The translations under genes and the position numbers were made by a program. This document shows, piece by piece, positions 1 to 64,000 of a DNA stretch of 64,000 nt. Position 1 is the first letter of the stretch, and every line of letters begins with the position of its first letter. Below the pieces are notes generated by a model. The model was not told where the DNA came from, made no database searches, and saw only the letters and a program-made list of their open reading frames with translations. Origin of the DNA: Phycisphaerae bacterium (lineage in GTDB: Bacteria; Planctomycetota; Phycisphaerae; UBA1845; Fen-1342); NCBI GenBank assembly GCA_050115495.1, contig JASFQK010000011.1, positions 64,001 to 128,000 on the forward strand, read 5' to 3'.

Positions 1-24
1 CCGCCGTCAACACCCGGGTGATGC

Positions 25-525
25 ATGCCGGAAAGCATGAGCAGGCTCGCCATCCTGTATCGCCAGCACGGTGCAGCCCTGATGCAATACCTGCACCGCG
101 CCTTCGGCCACGTCGAGCCGGCGGAGGACCTCCTTCAGGAAACGCTGCTACAGGCCGCCCGGCAGCCCCAAAGGCTGGCCGACGCCGTCTCCCCGCGGGC
201 CTGGCTCTTCACCATTGCCCGCAACGTGGCTGTCACCGCCCACCGGCGGCGGCGGCCGGCGGCGACCCTGCCGGGCGAACTGCCGGCGACGGCGGGCCCC
301 ATCGAGGACCCGCGCCTCGACCGGCTCCGGCTGGCCATCACGCGGCTGCCCGATCATCAGCGGGAGCCGCTCGAGCTCCGGCTCCGCGAGGAGCTGAGCT
401 ACGAAGAGATCGCCGCCGTGCTCGGCATTCCGGTCGGCACGGTGCGCTCGCGGCTGCATGAGGCTGTGCGGCGGTTGCGAGCGGCCCTCGTCGGCGAGGG
501 CGACCCCACGCCGACAGAGCAGTGA
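25..525 (+). CDS. ECF-family RNA polymerase sigma factor
   Basis: Region 2 (AEDLLQETLL...WLFTIARN) and region 4 (LSYEEIAAVLGIPVGTVRSRL) motifs; start at 25 or 37. Confidence 0.92.
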   Translation: MPESMSRLAILYRQHGAALMQYLHRAFGHVEPAEDLLQETLLQAARQPQRLADAVSPRAWLFTIARNVAVTAHRRRRPAATLPGELPATAGPIEDPRLDRLRLAITRLPDHQREPLELRLREELSYEEIAAVLGIPVGTVRSRLHEAVRRLRAALVGEGDPTPTEQ

Positions 526-534
526 GGTGTACAC

Positions 535-1047
535 GTGAACGCGGATGTGCTGGACAGGCTGTTGATGGATCGGGCGTTGGGCGTGCTTGCTCCCGACGTG
601 GAGACGCTGCTCGGCGCCTACCTGGAACGCGAGCCCGACGCCGCCCGGCGTGTCGCTGAGTACGCCGACGCGACGGGTCTGGCCGGCCGGTTGCTGAAGG
701 TCGGCGGAGCGAAACCGCTCCCGCCATTCCCTGAAGCCAAACTCCGAGAGGCCGAGGTTGCCCGCCGGCGGCGGCGGATCGTCCGGCAGGTGGCCAGTCT
801 GGCGGCGTGCGTTTTGGTCGGCGTGTGGGCAGGGGCTTGGTGGGGCGGTACCGCGGGTGTTGAACCCGCGCCGGGACCGCGCACGACGAACCCCGTCGTC
901 GTTGACGCCGGCTCGTCGGGCGACGACGCGGGCTTCTGGTCGCTCGAACGCCTGTCCGAGACCGTGCAGCAGAAGAAGAGGACGAGGCCCGTCCTCTTCA
1001 AGTGGGATTCACCGATGCGGAAACCAACCATGGGAGAGACAACATGA
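535..1047 (+). CDS. Putative membrane anti-sigma factor
   Basis: Directly follows the ECF gene; N-terminal anti-sigma-like helical domain without HxxxCxxC, then an Arg cluster and a single TM helix; GAGG RBS before GTG. Confidence 0.7.
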   Translation: MNADVLDRLLMDRALGVLAPDVETLLGAYLEREPDAARRVAEYADATGLAGRLLKVGGAKPLPPFPEAKLREAEVARRRRRIVRQVASLAACVLVGVWAGAWWGGTAGVEPAPGPRTTNPVVVDAGSSGDDAGFWSLERLSETVQQKKRTRPVLFKWDSPMRKPTMGETT

Positions 1048-2456
1048 GTAGATACGTGCGTGGCATGATCGTGATCGGGTTGCTGGCGACGATGGTCGGC
1101 TGCTTCCCGGAGAAGCGGGTCGTCTGGTCGCCGAACGGGGAGGTGGCGGCGGTCATCGGCAAGGATGGCCTGCACCTGTGCGGGCGCGATGGCAAGCTGT
1201 CTGACCGCGTGGCCGAAGGCGTGCAGCGGGCGGCGTGGCTGCCTGATTCGCGTCATCTGGTGCTGGCGGGCGAACAGATCGTCAAGACGTGGGCGGACAT
1301 GGCGACGTGCTTCCCAGCCGAGCGGCGTGAGGCCCTGACGGCGATCGCGGAACGCATGTGCGCCGAGGTGCTTGCTCACGAGGGGCCGCTCGACGACCTC
1401 AAGGTCGAGGAATTCGAGAAGCTGCGGGAGGGTGAGCAGCACGCCGTCCTGCTCTACCTGCGCGAGAAGCACGCCGACGCTCTGGCCGCGAGGCTCGGCG
1501 ACAAATGGGCGGAGGTGAAGGCCGCCGACATCAAGCTGTGGGTTGCCCAGACGGCGGAGCTGGCCGGTCGCGAGATCAAGGTGGGCAAGACGCTGGTGCG
1601 GAGCGCTGACGAGATCGTGTCGCCGCGCGTCTCGCCGAATGGCCGGCTGCTGGCGTACGTCGGACCGCCGGCGGACGAGACCGAGGGAACCGGTCAGCTT
1701 CTGGTTGTGCCGCTCGACGGCAGCGCGGCGCCGCGCGTGGTGGGTGAGTACGTGAGCATGTTTCCCGACTGGTCGGCTGACGGCAAGGCGCTCGTCTACG
1801 CCCGCTCCGCCGGAGGACTGAGCGACTCGGACATGCTGGCCCTGGGCAGCATTAGCCAGCGGACGGTGTGCGACGAGGCGGGTGCGTTGCTAGACGAGTT
1901 CCCCGACCAGGAGGATCTGGCGGGCGTCGTCTTTCAGGCCGAAGTCCGTGTTCGTTCGCTGCCGGACGGGCGGATCATCTTCTCGGCGATGGAGATGCAC
2001 CTGCCGTGTGCGACGACGGATCTGCCCACGCAGGCGACGCTCTTCATGGTCGATCCGGGCCACTACCCGCTGGTCATGCGTGTCGCGCCGCGGCAGGCGG
2101 AAGCCGAACTGGCGAACGCCGCCTACTTCTTCGAGGTCAGTCCGGACGGGCAACACGTGGCGGTACCCGGTTCGAGCGGTGAGATGTGTGTGCTGACGCT
2201 GGCGACCGGCAAGGTGTTGACGGTGATCGGCGGCGATGAGGCGCACGGCGGGTTGGCCATGGTGCCCAACTGGCGGACCGCGGACGAGTTGTGCTGTGTC
2301 CTGCCGCCGGCCGATGGTTCGGAGCGGGCGACGGTGGTGCTGTGCCGGATTGACTGGGCGGCGGGCCAGGTGAAACGCGAGGCCCTGAGCACCGACTGGC
2401 CGGAGGCCCCCCTCCGTGGTTTCCTGCTGCCGGACAGTGAGGACAAGAGCGACTAG
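1044..2456 (+). CDS. Lipoprotein with TolB/PD40-like beta-propeller repeats
   Basis: ATGA overlap with the upstream stop; lipobox-like MVGC; repeated WSPNG/VSPNG/WSADG/VSPDG motifs. Confidence 0.72.
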   Translation: MSRYVRGMIVIGLLATMVGCFPEKRVVWSPNGEVAAVIGKDGLHLCGRDGKLSDRVAEGVQRAAWLPDSRHLVLAGEQIVKTWADMATCFPAERREALTAIAERMCAEVLAHEGPLDDLKVEEFEKLREGEQHAVLLYLREKHADALAARLGDKWAEVKAADIKLWVAQTAELAGREIKVGKTLVRSADEIVSPRVSPNGRLLAYVGPPADETEGTGQLLVVPLDGSAAPRVVGEYVSMFPDWSADGKALVYARSAGGLSDSDMLALGSISQRTVCDEAGALLDEFPDQEDLAGVVFQAEVRVRSLPDGRIIFSAMEMHLPCATTDLPTQATLFMVDPGHYPLVMRVAPRQAEAELANAAYFFEVSPDGQHVAVPGSSGEMCVLTLATGKVLTVIGGDEAHGGLAMVPNWRTADELCCVLPPADGSERATVVLCRIDWAAGQVKREALSTDWPEAPLRGFLLPDSEDKSD

Positions 2457-2561
2457 TCGAGGGCATAGTCGCGGCAATTCGCCGACACGACGACGGCCGG
2501 CCGGAGCCCCGCGCTCCGACCGGCCGTTTTGTGGGAGCCATCAGTCGTCAGCCAGAAGCCG

Positions 2562-2659
2562 TGAGCCGGAGTGTGGCATGCTGAAGCCTCTGGCGCCGGC
2601 ATGTCTTGTCCTCGCGACAGGAACAACATGCCGGCGCTGCGCTTCGGCATGCCACACAC
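2562..2659. repeat. Dispersed 98-bp nested palindromic element, copy 1
   Basis: Outer arms gtgtggcatgctgaagc/gcttcggcatgccacac and inner arms gcgccggcatgt/acatgccggcgc; a same-length copy lies at 33115-33212. Confidence 0.88.
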
Positions 2660-2813
2660 GTCACGTGCCGTGTCCTGTGCGCGCATCGGGCGTCGCTCGT
2701 CAACGCACGTTCACCCCGCCGGCTGATCCTCGACCGCAACGCCTCGTTGCCTCGGCACCCTGAGCGCAGCCGAAGGGGTTGCCTCGTTGCCTTTCTGCCC
2801 TTCTTCCCTCTTC

Positions 2814-3644
2814 CTAATACACTGACTGTACCGACTGCACCCACCGAATAAGCTGGAATTGCAGGAAATTGAACAGGAAGTGCGCCGCGATCACCACCAG
2901 CAGGCTGCGCGAGCGCACGAAGCACAAGGCCAGCACCACGCCGACGCCGCCAATCTGCAACACCCCCACCAGACCCTGTGCGAAGTGCAGGGCGGCGAAG
3001 AGCGTGGACGACAGGATGACGGCCCAGGCCCAGCTTCCGCACGCGCGTCGCAAGAGCGGCAGGAGCAGTCCGCGGAAAATGATCTCTTCGTGGATCGCCA
3101 CGGGAATCAGCAGCAGTATGGTCAGGCCGATGCTGTTCACCGGCATCTGCTCGAGCAGCTCGAGGCGTTGCTGAACGTCCTCCTCCACCTGCGGCTGCAT
3201 CGCCATCCACGCCGTGACGGCCGCCACCGTGAAGAGCAGCCAGCCGTATGTCATTACCACGCCGAGTCCCGTCCAGCCGACCTGCGGCAGTGGATCGCTC
3301 AGCCGCACCCCGAAACTCGTCGCCGGCAGCCGGTGCCGCAGCAGCAGGTAGGCCAGCAGCCCCACGCCCAGCAGGACATCGAAGCACTTCCGCACGATCA
3401 GCATGGACAGATCGCCTGCTACGAGCGCCGGCCCTTCCAGCCACGGGAGTATCGCGATCTCGAAACCGAACGGTACGAACACCGCCACCAGCAGCACCAG
3501 TGCCAGGTCCAGCCCCGCGTCCCACCGCTGCAACGAGCGCAGCTCCAACGGCGACGGCGGCTCCAGCGGTGTCAGCGGAGGAACCGCCACCGGGCGGGCC
3601 TGCACGATATCGCTGTCCGGAATGGGCGGAAGGAAATCACTCAC
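2814..3644 (-). CDS. CPBP family intramembrane protease (CAAX protease-like)
   Basis: EEIIFRG, FAALH and HFLFN motifs with multiple TM helices; GTG start inferred. Confidence 0.9.
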   Translation of the reverse strand: MSDFLPPIPDSDIVQARPVAVPPLTPLEPPSPLELRSLQRWDAGLDLALVLLVAVFVPFGFEIAILPWLEGPALVAGDLSMLIVRKCFDVLLGVGLLAYLLLRHRLPATSFGVRLSDPLPQVGWTGLGVVMTYGWLLFTVAAVTAWMAMQPQVEEDVQQRLELLEQMPVNSIGLTILLLIPVAIHEEIIFRGLLLPLLRRACGSWAWAVILSSTLFAALHFAQGLVGVLQIGGVGVVLALCFVRSRSLLVVIAAHFLFNFLQFQLIRWVQSVQSVY

Positions 3645-3827
3645 GGCTGATCCCGCGGATACGTGATCGTGGCCGGGCCTCGGCCGGGGCCGGCGGCAAC
3701 GGGCCGCCGACAAATCAACGCCCGGGCATTTGGCGCACTGCGCCTGACTAGCATAATAGCGGACCGCTACGTTGGGCATGACCACGACCAAAAACGCCGC
3801 GATGGCGGCGGGACCCCGGAGGGCGCG

Positions 3828-5501
3828 ATGGGCGCAAAGCGGACCAGGAAGCAGGCAACGGGACCGGCGGGCGGCGTGCGGACCACCGAGAGTGCGATGC
3901 ACGGCTGGCGCTGGAATGGCAGCGCCGGCACCGTGTCGGCACCGGTCCGCTGCCGGCGTGAGCAGTGGTACCTGGTCAGCGCCACGCCTGCGGGCGGCGT
4001 CAACCGGCAGCGAGCCGAGGTTGCCCTGCGTTTCTTCAACCACGACGAGCCGCTGGCCGAGCGAGCCCTTTGGCTGCACGCCGTCGCCGAATGCGAACAT
4101 TGCCCCGGCCTGCTCGGCTGGGTGCAATCGCCGGACAAGGCGACGCATGTTCAGCTCGGGCTGCCCGGCGGTCCGGAGGGCTGGTGCCAGGAAGTCACGT
4201 TCCACCCGGTGGCCGAGCGCGACCCGAAGTGCCACCCGCTGGCCGCCGTTCCGCGCTGGCGGACGTACCGGCCGCCGTTTCCCATCCGGCAGGTGTTCGT
4301 CCCGCCGGCGCTCGAGGCGCTGGCCGAGTACCTGCCCGGGCAGGAGGTGACCACGCTGCGGCCGCGTTCGCGCGCGGAGCTGAAGCGGCGGGTGCAGGGG
4401 GCAGCCTGCGTGCTCGATCCGGAGTGGGCCGTTCGGCAGAAGCTGACCTGGGCTGACCTCGAGCAGATTGCCGCGGATTCGTGGCTAATGGTGGATTTGG
4501 AGACCGTCTGGCGGCTGCTGCGCCAGACTGGCGGCGTCACGGCCCAACTCGTCACGCAGAGCGCCCCGCACGGCATCATGTCCGCCCGCGTGGAATACGC
4601 CGACGTGGCCACCCGTGGCTTCGCGATGCAGGACGTATTCCCATACGGGACGATCGACGCCGACGGCGGTTTCGCCGCCCGTGTGCTGCGGGCTGACCGG
4701 GCCTGGAAGCGCTATGCCGACCGCGAGGGTTTTGCGACGCTGCTGGCCAGCGAGACGCCACACGCCCAGCATTGCGGCGACGTGCTGACGGCGGCCAAGC
4801 CGGTAGGGCGGGGCGAGCTGATCGCCACTGATCTGCCTTGGCTGGTGGCCGGCACGCATGGCCCGCTCGTGGCCCCGCGCCTGGCCCGGCACGCCCTGGC
4901 AATGCACCTGGCCGGCCCGTTGTCCGACGTGCTCCAGTATTGGAACCGTTGGGACGACGGTCAGATCATGGTTCGCGACATCGCCGACCTGGCCCGTCGC
5001 TACCCGCCGCTTTGGGCCGTGCGTTGGGCCTCGCCCAAGCCGGAAGTGGTGCACCTGGGCATCGCGCTGCCGGCGGCGACCGCTGGCCGGACGCTGCTCA
5101 TCCGCACCGGCCGCGTGGACAACCTGCACGCCCACGACGGCGTTCCGCCCGAGCCGATGGTCATCTTCATGAAGATGCTGGCCCGCGACGCCCACGAGCA
5201 AACGCCCTGGGCCCGCCGCCATCTGGCCGGCCTGAACGTGGTGTGGCAGTTCGATTCCTCCGCCGGCCGCCGATACGCCGCCAACTACGCCTCGGCCGCG
5301 GCCCTGGACGGTGATCGCGAGACGACGACCCTGCTCGTGCGTTGTGCCGACGGCCCCGCGGACGACACCGATCCGCCCGCCGGCCGGACCCTCACTGAGC
5401 GGATCGACCTGGACGAGGGCCTGCACGGCGACGGCTCGCTGGCCTGCCAGCGGCGGCTCGATGCCCGGCTTCGCCGCCGGATCGAGGAGGTTTCCGACTG
5501 A
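3828..5501 (+). CDS. Hypothetical protein
   Basis: Long protein-like ORF; GGAGG RBS before ATG 3828; no recognised motif. Confidence 0.7.
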   Translation: MGAKRTRKQATGPAGGVRTTESAMHGWRWNGSAGTVSAPVRCRREQWYLVSATPAGGVNRQRAEVALRFFNHDEPLAERALWLHAVAECEHCPGLLGWVQSPDKATHVQLGLPGGPEGWCQEVTFHPVAERDPKCHPLAAVPRWRTYRPPFPIRQVFVPPALEALAEYLPGQEVTTLRPRSRAELKRRVQGAACVLDPEWAVRQKLTWADLEQIAADSWLMVDLETVWRLLRQTGGVTAQLVTQSAPHGIMSARVEYADVATRGFAMQDVFPYGTIDADGGFAARVLRADRAWKRYADREGFATLLASETPHAQHCGDVLTAAKPVGRGELIATDLPWLVAGTHGPLVAPRLARHALAMHLAGPLSDVLQYWNRWDDGQIMVRDIADLARRYPPLWAVRWASPKPEVVHLGIALPAATAGRTLLIRTGRVDNLHAHDGVPPEPMVIFMKMLARDAHEQTPWARRHLAGLNVVWQFDSSAGRRYAANYASAAALDGDRETTTLLVRCADGPADDTDPPAGRTLTERIDLDEGLHGDGSLACQRRLDARLRRRIEEVSD

Positions 5502-5511
5502 CGTCGGCGGA

Positions 5512-5540
5512 TTGCCACCACGCCGCGAACGTGCTACAAA
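5512..5540 (+). promoter_or_regulatory. Sigma70-type promoter for purA-uppS-cdsA
   Basis: TTGCCA-N17-TACAAA with extended -10 TG. Confidence 0.55.
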
Positions 5541-5615
5541 CCGTGATGGTGAATTGAACGAGTGCTCTCCCGGCGCGGCGGCCGCCCGACCTGTGAAATA
5601 CGATCAGACGAACCG

Positions 5616-6923
5616 ATGATGAACCTGCGCGATCTTGGGAATACGTGTGTCCTCGGCCTGCAATGGGGTGACGAGGGCAAGGGCAAGATTGTCGACTTGC
5701 TGGTCGAGCACTTCGACGTTGTCGTGCGCTACGGCGGCGGGGCCAACGCCGGCCATACCGTCGTCGTCGACCGCGACACCTTCGCCCTGCACCAGTTGCC
5801 CAGCGGTATCCTGCGTCCCGACGTGCTGAACGTCATCACGTCCGGGACGGTGATTGACCCCGCGGCACTGCTCGGCGAGATCGCGACGCTGCGCCAGCGC
5901 GGCATCGCCATCGGCGACAACCTGCGCATCAGCAACCGCGCCCACCTCGTCTTTCCCTACCATCGTCAGGAGGACGTGCTGGCGGAGCGCGCCGCCCGCA
6001 AGGCGGACAAGCTGGGTACGACGGCCCGCGGCATCGGCCCGTGCTACGGCGATAAGGTGGCCCGGCGGTGGGGCATCCGCGTGTGCGACCTGCTGCGGCC
6101 CGAGCGGTTGCGCGAACGCGTCGCCGCCGTCGTCGCCCACAAGAACGCGTTTTTCCCGGCGGTCTACGAAAGCCGCACGCCGTTCGATGCGGCGGCCATC
6201 GCCGACGAGTACCTGGCCTTCGCCGACGCCCTCCGGCCGCACGTGTGCGACACGTCGGATTTGCTGCACGGGCAGTTGCGGCAGGGCAAACGTGTGCTGT
6301 TTGAAGGAGCGCAAGGCAGCCTGCTCGATATCGACCACGGCACGTACCCGTTCGTGACCAGCTCGAACACGATCGGTTTCGCGACCGGCGCCGGCGTGCC
6401 GGCGTCGACCGTTCGCTCTGTCATCGGCGTCGTTAAAGCCTATACGACCCGCGTCGGGAGCGGCCCGTTCCCGACCGAGCTGACCGACGTCATCGGCGAT
6501 TCCATCCGCGACCGCGGCGGCGAGTTTGGCACGACCACCGGCCGCCCGCGACGTTGCGGCTGGTTCGACGTGGTCGCCGCCGGCTATGCCGCCCGCATCA
6601 GCGGCTCGACCCATCTGGCCGTCATGCACCTGGATACGCTATCGGGCATGGACGAGATCCGCATGTGCGTCGGCTACCGCCACGACGGACACGTCGACGC
6701 GTCCTGGCCGGCGGACGCCGACACGCTGACCGAAGTCACGCCCGTGTACGAGACCTTTCCCGGCTGGGCGGCCGACGTCGGCGGTTGCCGCCACCTGGCC
6801 GACCTGCCCGCCGAAGCACGGCAGTACCTGTCCGCGGTCAGCACACGGCTGGGCGTGCCGCTGGGCATCGTTGGTGTCGGACCGGCTCGCGACCAGACGA
6901 TCTTCGTGGAGGAAAACGACTGA
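5616..6923 (+). CDS. purA: Adenylosuccinate synthetase
   Basis: QWGDEGKGK, GGANAGHT, EGAQG, GTYPFVTSS and TTTGRPRRCGW motifs. Confidence 0.98.
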   Translation: MMNLRDLGNTCVLGLQWGDEGKGKIVDLLVEHFDVVVRYGGGANAGHTVVVDRDTFALHQLPSGILRPDVLNVITSGTVIDPAALLGEIATLRQRGIAIGDNLRISNRAHLVFPYHRQEDVLAERAARKADKLGTTARGIGPCYGDKVARRWGIRVCDLLRPERLRERVAAVVAHKNAFFPAVYESRTPFDAAAIADEYLAFADALRPHVCDTSDLLHGQLRQGKRVLFEGAQGSLLDIDHGTYPFVTSSNTIGFATGAGVPASTVRSVIGVVKAYTTRVGSGPFPTELTDVIGDSIRDRGGEFGTTTGRPRRCGWFDVVAAGYAARISGSTHLAVMHLDTLSGMDEIRMCVGYRHDGHVDASWPADADTLTEVTPVYETFPGWAADVGGCRHLADLPAEARQYLSAVSTRLGVPLGIVGVGPARDQTIFVEEND

Positions 6924-6925
6924 TC

Positions 6926-7702
6926 ATGGCCGCAGATGCGCCGCTGGATCCGCGCGAAGTGCTCGGCATCGCCCCGGAGGCGTTGCCGCGTCACGTGGCC
7001 ATCATCATGGATGGCAACGGTCGCTGGGCCCGGCAGCGCGGCCGCCCGCGCATCGAGGGTCACCGCGAGGGGACCGAGTCCGTCCGCGAAGCTGTCACGC
7101 AGTGCGCCCGCCTGGGCATTTCCTACCTGACGCTATACAGCTTCTCGCTGGAGAACTGGCGCCGTCCGGCGGACGAGGTCGCCGGCCTGATGGCACTGTA
7201 CGCCGAGATGCTCGTCGCCGAGCGGGACGAGCTGCTCCGCAACCGCATCCGCCTGGTCCAGCTCGGCCGGCAGGAGCGTTTGCCGGACGAGGTCCTGCGC
7301 GAGCTGTCCGTGACCGAGGCGCTCGTCCGCGAGGAGCCGCGACTGACGCTGTGCCTGGCGCTGAACTACGGCAGCCGGGCGGAGATCGTCGACGGCGTCC
7401 GGGCGATCGCCGACCGTGTGGCTCGCGGCGAATTGCGCCCGGAGGACATCGACGAGCAGACGATATCCAACAGCCTGTATACCGCCGGCCTGCCCGATCC
7501 GGACCTGTTGATCCGGACCGCCGGCGAGATGCGGCTGAGCAATTTTCTCCTGTGGCAGCTCAGCTACGCCGAGCTGTACGTCACGCCTGTTCTGTGGCCG
7601 GACTTCCGCCAGGAGCATCTGTACGAGGCGCTGCGGGCGTTTGCCCGGCGGGAGCGGCGGTTCGGCGACGTGGTGCCGGCGCAGTCGCCGGCGACGGAAT
7701 AA
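6926..7702 (+). CDS. uppS: Undecaprenyl/polyprenyl diphosphate synthase
   Basis: HVAIIMDGNGRWA, FSLENWRRP and RTAGEMRLSNFLLWQ motifs. Confidence 0.97.
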   Translation: MAADAPLDPREVLGIAPEALPRHVAIIMDGNGRWARQRGRPRIEGHREGTESVREAVTQCARLGISYLTLYSFSLENWRRPADEVAGLMALYAEMLVAERDELLRNRIRLVQLGRQERLPDEVLRELSVTEALVREEPRLTLCLALNYGSRAEIVDGVRAIADRVARGELRPEDIDEQTISNSLYTAGLPDPDLLIRTAGEMRLSNFLLWQLSYAELYVTPVLWPDFRQEHLYEALRAFARRERRFGDVVPAQSPATE

Positions 7703-7733
7703 GTTTCGGCCGGGCGCGAGGGACGCTGGGGCC

Positions 7734-8696
7734 GTGTTGCGGTTACGGTTGATCTTCGGTTTGCTGTTGGCGGGCGCGGTCGTTGCGCTGCTCGTGCTGG
7801 ATGCCTGGCTGGCGACGCTCACGCCGCCGACCTGGGTCGTACCCGGGTTGGGGATCAACGTCGCCGTATGGCTGATGAACGGGGCGATCTCAACGGCGCT
7901 GGTGGCGGTGTTCGTTCTGCTGGCCGCCCACGAACTGCTGTGTTTCGCCCGGGCCCGCGGCTGTTACCCGTCGTGGGTGCTGACGCAGATCGGGGCCGTC
8001 GGGCTGGTCATCGGTCCCTACGTCATCTTCAACTCGCAGGCCGCCGCCGCCCGCACGGGCGAAGCCTGGGGGCTGTTCCTGCTGTGCGTCGTGCTGGGCG
8101 TGTCGTTCGTTCGGCAGTCGTGGCGCTACGGTACGAACCAAGTCATGTCCAACATCGCCGCCACGATGTTCATCGTGCTGTACACGGGCGGTCTGGGCCA
8201 TTTCATGTGCCGGCTGCGGATGGAGGTGGGGGGCAAGGAAGGCGTGCCGCTGCTGCTGTTCTCGCTCTTCGTCGTGAAGATGACGGACGTCGGCGCGTAC
8301 TTCGCCGGCCGGCTGTTCGGCCGGCACCGCATGATCCCCTGGCTCAGCCCGATGAAGACGTGGGAGGGTCTGGTCGGCGGCGTGCTCGTCGCGGCGGCCA
8401 GCGCCCTCGGTGTCGGGCATCTGTTGCACGTCACCGGCGCCGCCCGCATGGGACCGGAGGGCGCACCATACGTCCTGTCGCTGCTGGGTTTCGGGTTGCT
8501 GATGGCGGCCCTGTCCGTCGCGGGCGATCTGTGTGCCTCGCTGCTCAAACGCGACGCCGCGGTGAAGGACTCGGGCGAAGCGCTGCCCGGCTTTGGCGGC
8601 GTGCTCGATGTGCTGGATTCACCTCTGCTGGCCGCACCCGTCGCCTGGGCCTTCTGGACACGGCTCGTGCACGTCGGTTCGGCGATCGGCGCCTGA
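7734..8696 (+). CDS. cdsA: Phosphatidate cytidylyltransferase
   Basis: SPMKTWEG and SLLKRDAAVKDSG..PGFGGVLDVLDS signature; follows uppS; multi-TM. Confidence 0.93.
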   Translation: MLRLRLIFGLLLAGAVVALLVLDAWLATLTPPTWVVPGLGINVAVWLMNGAISTALVAVFVLLAAHELLCFARARGCYPSWVLTQIGAVGLVIGPYVIFNSQAAAARTGEAWGLFLLCVVLGVSFVRQSWRYGTNQVMSNIAATMFIVLYTGGLGHFMCRLRMEVGGKEGVPLLLFSLFVVKMTDVGAYFAGRLFGRHRMIPWLSPMKTWEGLVGGVLVAAASALGVGHLLHVTGAARMGPEGAPYVLSLLGFGLLMAALSVAGDLCASLLKRDAAVKDSGEALPGFGGVLDVLDSPLLAAPVAWAFWTRLVHVGSAIGA

Positions 8697-8700
8697 GCCG

Positions 8701-10920
8701 CTACAGCCACGCGTGCAACTGCGTATACGCCCCATAGCCGAGTAGCACCAGGGCCGCCCCCAGCAGTCCCAGCCAAATCGACCAGAGCAGCGGCCGGGTT
8801 CGGAAACGCTCCTGGAACGACAGGGGGACGTTGAAGAACAGATCGAACACGGCGTGCTCGGCCAGGGCGCCCTTCTCGCCGAACACCGGGATGACGTGCA
8901 CCGCACTGCGCGCCCAGCGGCCGGCGAGGAAGCGGGCCAGCGCCGGGTCGTGCGCAACCATCTGGAGCGGAAACGCCAGGTAGCCGACCACGTGTATGAA
9001 CGAGACCGGAGCCGCGATGTAGTAGTTCTTGATGTCCCGGTCGCGCACCATCATGAACAGCACGAAGAGCCCGCGGGCCATCGATCCGGGCGAGATCGGG
9101 AACGTCTGAATCGCTACCGCCCAGAATGCCCCGCGAGCTGCCGTTGCCGTCCAGCCGATACCGTTCAGCCGATCGTACGTGATGATCACCGCCCAGACGA
9201 TCGCGATGACGATTTGCGTGACCGGCACGGTGCAGAGGTGTGCGGCGACGCAGAGCAAGTACTTCTGAATGAATGGGTCGTGGACCTGGTGCGCGATCTT
9301 CGCCGCCTCGTCGTCGGTCAGCATGCCCTCTTCGCGGCCGAGGTGGACCTGTTCGAGCAGCCACTCCTCACGGAACTGCGGTTGCACCAGGAAACGCAGC
9401 ACGAAGCTGAACCGCTCCTGCACCAGCTTCCAGCCGTACGACGGTTCGGCGATCATCCGATGCCAGCGCGCCGGCAGCCAGCCGATGAGGATTCGTTGCA
9501 GCCAGAACCGCACCGGTTGGCGCACGAGCCGCAACGCACGCTCGTCGCTTATCCGGCCCTGGCGGTGCCAGTTGCACAATACCTCGATCCGCGAGCCGCG
9601 CAGGGCCCGCATGAAGTAGCTCCAGTTGCTCAGCATGCGCCCGAGGTGAGCCCGGTAGCCGCTGTGCCCCCACAGCTTCAACACGGCTTTGCCCAGCAGC
9701 GGTACTAGCGACACGAACCACAGGAGCGTGCACCACACGCCGCGACGGCGCAGTTGCTCGGCGTGCTCCTCGTCGATCCGTCCCTTGTGCTGCCAGCCCG
9801 TAATCGCTCCCGCCCGCACATCCCGCCGCAATGAGCCGTCGGACAGCAGCCGGACGTGATGGTGCGTGATATCGGGCAGCGATCGGCGGTGGATCGTTTC
9901 GCACTCGACCAGCTCGTTGACCGCCGGCTGGAGGTCGGCGAATTCCTCGCGGTGCTCGTCAATGAAGGCATGCAGGCGCGGCAAGTCGCTCCGGTCGAAC
10001 TGCACCAGCCGCCCGTGCCGCAAGCCGCGCAGGATCAGCCAGAAGTCCGCCGGACTCATCGGCAGGAAGGGCAGCAGGGCGAGGCCGGCACGGAAGTCGA
10101 TCGCGGTCAGGCCGGCTCGCGGCGAATGGTCGTTACCGAGGCGCTTGAGGGCGTTCGGCTGGCTCTTGCACGTCCACCATTCGTACTGCCGGGCCAGTTC
10201 ACCGGCGCCCATGTCGTGCAGCAGGCGAACGAGGTCGCGCATGAACAGGCGTTTGTGGACGTACTCGGCGCTGGGGATGTCCGCGGGCGGCTCGCCCTTG
10301 AACTCCCAGCGTTCGATTACGTGCTGGTCGACCTCGAACTTCCAGATCCGGCCGGAGACCCACTCGTTGATCTCGCCGAAGCTGTGGAGCTGATCGTCGT
10401 AGAACGTGGCGAACGTGTCGCAGACGGACGTCGGCTCGCCCAGCCGCTCGGCCGCGGCCCGGCGGATCAGCTTCTGCCACAACACGCCGACGCGCACCGC
10501 CGCCGGATTCACCTCGGCGCTGAACGCCCCCTGGTATGCCAGGAAGTAGAGGACGTCGCGGAAGAGGGCGGCCATCCCCGACGGTGGCCGCAGGATCTTG
10601 ATCGCGTAGCGCTGCCCGACTTCGAGTCCGACCAGCGGTCCGTCGTCCGGCTGCACCTCGCGAAGCACCACCCGATAGACCTGACCCGCGAAACCCCCGC
10701 CGACGAAGCGCTCGACCTCGGCCTCGATCCGGCCGGTATTCGCCGGCACGACGCCCGTGACCGCCAGCGAGAGCCGCGCTCCCGCGTCGTAGCAGCTCCG
10801 CCGAAACGGCCGCAGCAGATCGCACGCCCCGAACTCGTCTTCGAGTCGGGCGCGCACCCGCGGCGGTGGGGGGCTCGACGGCGGCACCTCGGGCTTCGCC
10901 TCCATCACCATCTCGGCCAT
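8701..10920 (-). CDS. Uncharacterised membrane protein with an N-terminal protein-kinase-like fold
   Basis: GGGFAGQVY, YAIK, EWVSG, LHDMG, KSQPN and IDF in kinase order; C-terminal TM helices. Confidence 0.7.
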   Translation of the reverse strand: MAEMVMEAKPEVPPSSPPPPRVRARLEDEFGACDLLRPFRRSCYDAGARLSLAVTGVVPANTGRIEAEVERFVGGGFAGQVYRVVLREVQPDDGPLVGLEVGQRYAIKILRPPSGMAALFRDVLYFLAYQGAFSAEVNPAAVRVGVLWQKLIRRAAAERLGEPTSVCDTFATFYDDQLHSFGEINEWVSGRIWKFEVDQHVIERWEFKGEPPADIPSAEYVHKRLFMRDLVRLLHDMGAGELARQYEWWTCKSQPNALKRLGNDHSPRAGLTAIDFRAGLALLPFLPMSPADFWLILRGLRHGRLVQFDRSDLPRLHAFIDEHREEFADLQPAVNELVECETIHRRSLPDITHHHVRLLSDGSLRRDVRAGAITGWQHKGRIDEEHAEQLRRRGVWCTLLWFVSLVPLLGKAVLKLWGHSGYRAHLGRMLSNWSYFMRALRGSRIEVLCNWHRQGRISDERALRLVRQPVRFWLQRILIGWLPARWHRMIAEPSYGWKLVQERFSFVLRFLVQPQFREEWLLEQVHLGREEGMLTDDEAAKIAHQVHDPFIQKYLLCVAAHLCTVPVTQIVIAIVWAVIITYDRLNGIGWTATAARGAFWAVAIQTFPISPGSMARGLFVLFMMVRDRDIKNYYIAAPVSFIHVVGYLAFPLQMVAHDPALARFLAGRWARSAVHVIPVFGEKGALAEHAVFDLFFNVPLSFQERFRTRPLLWSIWLGLLGAALVLLGYGAYTQLHAWL

Positions 10921-11127
10921 CCGGGTCTCCCAGCCGGACCACCGCACGCGTCGTTCGGCCGACGGCGCGAACTGCTATTGTATCGGACATCGGGCCGGCG
11001 GGCTTCGCTCCGCACTCCGCCACAGGCCGTCGGAAAGGGGGACACGGTCGAAAACAGGGACTGGCTCCGAATCGGCGGCCTCGTCAAGCTTCGATAACTA
11101 CACGCCGCCCGGTGCCCGACCTCTTTC

Positions 11128-11667
11128 TCAACCCAAACCCAGCATCGCCGCCAGCGGCGTCAGCCGCCAGACCACCTGTCCGACGATGTTGGCGTACAGG
11201 CCCGCAAACAGATCGTCCAGCAGAATGCCCCAGCCGTCGCGCAGCCGTTCGAGCTGCCGTGCCGGCGGCGGCTTCAGGATGTCCATGATCCGAAACAGAA
11301 CGAACTGCCCGCCGACCACGAACATCAGCGTTAGCCACCCCGCGCTCAGCGCCGCCGGCATCGCCAGTAGGGCCACCCACTGCCCGGCGAACTCGTCCAG
11401 CACGAACGACTTCGGATCTTTGCTCTTGAAGTGCGCCACCGCCCACGACCCCCACATGACGGCGATGATCGAGCTGACCGCGATGCCGAGCACCAGCCCC
11501 GTCTCGGCCACGCAGCGCTGCTGCATCGCTCCCGCCGCCAGCCACACGGGTGCGAACAGCACGACCGCCGTCGCCGAGCCCCACGTTCCCGAGGCCGGGC
11601 GCAGGTAACCGCTGCCCAGCACGGTGATGCAGGCGGCCTTCAGCCTGTCGGGGCCGGAGATGCTCAA
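11128..11667 (-). CDS. pgpA: Phosphatidylglycerophosphatase A
   Basis: GSGYLRPASGTWGS, DPKSFVLDE, FRIMDILKP and GILLDDLFAG motifs; TTG start overlaps the pgsA stop. Confidence 0.93.
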   Translation of the reverse strand: MSISGPDRLKAACITVLGSGYLRPASGTWGSATAVVLFAPVWLAAGAMQQRCVAETGLVLGIAVSSIIAVMWGSWAVAHFKSKDPKSFVLDEFAGQWVALLAMPAALSAGWLTLMFVVGGQFVLFRIMDILKPPPARQLERLRDGWGILLDDLFAGLYANIVGQVVWRLTPLAAMLGLG

Positions 11668-12332
11668 GCGCCGTCTTCCTCCCCTGACGGGCTCGGCTCG
11701 TTGGCGGACTTGGGCCGGGTGCTCCCCAGGGCCGCGCTGCTCAGCAGGAACGAGCGCGCCCGGCGGACGTAGACGATGATCGACAGGGCCGTGACCAGCA
11801 CGGTCAGCCACACGCACGTCGTTCGCAGCGGCGCCATCGAGTCCAGCCGCCAGCCCAACTGCCCCAGGATGATGCAGACCGTCGCCGACTGCACGAACAT
11901 CTTCAGCTTGCCCACCCAGTTGGCGCCGAAGTCCTTGCCGCCCGACTCGGCGTGGGCCCGAATCGCCGACACGAGGAACTCGCGGATGAGAATGACCAGC
12001 ACCATCCACGGCTGCACGCCCGTGATGTTCTGCCCCTCGTGCATGAAGTTCGGGCCGGCGAACAGCACGAACGCCCCGCACACCATGATCTTGTCGACCA
12101 CGGGGTCCACGATGCGGCCGAACGACGTGACCTGCTTCAGCCAGCGGGCGAGCAACCCGTCGACGGCGTCGCCCACCGCCGCCACCAGGAACACCCAGAA
12201 CCCGGCGACCAGCAGCCACCGCGGATCATCCGCCGCGCTGAACAGCGACAAGAGCACGAAAAAGATGAGGGCCAGCACGAGCCGGCCGAGCGTAACCTGG
12301 TTGGGAATATTGATGGTCATGCCTGCCGCCAT
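11664..12332 (-). CDS. pgsA: CDP-diacylglycerol--glycerol-3-phosphate 3-phosphatidyltransferase
   Basis: NIPNQVTLGR and the CDP-alcohol motif DAVDGLLAR..TSFGRIVDPVVDK. Confidence 0.93.
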   Translation of the reverse strand: MAAGMTINIPNQVTLGRLVLALIFFVLLSLFSAADDPRWLLVAGFWVFLVAAVGDAVDGLLARWLKQVTSFGRIVDPVVDKIMVCGAFVLFAGPNFMHEGQNITGVQPWMVLVILIREFLVSAIRAHAESGGKDFGANWVGKLKMFVQSATVCIILGQLGWRLDSMAPLRTTCVWLTVLVTALSIIVYVRRARSFLLSSAALGSTRPKSANEPSPSGEEDGA

Positions 12333-12420
12333 TGGGTTCGCACACCGCCGCCGCAGTGTACCCGCCCCGCGCGCGCCGGCAAAGCCTCGCGGCCCCGGTT
12401 TGCGGTCAGTGGGTGGTGAG

Positions 12421-12825
12421 CTACATGAGGTTCTGCAACTGCCGCAGTTCGATGAGGTGTCCCGCCGGATCGTTCACCAGGATCCATTGGTCGGTGAAGC
12501 TGAAGCCGCGGTAGCGGGCGAACGGCCACTCGCGCTCTTCGAGCCGCCGGGCCGCCGTGTCGAGTGACGTAACCGTCAGCGTCAGCCGCCGTCGCATCGG
12601 GTCGATGACCGGGTCGTGTCGGTACTGGAGGTAGAGGCCGCAGCGTGGATCGCCGAAGCCGATCCCGCCGGGAATCTGCTCCGCCGCCGGCCAGGGGGCC
12701 AGACTGAGCAGTTCGGCGTAGAAGTGCGTCAGTGCTTCGCGTTGCTCATGGGGCACGGGTACGCGCACTTCGGTAACGCAGTGCACCTCGGCGAACAGCT
12801 CCTCATGCGGGGCCAGGGGCTCCAT
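12421..12825 (-). CDS. VOC/glyoxalase-like protein
   Basis: FYAELLSL and VNDPAGHLIEL motifs. Confidence 0.7.
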   Translation of the reverse strand: MEPLAPHEELFAEVHCVTEVRVPVPHEQREALTHFYAELLSLAPWPAAEQIPGGIGFGDPRCGLYLQYRHDPVIDPMRRRLTLTVTSLDTAARRLEEREWPFARYRGFSFTDQWILVNDPAGHLIELRQLQNLM

Positions 12826-13046
12826 ATACGAGAATGTAGCGACTCCGCCTCGTGTGCCAAAGTGGGCCCGCGATGGCTCCATTGGCTCCGTCGTCGGGGG
12901 GGGAGGCTGCTGTTATCGGCCCGGATCGCAGGTTCGGGCAACGGGTATCGAGCCGCCGGCTCCCCGTGCCGATACAGACTGCGGGCTCAGGGGGGTGACG
13001 GGCAGGGCAGGGCGAGCCCCGCCGAACTGGTTCCCTCGGGTGGTCT

Positions 13047-14081
13047 ATGCGTCTGTTTTCGCTATTGCGCGGAGTGTTCGGTCGGTCGGGTCGCGACGTC
13101 GATACCGATGCGCCGGAGTCGCTGCCGTCTCCGCCGCCGACGGTCGCCGTCGCCGTTGAGCCCGACGTGCCGGACGGCCCGCCGGGCTGGTGGGTGCCTC
13201 GCGGCCCGCCGGTGCTGGCGCCGCCGACGCCGGCCGGCGTACGCGTCGCACGGACCCTGTACGATCGTTGCGCCCGGGCAGTGGACGATCCGACTCTGGA
13301 ATTGCCGCAGCTTCCGCACGTTGGGCAGCAACTGCTCGCCATGCTGCACGCCGAGGATGTGAGCTTCCCGGAGGCGGCCGAACTGGCCGGACAGGATCCG
13401 GCCCTGGCGGCCGACCTGCTGCGCGTGGTCAACTCCGTCGCCTACCGCGGGATCAACGAGATTCGCCGGCTCGACCTGGCCCTGGCCCGCCTGGGCCGCC
13501 GCGCCGCCCACAGCCTCGTCCTGACCGCCTCCGTGAAGCGCATCGCCATTCGGCTCGGCGGCGCCCACCGCACGCTCGGCGAGCAGCTCTGGCGGCGGTC
13601 GGTCGCGTCGGCGGTGGTGGCCGGCGTGCTCGGCACGCAGCGAAACGTCCCCGAAGAAGAAGCGTTCCTGATCGGCCTGTTGCACGACATCGGTTTGCTC
13701 GCCGTGCTGAAGATCGTGCACGACTTCCAGCAGAGCGAGGGGCGTCCGGTGTCACGGGCTGCCTTCGATGCCCTGGGGGCCCGCTGGCACGAGCATCTCG
13801 GCCTGCGCCTGGCCGACGCCTGGAACCTGCCCGATCCACTGCCCGAACTGTTGGGCAACCACCACCATCTGCCGGGCGACGCCGATCCGCTGGCCGGTCA
13901 GCGCTTGCTGCTTCAGGTGACCGACGTGGTCTGCTCGCTGTTGGAGTACGCGCCGTACGTGCCATACGATTTCTTCAACCTCGACTGTGTCCAGCGCTTC
14001 GGCCTGACGGACACGCGCGCGACGCGCGCGCTGTTGACCGATCTGCCGGAGCAGATCGCCGGTCGGCTCGAGGTGTTGTGA
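13047..14081 (+). CDS. HDOD domain protein
   Basis: LPQLP..DPALAADLLRVVNS, GLLHDIG and WNLP motifs. Confidence 0.9.
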   Translation: MRLFSLLRGVFGRSGRDVDTDAPESLPSPPPTVAVAVEPDVPDGPPGWWVPRGPPVLAPPTPAGVRVARTLYDRCARAVDDPTLELPQLPHVGQQLLAMLHAEDVSFPEAAELAGQDPALAADLLRVVNSVAYRGINEIRRLDLALARLGRRAAHSLVLTASVKRIAIRLGGAHRTLGEQLWRRSVASAVVAGVLGTQRNVPEEEAFLIGLLHDIGLLAVLKIVHDFQQSEGRPVSRAAFDALGARWHEHLGLRLADAWNLPDPLPELLGNHHHLPGDADPLAGQRLLLQVTDVVCSLLEYAPYVPYDFFNLDCVQRFGLTDTRATRALLTDLPEQIAGRLEVL

Positions 14082-14093
14082 GGGGGGGCGGGC

Positions 14094-14149
14094 CAAAGGA
14101 GCAAAGGAACAAAGGAGCAGAGGAGCAAAGGGGCAAAGGAGCAAAGGAA
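14094..14149. repeat. Octamer tandem array (CAAAGGAG)x7, degenerate
   Basis: caaaggag caaaggaa caaaggag cagaggag caaagggg caaaggag caaaggaa. Confidence 0.88.
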
Positions 14150-14176
14150 CAGAGAGCCGCGCGTCCAGCGCCGCCC

Positions 14177-14197
14177 GTAGGGCGGGTTTCACCCGCC
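14177..14197 (+). repeat. GTAG-type REP palindrome
   Basis: GTAG followed by GGCGGGT-TTC-ACCCGCC. Confidence 0.6.
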
Positions 14198-14246
14198 GGT
14201 CGTTCGGCCGCCGGAAGACCGCCGATTTAGCGCGACCGGCTGCGCA

Positions 14247-14293
14247 GAAAAGAAGATGGCTCGCTGGCGACGTTCGGTCGCCGGCGAGCCATC
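14247..14293 (-). terminator. Intrinsic terminator of hppA
   Basis: Stem gatggctcgctggcga/tcgccggcgagccatc followed on the minus strand by TTCTTTT. Confidence 0.8.
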
Positions 14294-14321
14294 GGGTTGT
14301 CTGCTTCGTCAGCCGGTCAGC

Positions 14322-17120
14322 CTAGCCCAGGCCGAGCCACTGGCTGATCTGCGGGGCGTACTTCACGACCAGACCCGCAAATACGACCGAGACCATGCTC
14401 ATCAGCTTGATGAGGATGTTCAGGCTGGGGCCGGAGGTGTCCTTGAACGGATCGCCGACCGTGTCGCCCACGACGCCGGCCTTGTGATCGTCCGAGCCCT
14501 TGCCGTAGACGATCGCCGTCGGCCGGCCGGCCTTGATGGCCAACTGGGCGCGGTTGACGATGTCCTCGCGGATGGACGCCGGGACCTTCTCCCGCACGCT
14601 GGCGTCGTTGACCACCTGCTCGGCCGTGATCCTGCCGAACGTCTCGATGAGCTTCTTGGCGTTGTCCCACGCACCGCCGGCGTTGGCCATGAAGATGGCC
14701 ACGGCGAATCCGCAGGTCAGTCCGCCGGCCAGCAGGCCCATCACGCCCGGCACGTCGAACAGCAGGCCGACGATGACCGGCGTCACGATGGCCATCAGCG
14801 ACGGGATGATCATCTCGCGCTGGGCGCCGCGCGTGGAAATGTGCACGGCCTTGGCGTAGTCGGGGATGCGCTCGCCGCCGTGCTCGATCTGCGTCCGCGG
14901 CCAGTTGTCCGGGTCGCTGACAAAGGCCTCGTCGTGGCCCTTGGCCCGCAGGTACGCCCGCATCTTCTCGAACTGAACGCGGCATTCGCGCATCATGCGG
15001 TACGCCGCCCGCCCGACGGCCTGCATCGTCATCGAGCAGAACACGAACACCAGCAGCACGCCTGCGAACATGCCGCACAGCACCTTCGGGTTCATCAGCG
15101 TCACGTTGTAGAACGACATGTACTGGGCCAGCGACGCCTTTCGCGCCGGCACCAGCCGCAACGTGTGCTCGCCGAACATCGCCGTCCGTACGTGTTCCTC
15201 GTCCGGTGCCGACAGTCCCGTGACCACGGAGTCGACCTTCAGATCTGCCGGGGCGGGGTTCGGCTCCATGAGCATGTAGCACTCGAAGGCGCCGCTGCCC
15301 GCTCCCTCGCCGACCCGCGTCGCCAGCTTGCCGTTGCCGTAGTACTGGGCCTGGTCCGGGTTGGCCGTTTCGACCGTCTGGACGATCGCCGCCTGCGCCT
15401 CGCGGATCTGCCCGATACGCACCTCTTCGACGTACGCCGCCAGCAGGGCCAGCGCGGTCAGCGCCGCCGAGCCGATGGCGAAGCCCTTGCCCGTCGCCGC
15501 GGTCGTGTTGCCCAGTGAGTCGAGGGCGTCCGTCCGCTGCCGCACGTAGGGCTCCTGGCCGGTCATTTCGGCGTTGCCGCCGGCGTTGTCGGCGATCGGC
15601 CCGTAGGCGTCGGTCGCCAGCGTGATGCCCAGCGTGGCCAGCATGCCCACGGCGGCGATACCCACGCCGTACAGACCCAGCAGGAACTCCTGCTGCCCGC
15701 CGGCCGCCACGAAGGCCACCAGAATGGCGATGATGATCGTCACCAGCGAGGCCCACGTGCTCTTCATGCCCGTGGCGATGCCCGCGATGATGACCGTCGC
15801 CGGCCCGGTGATGGCCTGTTCGGCGATCCGTTGCGTCGGCCTGAATTCGTAGCTCGTGTAGTACTCGGTCGCGTAACCGATGACGTTGCCGGCGACGAGG
15901 CCGGCCAGAATCGCAATCCAGATGCCGATCGAACTGACGCCCTCGATGCCGCCGAAGAGCAGGAAGCACAGCGGCAGGGCGACGACAGCGATGAGCCCGC
16001 TGCTGCCGTAGATGCCCATGCGCAGGGCGTTGAGCAACTGGCCCATCGTGGCGTCTTCCTTCGTCCGCACCATGTAGATGCCGAGGACGGAGAGGATGAT
16101 GCCCACGCCGGCCAGGGCCATCGGGGCGCTGAGCATCTTCAGCGCCGGGCCGAAGCCCGTGCCGCCTTCGCCGCCGTAGAGGGCACTGGCCGCCGCCACG
16201 CCCAGGGCGCCGGTGGCCAGGATGGAGCCGCAGTACGATTCGAACAGGTCGGCACCCATGCCGGCCACGTCGCCGACGTTGTCGCCCACGTTGTCGGCAA
16301 TGGTCGCCGGGTTGCGCGGGTCGTCCTCGGGAATGCCGGCTTCGACCTTGCCGACCAGGTCCGCCCCGACGTCCGCGGCCTTCGTGTAGATACCGCCGCC
16401 CACGCGGGCGAACAGCGCCTGCGAGCTGGCGCCCATGCCGAACGTCAGCATCACGACCGTGATGTCGTTCAGCGTCATGTTCTGCGTGAAGTCGAACGGC
16501 AGGATCCCGGAGTACAGCACCAGGAACCAGCCGACGATGTCGATCAGGCCGAAGCCGACGACCACCAGGCCCATGACCGCTCCGCTGCGGAAGGCGACCA
16601 CCAGGCCGTCATTCAGCGACTTGCGCGCCCCAGCGGCCGTGCGGTGCGAGGCCCGCGTGGCGGTGTTCATGCCCAGGTAGCCGCACAAGCCGCTCCAGAA
16701 ACCGCCCGTCAGGAAGGCGAAGAAGACGATCTTGTGCTGCACGTGCAGGTTCCAGCCCATCCAGAAGAGGATGGCCGAAACCAGGATGAAGAACACCACC
16801 ACGACCTTGTACTGCTGCCACAGGTAGGCCATCGCGCCGGTCCGCACATAGCCCGAGATGCGCTGCATGTCCTCGGTGCCTTCGTCGGCCTCGAGCATCG
16901 ACTTGTAGAAGATGCGGGCGAAGACCAGGGCCAGAATCGCTCCCACCGGCGCAATCCACCAGATCCACGGAATGTCGCCGAGTGAGTGCGAAACCGCTTC
17001 TTCGCTCGCCGCCGCCGTGGTGGTTGTGGTGGTCTGGGCCAGGGCCGGTGCCGCGAGTAGCAACACGACGGTCAGGGCCAGTACGCCGATCCCCCACTGC
17101 TTTCCACGAAATGCGTTCAC
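14322..17120 (-). CDS. hppA: Membrane-integral K+-dependent Na+ (or Na+/H+) translocating pyrophosphatase
   Basis: [35 protein letters not shown] (Ala = K+-dependent type) and [10 protein letters not shown] motifs. Confidence 0.96.
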
Positions 17121-17287
17121 CGCTTACGCTCCTTCGTCAGCGCAGAGACTGTGATACTGAAACTGAAAGGTGCCGGACGCACCGTCCGTCGCGCCAGCGC
17201 ACGGCCGCCCGAGAACCGCAATGTAATCCATGCAGACAGGGAAACAAGTCCGCCGCCCGAAAAGCGGCCTTGTCATGAGCGATGAAA

Positions 17288-17313
17288 GGCAGCCGGTCGA
17301 TCACTAGGCTGCC
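17288..17313 (-). terminator. Probable terminator after rpsU
   Basis: ggcagcc/ggctgcc hairpin with a short T run on the minus strand. Confidence 0.45.
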
Positions 17314-17334
17314 CGTGCTGGTACCGCGCGCGGG

Positions 17335-17520
17335 TTAGGGCTGCTCGCGGGCGATACGCTTCAGTGACTTGCGAACCCGGCGGCGACGGCGCTCGGAAGG
17401 CTTCTCGTAGTAGCTGTTGCGCTTGATGTCGCGCGTGAGCCCCTCTTTCTCACAGAGCTTCTTGAAGCGGCGCACCATCTGCTCAACGGATTCGTTGCTG
17501 CGTACCTTAACCCTGATCAT
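17335..17520 (-). CDS. rpsU: 30S ribosomal protein S21
   Basis: MIRVKVRSNES...RRFKK..KEG...YYEKPSERRRR. Confidence 0.96.
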   Translation of the reverse strand: MIRVKVRSNESVEQMVRRFKKLCEKEGLTRDIKRNSYYEKPSERRRRRVRKSLKRIAREQP

Positions 17521-17596
17521 GCACACCTAACCCTTTTCAATCCAGCGGATTACGTGGGTCAGACAGTCCGGTCCGACCGCCCACGCACCAATCTCC

Positions 17597-17626
17597 AGTA
17601 TAATCCAGATTCTGCGATGCCTGCAA
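17597..17626 (-). promoter_or_regulatory. Sigma70-type promoter of rpsU
   Basis: TTGCAG-N18-TATACT on the minus strand. Confidence 0.6.
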
Positions 17627-17704
17627 GCCTGAGGGGGACGAAACCCGCCTCGGCGGGGCCGATACTGCGGAAATGGCCCCCGGGAGCGCACACGGCCCCC
17701 ACGG

Positions 17705-18910
17705 CTACTTGATCTGGCTCAGGGCCCGTTGGACCGCCGCCTCCAGCTCGGCCTCCCGTCCGCCACCGGCACCCACGTACACAATCTTCCCGTCGTGACC
17801 GATCACGTAAAACGTCGGGATCCCCTTCACGTGGTACTGCCGGGCGGTCGCGTTGCCCTTCAGCAGCAGCCCGTACGTAAACCCTTGTGATTTCATGTAC
17901 TTCGCCGGGTCGCCCCCGCGCTCGAACGTATTCACGCCGTACAACACGAACGGCTTGTCCTTCATCCGCTCCTGAAGCTTCTGGAGGCCGGGCATGGCCC
18001 GCTTGCACGGTCCGCACCACGTCGCCCAGAAGTCCAGCAGGACCACCTTGCCCCGCAGCTCCGCTAGGTGGACCTCCTGACCGTCGGGGGTCTTCAGCTT
18101 GAAATCCGGCGCCTCCGTCCCCACGGCCAGCAGGTCGCCCCGGCTGCCACCGCCGGCCGTCGGCGGCAGGGGGGGCGTCGCCGACTGCTGCTTGTAGCCC
18201 TCCGGGATCTCCAGGTGGAACAGGTTGTCGGCCACCGTCGGGTTGGCGTCCAGGGCGGTCAGCGTCAGCACCCGCGTCATCTGGCCCATCGGCAGCACGA
18301 TCTTCCGCTCGATCCGCCGGGGCAGGTAATCCTCGGTCCCGAAGTACCACCGTGCCGTGCTCCGGCTCCGGGCGTACCGGACGTCGATGACCTGGCATTC
18401 CGTTTCACCGACTTTCTCGGTGCCGACGTACGTGACGCCCGTCGCGCCGATTTCCTCGGCGTACGGCGTCTCGCCCACGAGGTCCCCGATCAGCAGGCCG
18501 ACGTACGGCGTGAGCAAGCTGATGCCCCGCGGTCCTTCGGCCTGGCGATATTGCCGCTCCCGGTGGCTGATGGCGCAGACGACCTTGCCGTCGCTGGCGA
18601 TCTGCGTCGAGGTCGTCGGCTGGCTGGTGGCACCCTCGCCACCCTCATCGCCGGCCCGGCTCTGCGCGTCGATGCGGATCTTGGGCAGGTCGGGGGCGTT
18701 GCGCAGCATGGTCACGCGGGCCGTCTGGTCCCGCTGCTTGTCGCCGTTGGACCACTCGGTGTGCAGCGTCGCCTCGTAGGTGATCGCCTTGAGGTTCTTC
18801 GCCGACGCCTGGGCCTTCTGAAAGACCTCCGCGCCGTCGGGCCCATTGGCGGAAGCGACCCCGATCAGCCCCAGGCACAGCACGCTTACTGCAGTCCACA
18901 CCGCTCTCAT
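17705..18910 (-). CDS. Exported TlpA-like thiol-disulfide oxidoreductase with N-terminal LolA-like domain
   Basis: Signal peptide; C-terminal LLDFWATWCGPC and GIPT cis-Pro loop; beta-rich N-terminal domain. Confidence 0.85.
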   Translation of the reverse strand: MRAVWTAVSVLCLGLIGVASANGPDGAEVFQKAQASAKNLKAITYEATLHTEWSNGDKQRDQTARVTMLRNAPDLPKIRIDAQSRAGDEGGEGATSQPTTSTQIASDGKVVCAISHRERQYRQAEGPRGISLLTPYVGLLIGDLVGETPYAEEIGATGVTYVGTEKVGETECQVIDVRYARSRSTARWYFGTEDYLPRRIERKIVLPMGQMTRVLTLTALDANPTVADNLFHLEIPEGYKQQSATPPLPPTAGGGSRGDLLAVGTEAPDFKLKTPDGQEVHLAELRGKVVLLDFWATWCGPCKRAMPGLQKLQERMKDKPFVLYGVNTFERGGDPAKYMKSQGFTYGLLLKGNATARQYHVKGIPTFYVIGHDGKIVYVGAGGGREAELEAAVQRALSQIK

Positions 18911-19146
18911 TACCCGTCCTTATCGGCCAACCAGTTGGATGAACCGCGGCCCCGCCCCGCCGCACGCGCATATCCCATTTATGATGCCGAATTGCCCGAG
19001 CCCACGCAAGCCCAAACGCCCGCCGCACGGCCCCGCCAGTTGACGAACGTCTTTCCGGCGGTGATAGTGACGCCTCTGGAGCAGGAGCCCCGGTGCCGGG
19101 CGTCCCCGTGCCGCGGCCCTGCCCGTTTTCAATGAGGACTGAGCCC

Positions 19147-19308
19147 ATGCGCAAGAGCTCGTGGATCAAGTGGAGCTGCCTGCTGGCCGGTGGAGCCCTC
19201 TTGTTGCAGGCGCCGACCTGCGCCCAGTACACCGCCACCGTGGGTGACCTGGCGATGGTCGCTGCCGCCGGCGGCGTCTGGTACCTGGTTTCCCGCGTGC
19301 TGGAGTAG
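19147..19308 (+). CDS. Small hydrophobic protein (53 aa)
   Basis: GAGGA RBS, GC3-rich codons, signal-like N-terminus and a second hydrophobic segment. Confidence 0.6.
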   Translation: MRKSSWIKWSCLLAGGALLLQAPTCAQYTATVGDLAMVAAAGGVWYLVSRVLE

Positions 19309-19362
19309 TACGCCGCGACGGCCGGTTTCCTTCGGCCGCCGGCATCGTCTGGCGAGGTGAGC

Positions 19363-20127
19363 ATGCCCCACAGCCTGATCGCCTGCCGAACGACCGCCTA
19401 CGGTCCGTTCGAGCACTTGGCGTTTGAACATCTGGCGGGTCTCGGCATTGGCCATGTCGAGGTCCTGGCTCCGCCGCCGGACCAGTCGGACCAACTGCGG
19501 GCCGACCTGGAGCGCTGGGGTTTGCGCGCGAGCACCGTGCACGCGCCCTGTGATCTGACGCGGGACGACGTCGCCGACCAGATCGCGGCCCAGATGCCGC
19601 TATTCTCGGCCCTGGGCACGCGCCTGATGTTCGTCGCGGTCAAGATGGGCACCGTGCCCTTCAAGACCGCCTGCGATCGGCTGCGGACTGCCGGCGAGGT
19701 CGCCGCCGAGCATGGCGTGACCATCGTCGTCGAGACGCATCCGGACTTGGCCACCAATGGCGAGATCGCCCTCTGCACCATGCAGACCGTCGATCACCCC
19801 AACGTCCGCATCAACTTCGACACGGCCAACATCTACTTCTACAACCACGACACCGACGCTGCCCGCGAATTGCGCACCATACTGCCCTACGTCGCCGCCG
19901 TGCACCTCAAGGACACCGACGGCGGCTACCGGCACTGGCACTTTCCCGCACTCGGCCGGGGTGTCGTGAATTTCCCGAAGGTCTTCGGCCTGCTCGATAG
20001 CGCCGGCTTCAACGGCCCGTGCACGCTGGAGATCGAGGGCATCGAGGGCGAGCAACGGACCGAGCGCCTCGTCTGCGACCGCATCGCGGAGTCGCTCGGC
20101 TATCTGCGCGGCCTGGGCCGGCTCTGA
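19363..20127 (+). CDS. Sugar phosphate isomerase/epimerase (xylose isomerase-like TIM barrel)
   Basis: VETH, NFDTAN, VHLKD, LGRGVVNF and LEIE motifs. Confidence 0.9.
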   Translation: MPHSLIACRTTAYGPFEHLAFEHLAGLGIGHVEVLAPPPDQSDQLRADLERWGLRASTVHAPCDLTRDDVADQIAAQMPLFSALGTRLMFVAVKMGTVPFKTACDRLRTAGEVAAEHGVTIVVETHPDLATNGEIALCTMQTVDHPNVRINFDTANIYFYNHDTDAARELRTILPYVAAVHLKDTDGGYRHWHFPALGRGVVNFPKVFGLLDSAGFNGPCTLEIEGIEGEQRTERLVCDRIAESLGYLRGLGRL

Positions 20128-20296
20128 CACCCCCCCCAGGGGGGATGGGTCGGGGACGGACTTGCGCGCAAGATTTGCGCCCAGGAGGGGCATGGGAGGC
20201 GGCGGAGCCGCTGTAACATATGGGCAGGGCGGTTCTTAACTGCCCGAGTCTGCGGGATGCGCCGATAGCAGGGGCAAGGTCTCGCTGGACTGCGCC

Positions 20297-21004
20297 ATGC
20301 CGTATCGCAATATGAACATCGACGAGCTCGCCCGCCATCTGGGTATGGACGCCCGGCTGGTGCGCAAATGGGCCGAGCGCGGCAAGCTCCCCGGAACGAT
20401 GGTGAAGGGCGAATGGCGCTTCAACCGCGCTCAGCTCCTCGACTGGCTTCAGCAGGAAATCCACAGCCTCGAGCATGTGCACGTGCAGAACCTCGAACGG
20501 GCCATGTCCAGTGATGAAGACCACGAGCATCTCGTCACCGAGCTCATCCCCACCGAGGGCATCAACATGAACCTGCCCGCTCGCTCGCGGGCCTCGGTTC
20601 TGCGTGAGCTCGTCGTTCTCGCCGAACGCACCGGCCTCGTCTACGACGGCCCCGGCCTGCTCGAAGCAGTGCAGGAACGCGAAGAGCTGGTCTCGACCGC
20701 GCTGCCCGGCGGCCTGGCCTTTCCCCACCCCCGGCGACCCATGCCGTACGCCACCGCCGAACCGCTGATCTGCGTGGCCCGTGTCCCCGGCGGCATTCCC
20801 TTCGGTGCACCCGACGGCGGCATGACCTACGTCTTCGTCTTCGTGTGCAGCCACGAGGAGCGCCAGCACCTCTGCGTGCTCGCCCGCCTGGCTCTCATGT
20901 TCTGCTCGGATATGGCCCTGCGCCTGCGCGACATCGACGACGCGGAGACAGCTCTGGCCGCGATGCTTGAGCGCGAAGCCGAGATCGTCGCCTCCCGCCG
21001 CTAG
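20297..21004 (+). CDS. HTH (excisionase-like) plus PTS EIIA (PtsN/fructose-type) protein
   Basis: N-terminal DELARHLG..GKLPG..KGEWRF; REELVSTAL..GLAFPH phospho-His motif. Confidence 0.9.
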   Translation: MPYRNMNIDELARHLGMDARLVRKWAERGKLPGTMVKGEWRFNRAQLLDWLQQEIHSLEHVHVQNLERAMSSDEDHEHLVTELIPTEGINMNLPARSRASVLRELVVLAERTGLVYDGPGLLEAVQEREELVSTALPGGLAFPHPRRPMPYATAEPLICVARVPGGIPFGAPDGGMTYVFVFVCSHEERQHLCVLARLALMFCSDMALRLRDIDDAETALAAMLEREAEIVASRR

Positions 21005-21050
21005 CGCCGCTTTCCCTCTCTGACACTGTCCCCCACGAACGCTACCGCCG

Positions 21051-22754
21051 TCAGTCTCGGAACTTGATCCGGTCGATGATCTTGAAGTCCTCGGGGCGGA
21101 CGAGGTCCTTGCGCTTGTACACGCGCACGTTGTCCGAGACGGCTATGTCCGCCACCATCTCGTAGTTGTCGTCGATCCACTCGCCGAATTCCGCTTGCGG
21201 TTTCGGCTTGTCCGGGCTCTGGCCGTGCAGCCACAGGTAGTCGGAATACGACAGCACGATCACCGCCGGCGGGTTGGCGAACAGGTCCTTCTGCAGCTCA
21301 TCCAGCACGAACTGGGCCTGCCCCGGCACCTGCCCGACCTTCTCCGTCGTCGTGTAGCGGACGGCGTTGATCCGCCGCGCTTCCAGGTACACGCCCGGGA
21401 AGTAGCCCCAGCACTGGACCTTCTGATCCGGCGTGGTGACGCCGGCGACCGCGTCGCCGATGATCTCCCACTCCGCCCGCTGCCCCTGAAGGCTGCGGAA
21501 CACCCAGACCTTGCTGACCTCTTCCCACTGCCGCGTCACCGCGTCGATCGAGAAGTAGGCGATGGCCACGAACGCCGCCACCACCCACGCCCGCTGCTCC
21601 AGCCGCACCGGCAGGCGCATCTCCGCCTGGAGGACGTTCACCAGGTAGGCGGCCATCAGCATCAGCGGCGGTATGCTCGGCACCAGGTAGTGCCGGAACG
21701 CGTCCGGACTGATAAGCGCGCCATAGAAGGCCACCGCGTACCAGATCGCGAACAGCAGCATGTATCGCGGACAGACCGCCCCGATCTGACGCAGTGGCCG
21801 CTCGATCTCCGGCGGCCGATGCTGCGGACGCAGCCGCCACAGCACGGCGTGGATGCAGCCGGCGATCGCCATCAGCAGCGGCAGCCGCATGATCGGGAAG
21901 AAGTGATCCTTCAGCAGCATCCACGAGACGAAGCTGTACGGAAACTGGCTCTTGCCCGTGGCGAAGTACGCGTGGTTGAACGTGAACGTGGCGAACCACG
22001 CGTCGTCCAGCGCCCCCTGGCTCGCCAGGTACGCCGCCGCCAGCGCGACCGTCGCGCACAGCCCGCCCAGCAGGAGGAAGCAGCGGGCCACCGCCTGTCG
22101 GAACGGCACCTCCCGCGTCAGCATCAGGATGATCGTGTGCAGGCCCATCGCCCCCCAGGCGGCCAGCCCGACCTGCTTGAACAGGAACGCCGCCCCGCAG
22201 CACATCCCCGCCAAATACCACTTCCACCACCGGTCTTTGGCATAGCCGCGCACGTAGAACAGCACGGCGGCCAGCTCCCAGGCCACCAGGAACGTCTCCG
22301 TGCGGTTGGTTCCTCCCGTATAGAAGCCGTGTGTCAGCCAGAAGCTCAGTAGCACCGTCGCGAACGCCGCCGCCCCCCGGTAGAACAGCGACGCACTGAT
22401 CGCCAAAAAGCACACGTGCGCCACCACCAGCGCCGCGGTGCACATCGCGATCACGCCGAAGTAGCTGCCCCCGCCGACCAGCATCCCCAGGGCGTTGATC
22501 CAGTAGATGCCGGGTGGCTTGTTGTCCCACACGTCGACGTACACCGTCGCCCCGTGTGCGATCCGCCAGCCGTAGTACCCGAACATCTGGTCGTCGACCA
22601 CGTCCGTCCGGTAGTACGCCAGCACCTGCGACAGCAGGATCATCGGCCCCACCAGGGCCACGACCACCGTGATCAGCAGCGGCCACGGCGTCGGCCGATA
22701 GGCTTCCTCACGAGGGGCGTAGGCCAGTGGTGGTCTGTGCTCTGTCGAGTTCAA
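21051..22754 (-). CDS. GT-C fold glycosyltransferase (GT39/ArnT-like)
   Basis: Acidic DD after TM1, YVDVWDNKPPG, FLFKQ, many TM helices. Confidence 0.8.
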   Translation of the reverse strand: MNSTEHRPPLAYAPREEAYRPTPWPLLITVVVALVGPMILLSQVLAYYRTDVVDDQMFGYYGWRIAHGATVYVDVWDNKPPGIYWINALGMLVGGGSYFGVIAMCTAALVVAHVCFLAISASLFYRGAAAFATVLLSFWLTHGFYTGGTNRTETFLVAWELAAVLFYVRGYAKDRWWKWYLAGMCCGAAFLFKQVGLAAWGAMGLHTIILMLTREVPFRQAVARCFLLLGGLCATVALAAAYLASQGALDDAWFATFTFNHAYFATGKSQFPYSFVSWMLLKDHFFPIMRLPLLMAIAGCIHAVLWRLRPQHRPPEIERPLRQIGAVCPRYMLLFAIWYAVAFYGALISPDAFRHYLVPSIPPLMLMAAYLVNVLQAEMRLPVRLEQRAWVVAAFVAIAYFSIDAVTRQWEEVSKVWVFRSLQGQRAEWEIIGDAVAGVTTPDQKVQCWGYFPGVYLEARRINAVRYTTTEKVGQVPGQAQFVLDELQKDLFANPPAVIVLSYSDYLWLHGQSPDKPKPQAEFGEWIDDNYEMVADIAVSDNVRVYKRKDLVRPEDFKIIDRIKFRD

Positions 22755-22758
22755 CGAG

Positions 22759-23499
22759 TTACACCAGCTTCAGAGCCTGTTGCAGGCGGGCCTGGGCGCT
22801 GTCCCAGTTGACCACGTTCAGGAACGCCTTGATGAAGTCAGACCGGCGGTTCTGGAACTTCAGATAATACGCGTGCTCCCATACGTCGATCGCCAGCAGT
22901 GGTACGCAGCCCCACACGCCCAGGTTCTGGTGCTTCTCCGCCTGGAGCACGAGCAGCCGCTGCGACACCGGCTCGAGGGCCAGTACGCTCCAGCCGCTGC
23001 CCTGCACCTGCTGCGCGGCTGCCGCCAACTGCGCCCGAAACGCGTCGATGGTGCCGAAATCTCGCGTAATGGCCTGGGCGATCTCGCTGCCCGCCGCCGG
23101 GTCGCCACCGCCACCGCGCTTCATGCTCTCGAAGAACAGCGTGTGCAGCAGGTGCCCGGAGGCGTTGAAGGCCAACGATTCGGTCACCGTCCGCACGCGG
23201 TGGATCTCGTTGCCGCCCACGCGGCGGATTTCCTCCAGTTCCGCGACGGCCGCATTCGCCCCGCGAACGTACCCCGCGTGGTGCACGTCGTGGTGCAGTT
23301 TCATCGTCTGGGCGTCGAGGTGCGGCTCGAGGTCGGCGTAGTCGTACGGCAGGGGGGGCAGGCGGTAGGGGCCCTGTACCTCGCTCGCCGGCTGGTCGTC
23401 GGCCGCCGGCGCCGCTTGTGCCGAGGCGCTGCCCAGTGCATACCATCCACCCAATAGCGCCGCGGAACCCAGAATCTCTCGGCGTGATAAGACGCTCAT
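22759..23499 (-). CDS. Fe/Mn superoxide dismutase with Tat signal peptide
   Basis: LPPLPYDY..LEP, HHDVHH and DVWEHAYY motifs; N-terminal SRREIL..ASA; GGAGG RBS. Confidence 0.94.
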   Translation of the reverse strand: MSVLSRREILGSAALLGGWYALGSASAQAAPAADDQPASEVQGPYRLPPLPYDYADLEPHLDAQTMKLHHDVHHAGYVRGANAAVAELEEIRRVGGNEIHRVRTVTESLAFNASGHLLHTLFFESMKRGGGGDPAAGSEIAQAITRDFGTIDAFRAQLAAAAQQVQGSGWSVLALEPVSQRLLVLQAEKHQNLGVWGCVPLLAIDVWEHAYYLKFQNRRSDFIKAFLNVVNWDSAQARLQQALKLV

Positions 23500-23531
23500 G
23501 GCGCCCTCCTTGGCCTTGCTCCGTTCGTCGC

Positions 23532-23882
23532 TTACGTGCAGTTCTGCGGCGCCGGGATCAGGCAGATGAACTCCAGCGGCTCGCGACCGTTGTTCTGGAA
23601 CTGGTGCTTTTCGTTCGGCGGCATCCATACCACGTCGCCCGCCCGGCAGGGGTGGTCGCCGCCGGCGCTCCGCACGATGCCGGCACCCTTCACGATGAGC
23701 ACCTCGTGCTCGTAATCGTGGGTGTGGTGCGGCGTGTGCCCGCCGGGGGCCACCTCGAAGTGACGCATGTGGAAGACGTCCGCACCCTCGTCGGGGCCGA
23801 TCAGCATACGCATACGCACACCTTCGGCGCCTTCGTGCGTGACGTCCTTCTGCTCGACCTGGACCAGCGGCCTGATCTTCAT
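23532..23882 (-). CDS. Cupin domain protein
   Basis: GGHTPHHTHDYEHE and PPNEKHQF motifs. Confidence 0.9.
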   Translation of the reverse strand: MKIRPLVQVEQKDVTHEGAEGVRMRMLIGPDEGADVFHMRHFEVAPGGHTPHHTHDYEHEVLIVKGAGIVRSAGGDHPCRAGDVVWMPPNEKHQFQNNGREPLEFICLIPAPQNCT

Positions 23883-23899
23883 GGCTGGCTCTCCGGGGA

Positions 23900-24352
23900 T
23901 TAGTCGCGCACGATCCATTGATCGGGGGCGCGCGTGTACGAGACGATCTCCGCCGGCGTGAAGAACAGGGCGATTTCCTTCGCCGCCGTCTCCGGACCGT
24001 CGCTGGCGTGGACCAGGTTGTACTGCTGGTCGAGGCCGAAATCGCCGCGAATGGTGCCGGGCGCCGCCTGGATCCCGTTGGTGGCTCCGAGCAGGTTGCG
24101 CACCACGGTGATCGCCGACGGCCCTTCGAGCACCGCCAGGATCACGGGACCGGCCGTCATGAACTCAACGAGCGATCCGTAGAACGGCCGGTCCTTGTGC
24201 ACCTCGTAGTGCTTTTCCACCTGCGCCCGGGGCGACTGCTGGAGCTTCATCGCCGCAATCCGCAGACCCTTGTCCTCGAAACGGGCCAGGATGCGCCCCA
24301 CCAGCAGGCGATGAATGGCATCCGGCTTGAAGATAATCAACGTGCGTTCCAT
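23900..24352 (-). CDS. ndk: Nucleoside diphosphate kinase
   Basis: ERTLIIFKPD, PGTIRGDF and NLVHASD motifs. Confidence 0.97.
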   Translation of the reverse strand: MERTLIIFKPDAIHRLLVGRILARFEDKGLRIAAMKLQQSPRAQVEKHYEVHKDRPFYGSLVEFMTAGPVILAVLEGPSAITVVRNLLGATNGIQAAPGTIRGDFGLDQQYNLVHASDGPETAAKEIALFFTPAEIVSYTRAPDQWIVRD

Positions 24353-24444
24353 ACGGGCTCCCTAAGGATTATGCTGTGTGCGGGATTGTAGCGGATGGTG
24401 CAGGGGCGAGAAAGCCGCGCCCCCGCCGGACCAGGTGACTCGCC

Positions 24445-25380
24445 ATGACGCGCTGCTGCGGGCTGCTGCTCCTGCCTGTCCTGTTGCTGGGCCTCGCCGG
24501 CTGCACCGCCGCCGGTCCCCGCCCGCTCACACCCGTCGAGCAGGCCGTCGCCGACGCCGCCCGCCCCATCCTCGAAATGGACCCCGACGCCGTCTGGACC
24601 GACTGCTACAACCGCCTCGTCGACCTCGCCCCGGCGAGCCTGACCTACCTCGCCGAGCAGCCGGACTTCTGCCACCCGGCAGCGCCCGACAGCTTACCGG
24701 TCCTGACGCACACCTCCCTTGTGCGTCTGCTGATTCAGCCGGGCCTGCGGCCTGCGGTTACCGCGACCTGCCTGGACACCAGCCTCGACGTGCTCTACTT
24801 CGACCTCAAGGTCGGCGGTGAGCGGCTGGGCACGCCGCTGCTGGCCTCGCCATCCCCGCCCGCCACGTGGCACGAGCTCTACGCTGGCAAGTTCGATCAC
24901 CATCTAGCCGGCCGAATCGACGTCGAGGCCGACCGCCAGGTCTTGCACCGCTGGTGGCTCGAAAACCGCGATCGGGCGTCGCTCGTCGCCGAATGCCGCC
25001 GGCTGCGCCCGCAGCCCGAGCCGCTGTGGAAGGTGTTGTCTCGTCGGCCGGCCGACCGCTGGGAGTATCAGCCGGAGGTCCGCGCCGTCCGTTGTTCGAC
25101 GCAGGCCGAGCCGGTGATGATTTCGACCGTGACGTACGACTACAATCTGGTCCGAGCGACGTGCATCTGGCTCGGGGCGAGCGGTCGACCCGACGTGCGC
25201 GAGGGCCTCATCGGCCTCGTCGCCAGTCCCTCGGCCGTCATCGCCCATAATGCCCTGTTCTCGCTCGCTTACGTGCCGGACGAACGCATCCGCGACGTAT
25301 TGCGGCGGTACAAGGAAACGCAGGGGTTCCGCCCGCGGTCGGAACCCGCCGAGCCCCGCGCGTCGACGATGCGAACCTGA
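24445..25380 (+). CDS. Hypothetical lipoprotein with HEAT-like C-terminus
   Basis: Lipobox LAGC; helical C-terminal repeat. Confidence 0.65.
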   Translation: MTRCCGLLLLPVLLLGLAGCTAAGPRPLTPVEQAVADAARPILEMDPDAVWTDCYNRLVDLAPASLTYLAEQPDFCHPAAPDSLPVLTHTSLVRLLIQPGLRPAVTATCLDTSLDVLYFDLKVGGERLGTPLLASPSPPATWHELYAGKFDHHLAGRIDVEADRQVLHRWWLENRDRASLVAECRRLRPQPEPLWKVLSRRPADRWEYQPEVRAVRCSTQAEPVMISTVTYDYNLVRATCIWLGASGRPDVREGLIGLVASPSAVIAHNALFSLAYVPDERIRDVLRRYKETQGFRPRSEPAEPRASTMRT

Positions 25381-25440
25381 ACGCAGAGGAGCAGGCGGGC
25401 GGCGCATGGTTCACCGCCCGGAGGCAAGGGAGTGCCACGC

Positions 25441-26160
25441 ATGAAGTGGATGCGACTCGCCATCGGCTCGGTCGTGCTCGTCGGCACGGCTGTCTTCGTC
25501 GCCGTCCAGTTTGGCAGCTACGAGGTCCGGCAGCTCCAGCAGGAAGTCAGCCGCCTCGAGCAGGAGCGTCAGCAGCTGCTGACCTACGCCCGACGCCTCT
25601 GCGCCTCGCGTCGCGTGGCCCAGGTCGACGTCGTCCGTCAGCGCGAAGACCGCGACGGCCGCACGATCAGCACCTTGCTCTGGCAGGAAATCGGCGCCGA
25701 CGGCACGCTCGGCAAACCGCTCGCCCTCGAAACCATCGGCCGACAGGTCTACTTCGAGGCTCTCGTCATCAAGTTCGACCCGGAGCTCGTCAAGGAGGGC
25801 GACGCCGAACGCGGCACCAGCCTCGCCATGTTCCGCCGCATCTTCGGCGATCGGCAGGCTCCCGAATCCGTCGACGACATCGACCGCTCCGCGCGCCCCC
25901 CCGTTCTCACCGGCGATGCACCCGCGTTGCACGACGAGTTGTGGGAGCGCTTCTGGGAGTTGATCGACGATCCCGAATTGGCCGCGAAGTTCGGCGTGCG
26001 GATCGCGCAATGCGAGGCCCCGTCTGTCCTGTTGAAGCCGAATCAGATCTGGGAAGTCACGCTCGACGCCGCCGGCGGTCTCAACCTGCGCAGAATCGGC
26101 ACGCGCGAGTCGGATGACGGTCACGTGTCCGCGTGGCCGGAGAGCCGGACATCGCCATGA
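25441..26160 (+). CDS. Hypothetical membrane-anchored coiled-coil protein
   Basis: N-terminal TM helix, Gln/Glu coiled coil, then a globular domain; GGAG RBS. Confidence 0.72.
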   Translation: MKWMRLAIGSVVLVGTAVFVAVQFGSYEVRQLQQEVSRLEQERQQLLTYARRLCASRRVAQVDVVRQREDRDGRTISTLLWQEIGADGTLGKPLALETIGRQVYFEALVIKFDPELVKEGDAERGTSLAMFRRIFGDRQAPESVDDIDRSARPPVLTGDAPALHDELWERFWELIDDPELAAKFGVRIAQCEAPSVLLKPNQIWEVTLDAAGGLNLRRIGTRESDDGHVSAWPESRTSP

Positions 26161-26212
26161 ACCCGCGGATTGGGAGCGATTCCGCAGCGCTGCGGACGCC
26201 AGACGTTAGCGC

Positions 26213-26326
26213 AAAAAAAGAGGGCGGATGTCGGTGGGCGCCGGGGGGAAACGCCACAGCCGAGCATGCCGCCCAGCGAGTCGCTTTCAAACCGGGGGGA
26301 GGGGAGGTCCCCGTACAACGACTCTC
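26213..26326 (-). ncRNA. Candidate small RNA with two C-rich-loop hairpins
   Basis: Upstream sigma70-like promoter; hairpin GAGUCGUU..AGCGACUC with ACCUCCCCUCC loop; second hairpin with UUUCCCCCC loop, then U7. Confidence 0.62.
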
Positions 26327-26359
26327 TAGGGAATATACCCTAGATTTGACTAGAATCAA
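26326..26359 (-). promoter_or_regulatory. Promoter of the candidate sRNA with an overlapping palindrome
   Basis: TTGATT-N16-TATATT; the -10 box sits inside CTAGGG-N6-CCCTAG. Confidence 0.55.
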
Positions 26360-26573
26360 TAGCCCGCGTCGAGAATGTTTGCAAAACGCACATTCTCACT
26401 GTAACTCGTTTTCACAAAGCTGTTTAAATTGTCCGTCCTAACGTCGGGAAGCGGACACTCCCTGTCTCATTAACTGCATTTCACGAACGGATGGCACGAG
26501 CAGATGCTCTAAGCCGAGGCACTCTCTCGCGCACTCTCTGCGCCCGTGGCGACACTGCGCAACGTGTTCGATC

Positions 26574-26602
26574 TGGACGCACCCGAGCGAGCGCGGTATA
26601 TT
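26574..26602 (+). promoter_or_regulatory. Promoter of tRNA-Tyr
   Basis: TGGACG-N17-TATATT. Confidence 0.5.
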
Positions 26603-26678
26603 TCCCGTCTCGCTCCTAAGGGGCGACGACAGCCGCACCGACCAGTATGGCGGGACGGCTCCAGGCCGCAAACCCGAT

Positions 26679-26761
26679 GGGCGTGTGTCCGAGTGGCCAA
26701 AGGAGACGGGCTGTAAACCCGTTGGCTTACGCCTACGGTGGTTCGAATCCACCCGCGCCCA
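26679..26761 (+). tRNA. tRNA-Tyr (GTA), CCA not encoded
   Basis: Acceptor GGGCGTG/CGCGCCC plus A discriminator; anticodon arm ACGGG-CTGTAAA-CCCGT; long variable arm; GGTTCGAATCC T-loop. Confidence 0.96.
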
Positions 26762-26774
26762 TTCGAGAACCAGC

Positions 26775-26814
26775 AGAGGCACCGGCGACGGACCCGCCGG
26801 TGCCTCCTCTGTTT
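26775..26814 (+). terminator. Hairpin/terminator downstream of tRNA-Tyr
   Basis: gaggcaccggcg/cgccggtgcctc stem followed by ctctgttt. Confidence 0.55.
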
Positions 26815-26849
26815 GGCCGCGTCGCGGTCGTCATTTCGGAGGAGCGGCG

Positions 26850-27563
26850 GTGAATCTCCACGATTTCCAGGCTCTCACCTTCGATTGTTACGGGACACTG
26901 ATCGACTGGGAAACCGGCCTGCTGAACGCTTTGCGCCCCTGGACGCAGCGCTGCGGGCTGGGGGCCGCTGACGAGGATTTGCTCACGGTCTTCGGCGAGC
27001 TCGAGCCCGCCGAGCAGGCCGCCCGCCCGACAACGCGATATCCCGAGATTCTCCGAGCTGTCCTGGCGAAAATGGCCGCCCACTTCGGCGTCGACGCGAC
27101 TGTCGACGAACTGGCCGCGTTCGGCGAGTCCGTCCGCGACTGGCCGGCGTTCGCTGACAGCCCGGCGGCGCTGGCCAGCCTCAAGGAATCCCACAAGCTG
27201 GTGATTGTCTCGAATATCGACCACGCATCTTTCGCCCACAGCGCCCGGAAGCTGGGTGTGGCGTTCGATCTGGTCATCACCGCCGAGGATGTGGGTAGCT
27301 ACAAGCCGGCCCCGGGGCACTTCACGGCGGCCCTGGCGGCCCTCGCGGATCGCGGGATCCCGCGCGAGCGCGTCCTGCACGTCGCCCAGAGCCTCTTCCA
27401 CGATCACGTTCCCGCCAAGGCCCTCGGCCTGCACACGGTGTGGGTCAATCGAAGGGCCGGCCGCTCGGGCAGCGGCGCCACCCGCACTCCCGACGTGGTC
27501 ATCCAGCCTGACCTGGTTGTACAGACCCTGGCCGAGCTTGCCGCCGCCTGTCGTGTAGCGTGA
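26850..27563 (+). CDS. HAD-superfamily hydrolase (haloacid dehalogenase type II-like)
   Basis: TFDCYGTLIDWE, SNID, YKP and HVAQSLFHD motifs; GGAGG RBS. Confidence 0.92.
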   Translation: MNLHDFQALTFDCYGTLIDWETGLLNALRPWTQRCGLGAADEDLLTVFGELEPAEQAARPTTRYPEILRAVLAKMAAHFGVDATVDELAAFGESVRDWPAFADSPAALASLKESHKLVIVSNIDHASFAHSARKLGVAFDLVITAEDVGSYKPAPGHFTAALAALADRGIPRERVLHVAQSLFHDHVPAKALGLHTVWVNRRAGRSGSGATRTPDVVIQPDLVVQTLAELAAACRVA

Positions 27564-27602
27564 CGCGCCCGTCGACGATCACGAGGTCGGCGTGGTCGCG
27601 GC

Positions 27603-29633
27603 TCACGAAGATGCGGCTCGCGATGCGCAGCGCTGTTGGATGGTTCGAAAGAGCAGGCGACGATCGACGGGTTTGCTGACGTAGTCGTCGCAGCCGGCGG
27701 CCAGGCAGCGGTCACGATCCTCGGCCATGGCGTGGGCCGTGAGGGCGATGATGATGCCGGTGTAGCTACGCTGGCGCAGGAGCGTCGTCGCCGTGTAGCC
27801 GTCCATGACGGGCATCTGCATGTCCATCAGGATCACGTCGAACGGCCGGCCTTGCTCGCCGGCGGCGTCGACTGCCTCGATCGCCAGTTGGCCGTTCTCC
27901 GCCACGCTGACCTCCGCGCCGGCCCGCCGCAGCACAAAGGAGATGAGCCGCTGATTGTCCGGCCCGTCTTCGGCGAGAAGAATGTGCAGATCGTGGAGGT
28001 CGGCCGCGGCCGGCGGTGGCGCGGCGTCGTCGTCCGCCGGGGGTGGTGCGGCGGTCACCGACGGTGTGATCAACGCCACGCCGTTCAGATCGCCGGTGGC
28101 GATCGTGAAGACGAAGCGACTGCCGCCGCCCAATTCGCTGGTGACCACGATTTCGCCGCCGAGCATCCGGACCAGGTGGTGGCTGATGGCCAGGCCCAGG
28201 CCGGTTCCGCCAAACCGCCGCGACATCGTCTCGTCGGCCTGCGTGAACGGTCGGAACACGCGGGCGAGCTGCTCGGGCGTCATGCCGATCCCGGTGTCCT
28301 GTATCGTGAAGCGCAGTTGCGGTTTCTGGTCATCGTTCGCCTGGGCGGCGTGGACCAGTTCCACGGTCAGACTTACGTGGCCACGGTCGGTGAACTTGAT
28401 GGCGTTGCCGAGCAGGTTGATGAGCACTTGGCGCAACCGCGTCGTGTCGGTCTGGATGGACTCCGGGATCACGCCCTCATACCGGACGAGCAGGGCGATG
28501 CCCTTGTGCTCGGCCTGCGGCCGCACCAGCGCGGCCGTTTCCTCGATCATGGCCACCGGCGAGCACGGGTCGATGTCCAGTTGCATCTTCCCTGCCTCAA
28601 CCCGCGAGAGGTCCAGGATCTCGTTGATGATGCGCAGCAGGTGGCTGCCGTTGCGACGGATGGTCTGCACGGCCTCGCGCCGCTCCTCCTCGCTGAGGGA
28701 CGGGTCCAGCAGGTTCTCGGCGAAACCCATGATCGCCGTCATCGGCGTACGTATTTCGTGGCTCATGTTGGCCAGGAAGTCGCTCTTGGCCCGGTTGGCC
28801 TTCAGCAACTCCGCCGTTCGCAGGGCGACGGTACGCTCGATGGAGTCGTACGACTCCTGAACGCGGTCCACCATGCGGTTGAACGAGCGGGCCAGCGCGC
28901 CGATCTCGCCCAGCGCACGCTCGCGGGCCCGCTTGCCACGCTCGCCCGCCGCGATGGCCGCGCTCGTCTCCACGAGGTCCTTCAGCGGCGTCAGCAGTTG
29001 CCGGACGGCCACCATCGTCAGGCCGACGCCGGCGACGATCACCGCCCCGGCAATGAGCAGGCTCGACAGCATTCGCCACGCCAGCTCCGCGCGGACGCCG
29101 GCCAGCCCATACGTCAGGCAGACGTAGCCGATCGGCTGGTCCGGCTGGCTTGACGGCGGTTGCTCGGCATCGAGCAGGCCCAGTTCGATGCGATCCTGCT
29201 GGCGGTGGATCGGCGCCACGACCAGCAGTTGGTTGGCCGTCCGCTCTGTGTGCACCGCTTCGCCCGCGCCGACCTTCGCCTTCACCGCTGCAATGTCGAT
29301 CGCCGCTTCCGATACGAACCTCGGCGAGCGCTGCAACAGAGCCAGTTGGCGACCCTGGTCATCGAGAATGAGCACGCGATCCAGAGCGCCGTCCTGCGCC
29401 GCCGCCTCGGCGACGTTCTCAAGGGCTGCGCGGTCGTCGAGAAGCACCAGCGGCTCGGCGTTGTGACTGATCGCCCGGGCGTGCACCGTTGCGTGCGCGT
29501 TCATCCGACGCAGCGAATCGCGGTAATTCTGCGAGATCAGCACCGTGCTGAGTGTGCCGACCGTCACCGTCAGTAGCAGCGCGCAAAGGCCGACGGCTTG
29601 CCGTTTCAGACCTCCACGGCTGATCGCGAACAT
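27603..29633 (-). CDS. Membrane hybrid sensor histidine kinase (HAMP-HisKA-HATPase-REC)
   Basis: Two TM helices, [34 protein letters not shown] and [11 protein letters not shown]. Confidence 0.96.
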
Positions 29634-29909
29634 GATGTCGGCTCACTCCGAACGGTTGGATGCGAAGGCACGTCAATACCGCGCGGCACCGACGCGACAG
29701 CGTGCGACGGCTGGCGGCCTTACAAGAGCATATCGAACCGATCACGACGCGCGATTACATCACCATCCGGGCGCCGAGCCGCCATCACGACAACAGCACT
29801 CTTCTCATCTGCCGGGGGCGGCCGATAAGGTTGTCTGACGTACGTCGGTGACGTCGGTGTCCGGCCGGAAGCGGTCCGCGACGCCGATCGACGCGGCGGC
29901 TCGCAAGTA

Positions 29910-30911
29910 ATGTCCATCGTGAACGCCGATATTCGCGATTCCGCTCGTCGCCAATGGGCTCGCACTGCGCTCGTGGCCGGCGTTTGCTGCGCCCTCGCCG
30001 TCCCCGGCGCTCCGCAGGACACACAGTCTGCCCGCCAACGCGTTGCCGTCGTCTACGGCGAGAAGAGCCCGTATCAGTCGGCGGCGGACAGCCTGCTTAC
30101 CACACTGCGCGCCGCCGGCGTCGAGTGCCTCGCCGTCGAACTGACCGGCGGCGACCCCGATGCACGCACTCGGGCGCTGGCCACCGTGCGCGATTTTCGA
30201 CCCGACGTGTTGGCCACTGGCGGCCCCACGGCGACGTCCGTGGTGCTGTCCGAAATCCAGACCATTCCCGTCGTATTCTTCATGGTGCCCAACGCGCAGG
30301 ATGCGCCCTTCCTCGCGCCGGACTTCGCCGACCGCGCGCGCGTGACCGGCGTATCCAGCGACGTCGACCCCGCCACGCAAGTGGAGTGGCTGGCCGCCAC
30401 GTCCCCCGATTCTCATCGCATCGCCGTTCTGTGCAGCAGCCGGTCGCAGAAGACCGTCGAGGCTCTCCGCGAAGCCGCCCGCCAGCGAAACCTCACGGTC
30501 CAGCCGCTGCCTGCTTCGCGCGACGCATTCCCCCGTGCCATCGACGAACTGCATGAGAGCGGTTGCGATGGCGTGCTCATGATCCCCGATGCCGACGTCT
30601 ACGACTCGCCCAGTGTGCAGCGGCTCCTGTTGTGGGGTGCCCGGCAGCGGAAGCCGGTCTGGACCTTCTCGGAAAACGTCGTCAAAGCTGGGGCATTCGC
30701 CGGCCTGGCGGCCCGCAGTGACGCCGTCGGCCGCGAGGCCGCGCAACTCGTTCGCGACGTGCTGTCCGGCAAGACGCCGGTCAGCCTCGGCCTGCGCTAT
30801 CCGCAGAGTGTCGACAAGGTCGTCAACGTGCATACGGCGGAGATGATCGGCGTGCGGTTGAGCGACCGCTTGCTCCGCAGCGGTGTCAGGAAAGTGGGAG
30901 GACGGCCATGA
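29910..30911 (+). CDS. Periplasmic ABC-type substrate-binding-fold protein
   Basis: Signal-like N-terminus; IPVVF, VTGV, VKAGA and VNVHTAEMIG pattern of the ABC_sub_bind family. Confidence 0.8.
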   Translation: MSIVNADIRDSARRQWARTALVAGVCCALAVPGAPQDTQSARQRVAVVYGEKSPYQSAADSLLTTLRAAGVECLAVELTGGDPDARTRALATVRDFRPDVLATGGPTATSVVLSEIQTIPVVFFMVPNAQDAPFLAPDFADRARVTGVSSDVDPATQVEWLAATSPDSHRIAVLCSSRSQKTVEALREAARQRNLTVQPLPASRDAFPRAIDELHESGCDGVLMIPDADVYDSPSVQRLLLWGARQRKPVWTFSENVVKAGAFAGLAARSDAVGREAAQLVRDVLSGKTPVSLGLRYPQSVDKVVNVHTAEMIGVRLSDRLLRSGVRKVGGRP

Positions 30912-31038
30912 TGCCGCCAGCCGCCGGACGGCAGACGTTTGTCGCCGGCCGTGTGCCGAACCTTCGGGCCACGGGCGCGTCTTGTTCCCCGGTCAGGCGG
31001 AGGTCTCTTACGAGTTCTGCCAGTCGAATTGGTGACGC

Positions 31039-33063
31039 ATGATCCGCTTACCCATGACAATCCGTCTGGGAGGGGTCTTGCTGGTCGGCACGCTGGTGTT
31101 CGCCGAGGCGCAGACCCTGGCCCAATCGCCACCGGCCACGCAGCCGGTTCCCGCCCGCCAGCCGGCGTCCGCTGATCTGTCCGGCCTCGAGGACATCGAC
31201 CTGCTGGACCTGGAGGTTCCGGTCGTGGTTACGGCCGGCCGCCGACGGCAGGAGATTCACACGGTGACCTACGCGGCGAGCGTGATTACCGCCGAGGACA
31301 TTCGTCGCGCCGGCGCCCACACCGTCGCGGACGCGCTGCGCCTGGTGCCGGGGGTTGACGTAGCGGCACTTTCGGCCACGGTGCCCGCCGTATCGGCCCG
31401 CGGCTTCCACGGGTTCTACAACAGTCGCACACTCGTGCTGGTCGACGGCCGGCAGCTCTACGACTCGCTGTTTGGCGGCACGTCCTGGCACGCCTGGCCG
31501 TTTCAGATCGCCGACATCGCCCGCATCGAGGTTATTCGCGGGCCGGGCGGCGTAGGCTGGGGAGGCAACACGCTCAACGGCGTGATCAACATCGTCACGA
31601 AGGACCCCGCCGAACAGACGGGACTGACCTTCGAGGCCCTCGGCGGTTCACGCGGCACGCACAAGACGCACCTCGGCTACGGCATCCAGGAGGGCAAGCT
31701 CCGCCTTCGCGTCTCGGGGGAGTACGCCGCCAACGACGGCTTTGTCGACGGCGGTTCGCCGCTGTACCCGCTGAAAGACAGCTATCGCGTCGGCAACGTC
31801 GGCGTCCACGGCGTGTACGCGGCCAGTGCCGACGATACGTTCACGTTCTCCGGCGGCAGCGGTCTGGTCGGCGAGTGGGCGCCGCCCGGGGTGGTCAACT
31901 ACGTTGGCGTGCAACGTTCGGACGCCCAGGCCAACTACCTCATGGGCAAGTGGGAGCACCGGCGAGGGGCGGGCGACTACGTCGAGCTCATCGGCTTTGT
32001 CAACGACTACCACGGTCACGGCGCGTCGCCCTGGCTCGACTTCCGCTTCCAGCAACTGGCCCTGCAACTCAGCCACACGCTCGAGCCGGCGAAAAACCAC
32101 ACGCTGACCTGGGGCGTGGACACGCGGGCCGACCTGCTGGACGCTGGCGGAGCTGATCCCTACCTCATGTCCAAGAGCTTCGTGGGCACAGGCCTGATCG
32201 GGCTGTACGTGCAGGACACGTGGCGCTTCGCGCCGAAATGGGCGCTCGACCTGGGCGCCCGGCTCGATTACGAGTTCTACAGCGGTTTCCAGCCGAGTGG
32301 CCGGGCGGCCTTGTCCTACGAACTGAGTAAGAACTCGCTCGTCTGGATCGCCGCCTCGCGTGCCTTCCAGATGCCTCCGGCCGCCGCCCGTTTCCTGAGT
32401 GTGCCGGCGGTCACGCCGCTCGTTCGGCTCAAGGCCAACCAGGACATGGCCAGCACGAACATGCTCGCCTACGAATTGGGGTATCGCGGCCGCTTCTTCG
32501 ACCGGCTCGAAACCAACGTCAACCTCTACTGGCACCAGTATGGCAATCTCGGCCAGTTCAGCCCCGGGCTCGGCCCGCCCGGGTTGATCTGCGTGGTGAG
32601 CGACAACGATGTGCCGGCGACCACGTACGGGCTCGAGTTTGACGCCCGTTATCGCGCCACCGACCGGCTGACGCTCCTGGGCCACTACACGCTCGAATTG
32701 CTCGACTGGCGCTCGTCGTGGGACTACACGATGGGCTCCGACCTGATCTGGCCGCCCAAGCACAAGTTCATGTTGGGCAGCAACTACGCGCTGACCGACG
32801 ACCTCTCGCTCTCCGCGTATCTCCACTACGTGGACGCGGTCACTGCGGCGAACTCGACTTTTCCCCTGGCGGCCCGCCACCTCAGCCCGTATTTCCGCCT
32901 CGACCTGCGCGGCGAGTACGAGTTCTGGGACGACCGCGCCGCGATCGCCGTCGGCGTGCACAACCTGCTGGACAACGGACACGCCGAGGCTGGCAGTATG
33001 TTCCTGAACAGCGCCGAGGTCCCCCGCATCATCTACGCCGAATTCCGCCTGCGCGTGAAGTGA
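31039..33063 (+). CDS. TonB-dependent receptor
   Basis: Plug motifs ITAEDIRR..DALRLVPG, LVLVDGR and IARIEVIRGPG..GVINIVT; beta-barrel C-terminus. Confidence 0.93.
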   Translation: MIRLPMTIRLGGVLLVGTLVFAEAQTLAQSPPATQPVPARQPASADLSGLEDIDLLDLEVPVVVTAGRRRQEIHTVTYAASVITAEDIRRAGAHTVADALRLVPGVDVAALSATVPAVSARGFHGFYNSRTLVLVDGRQLYDSLFGGTSWHAWPFQIADIARIEVIRGPGGVGWGGNTLNGVINIVTKDPAEQTGLTFEALGGSRGTHKTHLGYGIQEGKLRLRVSGEYAANDGFVDGGSPLYPLKDSYRVGNVGVHGVYAASADDTFTFSGGSGLVGEWAPPGVVNYVGVQRSDAQANYLMGKWEHRRGAGDYVELIGFVNDYHGHGASPWLDFRFQQLALQLSHTLEPAKNHTLTWGVDTRADLLDAGGADPYLMSKSFVGTGLIGLYVQDTWRFAPKWALDLGARLDYEFYSGFQPSGRAALSYELSKNSLVWIAASRAFQMPPAAARFLSVPAVTPLVRLKANQDMASTNMLAYELGYRGRFFDRLETNVNLYWHQYGNLGQFSPGLGPPGLICVVSDNDVPATTYGLEFDARYRATDRLTLLGHYTLELLDWRSSWDYTMGSDLIWPPKHKFMLGSNYALTDDLSLSAYLHYVDAVTAANSTFPLAARHLSPYFRLDLRGEYEFWDDRAAIAVGVHNLLDNGHAEAGSMFLNSAEVPRIIYAEFRLRVK

Positions 33064-33114
33064 CGTTCTGGGTGAGCCGTCAGCCGTCAGCAACGAGCCT
33101 TGAGCCGTGAGCCC

Positions 33115-33212
33115 TGAGCCGGAGTGCGGCATGCTGAAGCCTTAGGCGCCGGCATGTCTTTTCCACGTGCCAGGGTTCACATGCCGGCGCTGCGCTTCGG
33201 CATGCCACACAC
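33115..33212. repeat. Dispersed 98-bp nested palindromic element, copy 2
   Basis: Same arms as 2562-2659; preceded by GAGCCGT-like heptamers (33073-33120). Confidence 0.88.
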
Positions 33213-33270
33213 CGTAGCGTCAGCCCCCCGTGGCCGACGTCGATTGCCGACAGATGCCCGACCTCGCGCC

Positions 33271-33298
33271 TTCTGACTCCTGACTTCTGGCTTCTGTC
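33271..33298. repeat. Heptamer array (TTCTGAC)x4, degenerate
   Basis: ttctgac tcctgac ttctggc ttctgtc. Confidence 0.7.
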
Positions 33299-33374
33299 TC
33301 CCCCTTTTCCGAAACGCACTGCTCAAGAGCAGTGGCACACCGGCAGCGTCTTCGACGAACCTCGCTTCAGACCG

Positions 33375-33791
33375 TTATGACGCGGCGTCTGCTTTGCCCA
33401 GCAGCTCGGCCACCTTCGCCACCAGGGCTTTCGGCGGAATCGGCTTGTCGAAATACGCATCCACGCCCATCGCCTTCAGGTCTTCCGGCCGGCGAGGGTG
33501 GAAATCGAGCCCGCACTGGCTCGAGACGGCGGTGACGATGATGATCGGCAGGCTGGCCAGGGCCGGTTCCTCGCGAACTCGCCGCGATAGCGAGAACCCC
33601 GAATCGAGATTGCTCATCATCAGGTCGGTGATCAGCAGGGCAGGGGGCTGGCGGTGGATGCGCTCCCAGGCTTCCTCCGGATCGGTGCAGCATTCCACGC
33701 GATAGCCCTGCGGCTCGAGGATGTGCCGGTTGATCTCGAGGAAGTCGATGTCGTCGTCGACGAGCAGGATCAGAGGGGCTTCTGCGGACAT
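33375..33791 (-). CDS. Single-domain response regulator
   Basis: ILLVDDD, ITDLMM, IVTA and DKP motifs. Confidence 0.92.
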   Translation of the reverse strand: MSAEAPLILLVDDDIDFLEINRHILEPQGYRVECCTDPEEAWERIHRQPPALLITDLMMSNLDSGFSLSRRVREEPALASLPIIIVTAVSSQCGLDFHPRRPEDLKAMGVDAYFDKPIPPKALVAKVAELLGKADAAS

Positions 33792-33888
33792 CCCTGGAGT
33801 CTCCTTCCGCCGGCGGCCGCAGCCGACGGGGCGCCGCCGCATGAGGGCGACGGCGACCCGCGGCCGGCCGGCCAACTCCTGACCGAGG

Positions 33889-35661
33889 TTAGACCCGATT
33901 GCGGGCCGAGTACTTCGTGTGCAGGAGGTGATGCGACCGCTCGCCGAGCGGCTTGCCGAGATACTTCTCGTAGATCTCCTTGATCGCCGGGTTATCGTGC
34001 GACTTGCGCAGCTCCTTACCCTCATCCTCGCGGTAGATGGCGTCGATGCGCGCCTGGCGCACGCTGTTGTCGGTCATGCGCGGCTGTCCGCCGCCACCGA
34101 TGCAGCCGCCCGGGCAGGTCATGATCTCGACGAAGTGATACTCCGCCTCGCCCTTGCGGATGCGCTCGATGACCTTGCGGGCGTTGCCCAGCCCGTGGGC
34201 CACCGCGACCTTCAGCGTCACACCTTCGAGGAACTTCCACTCCGGCAGAGCACCGGTGATCTTGGCCGAAGCCTCCTTCACGCCTTCGAGGCTCTCGATC
34301 GGCGCGACGTGCAGGTTCTCAAACGGCAGCGGCTTGCCAGTGACGATTTCCCAGGCCGTACGCAGGGCCGCTTCCATCACGCCGCCGGTGTTGGCGAAGA
34401 TGTCCGCCGCACCGGAGGACAAGCCGAGCGGGGCGTCCATCTCTTCGTCCGGCAGCGCCGGGAAATTGATCCCGGCCTGCTTGATCATGCGGCCGAGCTC
34501 CCGCGTGGTCAGCACGGCGTCGACGTCGCGCACGCCGCTGTCGTTCATCTCCGGCCGCTCGCACTCGTACTTCTTCGCCGTGCACGGCATCACCGACACG
34601 ACGAAGATGTCCTCGGGCTTCTTGCCGATCTGCTCGGCGTAGTACGTCTTGGCCACCGCTCCGAACATCTGCTGCGGCGACTTGCACGTCGACACGTTGT
34701 CCAGCATGTCCGGGTAGAAGTGCTCGATGTACTTGATCCAGCCCGGCGAGCAGCTCGTGAACTGCGGCAGGGCGACCGGCTTCTTGTCGACCAGGGCCTG
34801 CTTGAGCCGCATGAGCAGCTCCGTGCCCTCTTCCATGATGGTCAGGTCGGCGGTGAAGTTCGTGTCGAACACGCCGTCGAACCCGAGCCGCCGCAGCGCG
34901 GCCGTCATCTTCCCGGTCACCAGCGTGCCCGGCGGATAGGCGAAGCACTCGCCCAGCGCCGCCCGGATGGCCGGCGCCGTCTGCACGACCACGTGCTTGT
35001 TCGGGTCGTCCAGCGCGTCCCAGACGGTGCGGATATCGTCCTTCTCGCTGATGGCTCCGACGGGGCACACCGCGGCGCACTGCCCGCACTGCACGCAGAC
35101 GACGTCGCTCAGGTCCTGGCAGAACGCCGGTCCGATGACCGTGTCAAAGCCGCGGTTCTGCGCGAAGATCGCGCCGACGCCCTGCACCTCGCCGCAGACG
35201 GTCACGCACCGCCGGCAGAAGATGCACTTGCCGGCGTCGCGCGTCAGCCCGGCGGTGCTGAAGTCCAGCATCCGCTTGTTGCGCTCACCTTCATACGGGA
35301 TGTCCTGGATGCCCAGTTCCCGAGCTACCGCCTGCAACTCGCAGTCTTCGCTGCGGGCGCAGGTCTGGCAGTCGCCGTTGTGCTCGGACAGCAGCAGCTC
35401 GACGACCGTCCGCCGGGCTTCGCGCACGCGGCGGCTGTTCGTCTTGACTTTCATGCCCTCAGTCGCCGGCGCGGTGCACGAGGCCACGAGCGAGCGGGCC
35501 CCTTCGACCTCCACCGTGCACACGCGGCAGGCACCGATGGCCTGCACGTCTTTCAGGTAGCACAGCGTGGGAATGTGCACCCCGGCCTGCTGGGCGGCCT
35601 GGAGGACCGTCGCCCCTTGGGGCACCTCCACGGGTACGTTGTCAATCGTCAGTTTCGGCAT
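33889..35661 (-). CDS. hydA: [FeFe]-hydrogenase group A catalytic subunit (cluster 2)
   Basis: H-cluster motifs TSCSPGW, MPCTAKKYE and EIMTCPGGCIGGGGQP; N-terminal 2Fe-2S, His-ligated 4Fe-4S and 2x4Fe-4S. Confidence 0.97.
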   Translation of the reverse strand: MPKLTIDNVPVEVPQGATVLQAAQQAGVHIPTLCYLKDVQAIGACRVCTVEVEGARSLVASCTAPATEGMKVKTNSRRVREARRTVVELLLSEHNGDCQTCARSEDCELQAVARELGIQDIPYEGERNKRMLDFSTAGLTRDAGKCIFCRRCVTVCGEVQGVGAIFAQNRGFDTVIGPAFCQDLSDVVCVQCGQCAAVCPVGAISEKDDIRTVWDALDDPNKHVVVQTAPAIRAALGECFAYPPGTLVTGKMTAALRRLGFDGVFDTNFTADLTIMEEGTELLMRLKQALVDKKPVALPQFTSCSPGWIKYIEHFYPDMLDNVSTCKSPQQMFGAVAKTYYAEQIGKKPEDIFVVSVMPCTAKKYECERPEMNDSGVRDVDAVLTTRELGRMIKQAGINFPALPDEEMDAPLGLSSGAADIFANTGGVMEAALRTAWEIVTGKPLPFENLHVAPIESLEGVKEASAKITGALPEWKFLEGVTLKVAVAHGLGNARKVIERIRKGEAEYHFVEIMTCPGGCIGGGGQPRMTDNSVRQARIDAIYREDEGKELRKSHDNPAIKEIYEKYLGKPLGERSHHLLHTKYSARNRV

Positions 35662-35683
35662 GGATTACGCTCTCCTTTCCAGG

Positions 35684-38600
35684 TTAGTCCTGGTGGCAGT
35701 CGTGGCCGAAGTCGCAGCGCAGACAGCGATGCGCCTCGCGCACCGCCACCGTCTCCGCCCACGGCAGCTCGACTTCCTGGAAGTTGTTCTTTCGCTTATT
35801 CACGGGGATCGTCCGCATCTTCGCCCGGGCGTACTCGACCGGCTCGGCGTCCGGATCGAAGGTCGTGTCCGCGGGCTTCGTTTCACGCCAGAAGGCGTGC
35901 TCGGCACCGGTCAGGGTCTTGTCGATCGACACCGCCGCCTTCTCGCCGGCACCGATCGCCGCCACCACCGACCACGGTCCCATGACCGCGTCGCCGCCGG
36001 CGTAGATCCAGTCCACGGACGTCTTGCAGGTAACCGGGTCGGCCTGGATGAAGCCGCCCGCGTTCATCGCCAGCTTCGTGCCGTCCAGCATCTCGCCCGT
36101 GTCGAGCTTCTGCCCGATCGCCGCGATGACCTGGTCGGCCTCGACGACGAAGTCCTCTTCGCTGCTGCCCACCGGACGCCGGCGGCCGCTGCGGTCGAAC
36201 TCGCCCAGGACCATGTGCCGGCACTTCACGCCCGTCACGCGGCCCTTCTTGCCGACCAGCTCCAGCGGAGCCACCAGCACGGCGATGCGCACGCCCTCGT
36301 GCTCGGCCTCGTCCACCTCTTCGGCGTAGGCGGGCATTTCCGCACGCGTCCGCCGGTACAGGATCGTGACCGATTCGGCGCCGAGCCGCTGGGCGGTGCG
36401 GGCGGCGTCGATGGCCGCGTTGCCGCCGCCGATCACCACCACGTTCTTGCCGACGGGGACGCTACCGCGGATGTTGTATTGCCGCAGGAAGGCCAGGGCG
36501 TCGACGACGCCTTCCTGGTCTTCACCGGTAATGCCCAACTGCGTGCCGCGCGGGGCGCCGACGGCGACGTATACCGCCTCGTAGCCCTCATCGCGCAGAC
36601 TCTGGAGCGTGAAGTCGCGGCCGAGCCGCATGTTCGTCTCGATATCGACGCCCAGCCGCTCGATCATACGAATCTCGCGGGCGAGCTCTTCACGCGGCAG
36701 CCGGTACGCCGGAATGGCCTGCACCAGCATGCCACCCGGTCGCGGTTCGGCTTCGAGCACCTTCGGCCGATAGCCGAGTCGCGCCAGGAAGTACGCACAG
36801 GACAGGCCGGCCGGACCGGCTCCGATCACCGCAATCTTGCGGCCGGCGTTCTTCTCGCTCTCGCGCACCTCGGGCAACTGCACCGTGACTTCCTGCTCGG
36901 CCATGAAGCGCTTCAGGGCGCGGATGGCCACCGCCTCGTCCAGCGAGCCGCGGCGGCACTTGTCCTCGCACGTGTGGAAGCACACGCGGGCACAGACCGA
37001 CGCGAACGGGTTGCGGTTGCGGTGCAGGGACAGGGCCTCGGCGTAGCGCTTCTCGCCGATGAGCGAGACGAACCCGGGCACATCCACACTGGCCGGGCAG
37101 GCGCTCTGGCAGGGGGCCCGCGTCAGGGCCGCGCAGACGCCGGCAGGGCAGTGCTTGTCGCGGATGTGCGCTTCGTACTCGTCGCGGAAGTAGCGGATCG
37201 TCGAGAGCACCGGGTTGGGGGCCGTCTGGCCCAGACCGCAGAGCGAGGCGTCCTTGATGACGTTGCCCAGCTCGATCAGCCTCTCGATGTCGCCTTCCTC
37301 GCCGTGCCCCTCGCAGATGCGGGTCACGATCTCCAGCATGCGCTTGGTGCCGACGCGGCACGGCGGGCACTTGCCGCACGATTCGTCCTGGACGAAATCC
37401 AGGAAGAAGCGGGCCACGTCCACCATGCACGTGTCCTCGTCCATCACGATCAGGCCGCCCGAGCCCATGATCGCGCCGAGCTCGTTCAGCGACTCGTAAT
37501 CGACCGGGACGTTCAGATGCTCTTTCGGGATGCAGCCGCCCGAAGGACCGCCCATCTGGGCCGCCTTGAAGCGCTTGCCGCCCGGGATGCCGCCGCCGAT
37601 ATCGTAGATGATCTCGCCCAGCGGCATGCCGATGGGCACCTCGACTAGGCCCGTGTTGTTCACGGCGCCGGCGAGGGCGAAGACCTTCGTGCCGCGGCTC
37701 TTCTCGGTGCCGTACGAGGCGAACCAGTCGGCGCCCTTCTGAATGATCGGGGCGACGTTGGCGAACGTCTCGACGTTGTTCAGGCAGCTCGGCTTGCCCC
37801 ACAGACCCTGCTGGGCCGGGAAGGGCGGTCGCGGACGCGGTTCGCCGCGGTTGCCCTCGATCGACGTCATCAGCGCGGTTTCTTCGCCGCAGACGAACGC
37901 CCCGGAGCCCATGCGGACCTCGATGTCGAAGTCGAAGCCGCGGCTCATGATGTTCTTGCCCAGCAGCCCGTACTCGCGGGCCTGCTCGAGTGCTTTCTTG
38001 AAGCGCTCCACGGCCAGCGGGTACTCGGCCCGGATGTACGCGTAACCCTGGCTCGCGCCGATGGCGTAGCCGGCGATGGCCATGCCCTCGATCACGCTGT
38101 GCGGGTCGCCTTCGAGGACGCTGCGGTCCATGAAGGCCCCGGGGTCACCTTCGTCACCGTTGCACAGGATGTACTTCACGTCACCCGGCGACTTCCGCGT
38201 AAACTCCCACTTCAGGCCCGTCAGGAAGCCGGCCCCGCCGCGGCCGCGCAGACCGGACTTCTTCATCTCGGCGATGACCTGCTCCGGCGTCATGTCCGCC
38301 AGCGCCTTGCCCAGCGCCTGGTAGCCGTCGCGGGCGATGTATTCTTCGATCTTCAGCGGGTCGATCACGCCGCAGTTACGCAGTACGATCTTCACCTGCT
38401 TCTGGAAGAAGCCGATCTCGTGCAGCCCGGGCACCGTCTGGCCGGCGATCGTCTTGTGCACCAGCCGCTCGACCACGCGGCCCTTCAGCAGGTGTTCTTC
38501 GACGATCTCCGCCGCGTCGTCCGGACGCAGCCCCTGGTAGAACACGCCGTCGGGATAGACGACGGCCACCGGCCCCGCGGCACATGGCCCCAGGCAGCCG

Positions 38601-38737
38601 GATTCGATGATCATGATTTCTTCGTCGAGCCCCTGGCGTTTGATCGCCGTCCGCAGGGCCTCGCCGACCTCCAGGGCCCCGGAGGCGATGCAGCCGCCGC
38701 CCGTGCAGAGGAGGATGTGCGTTCTGATATTACTCAT
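35684..38737 (-). CDS. HydB/NuoF-like flavin subunit fused to a GltD/NfnB-like FAD-NADPH domain
   Basis: GLRGRGGAGF, NGDEGDPGAFMDR, GGPSGG and SCGKCPPCR, then PCQSACP, GAGPAG, GGGNAAID, YRRT and GGDAV. Confidence 0.95.
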   Translation of the reverse strand: MSNIRTHILLCTGGGCIASGALEVGEALRTAIKRQGLDEEIMIIESGCLGPCAAGPVAVVYPDGVFYQGLRPDDAAEIVEEHLLKGRVVERLVHKTIAGQTVPGLHEIGFFQKQVKIVLRNCGVIDPLKIEEYIARDGYQALGKALADMTPEQVIAEMKKSGLRGRGGAGFLTGLKWEFTRKSPGDVKYILCNGDEGDPGAFMDRSVLEGDPHSVIEGMAIAGYAIGASQGYAYIRAEYPLAVERFKKALEQAREYGLLGKNIMSRGFDFDIEVRMGSGAFVCGEETALMTSIEGNRGEPRPRPPFPAQQGLWGKPSCLNNVETFANVAPIIQKGADWFASYGTEKSRGTKVFALAGAVNNTGLVEVPIGMPLGEIIYDIGGGIPGGKRFKAAQMGGPSGGCIPKEHLNVPVDYESLNELGAIMGSGGLIVMDEDTCMVDVARFFLDFVQDESCGKCPPCRVGTKRMLEIVTRICEGHGEEGDIERLIELGNVIKDASLCGLGQTAPNPVLSTIRYFRDEYEAHIRDKHCPAGVCAALTRAPCQSACPASVDVPGFVSLIGEKRYAEALSLHRNRNPFASVCARVCFHTCEDKCRRGSLDEAVAIRALKRFMAEQEVTVQLPEVRESEKNAGRKIAVIGAGPAGLSCAYFLARLGYRPKVLEAEPRPGGMLVQAIPAYRLPREELAREIRMIERLGVDIETNMRLGRDFTLQSLRDEGYEAVYVAVGAPRGTQLGITGEDQEGVVDALAFLRQYNIRGSVPVGKNVVVIGGGNAAIDAARTAQRLGAESVTILYRRTRAEMPAYAEEVDEAEHEGVRIAVLVAPLELVGKKGRVTGVKCRHMVLGEFDRSGRRRPVGSSEEDFVVEADQVIAAIGQKLDTGEMLDGTKLAMNAGGFIQADPVTCKTSVDWIYAGGDAVMGPWSVVAAIGAGEKAAVSIDKTLTGAEHAFWRETKPADTTFDPDAEPVEYARAKMRTIPVNKRKNNFQEVELPWAETVAVREAHRCLRCDFGHDCHQD

Positions 38738-38762
38738 GGACGGGTATTCTCCCTGTTGTCGC

Positions 38763-39134
38763 TCAGCTCTTGATCAGGTATTCCACGACCGGCCGGCCGC
38801 GCACCACGTGCTCCCGCACGATCTCACCGATCTTGTTCTTGTCCAGCTTGCCGTAACGGAAGCTGCCGCCGGCGTTGTCCGTCAGCGTCAGCATCGGCTC
38901 CTGGTCGCACAGCCCCGCACAGCCGCTTTGCTGCACTTGCACGTTGTTCGCCTGCACCGCGGTCAGGGCGTTCATCAGCGACGTCATGATGTCACGCGCG
39001 CCGGCGGCGATGCCGCAGGTGCCCATGTGCACCGTGACCCGCATGTCCTTCTGTCCCGTCCGCAGATCCAGTTGTCCCTGGACCTCCTGCTGCATGGCCT
39101 TCAGGTCCGCCGGGCTGTTGATGCGCTTCGCCAT
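38763..39134 (-). CDS. Thioredoxin-like [2Fe-2S] ferredoxin subunit (HydD/HndB-like)
   Basis: HMGTCGIAAGA and GCAGLCDQEP motifs. Confidence 0.9.
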   Translation of the reverse strand: MAKRINSPADLKAMQQEVQGQLDLRTGQKDMRVTVHMGTCGIAAGARDIMTSLMNALTAVQANNVQVQQSGCAGLCDQEPMLTLTDNAGGSFRYGKLDKNKIGEIVREHVVRGRPVVEYLIKS

Positions 39135-39136
39135 GG

Positions 39137-39676
39137 CTACGCACTCCTCTTCTGTTCGGCCGCGTCGCCGGTGCGGTAGGGATCGAGCACGGCGTCGAGA
39201 CGGTTGGGCTTCACGCGGTGATGCACGTCGTCGTCGATCATGATGGCCGGGGCCAGGCCGCACGCCCCGAAGCAGCGCGCCACTTCGAGCGTGAACAGCC
39301 GGTCGGCGGTCGTCTCACCGACGTCGATGTTCAGCTTCTGCTTGAGCGTGTCCAGCACGCGCTTCCCGCCGCGCACGTAGCAGGCCGTTCCCAGGCACAC
39401 CCGCACCAGGTGCTTGCCCCGCGGCTTCGTCGAGAAGAACGAGTAGAAGCTCACCACGCCCGCGACCTCGCTGTAGGACTTGCCCAGTCCCAGCGCGATC
39501 CGCTTCAGAGCCACCTCGGGCAGGTACCCGAAGATGCTCTGGGCGATCTGTAGCACGGGGATGAGCGCTCCCGGCTTGTCGCGATACTCCTCCAGAACCG
39601 TGTCCAGCCGGCTGAGCAGCTCCTCCTCGGAGACCTCCTCGCCACACTGGCACTGCACTTTCTCGTCTTGCGCCAT
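39137..39676 (-). CDS. HydC/NuoE-like [2Fe-2S] subunit (cluster 2)
   Basis: LIPVLQ..GYLP, VCLGTACYVRG and CFGACGLAP motifs. Confidence 0.95.
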   Translation of the reverse strand: MAQDEKVQCQCGEEVSEEELLSRLDTVLEEYRDKPGALIPVLQIAQSIFGYLPEVALKRIALGLGKSYSEVAGVVSFYSFFSTKPRGKHLVRVCLGTACYVRGGKRVLDTLKQKLNIDVGETTADRLFTLEVARCFGACGLAPAIMIDDDVHHRVKPNRLDAVLDPYRTGDAAEQKRSA

Positions 39677-39748
39677 ACTCAACTCCAGATTGCTCTGCCG
39701 CGGAAACCTCGATTACGAAGATCGCCGCTGGCGACCCGGGCGACGCCC

Positions 39749-40315
39749 TCAGCGGAGGACGTCCGTCGCCGCCAGCGCCGCTTCGATCAACCGTCCAACC
39801 TCTTGCGCGACGGCCAGTCCGCCGCGCTCCCGGCCGATCGTCTCGGCCAGTTCCTTCACGTTTATCTGCCACTCCTGCTCGCCTGCGGCCTGGCCATTCT
39901 GGCCGCCCACCCGCAGGCGGAAGCGGAAGTCTATCTCCGGGCTCGTGCACACCACAGACGACAGCGTCGCCGCCAGGTCACCCAGCGGTGTCCGGTCCAC
40001 GTGCGTCAGGCCCAACTCCGCCCGGACCGCCGTCCCGCCCAGGTCCGACCGTCCGATCGTCAGGTCGCCGCCGCTGGCCGCCGCCGCTGCCCGAAACAGC
40101 GCCAGTCCCAGCCCCGTTCGTTTGCCCTGTTTCGTCGTGTAGAACGGGTCGAGGGCATCATCCGGCGACACCTTCAGCCCGCGACCGTCGTCCTCGATCT
40201 CGATCCGCAGCCGGTCTTCCCGCGGCAGTGCCTCGACCGTGACCGTGATCACCTTCGCTTCCGCCCGTAGCGAGTTCTCGATCAGGTCCAGGATGTGCAG
40301 CGACAGCTCACGCAA
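39749..40315 (-). CDS. Stand-alone HATPase (histidine-kinase-like ATP-binding) protein
   Basis: ELSLHILDLIENS, DDGRG, DPFYTTK and GLGL motifs; TTG start inferred. Confidence 0.88.
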   Translation of the reverse strand: MRELSLHILDLIENSLRAEAKVITVTVEALPREDRLRIEIEDDGRGLKVSPDDALDPFYTTKQGKRTGLGLALFRAAAAASGGDLTIGRSDLGGTAVRAELGLTHVDRTPLGDLAATLSSVVCTSPEIDFRFRLRVGGQNGQAAGEQEWQINVKELAETIGRERGGLAVAQEVGRLIEAALAATDVLR

Positions 40316-41051
40316 CGCGCACCTCCCGTTTGCCGTTGCCACGCATCGCCTGCACCAGCTCCGCGAACGTCGGCGCCTCCATCACCAGCGTCGTCTGCAC
40401 GCTGCCGATGTCGCCGAGGTAGTGGCTGTCCGACGACGCCACCACCGCCAGTCCCAATGCCGCCACCGCCTCCGGCAGGGCTTTCGCCGCTCCGCCGGCC
40501 GGCGTGAAGACCTCGATGGCGTCAAAGCCGGCGTCCGCCGGGAAGACGCCCAGTTGACTCAACACGCTGAACGACGGCCGGTTCACGTGAGCCGCCAGCG
40601 CCAGCCCGTCGTGCTCGTGGATCAGCCGGACCGCCGCCGGCAGATCCAGCCCCGACGCCACCGCCAGCAGCCGCTTCTCGCGGCCGACGGCTCGCCCCGC
40701 GGCGTCCATCAGCACCTGCGACCCAAACTGCTGCTCATCGCCGGCGCTCGCTACCGGCAGCGTGCCGAGCACCTCGCTCGCCGCGGCCTCCGCCGACTTC
40801 ACGTCGGGGAAGAGCCCTAGCACGTGGCATTCCTCGACCGTCGTGATTTCCATACCGGCGACGACCGACAACCGCTCGCCCGCCGCCTCCTGCGTCGCCG
40901 CCGTGTTACCGGCCGCGTTGTGGTCGCAGATGGCGATCATGGCCAACCCGCGGTCTACGGCAGCCTGCACGATCGCCGGCGGAGTCATCTCCTCCGACGC
41001 ACAGGGCGACAGCGCCGTGTGGATGTGCAGATCGGCCGCGAACGTCTTCAC
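40308..41051 (-). CDS. PHP domain phosphoesterase
   Basis: DLHIHT, ICDHN, GMEI, AHVNR and SSDSH motifs. Confidence 0.92.
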   Translation of the reverse strand: MKTFAADLHIHTALSPCASEEMTPPAIVQAAVDRGLAMIAICDHNAAGNTAATQEAAGERLSVVAGMEITTVEECHVLGLFPDVKSAEAAASEVLGTLPVASAGDEQQFGSQVLMDAAGRAVGREKRLLAVASGLDLPAAVRLIHEHDGLALAAHVNRPSFSVLSQLGVFPADAGFDAIEVFTPAGGAAKALPEAVAALGLAVVASSDSHYLGDIGSVQTTLVMEAPTFAELVQAMRGNGKREVRVA

Positions 41052-41398
41052 CGGCGAGGTCCTCGCAACCCGAGCTCGTACATCTGGCCCGCGATGTCGA
41101 ACGCGGTATCGTCCGATACGAACAGCGCGATGCCTTCCTCGATCGCCTTGGCCCGCACAGCGTCGTCCGGTTTGCGACCCATGGCGAAGACCACCGCGGT
41201 CAGACCCGCGTGCAGGGCGACCGCGATCACGTTCAGGTGCACCTGAACCGTCACCAGCACCCCGTCCGCCGGCGCGTGCGCCAGCACGTCACTCAGCAGA
41301 TCCGACGCATACCCGCCGGCGACGGTCTTCGTGTCGACCGCCACCTCGGGTGTCAAGGTCTGCCAGTCGAGCCGTTCGGCCAGCATTTTCAGGTTCAT
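41048..41398 (-). CDS. DRTGG domain protein
   Basis: GGYASDLLSDVLA..VLVT pattern; typical position in hyd regulatory clusters. Confidence 0.8.
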   Translation of the reverse strand: MNLKMLAERLDWQTLTPEVAVDTKTVAGGYASDLLSDVLAHAPADGVLVTVQVHLNVIAVALHAGLTAVVFAMGRKPDDAVRAKAIEEGIALFVSDDTAFDIAGQMYELGLRGPRR

Positions 41399-42957
41399 TC
41401 GGCCTTCTCCTTCTTCCGCTCACCGCGTGGACACGCATCGCGGTCCGCCCGCCCCAGCACGATGTCTTCCGCCAGAGCGGCACACGTCGGCGCCCCGCAC
41501 TGCCCACAATCGTCCCCGGGCAGACTGCGGGCCAGCCGGTCGATCCGGGCGAGCTTCTGCACCGCCTTGGCCATGTCGTCGTCCAGCCGCAAACCCGGTC
41601 GCGGCGTACGCTCAGCCGTTCGTCGTTGGGCCTTTGCCTCTCCGTCCGGCGTTGCCGCGGCATGATGCCACCGGCGGGAACCGAGGTACGCATCGGCGGC
41701 CAGCAGCGGCGATCCGAAGCAGCCTTCGTCGCACGCCCACGGTTCGATAATCTCGACGTCTTCGGCCAGACCGTCTTCGACGTCGTCCAGGACGCGGAGC
41801 ACGTGTTGCAGGCCGGTGACCCGCATCACGCCGTTCTCGTCCGTCGTCGGCGTGGCCGCCACGTACGCCGCCGCCGGCTGCTCCTCGGTATGCTTGCCCG
41901 TCAGCCGCGGCATCACGGCTGCCCGCAGCGCCGCGGGCGAAACGACCTCCACCCCATCTCCGACCACCAGTGTCCGCTGAGCCGGGCAGCTCACCACGCA
42001 GACGACGCGCTCGCCCTTGAGCGTCGCCCGCAACGCCACCACCGCCGTATCAAACGGCGCTACGTGCGGCAGCAATCCCGGGAACCGCGTCTCAATCAGG
42101 TTGACCACGGCCGGACACGCCGGCGAGATCACCGGCCAACCCGCGGCCTCGGTCTTCGCGTACTCGACGACCGCCTGCCGCAGGGCCACTTCCCAGCCGG
42201 CGGTAACGCGCACGTCCCGGAAACCCAGTTGCCGAATTTCGTTCAGCACGGCCGCTGGGTCAGCATCAGCGCCAAACTGCGCCAGACTCTCGGCAGAAAC
42301 CACCAAAACGGCGTCTTTCGCGGTCGGCAACGCGTCCCCCAACCCCGTCACGCCCATCGTTCCCGTCGGACACCCGGCGATGCACGCCGTGCAGTCGATG
42401 CACAGGTAGTCCAGCACGTCCGGTCGCCCGCGGAACACCCGTACCGCCTGCGTCGGACAGGCGTGCAGGCAGCGCAGACTTTGCCGGCAACGCTCGGGCG
42501 CCACGTGCAGCGAATGCCGCCCGACGCCGTACAGGGCAGGGGGGCGAAGCGACAGGCCGAAGCACAGCTGCGTGCCTTTGCCCGGCGTCGATTCGATCGT
42601 GAACGAATCCGCACTCTTTCGGATATTGGGCAGACCCATGCCCGCCCCGAAACCGAGCTGCCGCGCCTCGGCGCTGGCCGTCGAGAAGCCTTCGCGCAGG
42701 GCTTGCTCGACGTTCGGGATGCCGGGCCCCGTGTCCGCCACCTCGACCTCGAGATGTCCGTTATCGAGCACGGCGCTCAGGTGGCCGCGATGGGCGTGGA
42801 TGACGACGTTCATCTCGGCTTCGTACGCCGCGATCATCGCCCGCCGGAGCACCGCTGGATCTGCGCCGACCCGCTTGAGCTGCTCCTTGAGCGCACGAGA
42901 TGCGCGGCCCCCGCGCTCATAGTCGCCGCCCTCAATCTCGTAGCGGAACGTCGGCAT
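41395..42957 (-). CDS. RsbT/RsbW-like Ser/Thr kinase fused to a degenerate [FeFe]-hydrogenase-like domain and Fe-S domain
   Basis: YEAEMNVVIHA, DTGPGI and GFGAGMGLPN; 2x4Fe-4S; SPACP, SCPAQ and EPWACDEGCFG; C-terminal DCGQCGAPTC..CP. Confidence 0.88.
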   Translation of the reverse strand: MPTFRYEIEGGDYERGGRASRALKEQLKRVGADPAVLRRAMIAAYEAEMNVVIHAHRGHLSAVLDNGHLEVEVADTGPGIPNVEQALREGFSTASAEARQLGFGAGMGLPNIRKSADSFTIESTPGKGTQLCFGLSLRPPALYGVGRHSLHVAPERCRQSLRCLHACPTQAVRVFRGRPDVLDYLCIDCTACIAGCPTGTMGVTGLGDALPTAKDAVLVVSAESLAQFGADADPAAVLNEIRQLGFRDVRVTAGWEVALRQAVVEYAKTEAAGWPVISPACPAVVNLIETRFPGLLPHVAPFDTAVVALRATLKGERVVCVVSCPAQRTLVVGDGVEVVSPAALRAAVMPRLTGKHTEEQPAAAYVAATPTTDENGVMRVTGLQHVLRVLDDVEDGLAEDVEIIEPWACDEGCFGSPLLAADAYLGSRRWHHAAATPDGEAKAQRRTAERTPRPGLRLDDDMAKAVQKLARIDRLARSLPGDDCGQCGAPTCAALAEDIVLGRADRDACPRGERKKEKAE

Positions 42958-42972
42958 CAGTCGGGTCCGCTC

Positions 42973-43308
42973 TTACGCTCCAAGGCACTTGTAAAGGCGA
43001 CCGCACGTCTCGAAAAGCCCGCACGGCGAAACCAGCACCTGCGTGCCATGTTCGCTGGCGGCGGCCAGCATCGCCTCATCCGGCTGCTGCCCGTTGACCA
43101 GGCAGATCCCCGGAATGTCCATCAGCTCGGCGACGCGCAGCAGGTGACTGCTCGCCAGGTTGGTCACCAGCAGCGTGTGTTCGCCGGCCGCCGCCAGCAG
43201 GTCGCTGATGCGGTCGCCCGCGTAGACCTGGTCGATGCTGACCCGCGCCCCGTTGGGCTGGCCATGCACCCGGGCTCCGATTCTGACTGCCAATTCTTCG
43301 AGCTTCAT
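42973..43308 (-). CDS. DRTGG domain protein
   Basis: YAGDRISDLLA..LLVTNL..FETCGRLY pattern. Confidence 0.8.
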   Translation of the reverse strand: MKLEELAVRIGARVHGQPNGARVSIDQVYAGDRISDLLAAAGEHTLLVTNLASSHLLRVAELMDIPGICLVNGQQPDEAMLAAASEHGTQVLVSPCGLFETCGRLYKCLGA

Positions 43309-43551
43309 CCTGTCACCCGAGGTCTTGCGGCCGGGCGGGCCGGTTACACGTTTTGGTGCGGATTTCGGTCGAGAACGCGCGCAGCAACCAAGACGGCTTG
43401 CGCCAATACAGACTGGCAAGCGGCGGGCCAGACGCCGTCGGAGTGGCGCAGTTACCGGCGGCGACGGGCCGGGATACCACGGACCCTGATGAACATGTTT
43501 ACCGCTGTGAAACCGCGACGAACAGTCAGGACCCGCGCCAGTCAGTTCACA

Positions 43552-43569
43552 CTGTTACGATCGTCACAG
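43552..43569. promoter_or_regulatory. Putative Rex operator upstream of the DRTGG-hyd2 operon
   Basis: CTGTGAC-GATC-GTAACAG (minus strand) resembles TTGTGAA-N4-TTCACAA; weaker site at 43487-43504. Confidence 0.6.
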
Positions 43570-43710
43570 TGAGTTGAAAACGGGCACAGCGGCAAATCAC
43601 CAGCATCGACCGGGACCTAACACAGTGTGCAACGCGGAAGACCGGTATATCAATCGGCGTTCTACCGCCGATCTGTGCGAGCCGCACGCGCCGGCAGTAG
43701 AGCTTTCGCT

Positions 43711-44940
43711 CTATCGCCGCGCGTTTCGCCACACCTCGAGCGCCGCCGGGAAGGGGCCCAAAGCCCGCTCGAAGATGCCGAGCGAGTAGGCGATGGCCAG
43801 GCCGTAGTTGGTTATGGGCACTCCGGCCCGCTGGCAGTGCAGGATGCGCGAGAGCATCTCCCGCCGATTCTGCACGCAACCGCCGCAGTGCACGACGAGC
43901 CGGTACTCGCCGAGGTCCGCGGGGAAGTCGTGGCCCTGCATGGTGGTGAAGTCGAGCCGCCCGCCGACGTACTGCATCAGCCAGCGGGGGATTTTCACGC
44001 GCCCGATGTCGTCGACGATCGGATGGTGCGAGCAGGCCTCGGCGATCAGCACGCGATCACCGGGGCGGAGCGATTCGATCGCCAGCGCTCCGCGCACGAG
44101 CTCGGTCAGATCGCCCTTGAACCGCGCGAAGAGGATGGAGAACGACGTCATCGGCACCGCCGGCGGCGTGTCGGCGGCGACTTTGAGGAATGCTTGTGAA
44201 TCTGTAACGACGATGGCGGGTGGGCGCTTGAGGCGATCGAGGGCGTCGCGCAGCTCGCGCTCCTTCACCACCATGCAGTACGAGTCGTTGTCGAGCAGGT
44301 CGCGGATCGTTTGCACTTGGGGCAGGATCAGCCGGCCCTTCGGGGCCTCCTTGTCGATCGGTACGACCAGAACGGCGGCTTCGCCCGGCGGAACCAGGTC
44401 GCCGATGATCGTCGGCGTGTTGATGAGCTCGTCGGGGGCGGAGCGGATGAGGGCCTCGCGCACTTCGAGCACGCCCTCGCCGCGACTGGCGACCGTCTGG
44501 ACGACGCGGAGCTTTTTCTCTTCGAGCCGGCCGGCGACCTGCGGGTCGGGCGGGGCGAGGTCGGTCTTGTTGAACACGACGATGACGGGCACTGAGCGGC
44601 CGGTCAGTTCCTGGACGAGTCCGTCTTCGAACTCGCCCCAGCGTCCGGCTTCGGCGACGACGATGCCGACGTCCGTGCGGTCAAAGACGCGTCGCGTCCG
44701 CTCGATCCGCATGTCGCCGAGCGCCCCGTTGTCGTCGATGCCGGCGGTGTCGATGAACAGCACCGGCCCGATCGGCAGCATCTCCATCGGCTTCTCAACC
44801 GGATCGGTCGTCGTCCCGGCGGTGTCGGAGACGATCGACACATCCTGCCGCGTCAGCGCATTGAGCAGCGACGATTTCCCAACGTTCCGCCGGCCGAAGA
44901 GGCCGATGTGCATCCGCATTCCGCGTGGGGTGGTTTGCAT
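43711..44940 (-). CDS. hydF: [FeFe]-hydrogenase maturation GTPase
   Basis: GRRNVGKSS, GTTTD, DTAG, NKTD, EACSHH and HCGGC motifs. Confidence 0.97.
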   Translation of the reverse strand: MQTTPRGMRMHIGLFGRRNVGKSSLLNALTRQDVSIVSDTAGTTTDPVEKPMEMLPIGPVLFIDTAGIDDNGALGDMRIERTRRVFDRTDVGIVVAEAGRWGEFEDGLVQELTGRSVPVIVVFNKTDLAPPDPQVAGRLEEKKLRVVQTVASRGEGVLEVREALIRSAPDELINTPTIIGDLVPPGEAAVLVVPIDKEAPKGRLILPQVQTIRDLLDNDSYCMVVKERELRDALDRLKRPPAIVVTDSQAFLKVAADTPPAVPMTSFSILFARFKGDLTELVRGALAIESLRPGDRVLIAEACSHHPIVDDIGRVKIPRWLMQYVGGRLDFTTMQGHDFPADLGEYRLVVHCGGCVQNRREMLSRILHCQRAGVPITNYGLAIAYSLGIFERALGPFPAALEVWRNARR

Positions 44941-45044
44941 ATGAGTATGATAGCGGGGAATCGGGGGTTGCCGAGAAGGTGGTGGTCGGGCTCTGTACCG
45001 GACGTGTTACCGCAGCGGTTCCCGGCGCGCCGGGATGCCGACCG

Positions 45045-45740
45045 TCTTCAGCCCGCGGAGCGGGCGATGGGATGTAGCCCCGGGTGAGCGAGCGGCCGCA
45101 CAGCGGCTGATCGCGAAACCCGGGGGAAACGGCCGGCCTGCGTCCCAACCCGCGCAGCGGGTGACGGAAGGCGGTGCGGGACGTATGACCGGCGATGCGT
45201 TCCGTCGCCCGCTTCGCGGGCTGAAGAGGGGTTGACGATGCGCGTGTCCCCGGGTTCCGTCCGCCGGTTGCGATGCATCGTGGGAGCGGTCGTCGATGGC
45301 GGCAAGGGATCTGTCGCGCATTTCGCGCTCGCTCGCCGGCGGACTCCACCCGGGGCTAGATTCCGCGGTCCCTGCGGGACCAGTGGGCTTGCGAGCTCTG
45401 TGTCGGCGGTTGGACGTTGAAGAGCACACGCGAGGCACGCTCTGTCCGAGCCGCGACCGGTAGGGAGCTGGTTGCGGGGTGTGGGGCTGTTTTTGCGGAT
45501 GACCGCCTCGCTGCCGCTCGGGGCTCGGATGGGCAGCCGGCCCTGTGCGGGGCGATGGACTTCGTGGCCGATGTTGAACGCCGACGGACGCCCAGCTTGC
45601 GCGCGGCGGGCGGGCGCGGTTCGCAGGCCGCAGCGCTCAGTCGTCCCGACGGGACTGGGAGGAGAGAGAGGGGGACTCTGCCGCCATGGTCCCAGCACTT
45701 CGTACTGGGCTACAATCAGCCGTCCCCTTCGGGGACTGAA
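45045..45740. repeat. Cluster of REP/REPIN-like palindromic elements
   Basis: 22/23-nt inverted pair 45045-45067 / 45205-45227; inverted tagccccgggtg pair; inverted ccgagccgcg-type pair near 45445-45528; gtcccgacgggac, cccagcacttcgtactggg and gtccccttcggggac hairpins. Confidence 0.72.
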
Positions 45741-45840
45741 GGTGCAGGGCGGGCCCGGTGCCTCGGTGTCAGCAAGAGGCCGGATCGGCGCGGGCTCGCG
45801 CGGGTGGACAGCGCATGTCCCATCGTTTTGGAGGTACCCG

Positions 45841-46347
45841 GTGAGAAGCAGAATCACGCCTGAGAAGGTCGCGAGCGCGAAGTCTAACGACGAGTTGTTC
45901 GAGTTGCTCTCTGACGAGCTTGATCGGCTGAATCCGAAGGGCCCGAGAGCGGACGACGAGTTTGTCGCAGAACTCAGGCGGCTGCCGCGCGGTCTCCGTG
46001 CGATGGCGGCCACCTATGAGCTCGACGTATCGATGACACTTGACGACATCGGGTGGCATTTCGGGAACTGGCACCACAAGAGCCTTGCCAAGGAGACTCT
46101 CGCCGGACTGACAGAGCTCGGTGCGAGGGAGTTGGCCAGCCTCTTTCGCCAAGCGTTCCTGCTGGCTCAGGAGTATTGGGTTGAGCTGGACCGGGAGGAT
46201 TGGTCCGAATGGTACCCCGATTCGCCACTTGCGCAGGCGGTCGCCCCGCTCAACGAAGCTGCCTGGGCCATCCTCGAACCCAGGGACAGGGGCATAATGG
46301 GCTACTGGCTCGAATACGCCCGCAAGCACCCGGAACGGCTTCGATAG
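45841..46347 (+). CDS. DMP19/DUF4375-like acidic helical protein
   Basis: GGAGGT RBS before GTG; WHFGN..LAGLTELGA..YARKHPE pattern; visibly more A/T-ending codons than its neighbours. Confidence 0.68.
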   Translation: MRSRITPEKVASAKSNDELFELLSDELDRLNPKGPRADDEFVAELRRLPRGLRAMAATYELDVSMTLDDIGWHFGNWHHKSLAKETLAGLTELGARELASLFRQAFLLAQEYWVELDREDWSEWYPDSPLAQAVAPLNEAAWAILEPRDRGIMGYWLEYARKHPERLR

Positions 46348-46363
46348 GGCGGGCCGTTCGGCG

Positions 46364-47767
46364 TCAGGGTTTCGGCGGGGAGCCGAGGCGCATGATGGCT
46401 TCGGGGGTGAGGAGTTGGTCGAACTCGGATTCGGTGAGCAGGCCGCGGGCGAGGATGAGTTGGCGGATTGTCTTGTGCTCCGCGCGGGCGGTGGCGGCGA
46501 GGTCCTGGACGGCGGCGTAGCCGAGGGTGCCGACCAGAGCCGTGGCTACCGCCGTTGAGCTTTCGACATGTTGGCGGCAACGCTGCTCGTCGGCCTCGAT
46601 ACCGTCGACGCACAGCCGCCGGAAGATCGAGCAGGCGTTGGTCAGCAGGCCGAGGTTGTCCAGCAGGGTGCAGGCGACGAGCGGCAGGAAGGCGTTCAGT
46701 TCGAGCGAGCCGAGCCCGCAGGCGTGAGCGATCGCCTGGTCCTGCGCCATGACGAGCAGGGCGGCTTGCGAGACAGCCTCGGGAGTGACCGGGTTGACCT
46801 TGCCGGGCATGATGGACGAGCCGGCCTGGCGAGGCGGCAGGCGGATTTCGCCGAGCCCGCCGTCCGGACCGGACGCCAGCAGTCGCAGGTCGCCGGCGAC
46901 TTTGAGCAGATTGGCGGCGCAGGCTTTGAGAATGCCGCTGACTTCGACGAAGACGTCGGCGTTCTGCGTGGCTTCGACGAGGTTCTCGGCGCGGGCGAGA
47001 CCGAGGCCGGTCAGCTCGCGCAGGTGTTCGACCACGCGGAAGATGTACTGCCGCGGGGCGCCGAGGCCGGTGCCGATGGCGGTGCCGCCGAGGTTGACGA
47101 CGCGCAGCCGCTCCTCGCACTTGTACACCCGCCAGCGGTCGCGGCTGAACGCCTCGGCGTACGTGCCCATCTCGCGGCCGAGCGTGGTGAGCACGGCGTC
47201 CTGATACTGCGTCCGCCCGATCTTCACGATGTGGGCGAACTCCCGCTCCTTCACCTGCCACGCTTCGACCAGGGCGACGAGGGCGGCCTCGAGGTCGCGC
47301 AGCCGCCAGATGGCCGCGACGCGCAGGGCCGTCGGGAACGTGTCGTTCGTCGACTGGTGACGGTTGAGATCGTCGAGCGGGCTGATGCACTCGCAGTCGC
47401 CCAGTGGGCGGCCGAGTAGCGTGAGGGCCCGGTTGGCCAGGACCTCGTTGACGTTCATGTTCAGCGACGTGCCGGCCCCGCCCTGCAACGCGTCGACGAC
47501 GATGTGGGCGTCGAGCTGCCCGTCCATCATCTCGCGGCAGGCGGTCTCGATGGCGTCGGCGGTGGCGTCATCCCAGCCGCCGAGTTCGCGGTTCGTCCGG
47601 GCCGCCGCCAGCTTGACGGCACCGTAGGCGTGGATGAGCTCGGGGGCGACGCGCCGGCCGCTGAGCGGGAAGTTCTCGATGGCCCGCTCGGTGCAGATGC
47701 CGTGCAGCGCTTCGGCCGGCACGGGCTTCTCACCCAGCAGGTCCCGTTCTGTGCGGTGTGTCCCCAT
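46364..47767 (-). CDS. aspA: Aspartate ammonia-lyase
   Basis: RTERDLLG, QGGAGTSLNMN, HQSTNDTFP and GSSIMPGKVNP motifs. Confidence 0.93.
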   Translation of the reverse strand: MGTHRTERDLLGEKPVPAEALHGICTERAIENFPLSGRRVAPELIHAYGAVKLAAARTNRELGGWDDATADAIETACREMMDGQLDAHIVVDALQGGAGTSLNMNVNEVLANRALTLLGRPLGDCECISPLDDLNRHQSTNDTFPTALRVAAIWRLRDLEAALVALVEAWQVKEREFAHIVKIGRTQYQDAVLTTLGREMGTYAEAFSRDRWRVYKCEERLRVVNLGGTAIGTGLGAPRQYIFRVVEHLRELTGLGLARAENLVEATQNADVFVEVSGILKACAANLLKVAGDLRLLASGPDGGLGEIRLPPRQAGSSIMPGKVNPVTPEAVSQAALLVMAQDQAIAHACGLGSLELNAFLPLVACTLLDNLGLLTNACSIFRRLCVDGIEADEQRCRQHVESSTAVATALVGTLGYAAVQDLAATARAEHKTIRQLILARGLLTESEFDQLLTPEAIMRLGSPPKP

Positions 47768-47777
47768 GAAGCCTGCG

Positions 47778-49208
47778 TCAGAAGTACAGGTCGCGGTCGT
47801 CCGTTTCACGTATGCGGCGGAGCCGGTCGAGGAGCTGAGTCTTGAGCTTCTGGTCGGTCATCTGCTCGATCTCGGCGGTGATGAGCTTCTCGCCGGCGGC
47901 TCGCGTCTCCTCGCTGGCGTAATCGGTCAGGTATTCCATGAGCGTGCTGATGGCGTTCGGCGTGCAGAAGCGTTTGATGAAGCCGGGGATGGCGAACTCC
48001 ATGAAGTGCTCGCCGGTGCGGCCGAGGCGGTAGCACGCCGTGCAGAAGCTGGGCAGATAGCCGTCCTGGATCAGCTCGCGCATGACCACGTCGAGCGGGC
48101 GAATGTCGCCGAGCTCGAACTGCTCCTTCTCGGTCATCTGCACCTGGGCGTCGCCGGCCTCGGTGTAGCCACCGAGCTCGATCCGGCTGCCGGCGTCGAT
48201 CTGCGAAACGCCGAACGCCATGACCTCCCTGCGTAACTGTGGGTTCTCGCGGGCGGTGAGGATGAGGCCGGTGTAGGGCACGGCCAGCCGCAGGATGGCG
48301 ATGAGGCGCTTGAAGTCGTGGTCATCGACCAGGTGGCTCTCGTCGAGGTGCACGCCCTGTGCCGGCCGCAGCCGCGGGAAACTGATGGTGTGCGGGCCGA
48401 CGTGGTAGCGCTCCTGCAAGTACTGGGCGTGCCGGACGAGCCCGAGCACCTCGAACCGCCAGTCGTACAGGCCGAACAGCACGCCGACGCCGACGTCGTC
48501 GATGCCGGCTTCCTGGGCGCGGCTGAGGGCGTCGAGTCGGTAGAGGTAGTTGCCCTTGCGCGTGTTGGCCGGGTGGCAGTGGGCGTACGTCGCGTGGTGG
48601 TACGTTTCCTGGAACACCTGGTACGTGCCGATGCCTGCCTCTTTGACGCGGCGATAGCCCTCGACGTCGAGTGGGGCGGCGTTGATGTTCAGCCGGCGGA
48701 TCTCGCCGCGGCCGATTTTCGTCTCGTAGATCAGCTTCACGCAGTCGTGGATGAAGTCGGCGTCGTAGCGCGGATGCTCGCCGAAGACGACAATCAGCCG
48801 CTTGTGGCCCTTGTTCTCCAACGCTTCGACCTGCCGGCGGATCTCGTCCATGTTGAGCGTCCGGCGGACGGCATCGGGGTTCGACCGGCGGAAGGCGCAG
48901 TAGGCGCAGTCGTTGACGCAGTGGTTGCCGATGTAGAGCGGGGCGAAGAGGACGATCCGGTTGCCGTATACCCGCTTCTTCAGGTCGCGGGCGGCGGAGA
49001 AGATCTCCTCGACCAGCTCGGGATCGTCGGCGGTCAGCAGCACCGCGGTCTCTTCGATCGACAGCGCCTGCTTGTCGAGGCTCTTGGCGATGATCTCGCG
49101 CACGTGGCCGGCGTCGGGCCGCGGCCCGGCCAGCAGACTCAATAGGTGGGGTTCGTCGATGAAATCGACAGCCCCTTCACTCAACGTCATTGGTGCCATC
49201 GTACTCAT
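47778..49208 (-). CDS. hydG: [FeFe]-hydrogenase maturation radical SAM protein
   Basis: FAPLY..CVNDCAYC, FQETYH, HTISFPR and C-terminal FCTACYR..FC. Confidence 0.97.
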   Translation of the reverse strand: MSTMAPMTLSEGAVDFIDEPHLLSLLAGPRPDAGHVREIIAKSLDKQALSIEETAVLLTADDPELVEEIFSAARDLKKRVYGNRIVLFAPLYIGNHCVNDCAYCAFRRSNPDAVRRTLNMDEIRRQVEALENKGHKRLIVVFGEHPRYDADFIHDCVKLIYETKIGRGEIRRLNINAAPLDVEGYRRVKEAGIGTYQVFQETYHHATYAHCHPANTRKGNYLYRLDALSRAQEAGIDDVGVGVLFGLYDWRFEVLGLVRHAQYLQERYHVGPHTISFPRLRPAQGVHLDESHLVDDHDFKRLIAILRLAVPYTGLILTARENPQLRREVMAFGVSQIDAGSRIELGGYTEAGDAQVQMTEKEQFELGDIRPLDVVMRELIQDGYLPSFCTACYRLGRTGEHFMEFAIPGFIKRFCTPNAISTLMEYLTDYASEETRAAGEKLITAEIEQMTDQKLKTQLLDRLRRIRETDDRDLYF

Positions 49209-49209
49209 A

Positions 49210-50292
49210 TCAGCATCCCGCACCGCCCGGCGAAGGAGCACCGGTCGGCGATACATCACGCCGCCGGCGGTTCGGCGAGTCGCCGCGCCCTGTACCCACC
49301 GTGCGCTCCATGGATTCTATGCGCCCGCGCAGGCAAAGCTGGCAACACTCGGCGGTTTCGTTCAAGCATGCCTTATCGGGATAAATCTCGTACAGGCAGC
49401 GGTACTCCGGCGGTGTCGCGTTCGGCATCACCACGTTCGCCCCGCGGCTCAGCCCAAGCTCGCGGCCGGATTCCTTGTTCAACGTCGCCAGGGCCGTCGT
49501 GCTCGGGATGTTCGCGAACGGGCAGACCAGCCGGGCCAGGGCCAGGACCTTGTACGTCATCAGCTCGTCCGCCGGCACCTGGTCCGCCACCGGCTCCGGC
49601 GGCGCCTGCGCGAGCGGCGTGTCCGGGTGGGCGATGTACGGACCGACGCCGATCATGTCCAGATCGAGCCGGCGGAACCATTCAATATCGTCAGCGAGGC
49701 TGTCAAACGTCTGACCGGGGATGCCGATCATCACGCCGCTGCCGACCTCGTAACCAAGGTCTCTCAGGACGTTGAGCAGGGCGAGCCGGTCAAAGGTCCG
49801 ACCTGGCCGGGGCGGGTGGATTCGGTCATATAGTGTCCGATTCGACGTCTCGAAACGCAGCAGGTAGCGGTCCGCGCCGGCTTCGCGCCAGGTGGCGAGC
49901 GTCTGCTCGTTCTGCTCGCCGAGGCTGAGCGTCACGGCGACGGGCAATTCGTTCTTGATCCGTCGGACGAGATCGGCGACCCACTTCTCGGTGAGCTGCG
50001 GGTCCTCGCCGGCCTGGAGCACAACGGTGCCGTAGTCGAAGCTGGCGGCAGCGCGAGCCGCGGTGAGGACTTCGTCGATCGTCATGCGATAACGAGCGAG
50101 GGACGTGTTCGGCGCCCGCAGACCGCAATAGGCGCAACTGCGCACGCAATGGTTGGAGATCTCGATCAGCCCGCGCAGGTAGACCGCCGGGCCGACGTGC
50201 CGGCGGCGGACGTCGTCCGCCCGCTGCCAAAGCGTCTCTAGCCGCTGGGGGTCAGTTTCGCGAAGCCAGTTCAGGACCTCGTCCCGTTGCAT
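49210..50292 (-). CDS. hydE: [FeFe]-hydrogenase maturation radical SAM protein
   Basis: RGLIEISNHCVRSCAYCG, YLLRFET, IPSTTAL, GANVVMPN and YEIYP motifs. Confidence 0.96.
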   Translation of the reverse strand: MQRDEVLNWLRETDPQRLETLWQRADDVRRRHVGPAVYLRGLIEISNHCVRSCAYCGLRAPNTSLARYRMTIDEVLTAARAAASFDYGTVVLQAGEDPQLTEKWVADLVRRIKNELPVAVTLSLGEQNEQTLATWREAGADRYLLRFETSNRTLYDRIHPPRPGRTFDRLALLNVLRDLGYEVGSGVMIGIPGQTFDSLADDIEWFRRLDLDMIGVGPYIAHPDTPLAQAPPEPVADQVPADELMTYKVLALARLVCPFANIPSTTALATLNKESGRELGLSRGANVVMPNATPPEYRCLYEIYPDKACLNETAECCQLCLRGRIESMERTVGTGRGDSPNRRRRDVSPTGAPSPGGAGC

Positions 50293-51439
50293 CGTTCATT
50301 CCCGGGGGGCTGTAGTCCCGCTGGAGGATCACGGTGAACGTGCTGCCTACCTCGGGCTCGCTCTGCACGTCCACGTCGCCGCCGTACATGAGGGCCAGCT
50401 TCTTCACCAGCGACAGGCCCAGACCGCTGCCGGGGATGTTGCGTGTGCGGGCGTTGCTGATGCGCACGAAGTCGTGGAAGAGGCGGGCGGCTTCCTGAGG
50501 CGAGAGGCCGATGCCGGTGTCGCTCACTTCGATGGTGATGCGCTGCTCGTCGCCGGTGACGCGGATGTTCGCCTTGCCGCCTTTGCGGTTGTACTTGACG
50601 GCGTTGGTCAGGAGATTGTTGAAGATGATCTCGATTTCGCCGCGATCGGCCCGCAGGTTCAGGTCCGCCGGGCAATCGACGTGCAGCTCGATTTCCTGGT
50701 CGGCGGCGGCGGGGCGGACGGTCTCGATGGCCGACTCGGCCACCTCGTGCAGGCTGACCGTGGTGAGCGTGCGGCCCTTTTCGCCGGACTCGATACGGGT
50801 CATGTCCAGCAGGTCGAAGATGAGCTTGCGCATGCCCTCGCCGCGAAGCAGGCAGCGCTCGACCACCTGGTCGTAGGCGCTGAGGTCGGTGCCGAGGGCG
50901 CGGTCGCGGATGATGTTGAGGTAGCCCTCGATGGCAGCCAGTGGGGCCTTCAACTCGTGGCCGAGAACGGAGATGAACTCGAAGCGGACGCGGCGTTTCT
51001 CGGCGGCCAGCTTGCGGGCTTGTCGCTGCACCACGAGATGAGCGGCGGCCTTGCGGATAGTCTCGCGCAGCTCCTCGGGCGTGAACGGCTTGGCCAGGAA
51101 ATCGAACGCGCCGGACTTCGTCGCGCGGATGGCGGTTTCCAGCGTGGCGAACGCCGTGATCATGATGGTGAGCACGTCTGTTTCGCGTTCGTGGAGGCGT
51201 TCGAGGACGTCGACGCCGGTGATGCCGCTCATCTTGTGGTCGAGCAGCATGATGTCCGGGGCGGCGGCGGCGATCTTCTGGAGCGCTTCCTCGCCGCTGC
51301 CGGCCGGCGTCACCTCGAAGCGGACCTCGCCCTCGACGTCGGGCAGGTGCACGTGGAAGGTTTGCAGGGCGCGGCCCACCGCGTGACGCATGCCGGCTTC
51401 ATCGTCCACGACCAGTACGTGCAGCGTGTCCATCCTCAT
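50252..51439 (-). CDS. Cytoplasmic hybrid REC-histidine kinase
   Basis: VVDDE..LLDHKM..KPF, then HELKAP, NAVKYN, DTGIG and GSGLGL. Confidence 0.94.
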   Translation of the reverse strand: MRMDTLHVLVVDDEAGMRHAVGRALQTFHVHLPDVEGEVRFEVTPAGSGEEALQKIAAAAPDIMLLDHKMSGITGVDVLERLHERETDVLTIMITAFATLETAIRATKSGAFDFLAKPFTPEELRETIRKAAAHLVVQRQARKLAAEKRRVRFEFISVLGHELKAPLAAIEGYLNIIRDRALGTDLSAYDQVVERCLLRGEGMRKLIFDLLDMTRIESGEKGRTLTTVSLHEVAESAIETVRPAAADQEIELHVDCPADLNLRADRGEIEIIFNNLLTNAVKYNRKGGKANIRVTGDEQRITIEVSDTGIGLSPQEAARLFHDFVRISNARTRNIPGSGLGLSLVKKLALMYGGDVDVQSEPEVGSTFTVILQRDYSPPGMNDATGRGPELASRN

Positions 51440-51825
51440 TCGTCCTTGAGCAGACGCTGGATCTCGCGCTGGAGCTGCTCGAAGCGCACCGGTTTGGCCA
51501 GCAGCCCATCCGCCTTGATCCAGGCCCGTTCCTCGTCCGTCTCGGCGTCGAAGCTCAAACCCGTTGCCGTGGCCACCGCGGTGACCATGATGACCGGCAG
51601 GTCTGGGTGATCCCGCTTGATCTGGTAGCACAGCGTGAAGCCGGCGTCGGGCTGCTCGAGCATCAGGTCCACCACCACGATGTCGGGCTTCCGGCGGCCC
51701 AGGAGCTCGCGGGCGGCCGTGGCCGTCTCGGCGAGCAGCACCTTGTAGTCGGCGGCCTCAAGCTGGATGCGCATCTGCGTTTGAAAATCCACGTCGTCGT
51801 CGACAACCAGTACCGTATGTGCCAT
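51436..51825 (-). CDS. Single-domain response regulator
   Basis: VVDDD, VVDLML, MVTA and AKP motifs. Confidence 0.92.
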   Translation of the reverse strand: MAHTVLVVDDDVDFQTQMRIQLEAADYKVLLAETATAARELLGRRKPDIVVVDLMLEQPDAGFTLCYQIKRDHPDLPVIMVTAVATATGLSFDAETDEERAWIKADGLLAKPVRFEQLQREIQRLLKDE

Positions 51826-51890
51826 GCGTTGCTCTCACTGACCTTGGGCAGCAGGCCGTGCCGCTGCACCGGGATGACTCTGCAAGTACT

Positions 51891-53924
<2,034 letters not shown>

Positions 53925-54013
53925 GTCGTTTCTCTCAGCGTCTCCGGGGGCCCGTGGGCCTGGCCGGCGTCGGCTCAACCTCGATCCGCCGGCTGTTCCG
54001 GGAATCCATCATG

Positions 54014-55735
54014 TTAACGCACCACCTCGCGGGCGTGGTAATGCGTGTGCAGCAATTCGTGGCTCTTCTCGCCGAGCGGCTCGCCGAGATACTCGGCGTA
54101 CAGCCGCTGCACCGACGCGTTCTGGTGGGCGGTGCGCAGCGGAGCGTCACGGTCGATTTTGTACAGGGCGTCCATGCGGGCTCGCAGCGCGGCCTGATCG
54201 GCACCCACCGGCTGACCGCCGCCGGCGATGCAGCCGCCCGGACAGGTCATCACCTCGACGAAGTGCAGGTTGTGCTCGTCGTCGCGAATCTGTTCGAGCA
54301 GCCGCCCGGCGTTGGCCAGACCGCTGACGACGGCCACGTTCAGCTTGACGTCGCCGACCTTCACGGTGGCCTGCTTCACGCCGTTGAGTCCGCGCAGAGC
54401 CTTGAGCTTCAACACGGGCAGCTCGTCCCCGGTAAGCAGATGGTAGGCCGTGCGTACGGCGGCCTCCATCACGCCGCCGGTGGCGCCGAAGAGCTTGCCG
54501 GCGGAACTGCGTTCGCCGAAGGGATTATCGGCCGTCTCGGGCTTGAGTTGCCGCAGATCGAGGCTGCGCTGCCGGATGATGCGGGCCAGTTCGCGCGTGG
54601 TCAGGACGGCGTCGACATCGGCCAGACCGTGCCGCGTCAGCTCCGTGCGGCCGGCTTCGAACTTCTTCGCCGTACAGGGCATCACCGCGACGCTGTAGAT
54701 CTTCGCGGGGTCGAGGCCCTGCTGCTCGGCGTAGAACGTCTTGACCAGGGCACCGAGCATCTGCTGCGGGCTCTTGCAGGTGGAGAGGTTGCCCACGAAG
54801 TCGGGGGCGAATTCCTCGACGTACTTGATCCAGCCGGGCGAGCAGCTCGTCAGCAGTGGCAGACGGCCGCCGGTCTTGATGCGGTAGATCAGCTCGGACG
54901 CCTCTTCCATCACGGTCAGGTCGGCGGCGAACGAGGTCTCAAAGACGCGCTCGAAGCCGAGCCGTCGCAGGGCCGCCGTCAGCCGCCCGCAGATGTCCGT
55001 GCCGGGCTTGAGGCCGAATTCCTCGGCGAGACTGACGGAGACGGCGGGGGCGTGCTGAATCACGACGTGCTGATCGGGATGGTTGAGAGCTTCGAGCACT
55101 TCCTTGATGTGGCTCTGCTCGGTGAGGGCCCCGGTCGGGCAGGCCATGATGCACTGGCCGCAGTTGATGCAGCTCGAGACGTTCAGGCCCTGATCGAAGG
55201 CGGTGCCGACGTAGGTCTGGCTGCCGCGCTTGAGGAAGTCGATGGCGGCCACGCCCTGGATTTCCTCGCAGACGCGGACGCACTTGCCGCAGAGGATGCA
55301 CTTCGACGGGTCGCGCACGATCGAGGCGCTGGACAGGTCGGCGTGCCGTTCGGGCTTGTTGCCGAAGTAGCGGCGCTGCCGGACGCCGAGCTCGGCGGCC
55401 AGTGACTGGAGCGTGCAGTTGTTGTTGCGGATGCAGTAGAGGCAGTCGTCGGGGTGGTTGGCCAGCAGCAGCTCGACGATCGTCTTGCGGGCCCGTACGG
55501 CGCGCGGCGAGTGCGTCTGCACCTTCATGCCGGGGGCCACGGGGAACGCGCAGCTCGGCACGAGGTTGCGCTGCCCTTCGATCTCGACGACGCACAGCCG
55601 GCAGGCACCGGTGGGGGTGAGGTTTTCCAGGTTGCACAGGGTGGGAACGTTGATGCCCGCCCGCCGCATGGCCGTCAGCAGCATCTCGCCGGGCCGGGCC
55701 TGGATCGGACGGTTGTTGACTTCGATGGTGATCAC
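54014..55735 (-). CDS. hydA: [FeFe]-hydrogenase group A catalytic subunit (cluster 1)
   Basis: TSCSPGW, MPCTAKKFE and EVMTCPGGCIAGGGQP plus F-clusters. Confidence 0.97.
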   Translation of the reverse strand: MITIEVNNRPIQARPGEMLLTAMRRAGINVPTLCNLENLTPTGACRLCVVEIEGQRNLVPSCAFPVAPGMKVQTHSPRAVRARKTIVELLLANHPDDCLYCIRNNNCTLQSLAAELGVRQRRYFGNKPERHADLSSASIVRDPSKCILCGKCVRVCEEIQGVAAIDFLKRGSQTYVGTAFDQGLNVSSCINCGQCIMACPTGALTEQSHIKEVLEALNHPDQHVVIQHAPAVSVSLAEEFGLKPGTDICGRLTAALRRLGFERVFETSFAADLTVMEEASELIYRIKTGGRLPLLTSCSPGWIKYVEEFAPDFVGNLSTCKSPQQMLGALVKTFYAEQQGLDPAKIYSVAVMPCTAKKFEAGRTELTRHGLADVDAVLTTRELARIIRQRSLDLRQLKPETADNPFGERSSAGKLFGATGGVMEAAVRTAYHLLTGDELPVLKLKALRGLNGVKQATVKVGDVKLNVAVVSGLANAGRLLEQIRDDEHNLHFVEVMTCPGGCIAGGGQPVGADQAALRARMDALYKIDRDAPLRTAHQNASVQRLYAEYLGEPLGEKSHELLHTHYHAREVVR

Positions 55736-55751
55736 TTCTGGCTCCGATCAG

Positions 55752-57788
55752 TTATTCGGCGATGACGGCGCCCAGGCGGCAGGCCTGCACGCAGGAGCCG
55801 CACCCGAGGCATTTCTCTTCGACGATGTAATGCGGGCTCTTGGGGGCGCCCATGATCGCTTCCGCAGGGCAGGCCTTGGCGCAGACGGTGCACCCGCGGC
55901 ACTTGTCCGGGTCGATGCGGTAATGCAGGAGTTCGGTGCAGACGCCCGCCGGGCACTTACGCTCGAAGATGTGCGCTTCGTACTCGTCACGGAACCAGCG
56001 CAGCGTGCTGAGCACGGGGTTCGGGGCCGACTGGCCGAGACCGCAGAGGCTGGTGTCCTTGATGACCTCCGCCAGACGCGTCAGGTACATCACGCCCTTG
56101 AATCGCTCCAGGGCGTGATAGCCGGTCTCGCTCCGGCGGGACCGGGTGATGGCCTGGAGGATCTCGAGCATGTGCCGCGTGCCTTCGCGGCAGGGGATGC
56201 ACTTGCCGCAGCTCTCGCGCTGGATGAAGTCCATGAAGAACTTGGCCACGTCGACCATGCAGTTGTCTTCATCCATGACGACCAGGCCGCCGGAGCCCAT
56301 CATGGCCCCGACGGTCTTCAGCGACTCGTAGTCGATCTCGATGTCGAGGTGCGAGGTGGGGATGCAGCCGCCGGAGGGGCCGCCGATCTGCGCCGCCTTG
56401 AAGGCCTTGCCGTCAGCCGGGCCGCCGCCGATGTCGAGGACGATCTGGCGAACCGACGTCCCCATGGCGACTTCGACTAGGCCGGTGCGCTGGACCTTGC
56501 CGGACAGGGCGAAGACCTTCGTGCCCTTGCTGCTGGCGGTGCCGACGGCGGCGAAGGCCTCGGCGCCCATGCCGACCAGGGCCGGCAGGTTGGCCAGCGT
56601 CTCGACGTTGTTGATGACGGTCGGCTTGGCGAACAGGCCGCTGACGGCGGGGAAAGGGGGCCGTGGCCGGGGCATGCCCCGCCGGCCCTCGATGCTGTTG
56701 ATCAGGGCGGTCTCTTCACCGCAGACGAACGCACCGGCACCCTGCTTGATGATGATGCGCAGGTTCGAGCCGCTGCCGAGGACGTTCTCGCCGAGCAGGC
56801 CGTAGTGCTCGGCCTGTTCGATGGCCCGTTCGAGCATGGCGATGGCGAGCGGATACTCGGCGCGGATGTAGACGTAAGCCTTGGTGGCGCCGATGGCGTA
56901 GGCGGCGATGCCGATGCCCTCGACGAGGCGATGCGGGTCACCCTCGATCACGGCGCGGTCCATGAATGCGCCGGGGTCGCCCTCGTCGGCGTTGCAGATC
57001 AGGTACTTCTGATAGCCAGGCGTGTTCAGGGCGATGCGCCACTTGCGGCCGGTCGGGAAACCGCCGCCGCCGCGACCACGCAGGCCGCTGGTCTCGACGA
57101 TGTCGCACAGCTCGGTGCGGGTCATCTTGCGCAGGACGCGGGCGAAGGCCTGGTAGCCGCCGCGGGCGAGGTATTCGTCGATGCTGCGCGGGTCGATCAG
57201 GCCACAGTTGCGCAGGACCCAGCGGGTCTGCGGGCGGAAGAAGGGGTGCTCGTCGAGGTAGGGCACGTCGGCCCAGGGCTGGAGCACGTCGGTGCCCGCC
57301 TTGGCGTCGTCCACCGGCGGGGTGGGGTGGAACTGACCGATGACGCCTTCGGCCGGGACCTTGCCCGCCAGGAGGGCGTCGAGCACGTCGGGGACGCGGT
57401 CGGCCGTGACGCGCTCGCATGAGACGCGCGTGCGGCCGGGCAACTGCACGTCGAGCAGCGGTTCCGCCGAACACAGGCCGATGCAGCCGACCTCAACGAC
57501 GTCGGCCTGGACCTTCCGCTGCTTGAGATAGTCGCCGACGGCCTCGAGCGTTCGGCCGGCGCCGGCACCGAGGCCGCACGTTCCGGCCCCGATGAAGATT
57601 GCGGGCCGGCTGAGCACGTCGCGGCGCAGGCGGGTCATCTGCGTCCGCCAGGCCTTCCCCTCAGGACCGTGGCCATTCACGCGATGGCCGTTGTCCTGAC
57701 ACAATACATCGATCACCTGGTGTGGCCGCAGACCGCAGACGGCCGCGGCACCCTCGCTCGTTTCCAGAGCGCTTTCACTCGCTGGCAT
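55752..57788 (-). CDS. hydB: HydB/NuoF-like FMN/NADH subunit with N-terminal Trx-like [2Fe-2S] and C-terminal 2x[4Fe-4S]
   Basis: NADEGDPGAFMDR, GGPSGG, SCGKCIPCR, HI..CPAGVC, CRGCTVCAKACP and CLGCGSCVQAC. Confidence 0.95.
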   Translation of the reverse strand: MPASESALETSEGAAAVCGLRPHQVIDVLCQDNGHRVNGHGPEGKAWRTQMTRLRRDVLSRPAIFIGAGTCGLGAGAGRTLEAVGDYLKQRKVQADVVEVGCIGLCSAEPLLDVQLPGRTRVSCERVTADRVPDVLDALLAGKVPAEGVIGQFHPTPPVDDAKAGTDVLQPWADVPYLDEHPFFRPQTRWVLRNCGLIDPRSIDEYLARGGYQAFARVLRKMTRTELCDIVETSGLRGRGGGGFPTGRKWRIALNTPGYQKYLICNADEGDPGAFMDRAVIEGDPHRLVEGIGIAAYAIGATKAYVYIRAEYPLAIAMLERAIEQAEHYGLLGENVLGSGSNLRIIIKQGAGAFVCGEETALINSIEGRRGMPRPRPPFPAVSGLFAKPTVINNVETLANLPALVGMGAEAFAAVGTASSKGTKVFALSGKVQRTGLVEVAMGTSVRQIVLDIGGGPADGKAFKAAQIGGPSGGCIPTSHLDIEIDYESLKTVGAMMGSGGLVVMDEDNCMVDVAKFFMDFIQRESCGKCIPCREGTRHMLEILQAITRSRRSETGYHALERFKGVMYLTRLAEVIKDTSLCGLGQSAPNPVLSTLRWFRDEYEAHIFERKCPAGVCTELLHYRIDPDKCRGCTVCAKACPAEAIMGAPKSPHYIVEEKCLGCGSCVQACRLGAVIAE

Positions 57789-58308
57789 GTTGTCCCTGCA
57801 CTTCCTTGGACGGCTCGGCGGCAACTTTGCTTCGTGCCGCAGTGGCGGCCGGCTTGCCGTATTGCTTCAGAATGCGCTGCACGCTGTCCGGGGTGACCGC
57901 GGCATGGAAGTCGCCGTTGACCGTGATGACCGGCGACAGGCCGCAGGCTCCGATGCAGGCTACGACTTCGAGGCTGTACTTGCCGTCGCGCGTCGTCTGG
58001 CCCGGCTCGATCTTTAGGAGCTGCTGCGTCGCCTGGAGCACGGCGGCTGAGCCCTTCACGTGGCAGGCGGTGCCGCGGCAGACCTGGCAGTGCACCTGGC
58101 CGCGCGGCTGGAACCGGAACTGGTTGTAGAACGTGGCCACGCCGTAGACCTTGCTCACCGGCAGGTGCAGGCGCTGGCCGATCTGCTCCATGGCCTCGCG
58201 CGACAGGTAGCCCTCGCGGTCCTGGACCGCCTGCAAGACGGGGATCAGGTGCTCGCGTCGCGCGTCGGGATACTGACTGAGGACGCTCTCGACTTCGGTG
58301 GATTTCAT
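57775..58308 (-). CDS. hydC: HydC/NuoE-like [2Fe-2S] subunit (cluster 1)
   Basis: VCRGTACHVKG and CIGACGLSP motifs. Confidence 0.94.
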   Translation of the reverse strand: MKSTEVESVLSQYPDARREHLIPVLQAVQDREGYLSREAMEQIGQRLHLPVSKVYGVATFYNQFRFQPRGQVHCQVCRGTACHVKGSAAVLQATQQLLKIEPGQTTRDGKYSLEVVACIGACGLSPVITVNGDFHAAVTPDSVQRILKQYGKPAATAARSKVAAEPSKEVQGQHASE

Positions 58309-58943
58309 TCGCGGGACTCCGCAGGCTTCGCCGTCGGTCGCGTGAAGAACACCAGCTTTTCAAGCGAGGCGGCGATATCGACGTCTTCGACGAACACGTC
58401 CGGCGGCACGTGCAGCCGGACGGGAGTGAAGTTCAACAGGCCGCGCACCCCGGCCCGGACGAGGCGGTCAGCCGTGTCCTGGGCGGCGTCGATGGGCACG
58501 GCCACGACGGCAACGGACACGGGGCCGGCGCGGAGGATGTCCTCCATTTCGCTGGCCGAGTAGCAGCGGCAACCGTCGATGATCCGCCCGACTTTCTCGG
58601 GCGCGACGTCGAAGGCGGCCACAACCGGCAGCTCGGGGTGAACGCGGCTGAGGTACTTGAGAATGGCTCGGCCGAGGTAGCCGAGGCCGACGAGGACGAT
58701 GGCTTCGTTGTCCGCCGGATCGAGCAGCTCGTCGATGCGGGCGATCAGGCCGGCGACGTCGTAGCCGCGGGCGGGACTGCCGGTGAAGCCGATGGTCATG
58801 AGGTCGCGGCGGACCAGTACCGGCGTAACGTTGTGAAGACTGGCCAGCTCATGGGAGTAGATGCGGGCCCGGCCCTGGTCGAGCCATCGGCGCAGGTGTC
58901 GACGGTAGGCACAGAGACGTTCGACAATTCGGACAGGAATCAT
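58305..58943 (-). CDS. rex: Redox-sensing transcriptional repressor Rex
   Basis: RLCAYRR..SHELA..VRRDL..G..GY wHTH; VGLGYLGRA Rossmann motif; LLNFTP. Confidence 0.94.
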   Translation of the reverse strand: MIPVRIVERLCAYRRHLRRWLDQGRARIYSHELASLHNVTPVLVRRDLMTIGFTGSPARGYDVAGLIARIDELLDPADNEAIVLVGLGYLGRAILKYLSRVHPELPVVAAFDVAPEKVGRIIDGCRCYSASEMEDILRAGPVSVAVVAVPIDAAQDTADRLVRAGVRGLLNFTPVRLHVPPDVFVEDVDIAASLEKLVFFTRPTAKPAESRE

Positions 58944-59067
58944 GGGAGACCTCCGGGGTTGGGGGAGGGCGGACCAGCGGTCGCGGCGGAAGACGCCGCG
59001 ACCGGGGTCCGGGAGGGAAGGAGGCTTGTGTGTGGTCGATGAAGAGCCATTCGTGACTCGATTAGCA

Positions 59068-59112
59068 TCGTTACATTAATCACAATATGGCATAATAGAA
59101 CGGTATCGTCAA
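59068..59112 (-). promoter_or_regulatory. Sigma70 promoter of the rex-hyd operon overlapped by a Rex operator
   Basis: TTGACG-N17-CATATT with TG extension; TTGTGAT-TAAT-GTAACGA at 59068-59085. Confidence 0.75.
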
Positions 59113-59168
59113 GAGGGCGCGCCAAGATTTAACGATATCGTTTGCCGTTTGCTGTGCGGCGTGGAACG

Positions 59169-59186
59169 CTGTCACATATCGCACAG
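59169..59186. promoter_or_regulatory. Second putative Rex operator
   Basis: CTGTGCG-ATAT-GTGACAG (minus strand), imperfect 18-bp palindrome. Confidence 0.5.
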
Positions 59187-59308
59187 GCCGAGCCGGTCAG
59201 TGTTTCCGGCGAGAAATCGGTGATTATCGTGATTTGAGCTAGATATTATCGGTCAAGGTCGCGGTCGACGGTCGCTGCGCAAACTGGCGCACGCGCGTCT
59301 GGATACCC

Positions 59309-60286
59309 TCACATCGTATACTGCTGTCCGGATTCGCCTTTCGGAGGCGGGTCGTCGGCGTTCTCCGAGCGCGGCGGACGGACCTTCAGCACGGGCGGTG
59401 TGATCGAGACCTGGTGGCCTGGGGCGACATCCTTCGTCAGGAATACCGAGCCGCCGACAATAGAACCTTCGCCCAACTGGGCCGTGCCGAGCACGATCGC
59501 GTTGGCGTAAACGGTCACGTTGTCGCGCACGGTGGGATGGCGCTTGTGCCCCCGGATCAGCCGACCACGCTCGTCCTTCGGGAAGGACAGAGCGCCGAGG
59601 GTGACACCCTGATAGAGCTTCACGTGGTCGCCGATGTCGGTTGTTTCGCCGACAACGACGCCGGTGCCGTGATCGACGAAGAAGCTGCGGCCGATGCGGG
59701 CGCCGGGGTGGATGTCGATGCCGGTGCGATGGTGAGCGTGCTCGGTCATGATGCGGGGCATGAGCGGCACGCCGAGCTCGTAGAGCTTGTGCGCGTAGCG
59801 GTGGATCGTGACGGCGAAGACCGACGGGTACGCAAGAATGCACTCGCTGGTGCTGGCGGCGGCGGGATCACCGTCGTAGGCGGCCTGCACGTCTTCGGCG
59901 AGGGCGCGGCGGATCTCGGGCAGGCATTCGAGGAACTGACTGGCCAGTTGCCGGGCGCGGTCGGCGCAGAGCTCGATGCGTTCACCGTCGCCGGCGGCGA
60001 GCTCGGCCTCGTGGCAGAGGCACTGCTGGATGTTGTCGACGAGCTGTTCCCACAGTCGCGGTAGCAGTTCCCCGACGTGGTAGCTGATGTTGTGACGCGA
60101 GAGGCCCATGCGGCCGAAGAAGCCGGGATAGGTCAGCTCCATCAGCATGTTGCAGATGCCGATGATGGCGGCGGTGGAGGGGAGGTACTCCTTGTCGATG
60201 CGGTGTGTGCGCTCGTCGGCGAAGTAGCTTTCGACGAGACGGTCGACGAGACGCGGGAGATCGGCGCCAAGATGTTGCGGCGGCAT
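59309..60286 (-). CDS. cysE: Serine O-acetyltransferase (long EpsC-type)
   Basis: AAYDGDPAA, TGIDIHPGARIG, DHGTGVVVGET, YQGVTLG and KRHPT motifs. Confidence 0.93.
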   Translation of the reverse strand: MPPQHLGADLPRLVDRLVESYFADERTHRIDKEYLPSTAAIIGICNMLMELTYPGFFGRMGLSRHNISYHVGELLPRLWEQLVDNIQQCLCHEAELAAGDGERIELCADRARQLASQFLECLPEIRRALAEDVQAAYDGDPAAASTSECILAYPSVFAVTIHRYAHKLYELGVPLMPRIMTEHAHHRTGIDIHPGARIGRSFFVDHGTGVVVGETTDIGDHVKLYQGVTLGALSFPKDERGRLIRGHKRHPTVRDNVTVYANAIVLGTAQLGEGSIVGGSVFLTKDVAPGHQVSITPPVLKVRPPRSENADDPPPKGESGQQYTM

Positions 60287-60364
60287 GGACAAGCTCCTCG
60301 AATACACAGCGCGGGCCCAGAGCCAGATGCTCCGGGCCCGCCGCGACTATGCTGAGATCCTAGG

Positions 60365-60420
60365 TTTGAAATCTCAAATCTCAGATATCGCATCTGAGAC
60401 CTCAAATCTGAGATTTCAAA
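60365..60420. repeat. AT-rich heptamer array x8 with terminal inverted repeat
   Basis: tttgaaa tctcaaa tctcaga tatcgca tctgaga cctcaaa tctgaga tttcaaa; the 12-bp ends are reverse complements. Confidence 0.85.
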
Positions 60421-60441
60421 TCCGGCACTTCAGGTCTCTTC

Positions 60442-63192
60442 TCAAATCTGCGGCACGGTGCGGCCACGCTGGTCCCAGCAGCGGATGTCCACCTGATCGA
60501 GGCCGAAGCCGGCGCCGGTGCGAATGGCGATCGTCCGGCGGTGCTTGGTCTCGAGATCGTGCAGCAGGGCCCGCTTGCGGTTGAGCAGCAGATCGCCGAC
60601 CTCCTGCGAGACCGTCACCTCGATGAGGTAGACGTTGTCGCGGACGGCGTTGATCTGGAGCGTGCGCATCACGTCGAGCGTGACCGATTCGGCCGTGCGC
60701 ACCATACCCGTCCCGCGACATTGCGGGCAGTCCTGGTAGGCGCTGCGGGTCAGGCTGGCCCGCTGCCGCTGGCGCGTCATCTCGATGATGCCGAAGGCGC
60801 TCATGCGCAGGATCTTGGCGCGTTCCTTGTGGGCCTTGAGGTTCTGGGCCAGGCGCCGCTCGATCTCGCGCTTGTGCGACTCGACCCGCATGTCGATGAA
60901 GTCGCAGATGATCACGCCGCCCAGGTCGCGCAGGCGGAGCTGGCGGGCGATCTCGTCGGCGGCCTCGCAGTTGATCTTGTAGGCGGTGGCCTCGGCGTCG
61001 TCCTCGGTGCGGAAGCGGCCGCTGTTGACGTCGATGGCCACGAGGGCCTCGGTCGACTCGATGACCAGCGAGCCGCCCGACTTCAGCGGGACATGCCGCG
61101 AGTGCAGCCGGTCGAGCTCAGCCTCGACGCCGTACTTGTGGAAGACGGGCCGGGCTTCGGTGTACTCGGTGACCACGTCGCCGCTGCGCGGGCTGAAAAT
61201 GTGCAGGAACTCGCGGGCCCGACTGGCGACGGCGGTGTCATCGACGACGATGCGGCCGATCTCGGCGCTGTACAGATCGCGAATCGTGCGAATGACGAGG
61301 TCGGATTCGCGGTACAGCTCGGCGGGGGCACGCTCGGCCTGGATGCGCTTCTCGACGGCCCGCCAGAGGCGGACGAGGTAGCGCAGGTCCGATTGCAGTT
61401 CGCGCTTGGTGCGGCCCTGGGCGGCGGTGCGGGCGATGAAGCCGATGCCGTCGGGCAGCTCGAGCTCGCCGAGCTGGTGCCGCAGCGTGTGCCGCGTGTC
61501 CTCGTCCTCGATTTTGCGCGAGACGCCGAGGCGGCGCATGCCGGGCATCATGACCAGGAAGCGGCCGGGGATGCTCAGGTACGTTGAGAGGGTCGGGCCC
61601 TTGGTGCCGATGCCCTCCTTGGTGATCTGCACGATGACCTGCTGTCCGCGGCGGAGGCAGCGCTGGATCGGCGGGCGGTTCCGCCGGGGGATCTTGCAGC
61701 CGACGTTCTCGGCCGGCTGGCCACCGTCGGGGAAGTACTGCGGGTGCAGGTCGGAGATGTGCAGGAATCCGTTCTTGCCCAGGCCGAAGTCGACGAAGGC
61801 GGCCTGGATGCTGGGCTCGACGTTGGTGACCACGCCCTTGTAGATGTTGCCGACGTGGTTCTCGGAGGAGGCCCGCTCGATGTAGATCTCTTCGAGGACG
61901 CCCTTGTGCAGGATGGCGATGCGGCATTCTTCCCGGGGGAAGACGTTGATGATCATTTCCTTGTCGGGGCGGACGTGGCTCGCCCGGGCGGGCTCGTCGT
62001 CCTCCTCGGAGAACTCCGCCGGCTTGGGCTGGGCCTTTCCGCCGGAACGCCGGCCACGGCGCGACCGCCGATCTCCACGACGGCCTCGGCGGTTGTCGTC
62101 CTCCGGAGCCGGGGCAGGGGCGTCGGCGATGGCGACGGATGCGGGCTCGGAAGGCTCGACCGGCTCGATGGGTTCGATGGGCTCAACGTCCTCGTCGAAC
62201 TCGTCCTCGGCGGGTTCCAGCGCGGCGGCCGGCTCCGGTGCGGGCGCGAGCGCCGGACGGGCCACCGGCTCGCCGTCGCGGGGCGTCTCCGTACGTCGCC
62301 GGCGGCGCATGCGGCGCTTCTGACTGGGCGTGAGGCGCTGTTGAGCCGATGTCGCCGGGCGTTCCAGCTCCTCGTCGGCCGGCTCGCGGTGCGCGGTCTC
62401 GGTCGAGGGGGCGCGATCGCCACCGGCGGATTGGCGGGCTTCGGCGGGCTGCTGGTCGGCACCGGGCGCCGCAGAGCGGGGCTTGCGCCGACGGCCGCGA
62501 CGCCGCCGCTTGCGCGGTGCCGGCGTCTCACCGGCTTCGACTTGCTCGCCAGCGTCGGGCGCGGGTTCCTCGACCCGAAACGCCGAGGGCTCGACGTCTT
62601 CGTCGAACAGATCGCCGCGGTCCTCGGTGTCGTCGGTGAACTCCGCTACCGGCTCGGGTTCTTCCGGCGCTAAGGCCGGTTCTTCGTCGGCCGGTGCTTC
62701 CTCTGGCGGTGCCAGTTTGACCGGTGGGGCCTCGGCCTCGACTTCGGCTTCGACGTCGACCGGCTCGGGCTCCCGGGCCGCCTGCGGCTTCTCGGGTAGC
62801 GGCTGGAAGGGCGGGGGGGCCACTGGCGGGAAACGGATGACGATAGCGCCGCCGGCCTGCTCCACCTGCGCTTCGGACCCTTCCGCTTCCACGTCGGTCG
62901 TGGTGTCCGCAGGCGCCGGAGGCTCGGCAACCGCGGCCGCCGACTCGGGCTGCTCGACGACCGGCGTCTTCTTCTTCCGAGGACGCGACGTCTTGCGTTT
63001 GGCCTTCTTGACGGGTGTGGGCGTTTCGGTGGCGGGGGCACCGTCGGCGGGTGCCTGGAGAGTGGCGACGGCTTCGCCCTCGGGGGCGACAGCCTCGGTG
63101 GCTTCGGGCGTGGCGGCGGCGGCCGCGACTTTCTTGGTTCGCGTCGTCTTGCGGCGCTTCTTAACCGTTGGGGATTTCTTCTGCTCTGCCAA
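60442..63192 (-). CDS. Ribonuclease E/G family with long N-terminal disordered region
   Basis: GNIYKGVV..QAAFVD, KEGIGTKGP, AIDVNSG, LRLRDLGG..DFIDM and CPQCRGTG; TTG start after GGAAGGA inferred. Confidence 0.95.
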   Translation of the reverse strand: MAEQKKSPTVKKRRKTTRTKKVAAAAATPEATEAVAPEGEAVATLQAPADGAPATETPTPVKKAKRKTSRPRKKKTPVVEQPESAAAVAEPPAPADTTTDVEAEGSEAQVEQAGGAIVIRFPPVAPPPFQPLPEKPQAAREPEPVDVEAEVEAEAPPVKLAPPEEAPADEEPALAPEEPEPVAEFTDDTEDRGDLFDEDVEPSAFRVEEPAPDAGEQVEAGETPAPRKRRRRGRRRKPRSAAPGADQQPAEARQSAGGDRAPSTETAHREPADEELERPATSAQQRLTPSQKRRMRRRRRTETPRDGEPVARPALAPAPEPAAALEPAEDEFDEDVEPIEPIEPVEPSEPASVAIADAPAPAPEDDNRRGRRGDRRSRRGRRSGGKAQPKPAEFSEEDDEPARASHVRPDKEMIINVFPREECRIAILHKGVLEEIYIERASSENHVGNIYKGVVTNVEPSIQAAFVDFGLGKNGFLHISDLHPQYFPDGGQPAENVGCKIPRRNRPPIQRCLRRGQQVIVQITKEGIGTKGPTLSTYLSIPGRFLVMMPGMRRLGVSRKIEDEDTRHTLRHQLGELELPDGIGFIARTAAQGRTKRELQSDLRYLVRLWRAVEKRIQAERAPAELYRESDLVIRTIRDLYSAEIGRIVVDDTAVASRAREFLHIFSPRSGDVVTEYTEARPVFHKYGVEAELDRLHSRHVPLKSGGSLVIESTEALVAIDVNSGRFRTEDDAEATAYKINCEAADEIARQLRLRDLGGVIICDFIDMRVESHKREIERRLAQNLKAHKERAKILRMSAFGIIEMTRQRQRASLTRSAYQDCPQCRGTGMVRTAESVTLDVMRTLQINAVRDNVYLIEVTVSQEVGDLLLNRKRALLHDLETKHRRTIAIRTGAGFGLDQVDIRCWDQRGRTVPQI

Positions 63193-63916
63193 GTTGTATT
63201 CCTTCCGGAGTGATCGGGGGCCCGTCGGGGCCCACCAGCTCCATGTCCCAGCGAACCTCGCAGCGGCAGACGGCGTGGTTGTGCGCGTCGCCGGCGAGGC
63301 CCAATGCCGTGAGGATTTCGGACGGCCGGGCGGTGCGCTGCCCATCGCAGCGCAACTGAATTCGCAAGACCGGGCCGTCCAGCGTTAATGTCTCTAGGTA
63401 AGGTCGGATGTCCAACGGAGCGGGCGCCCGGCGGGCGTCGGTCTCGCGATGGACGAGGATTTCGTTAAGGGCCAATACGTCTTCGAGCCGCCGGCTGATG
63501 TCGCGGGCTTCGCGCGCGGGCAGCGTCACGGTGTACGTGACGCCGACCGGGTGCGGCGTTCCCGCAGGTGCCGGGGCGATGAGCTGCCGCAGCGTGATGC
63601 CGCGCGGCAGCGTGGCGGCGAGGCGGTCGGCGAGCTCCCGCGCGGGGCGAGGCTCACGCAACTCCACCAGCAGCCACTGACAGGTAGACGCCATGCCGAC
63701 GCTGCGCGGCAGGGGTAGCACCAGGCGCGGCAGGGGGTTGAACCCCTGCGAATAGCGGAGCGGCCAGCGGGCCCGCACCAAAGCGCGAACCAGCAGGCGC
63801 AGCTCGTCGTGATGCGAGAGGTAGCGCAAATCGCCCGCCACGGCGTACTCGCCGGCGGCGCGGAAACGCTCCGCCGGGGCGTCGGGCACCTGTCGCTCGA
63901 GGGGCCGGTCCGTCAT
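63161..63916 (-). CDS. Radical SAM-linked protein (TIGR03936/DUF2344-like)
   Basis: GDLRYLSHHD..RA..PLRYSQGFNP.P....P..VG; usual position upstream of rne/rng. Confidence 0.85.
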   Translation of the reverse strand: MTDRPLERQVPDAPAERFRAAGEYAVAGDLRYLSHHDELRLLVRALVRARWPLRYSQGFNPLPRLVLPLPRSVGMASTCQWLLVELREPRPARELADRLAATLPRGITLRQLIAPAPAGTPHPVGVTYTVTLPAREARDISRRLEDVLALNEILVHRETDARRAPAPLDIRPYLETLTLDGPVLRIQLRCDGQRTARPSEILTALGLAGDAHNHAVCRCEVRWDMELVGPDGPPITPEGIQLGRAEEIPNG

Positions 63917-64000
63917 CAGAGGGCCTCCGGCGGCAGGATCCTGCGGGCTTCCTCGCGCAGGAAGTTGAAGATCTGGCGATCCGCGTCCATGCGCATGACC
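63916..64000 (-). CDS. 3-prime end of a truncated CDS (unknown product)
   Basis: Open frame ..VMRMDADRQIFNFLREEARRILPPEAL* whose TGA overlaps the next ATG. Confidence 0.55.
   Translation of the reverse strand, partial: VMRMDADRQIFNFLREEARRILPPEAL

Follow-up and report, generated by a model that had tools for sequence, protein, structure and literature searches.

The window, by which we mean the whole stretch of 64,000 nucleotides of Phycisphaerae DNA that was analysed, carries a candidate small RNA element on its minus strand, between a hypothetical protein gene (25432..26160, plus strand) and a tRNA-Tyr(GTA) gene (26678..26762, plus strand). The protein gene is convergent with the element and has no Pfam match, as is also the case for the protein gene at 24445-25380 (plus strand). 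It is a conserved convergent neighbour in seven loci, only of the subfamily to which the window element belongs. The tRNA gene, with a promoter-like site at 26574-26602, is divergent from the element, as a first-pass annotation made from the letters alone had described, and a divergent tRNA-Tyr that serves as a synteny marker is also present in the orthologous loci. The two divergent promoters are separated by a 210-nt, comparatively AT-rich spacer (26360-26570), which contains a short direct repeat (26402-26418 and 26471-26487) and an inverted repeat (26371-26397).

The promoter proposed by the same annotation, TTGATT-N16-TATATT on the minus strand, is present at 26359-26332. Its -35 box (26354..26359) is the same hexamer in four of the five genus relatives that were aligned or read, and its -10 box (26332..26337), 16 nt away, represents a family-wide motif found in 87/107 members; transcription is predicted to start near 26326-26325. 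The interval 25800-27000 contains two promoter-like sites, compared with 0.2 in shuffled sequences. A palindrome without strand assignment lies across the -10 box (26325..26344), is identical in genome G005 and looser in G004 and G001, and is a possible operator at the level of the genus. It occurs as a single copy in this genome (G000), which rules out an operator regulon. A second, imperfect palindrome covers the -35 box (26346-26359), and the two palindromes are possibly a repressor site.

Downstream of the promoter, two hairpins and a U7 tract (26213..26219) follow on the minus strand, base for base as first described. Hairpin 1 (26278..26324) is a variable 5' leader hairpin, delineated by fold and accessibility, whose loop ACCUCCCCUCC (26308-26298) and stems match the earlier description; its loop in the best fold reads CC-U-CCCC-U-CC and not six C in a row. 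Hairpin 2 (26222..26274) has 21 base pairs and scores 79.7 bits with the covariance model of the family. Its 5' arm carries four single-base bulges and its 3' arm is unbroken. In the minimum-energy fold two U-G pairs close the 11-nt loop of the earlier description to an apical loop UCCCCCC (26243..26249), which has an unpaired probability of 0.92-1.0 and is the predicted seed. With the U tract behind it, hairpin 2 is predicted to double as an intrinsic terminator. The fold of the 115-nt RNA has an energy of -51 kcal/mol (z -3.24, with 0/200 shuffles as good), and the opposite strand of the same region gives z -1.44. Hairpin 2 alone (z -3.85) carries the folding signal of the whole RNA; hairpin 1 on its own does not fold better than its shuffles (z -0.28, 65/200 as good). 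A 92-codon frame starting with TTG overlaps the element and is stop-free in only 2/11 orthologous loci, in agreement with the initial judgement that there is no credible ORF.

Comparison with relatives separates the two hairpins. BLAST against 40 relatives gave nine matches at E <= 4e-15, all confined to hairpin 2 and its U tract, and an alignment of 12 orthologous loci shows little or no variation in the TG of the -35 box and in hairpin 2. The intervening 30-60 nt have no sequence relationship among these 12 loci; leaders between promoter and hairpin 2 often fold into some hairpin despite this. Even members of the genus do not share hairpin 1, and a run of at least five C is present in only 8/107 leaders. 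Since the leaders are unrelated and so few have such a run, the anti-Shine-Dalgarno-like loop 1 is peculiar to this genome and not a property of the family. The first-pass annotation had seen two C-rich loops of this character as a pair; both loops are there, and as a pair they are not conserved. As far as sequence comparison reaches, the conserved unit is hairpin 2 alone: a bulged stem of about 55 nt with a U-C6-9 loop, followed by a U tract. In the subfamily next to tRNA-Gln, the hairpins average 92.5% identity, between the 95.6% of the adjacent tRNA-Gln and the 49% of the leader, and one 55-nt hairpin of this subfamily is letter-identical in eight genomes of eight genera.

Covariation, which had been suggested as a check in related genomes, was observed. 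Among 93 distinct sequences, in an alignment fitted to the structure, 20/21 pairs change on both sides and 86% of the cells form pairs, compared with 62% for shuffled and 33-43% for slid sequences; on a plain MAFFT alignment of the 12 loci, 5/21 pairs covary. A C run of 6-9, nearly always after U, is found in 88/88 distinct hairpins, members having been chosen partly on the C run. More unpaired bases lie on the 5' arm in 87/88 (mean 5.4 vs 0.95), a count that leans high, as the covariance models favour the 5'-bulged shape. Close to the loop, 78/93 retain a U-G pair. Stem sequences differ freely between subfamilies, and the stems turn over while the C run persists at 6-9 nt; this freedom in length suits pairing with G tracts.

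The distribution of the family was examined through three rounds of covariance modelling, with model R3 behind the order and class counts and 12 weak matches (L088, L119, L129, L130, L134-L141) left out of all member counts. Within the order sample, R3 found the hairpin in 79/151 genomes at E <= 0.01. It is regular in families f1 (31/32), f2 (32/32), f3 (6/7), f8 (1/1) and f9 (4/4), and rare or absent in f4 (0/2), f5 (0/5), f6 (1/32), f7 (3/32), f10 (0/1) and f11 (0/2); the three f7 matches are plain terminators, which leaves a true order count of about 75-76/151. The class sample gave 59/151 genomes at E <= 0.05, including f23 (14/14), f12 (17/19) and f18 (2/2), with several families empty and some matches weak. 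No strong match was obtained outside the class in the phylum-wide sample. Seven weak ones (E 0.005-0.017) comprise five plain terminators without a C run and two with C6-7 loops and a U tract. The latter type is seen in other planctomycete classes at L380 (G429) and at L377 (G425, on the opposite strand to the match), and L380 has a basal stem in common with the f18/f23 subfamily plus an extra branch. R3 did not retrieve a candidate in G321, whose order yielded 2/41 matches, weak and terminator-like.

A pattern scan of GTDB genomes returned 89 loci, 80 of them with titles. All 67 loci whose title is Phycisphaerae, Phycisphaerales or a broader planctomycete label reach 43-73 bits; the 13 other titled loci stay at or below 23 bits, and 8/9 untitled loci score high. 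On account of these record titles we take the class to be Phycisphaerae. No phage or plasmid record covers 80% of the hairpin, and viral contigs gave 0 and 5 pattern matches with a best score of 23.2 bits. The genome of the window has three copies (the window locus, C20:5913-5986 and C17:38108-38181), and other genomes have one to five matches each. G004 has five in all, and its locus L263 consists of two tandem copies about 245 nt apart (G004:C33:2628-2699 and 2872-2944). Subfamilies occupy different fixed sites, for example divergent from tRNA-Tyr or downstream of tRNA-Gln(CTG), and the family as a whole occurs in six or more unrelated neighbourhoods, where the genes may have either orientation. 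No protein neighbour is common to more than 17 of its loci.

Several features suggest that the hairpin belongs to a gene of its own. A sigma-70 motif, TTG-N16-19-TAnnnT, occurs within 100 nt upstream in 87/107 members compared with 162/2140 shuffles (7.6%), and on the opposite strand in 6/107, with an antisense promoter downstream in 3/106. A U tract follows the stem in 93/107 members, compared with 4/107 on the opposite strand; the members are related, and neither the promoter nor the U-tract counts are independent trials. For 27 of the 87 promoter-bearing members about 10 nt separate the end of the -10 box from the stem, and the RNA predicted for these is therefore the hairpin with its U tract, about 65 nt.

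Metatranscriptomes give an unstranded hint of transcription. An unstranded contig of 213 nt is exact over 26062-26273, that is, over the end of the convergent gene and hairpin 2, and stops at the edge of that hairpin; it is compatible both with a minus-strand RNA that is processed and read through and with the 3' end of the mRNA from the convergent gene. A 153-nt contig of a relative from another metatranscriptome, also unstranded, starts 12 nt before its hairpin. Run X1 contains four exact full-length pieces in 19.9 kb, one of them the 213-nt contig over hairpin 2, a coverage too sparse to rank expression and one in which the gap over hairpin 1 carries no weight. Conservation, covariation and the promoter and U-tract motifs support a self-contained RNA gene, conserved and structured, whose exposed loop is rich in C and which falls in no Rfam family. 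It is likely to have a sigma-70 promoter of its own and to be transcribed as a small RNA of about 115 nt here and about 65 nt in the shortest members.

The Rfam scan that had been suggested for the element placed it in no catalogued kind. Rfam 15 gave no family at the locus, where the best overlap was a chance score for mir-1641 (24.6 bits against a cut-off of 104), and none at 20 loci of the family. Housekeeping RNAs were rejected as identities. The 6S-like RNA of the genome lies elsewhere (L021, G000:C30:61478-61662) and scores 45.7 bits, just below the Rfam cut-off of 46.4; the small SRP RNA is likewise elsewhere, on C4 (51.3 bits); and a bacterial Y RNA was discarded with no Ro60/Rsr (TROVE) match in this genome, which is 92% complete. 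Neither Rfam 15 nor the literature consulted yielded a described Phycisphaerae sRNA family, and the supplementary motif tables of large screens could hold one.

What the conserved loop would recognise is suggested by its pairing energies. Together with a G6 model site it reaches -14.5 kcal/mol, whereas AGGAGG-type sites give only -4 to -5. As pairing with G6 is so much stronger, the loop is better described as anti-G-tract than as anti-Shine-Dalgarno, and the character first assigned to it has to be given up. The hairpin 2 loop opens at almost no cost, and its exposed U-C run is the one feature that never changes across the family. We consider it reasonably probable, from this analysis, that the element acts in trans through pairing of the U-C6-9 loop with G runs in mRNA leaders, in the manner of RepG, 6C and sX13.

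Under this reading a single hairpin would be both terminator and seed, as in RepG, and the U-C6-9 loop would pair in trans with guanine runs in mRNA leaders. Where such pairing falls near the ribosome-binding site, translation would be blocked without Hfq. Following what is generally known of antisense RNAs and of RNase III, the bulges of the 5' arm would weaken the long helix, so that pairing started at the loop could spread or cleavage by RNase III could be avoided. Having different promoters, the paralogues would bring one seed under the control of different signals. In this genome the variable leader, hairpin 1, adds a second C-rich, partly anti-Shine-Dalgarno loop.

The closest parallel is RepG (HPnc5490) of Helicobacter pylori, which is described as pairing through a C/U-rich terminator loop with a homopolymeric G run in an mRNA leader, its second stem-loop alone being sufficient for repression through the G run (PMC8295292). 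Like RepG, the element combines a variable 5' part with a conserved last hairpin that has a U-C loop and a U tract. Two traits expected of a RepG-like RNA are found in the family: the C/U loop sits on a terminator hairpin, with a U tract in 93/107, and the 5' part appears dispensable, as 27/87 promoters leave almost no leader. Unlike RepG, it comes from a different phylum, has no Rfam match at the locus, is multi-copy and has a long 5'-bulged helix. Long G runs in leaders are also rare here (six runs of 8-9 G in 100-nt leaders), unlike the situation for RepG, and for this reason phase-variable repeat targets are not evident.

6C RNA (RF01066) is described with two conserved hairpins, each with at least six C in its loop (PMC1950547), and as 6C/B11 of Actinobacteria it is reported to pair with G-rich leaders without a chaperone (PMC6486639). 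The element resembles it in that covarying stems carry loops with at least six C and that the genome is high in GC and Hfq was not found in it, and differs in having one conserved C loop where 6C has two. The 6C model gave no match at the locus (E <= 10) or in this genome (E <= 1), a search in which the control copy from Corynebacterium also fell below the 47-bit cut-off. With one conserved C loop and no match in the genome, membership in 6C was rejected.

Elsewhere in the family the U-C run is doubled. Twin hairpins occur at five loci of f12 (L246, L255, L257, L258 and L259), as RNAs with two C7-9 loops and a U tract, and four of the five can be aligned to the Rfam 6C model along its entire length, with scores of 31-36 bits that stay under the 47-bit cut-off. 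The twin form is a 6C-like RNA outside Actinobacteria. Three f3 loci (L260-L262) carry a second UUCCCCCC (C6) inside the 5' bulge of the hairpin, and hairpin 1 at the window locus may be another gain of a second C run.

sX13 of Xanthomonas is described as Hfq-independent, with C-rich apical loops that act on G-rich motifs near start codons (PMC3771888). The element is like it in length (about 115 nt) and in its C-rich loop, and unlike it in that sX13 has three stem-loops with 4-5 C; there is no Rfam match at the locus. RNAs of the cuckoo family (CcsR1, RF02791; ar14, RF02344) are reported from Alphaproteobacteria with CCUCCUCCC in each of two to four loops (PMC4615179), and their C-rich loops on variable stems and several paralogues per genome are shared by the element. 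The likeness to cuckoo RNAs drawn in the first-pass annotation does not extend to membership, as the loops are U-C6-9 without CCUCCUCCC, neither ar14 nor CcsR1 matches at the locus, and all 67 titled member-scoring records are planctomycetes, not Alphaproteobacteria. We conclude that this is a real and apparently undescribed family of sRNAs, whose functional kind is known and whose form, with one hairpin, is unusually reduced.

Candidate targets were sought with our own gene calls for this genome (4362 genes). G6 occurs near the start of 39/4354 called genes without evident common function, and G5 near the start of 97 genes without a common theme. G runs are not avoided on the sense strand (618 G6 and 549 C6 runs in coding sequence, 90 and 75 in leaders), and dnaB, a target of 6C, is without a G run in this genome. 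Three G5-bearing ribosomal or transcription genes, rplW, nusG and rplN, were tested with 16 neighbouring genes in 29 relatives. The G5 of rplW and that of nusG are each kept in 1/23 genomes. That of rplN (L306, G000:C24:23527-23916; orthologues L285-L314) is kept in 11/24 genomes of carrier families and 1/6 non-carriers, the 24 including G007, G008 and G011, not themselves tested for the RNA, and G016, which has only a cut-off copy. A G5-G6 run lies at the rplN ribosome-binding site in 7/7 genomes of the genus, 4/12 elsewhere in f1, the family to which this genome belongs, and 0/5 of other carrier families; the other 18 genes keep a G run in 4/406 (carriers) and 0/100 (non-carriers). We regard rplN as a weak lead, just as likely to be an ordinary Shine-Dalgarno variant, and no conserved mRNA target emerged among the genes tested. 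As for structural RNAs, no G6 is present in 58 tRNA and tmRNA genes or in the 16S stretch scanned, and the 23S gene was not located. Two proteins of this genome (G000:C2:2346-3917, 523 aa, and C30:65749-66864, 371 aa) carry a putative Rho-like motif.

A possible, if unlikely, alternative is that the RNA is real and binds protein, the bulged helix and poly-C loop being a dock through which it titrates or scaffolds an RNA-binding protein. Rli31 of Listeria would be the model, since it is described as a C-rich-loop RNA that pairs with an mRNA leader in vitro without regulating it (PMC4959528) and whose C-rich loop is bound by SpoVG (PMC4959528). The element likewise is a long hairpin with a C-rich apical loop; unlike it, Rli31 has a separate terminator hairpin, and SpoVG was not found in this genome. 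The near tRNA-level identity of the hairpin (92.5% vs 95.6%) is more than pairing alone needs and favours a bound protein, as do the hairpin identical across eight genera, the U-G pair kept near the loop, the lack of an mRNA target in our search and the bias of unpaired bases to the 5' arm, itself partly built into the models. Yet no protein gene accompanies the family, searches of the genome, which is 92% complete, found no Hfq, Ro60 (TROVE) or SpoVG, stem sequences vary freely between subfamilies, and the C run is variable in length and recurs in other structural contexts. We retain this reading at that level because of the Rli31 precedent and the tRNA-like conservation.

It is much less probable that the element is a cuckoo-like RNA with two anti-Shine-Dalgarno loops, broadly damping translation through occlusion of ordinary ribosome-binding sites. 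Loop 1 is open, contains ACCUCC as does the 16S tail of the genome, which is the usual CCUCCUUU, and reaches -9.7 kcal/mol in pairing with a AAGGAGGU model site; upstream of the called starts there is a peak of GGAG-type sites, which is partly circular as the choice of starts rewarded them. A weak match in f6 (L280, G118:C39:57141-57233) has a CUCCUCCUCC repeat loop with a similar basal stem and U tract. Against this, relatives have no loop 1, pairing of the conserved loop with AGGAGG is poor, and CCUCCUCCC is absent from the loops, with no ar14 or CcsR1 match at the locus. L280 itself is a true anti-Shine-Dalgarno form in a family otherwise without the RNA.

That there is no separate RNA and the hairpins merely terminate the convergent gene, which ends at 26160, or stabilise its 3' end, an alternative that the first-pass annotation had itself raised, is least credible: the 213-nt contig that stops at the hairpin edge does fit a plus-strand 3' end, a second role that hairpin 2 may have, but the U tract and the promoter motif are on the minus strand, the neighbourhoods are unrelated and of either gene orientation, and neither a fixed C loop nor identity at the level of a tRNA would be required for termination.

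Trans pairing with G runs is the favoured reading. A more ambitious version of it, which we regard as doubtful, is that a minimal riboregulator of about 60 nt, combining terminator, seed and protein dock, would be the main sRNA system of Phycisphaerae and work with a non-Hfq protein, the twin form being kin by descent to 6C and the C6 hairpin a cross-phylum module. If true, this would account for the tRNA-like conservation through a non-Hfq RNA-binding protein. The family itself is a defined, class-wide and multi-copy sRNA candidate with a covariance model and a predicted seed, and its natural variants (single loop, twin loop, loop plus bulge) form a ready structure-function series. If the pairing reading is true, Hfq-independent recognition of G tracts, as in RepG, 6C and sX13, would extend to planctomycetes, and about 60 nt could suffice for it.
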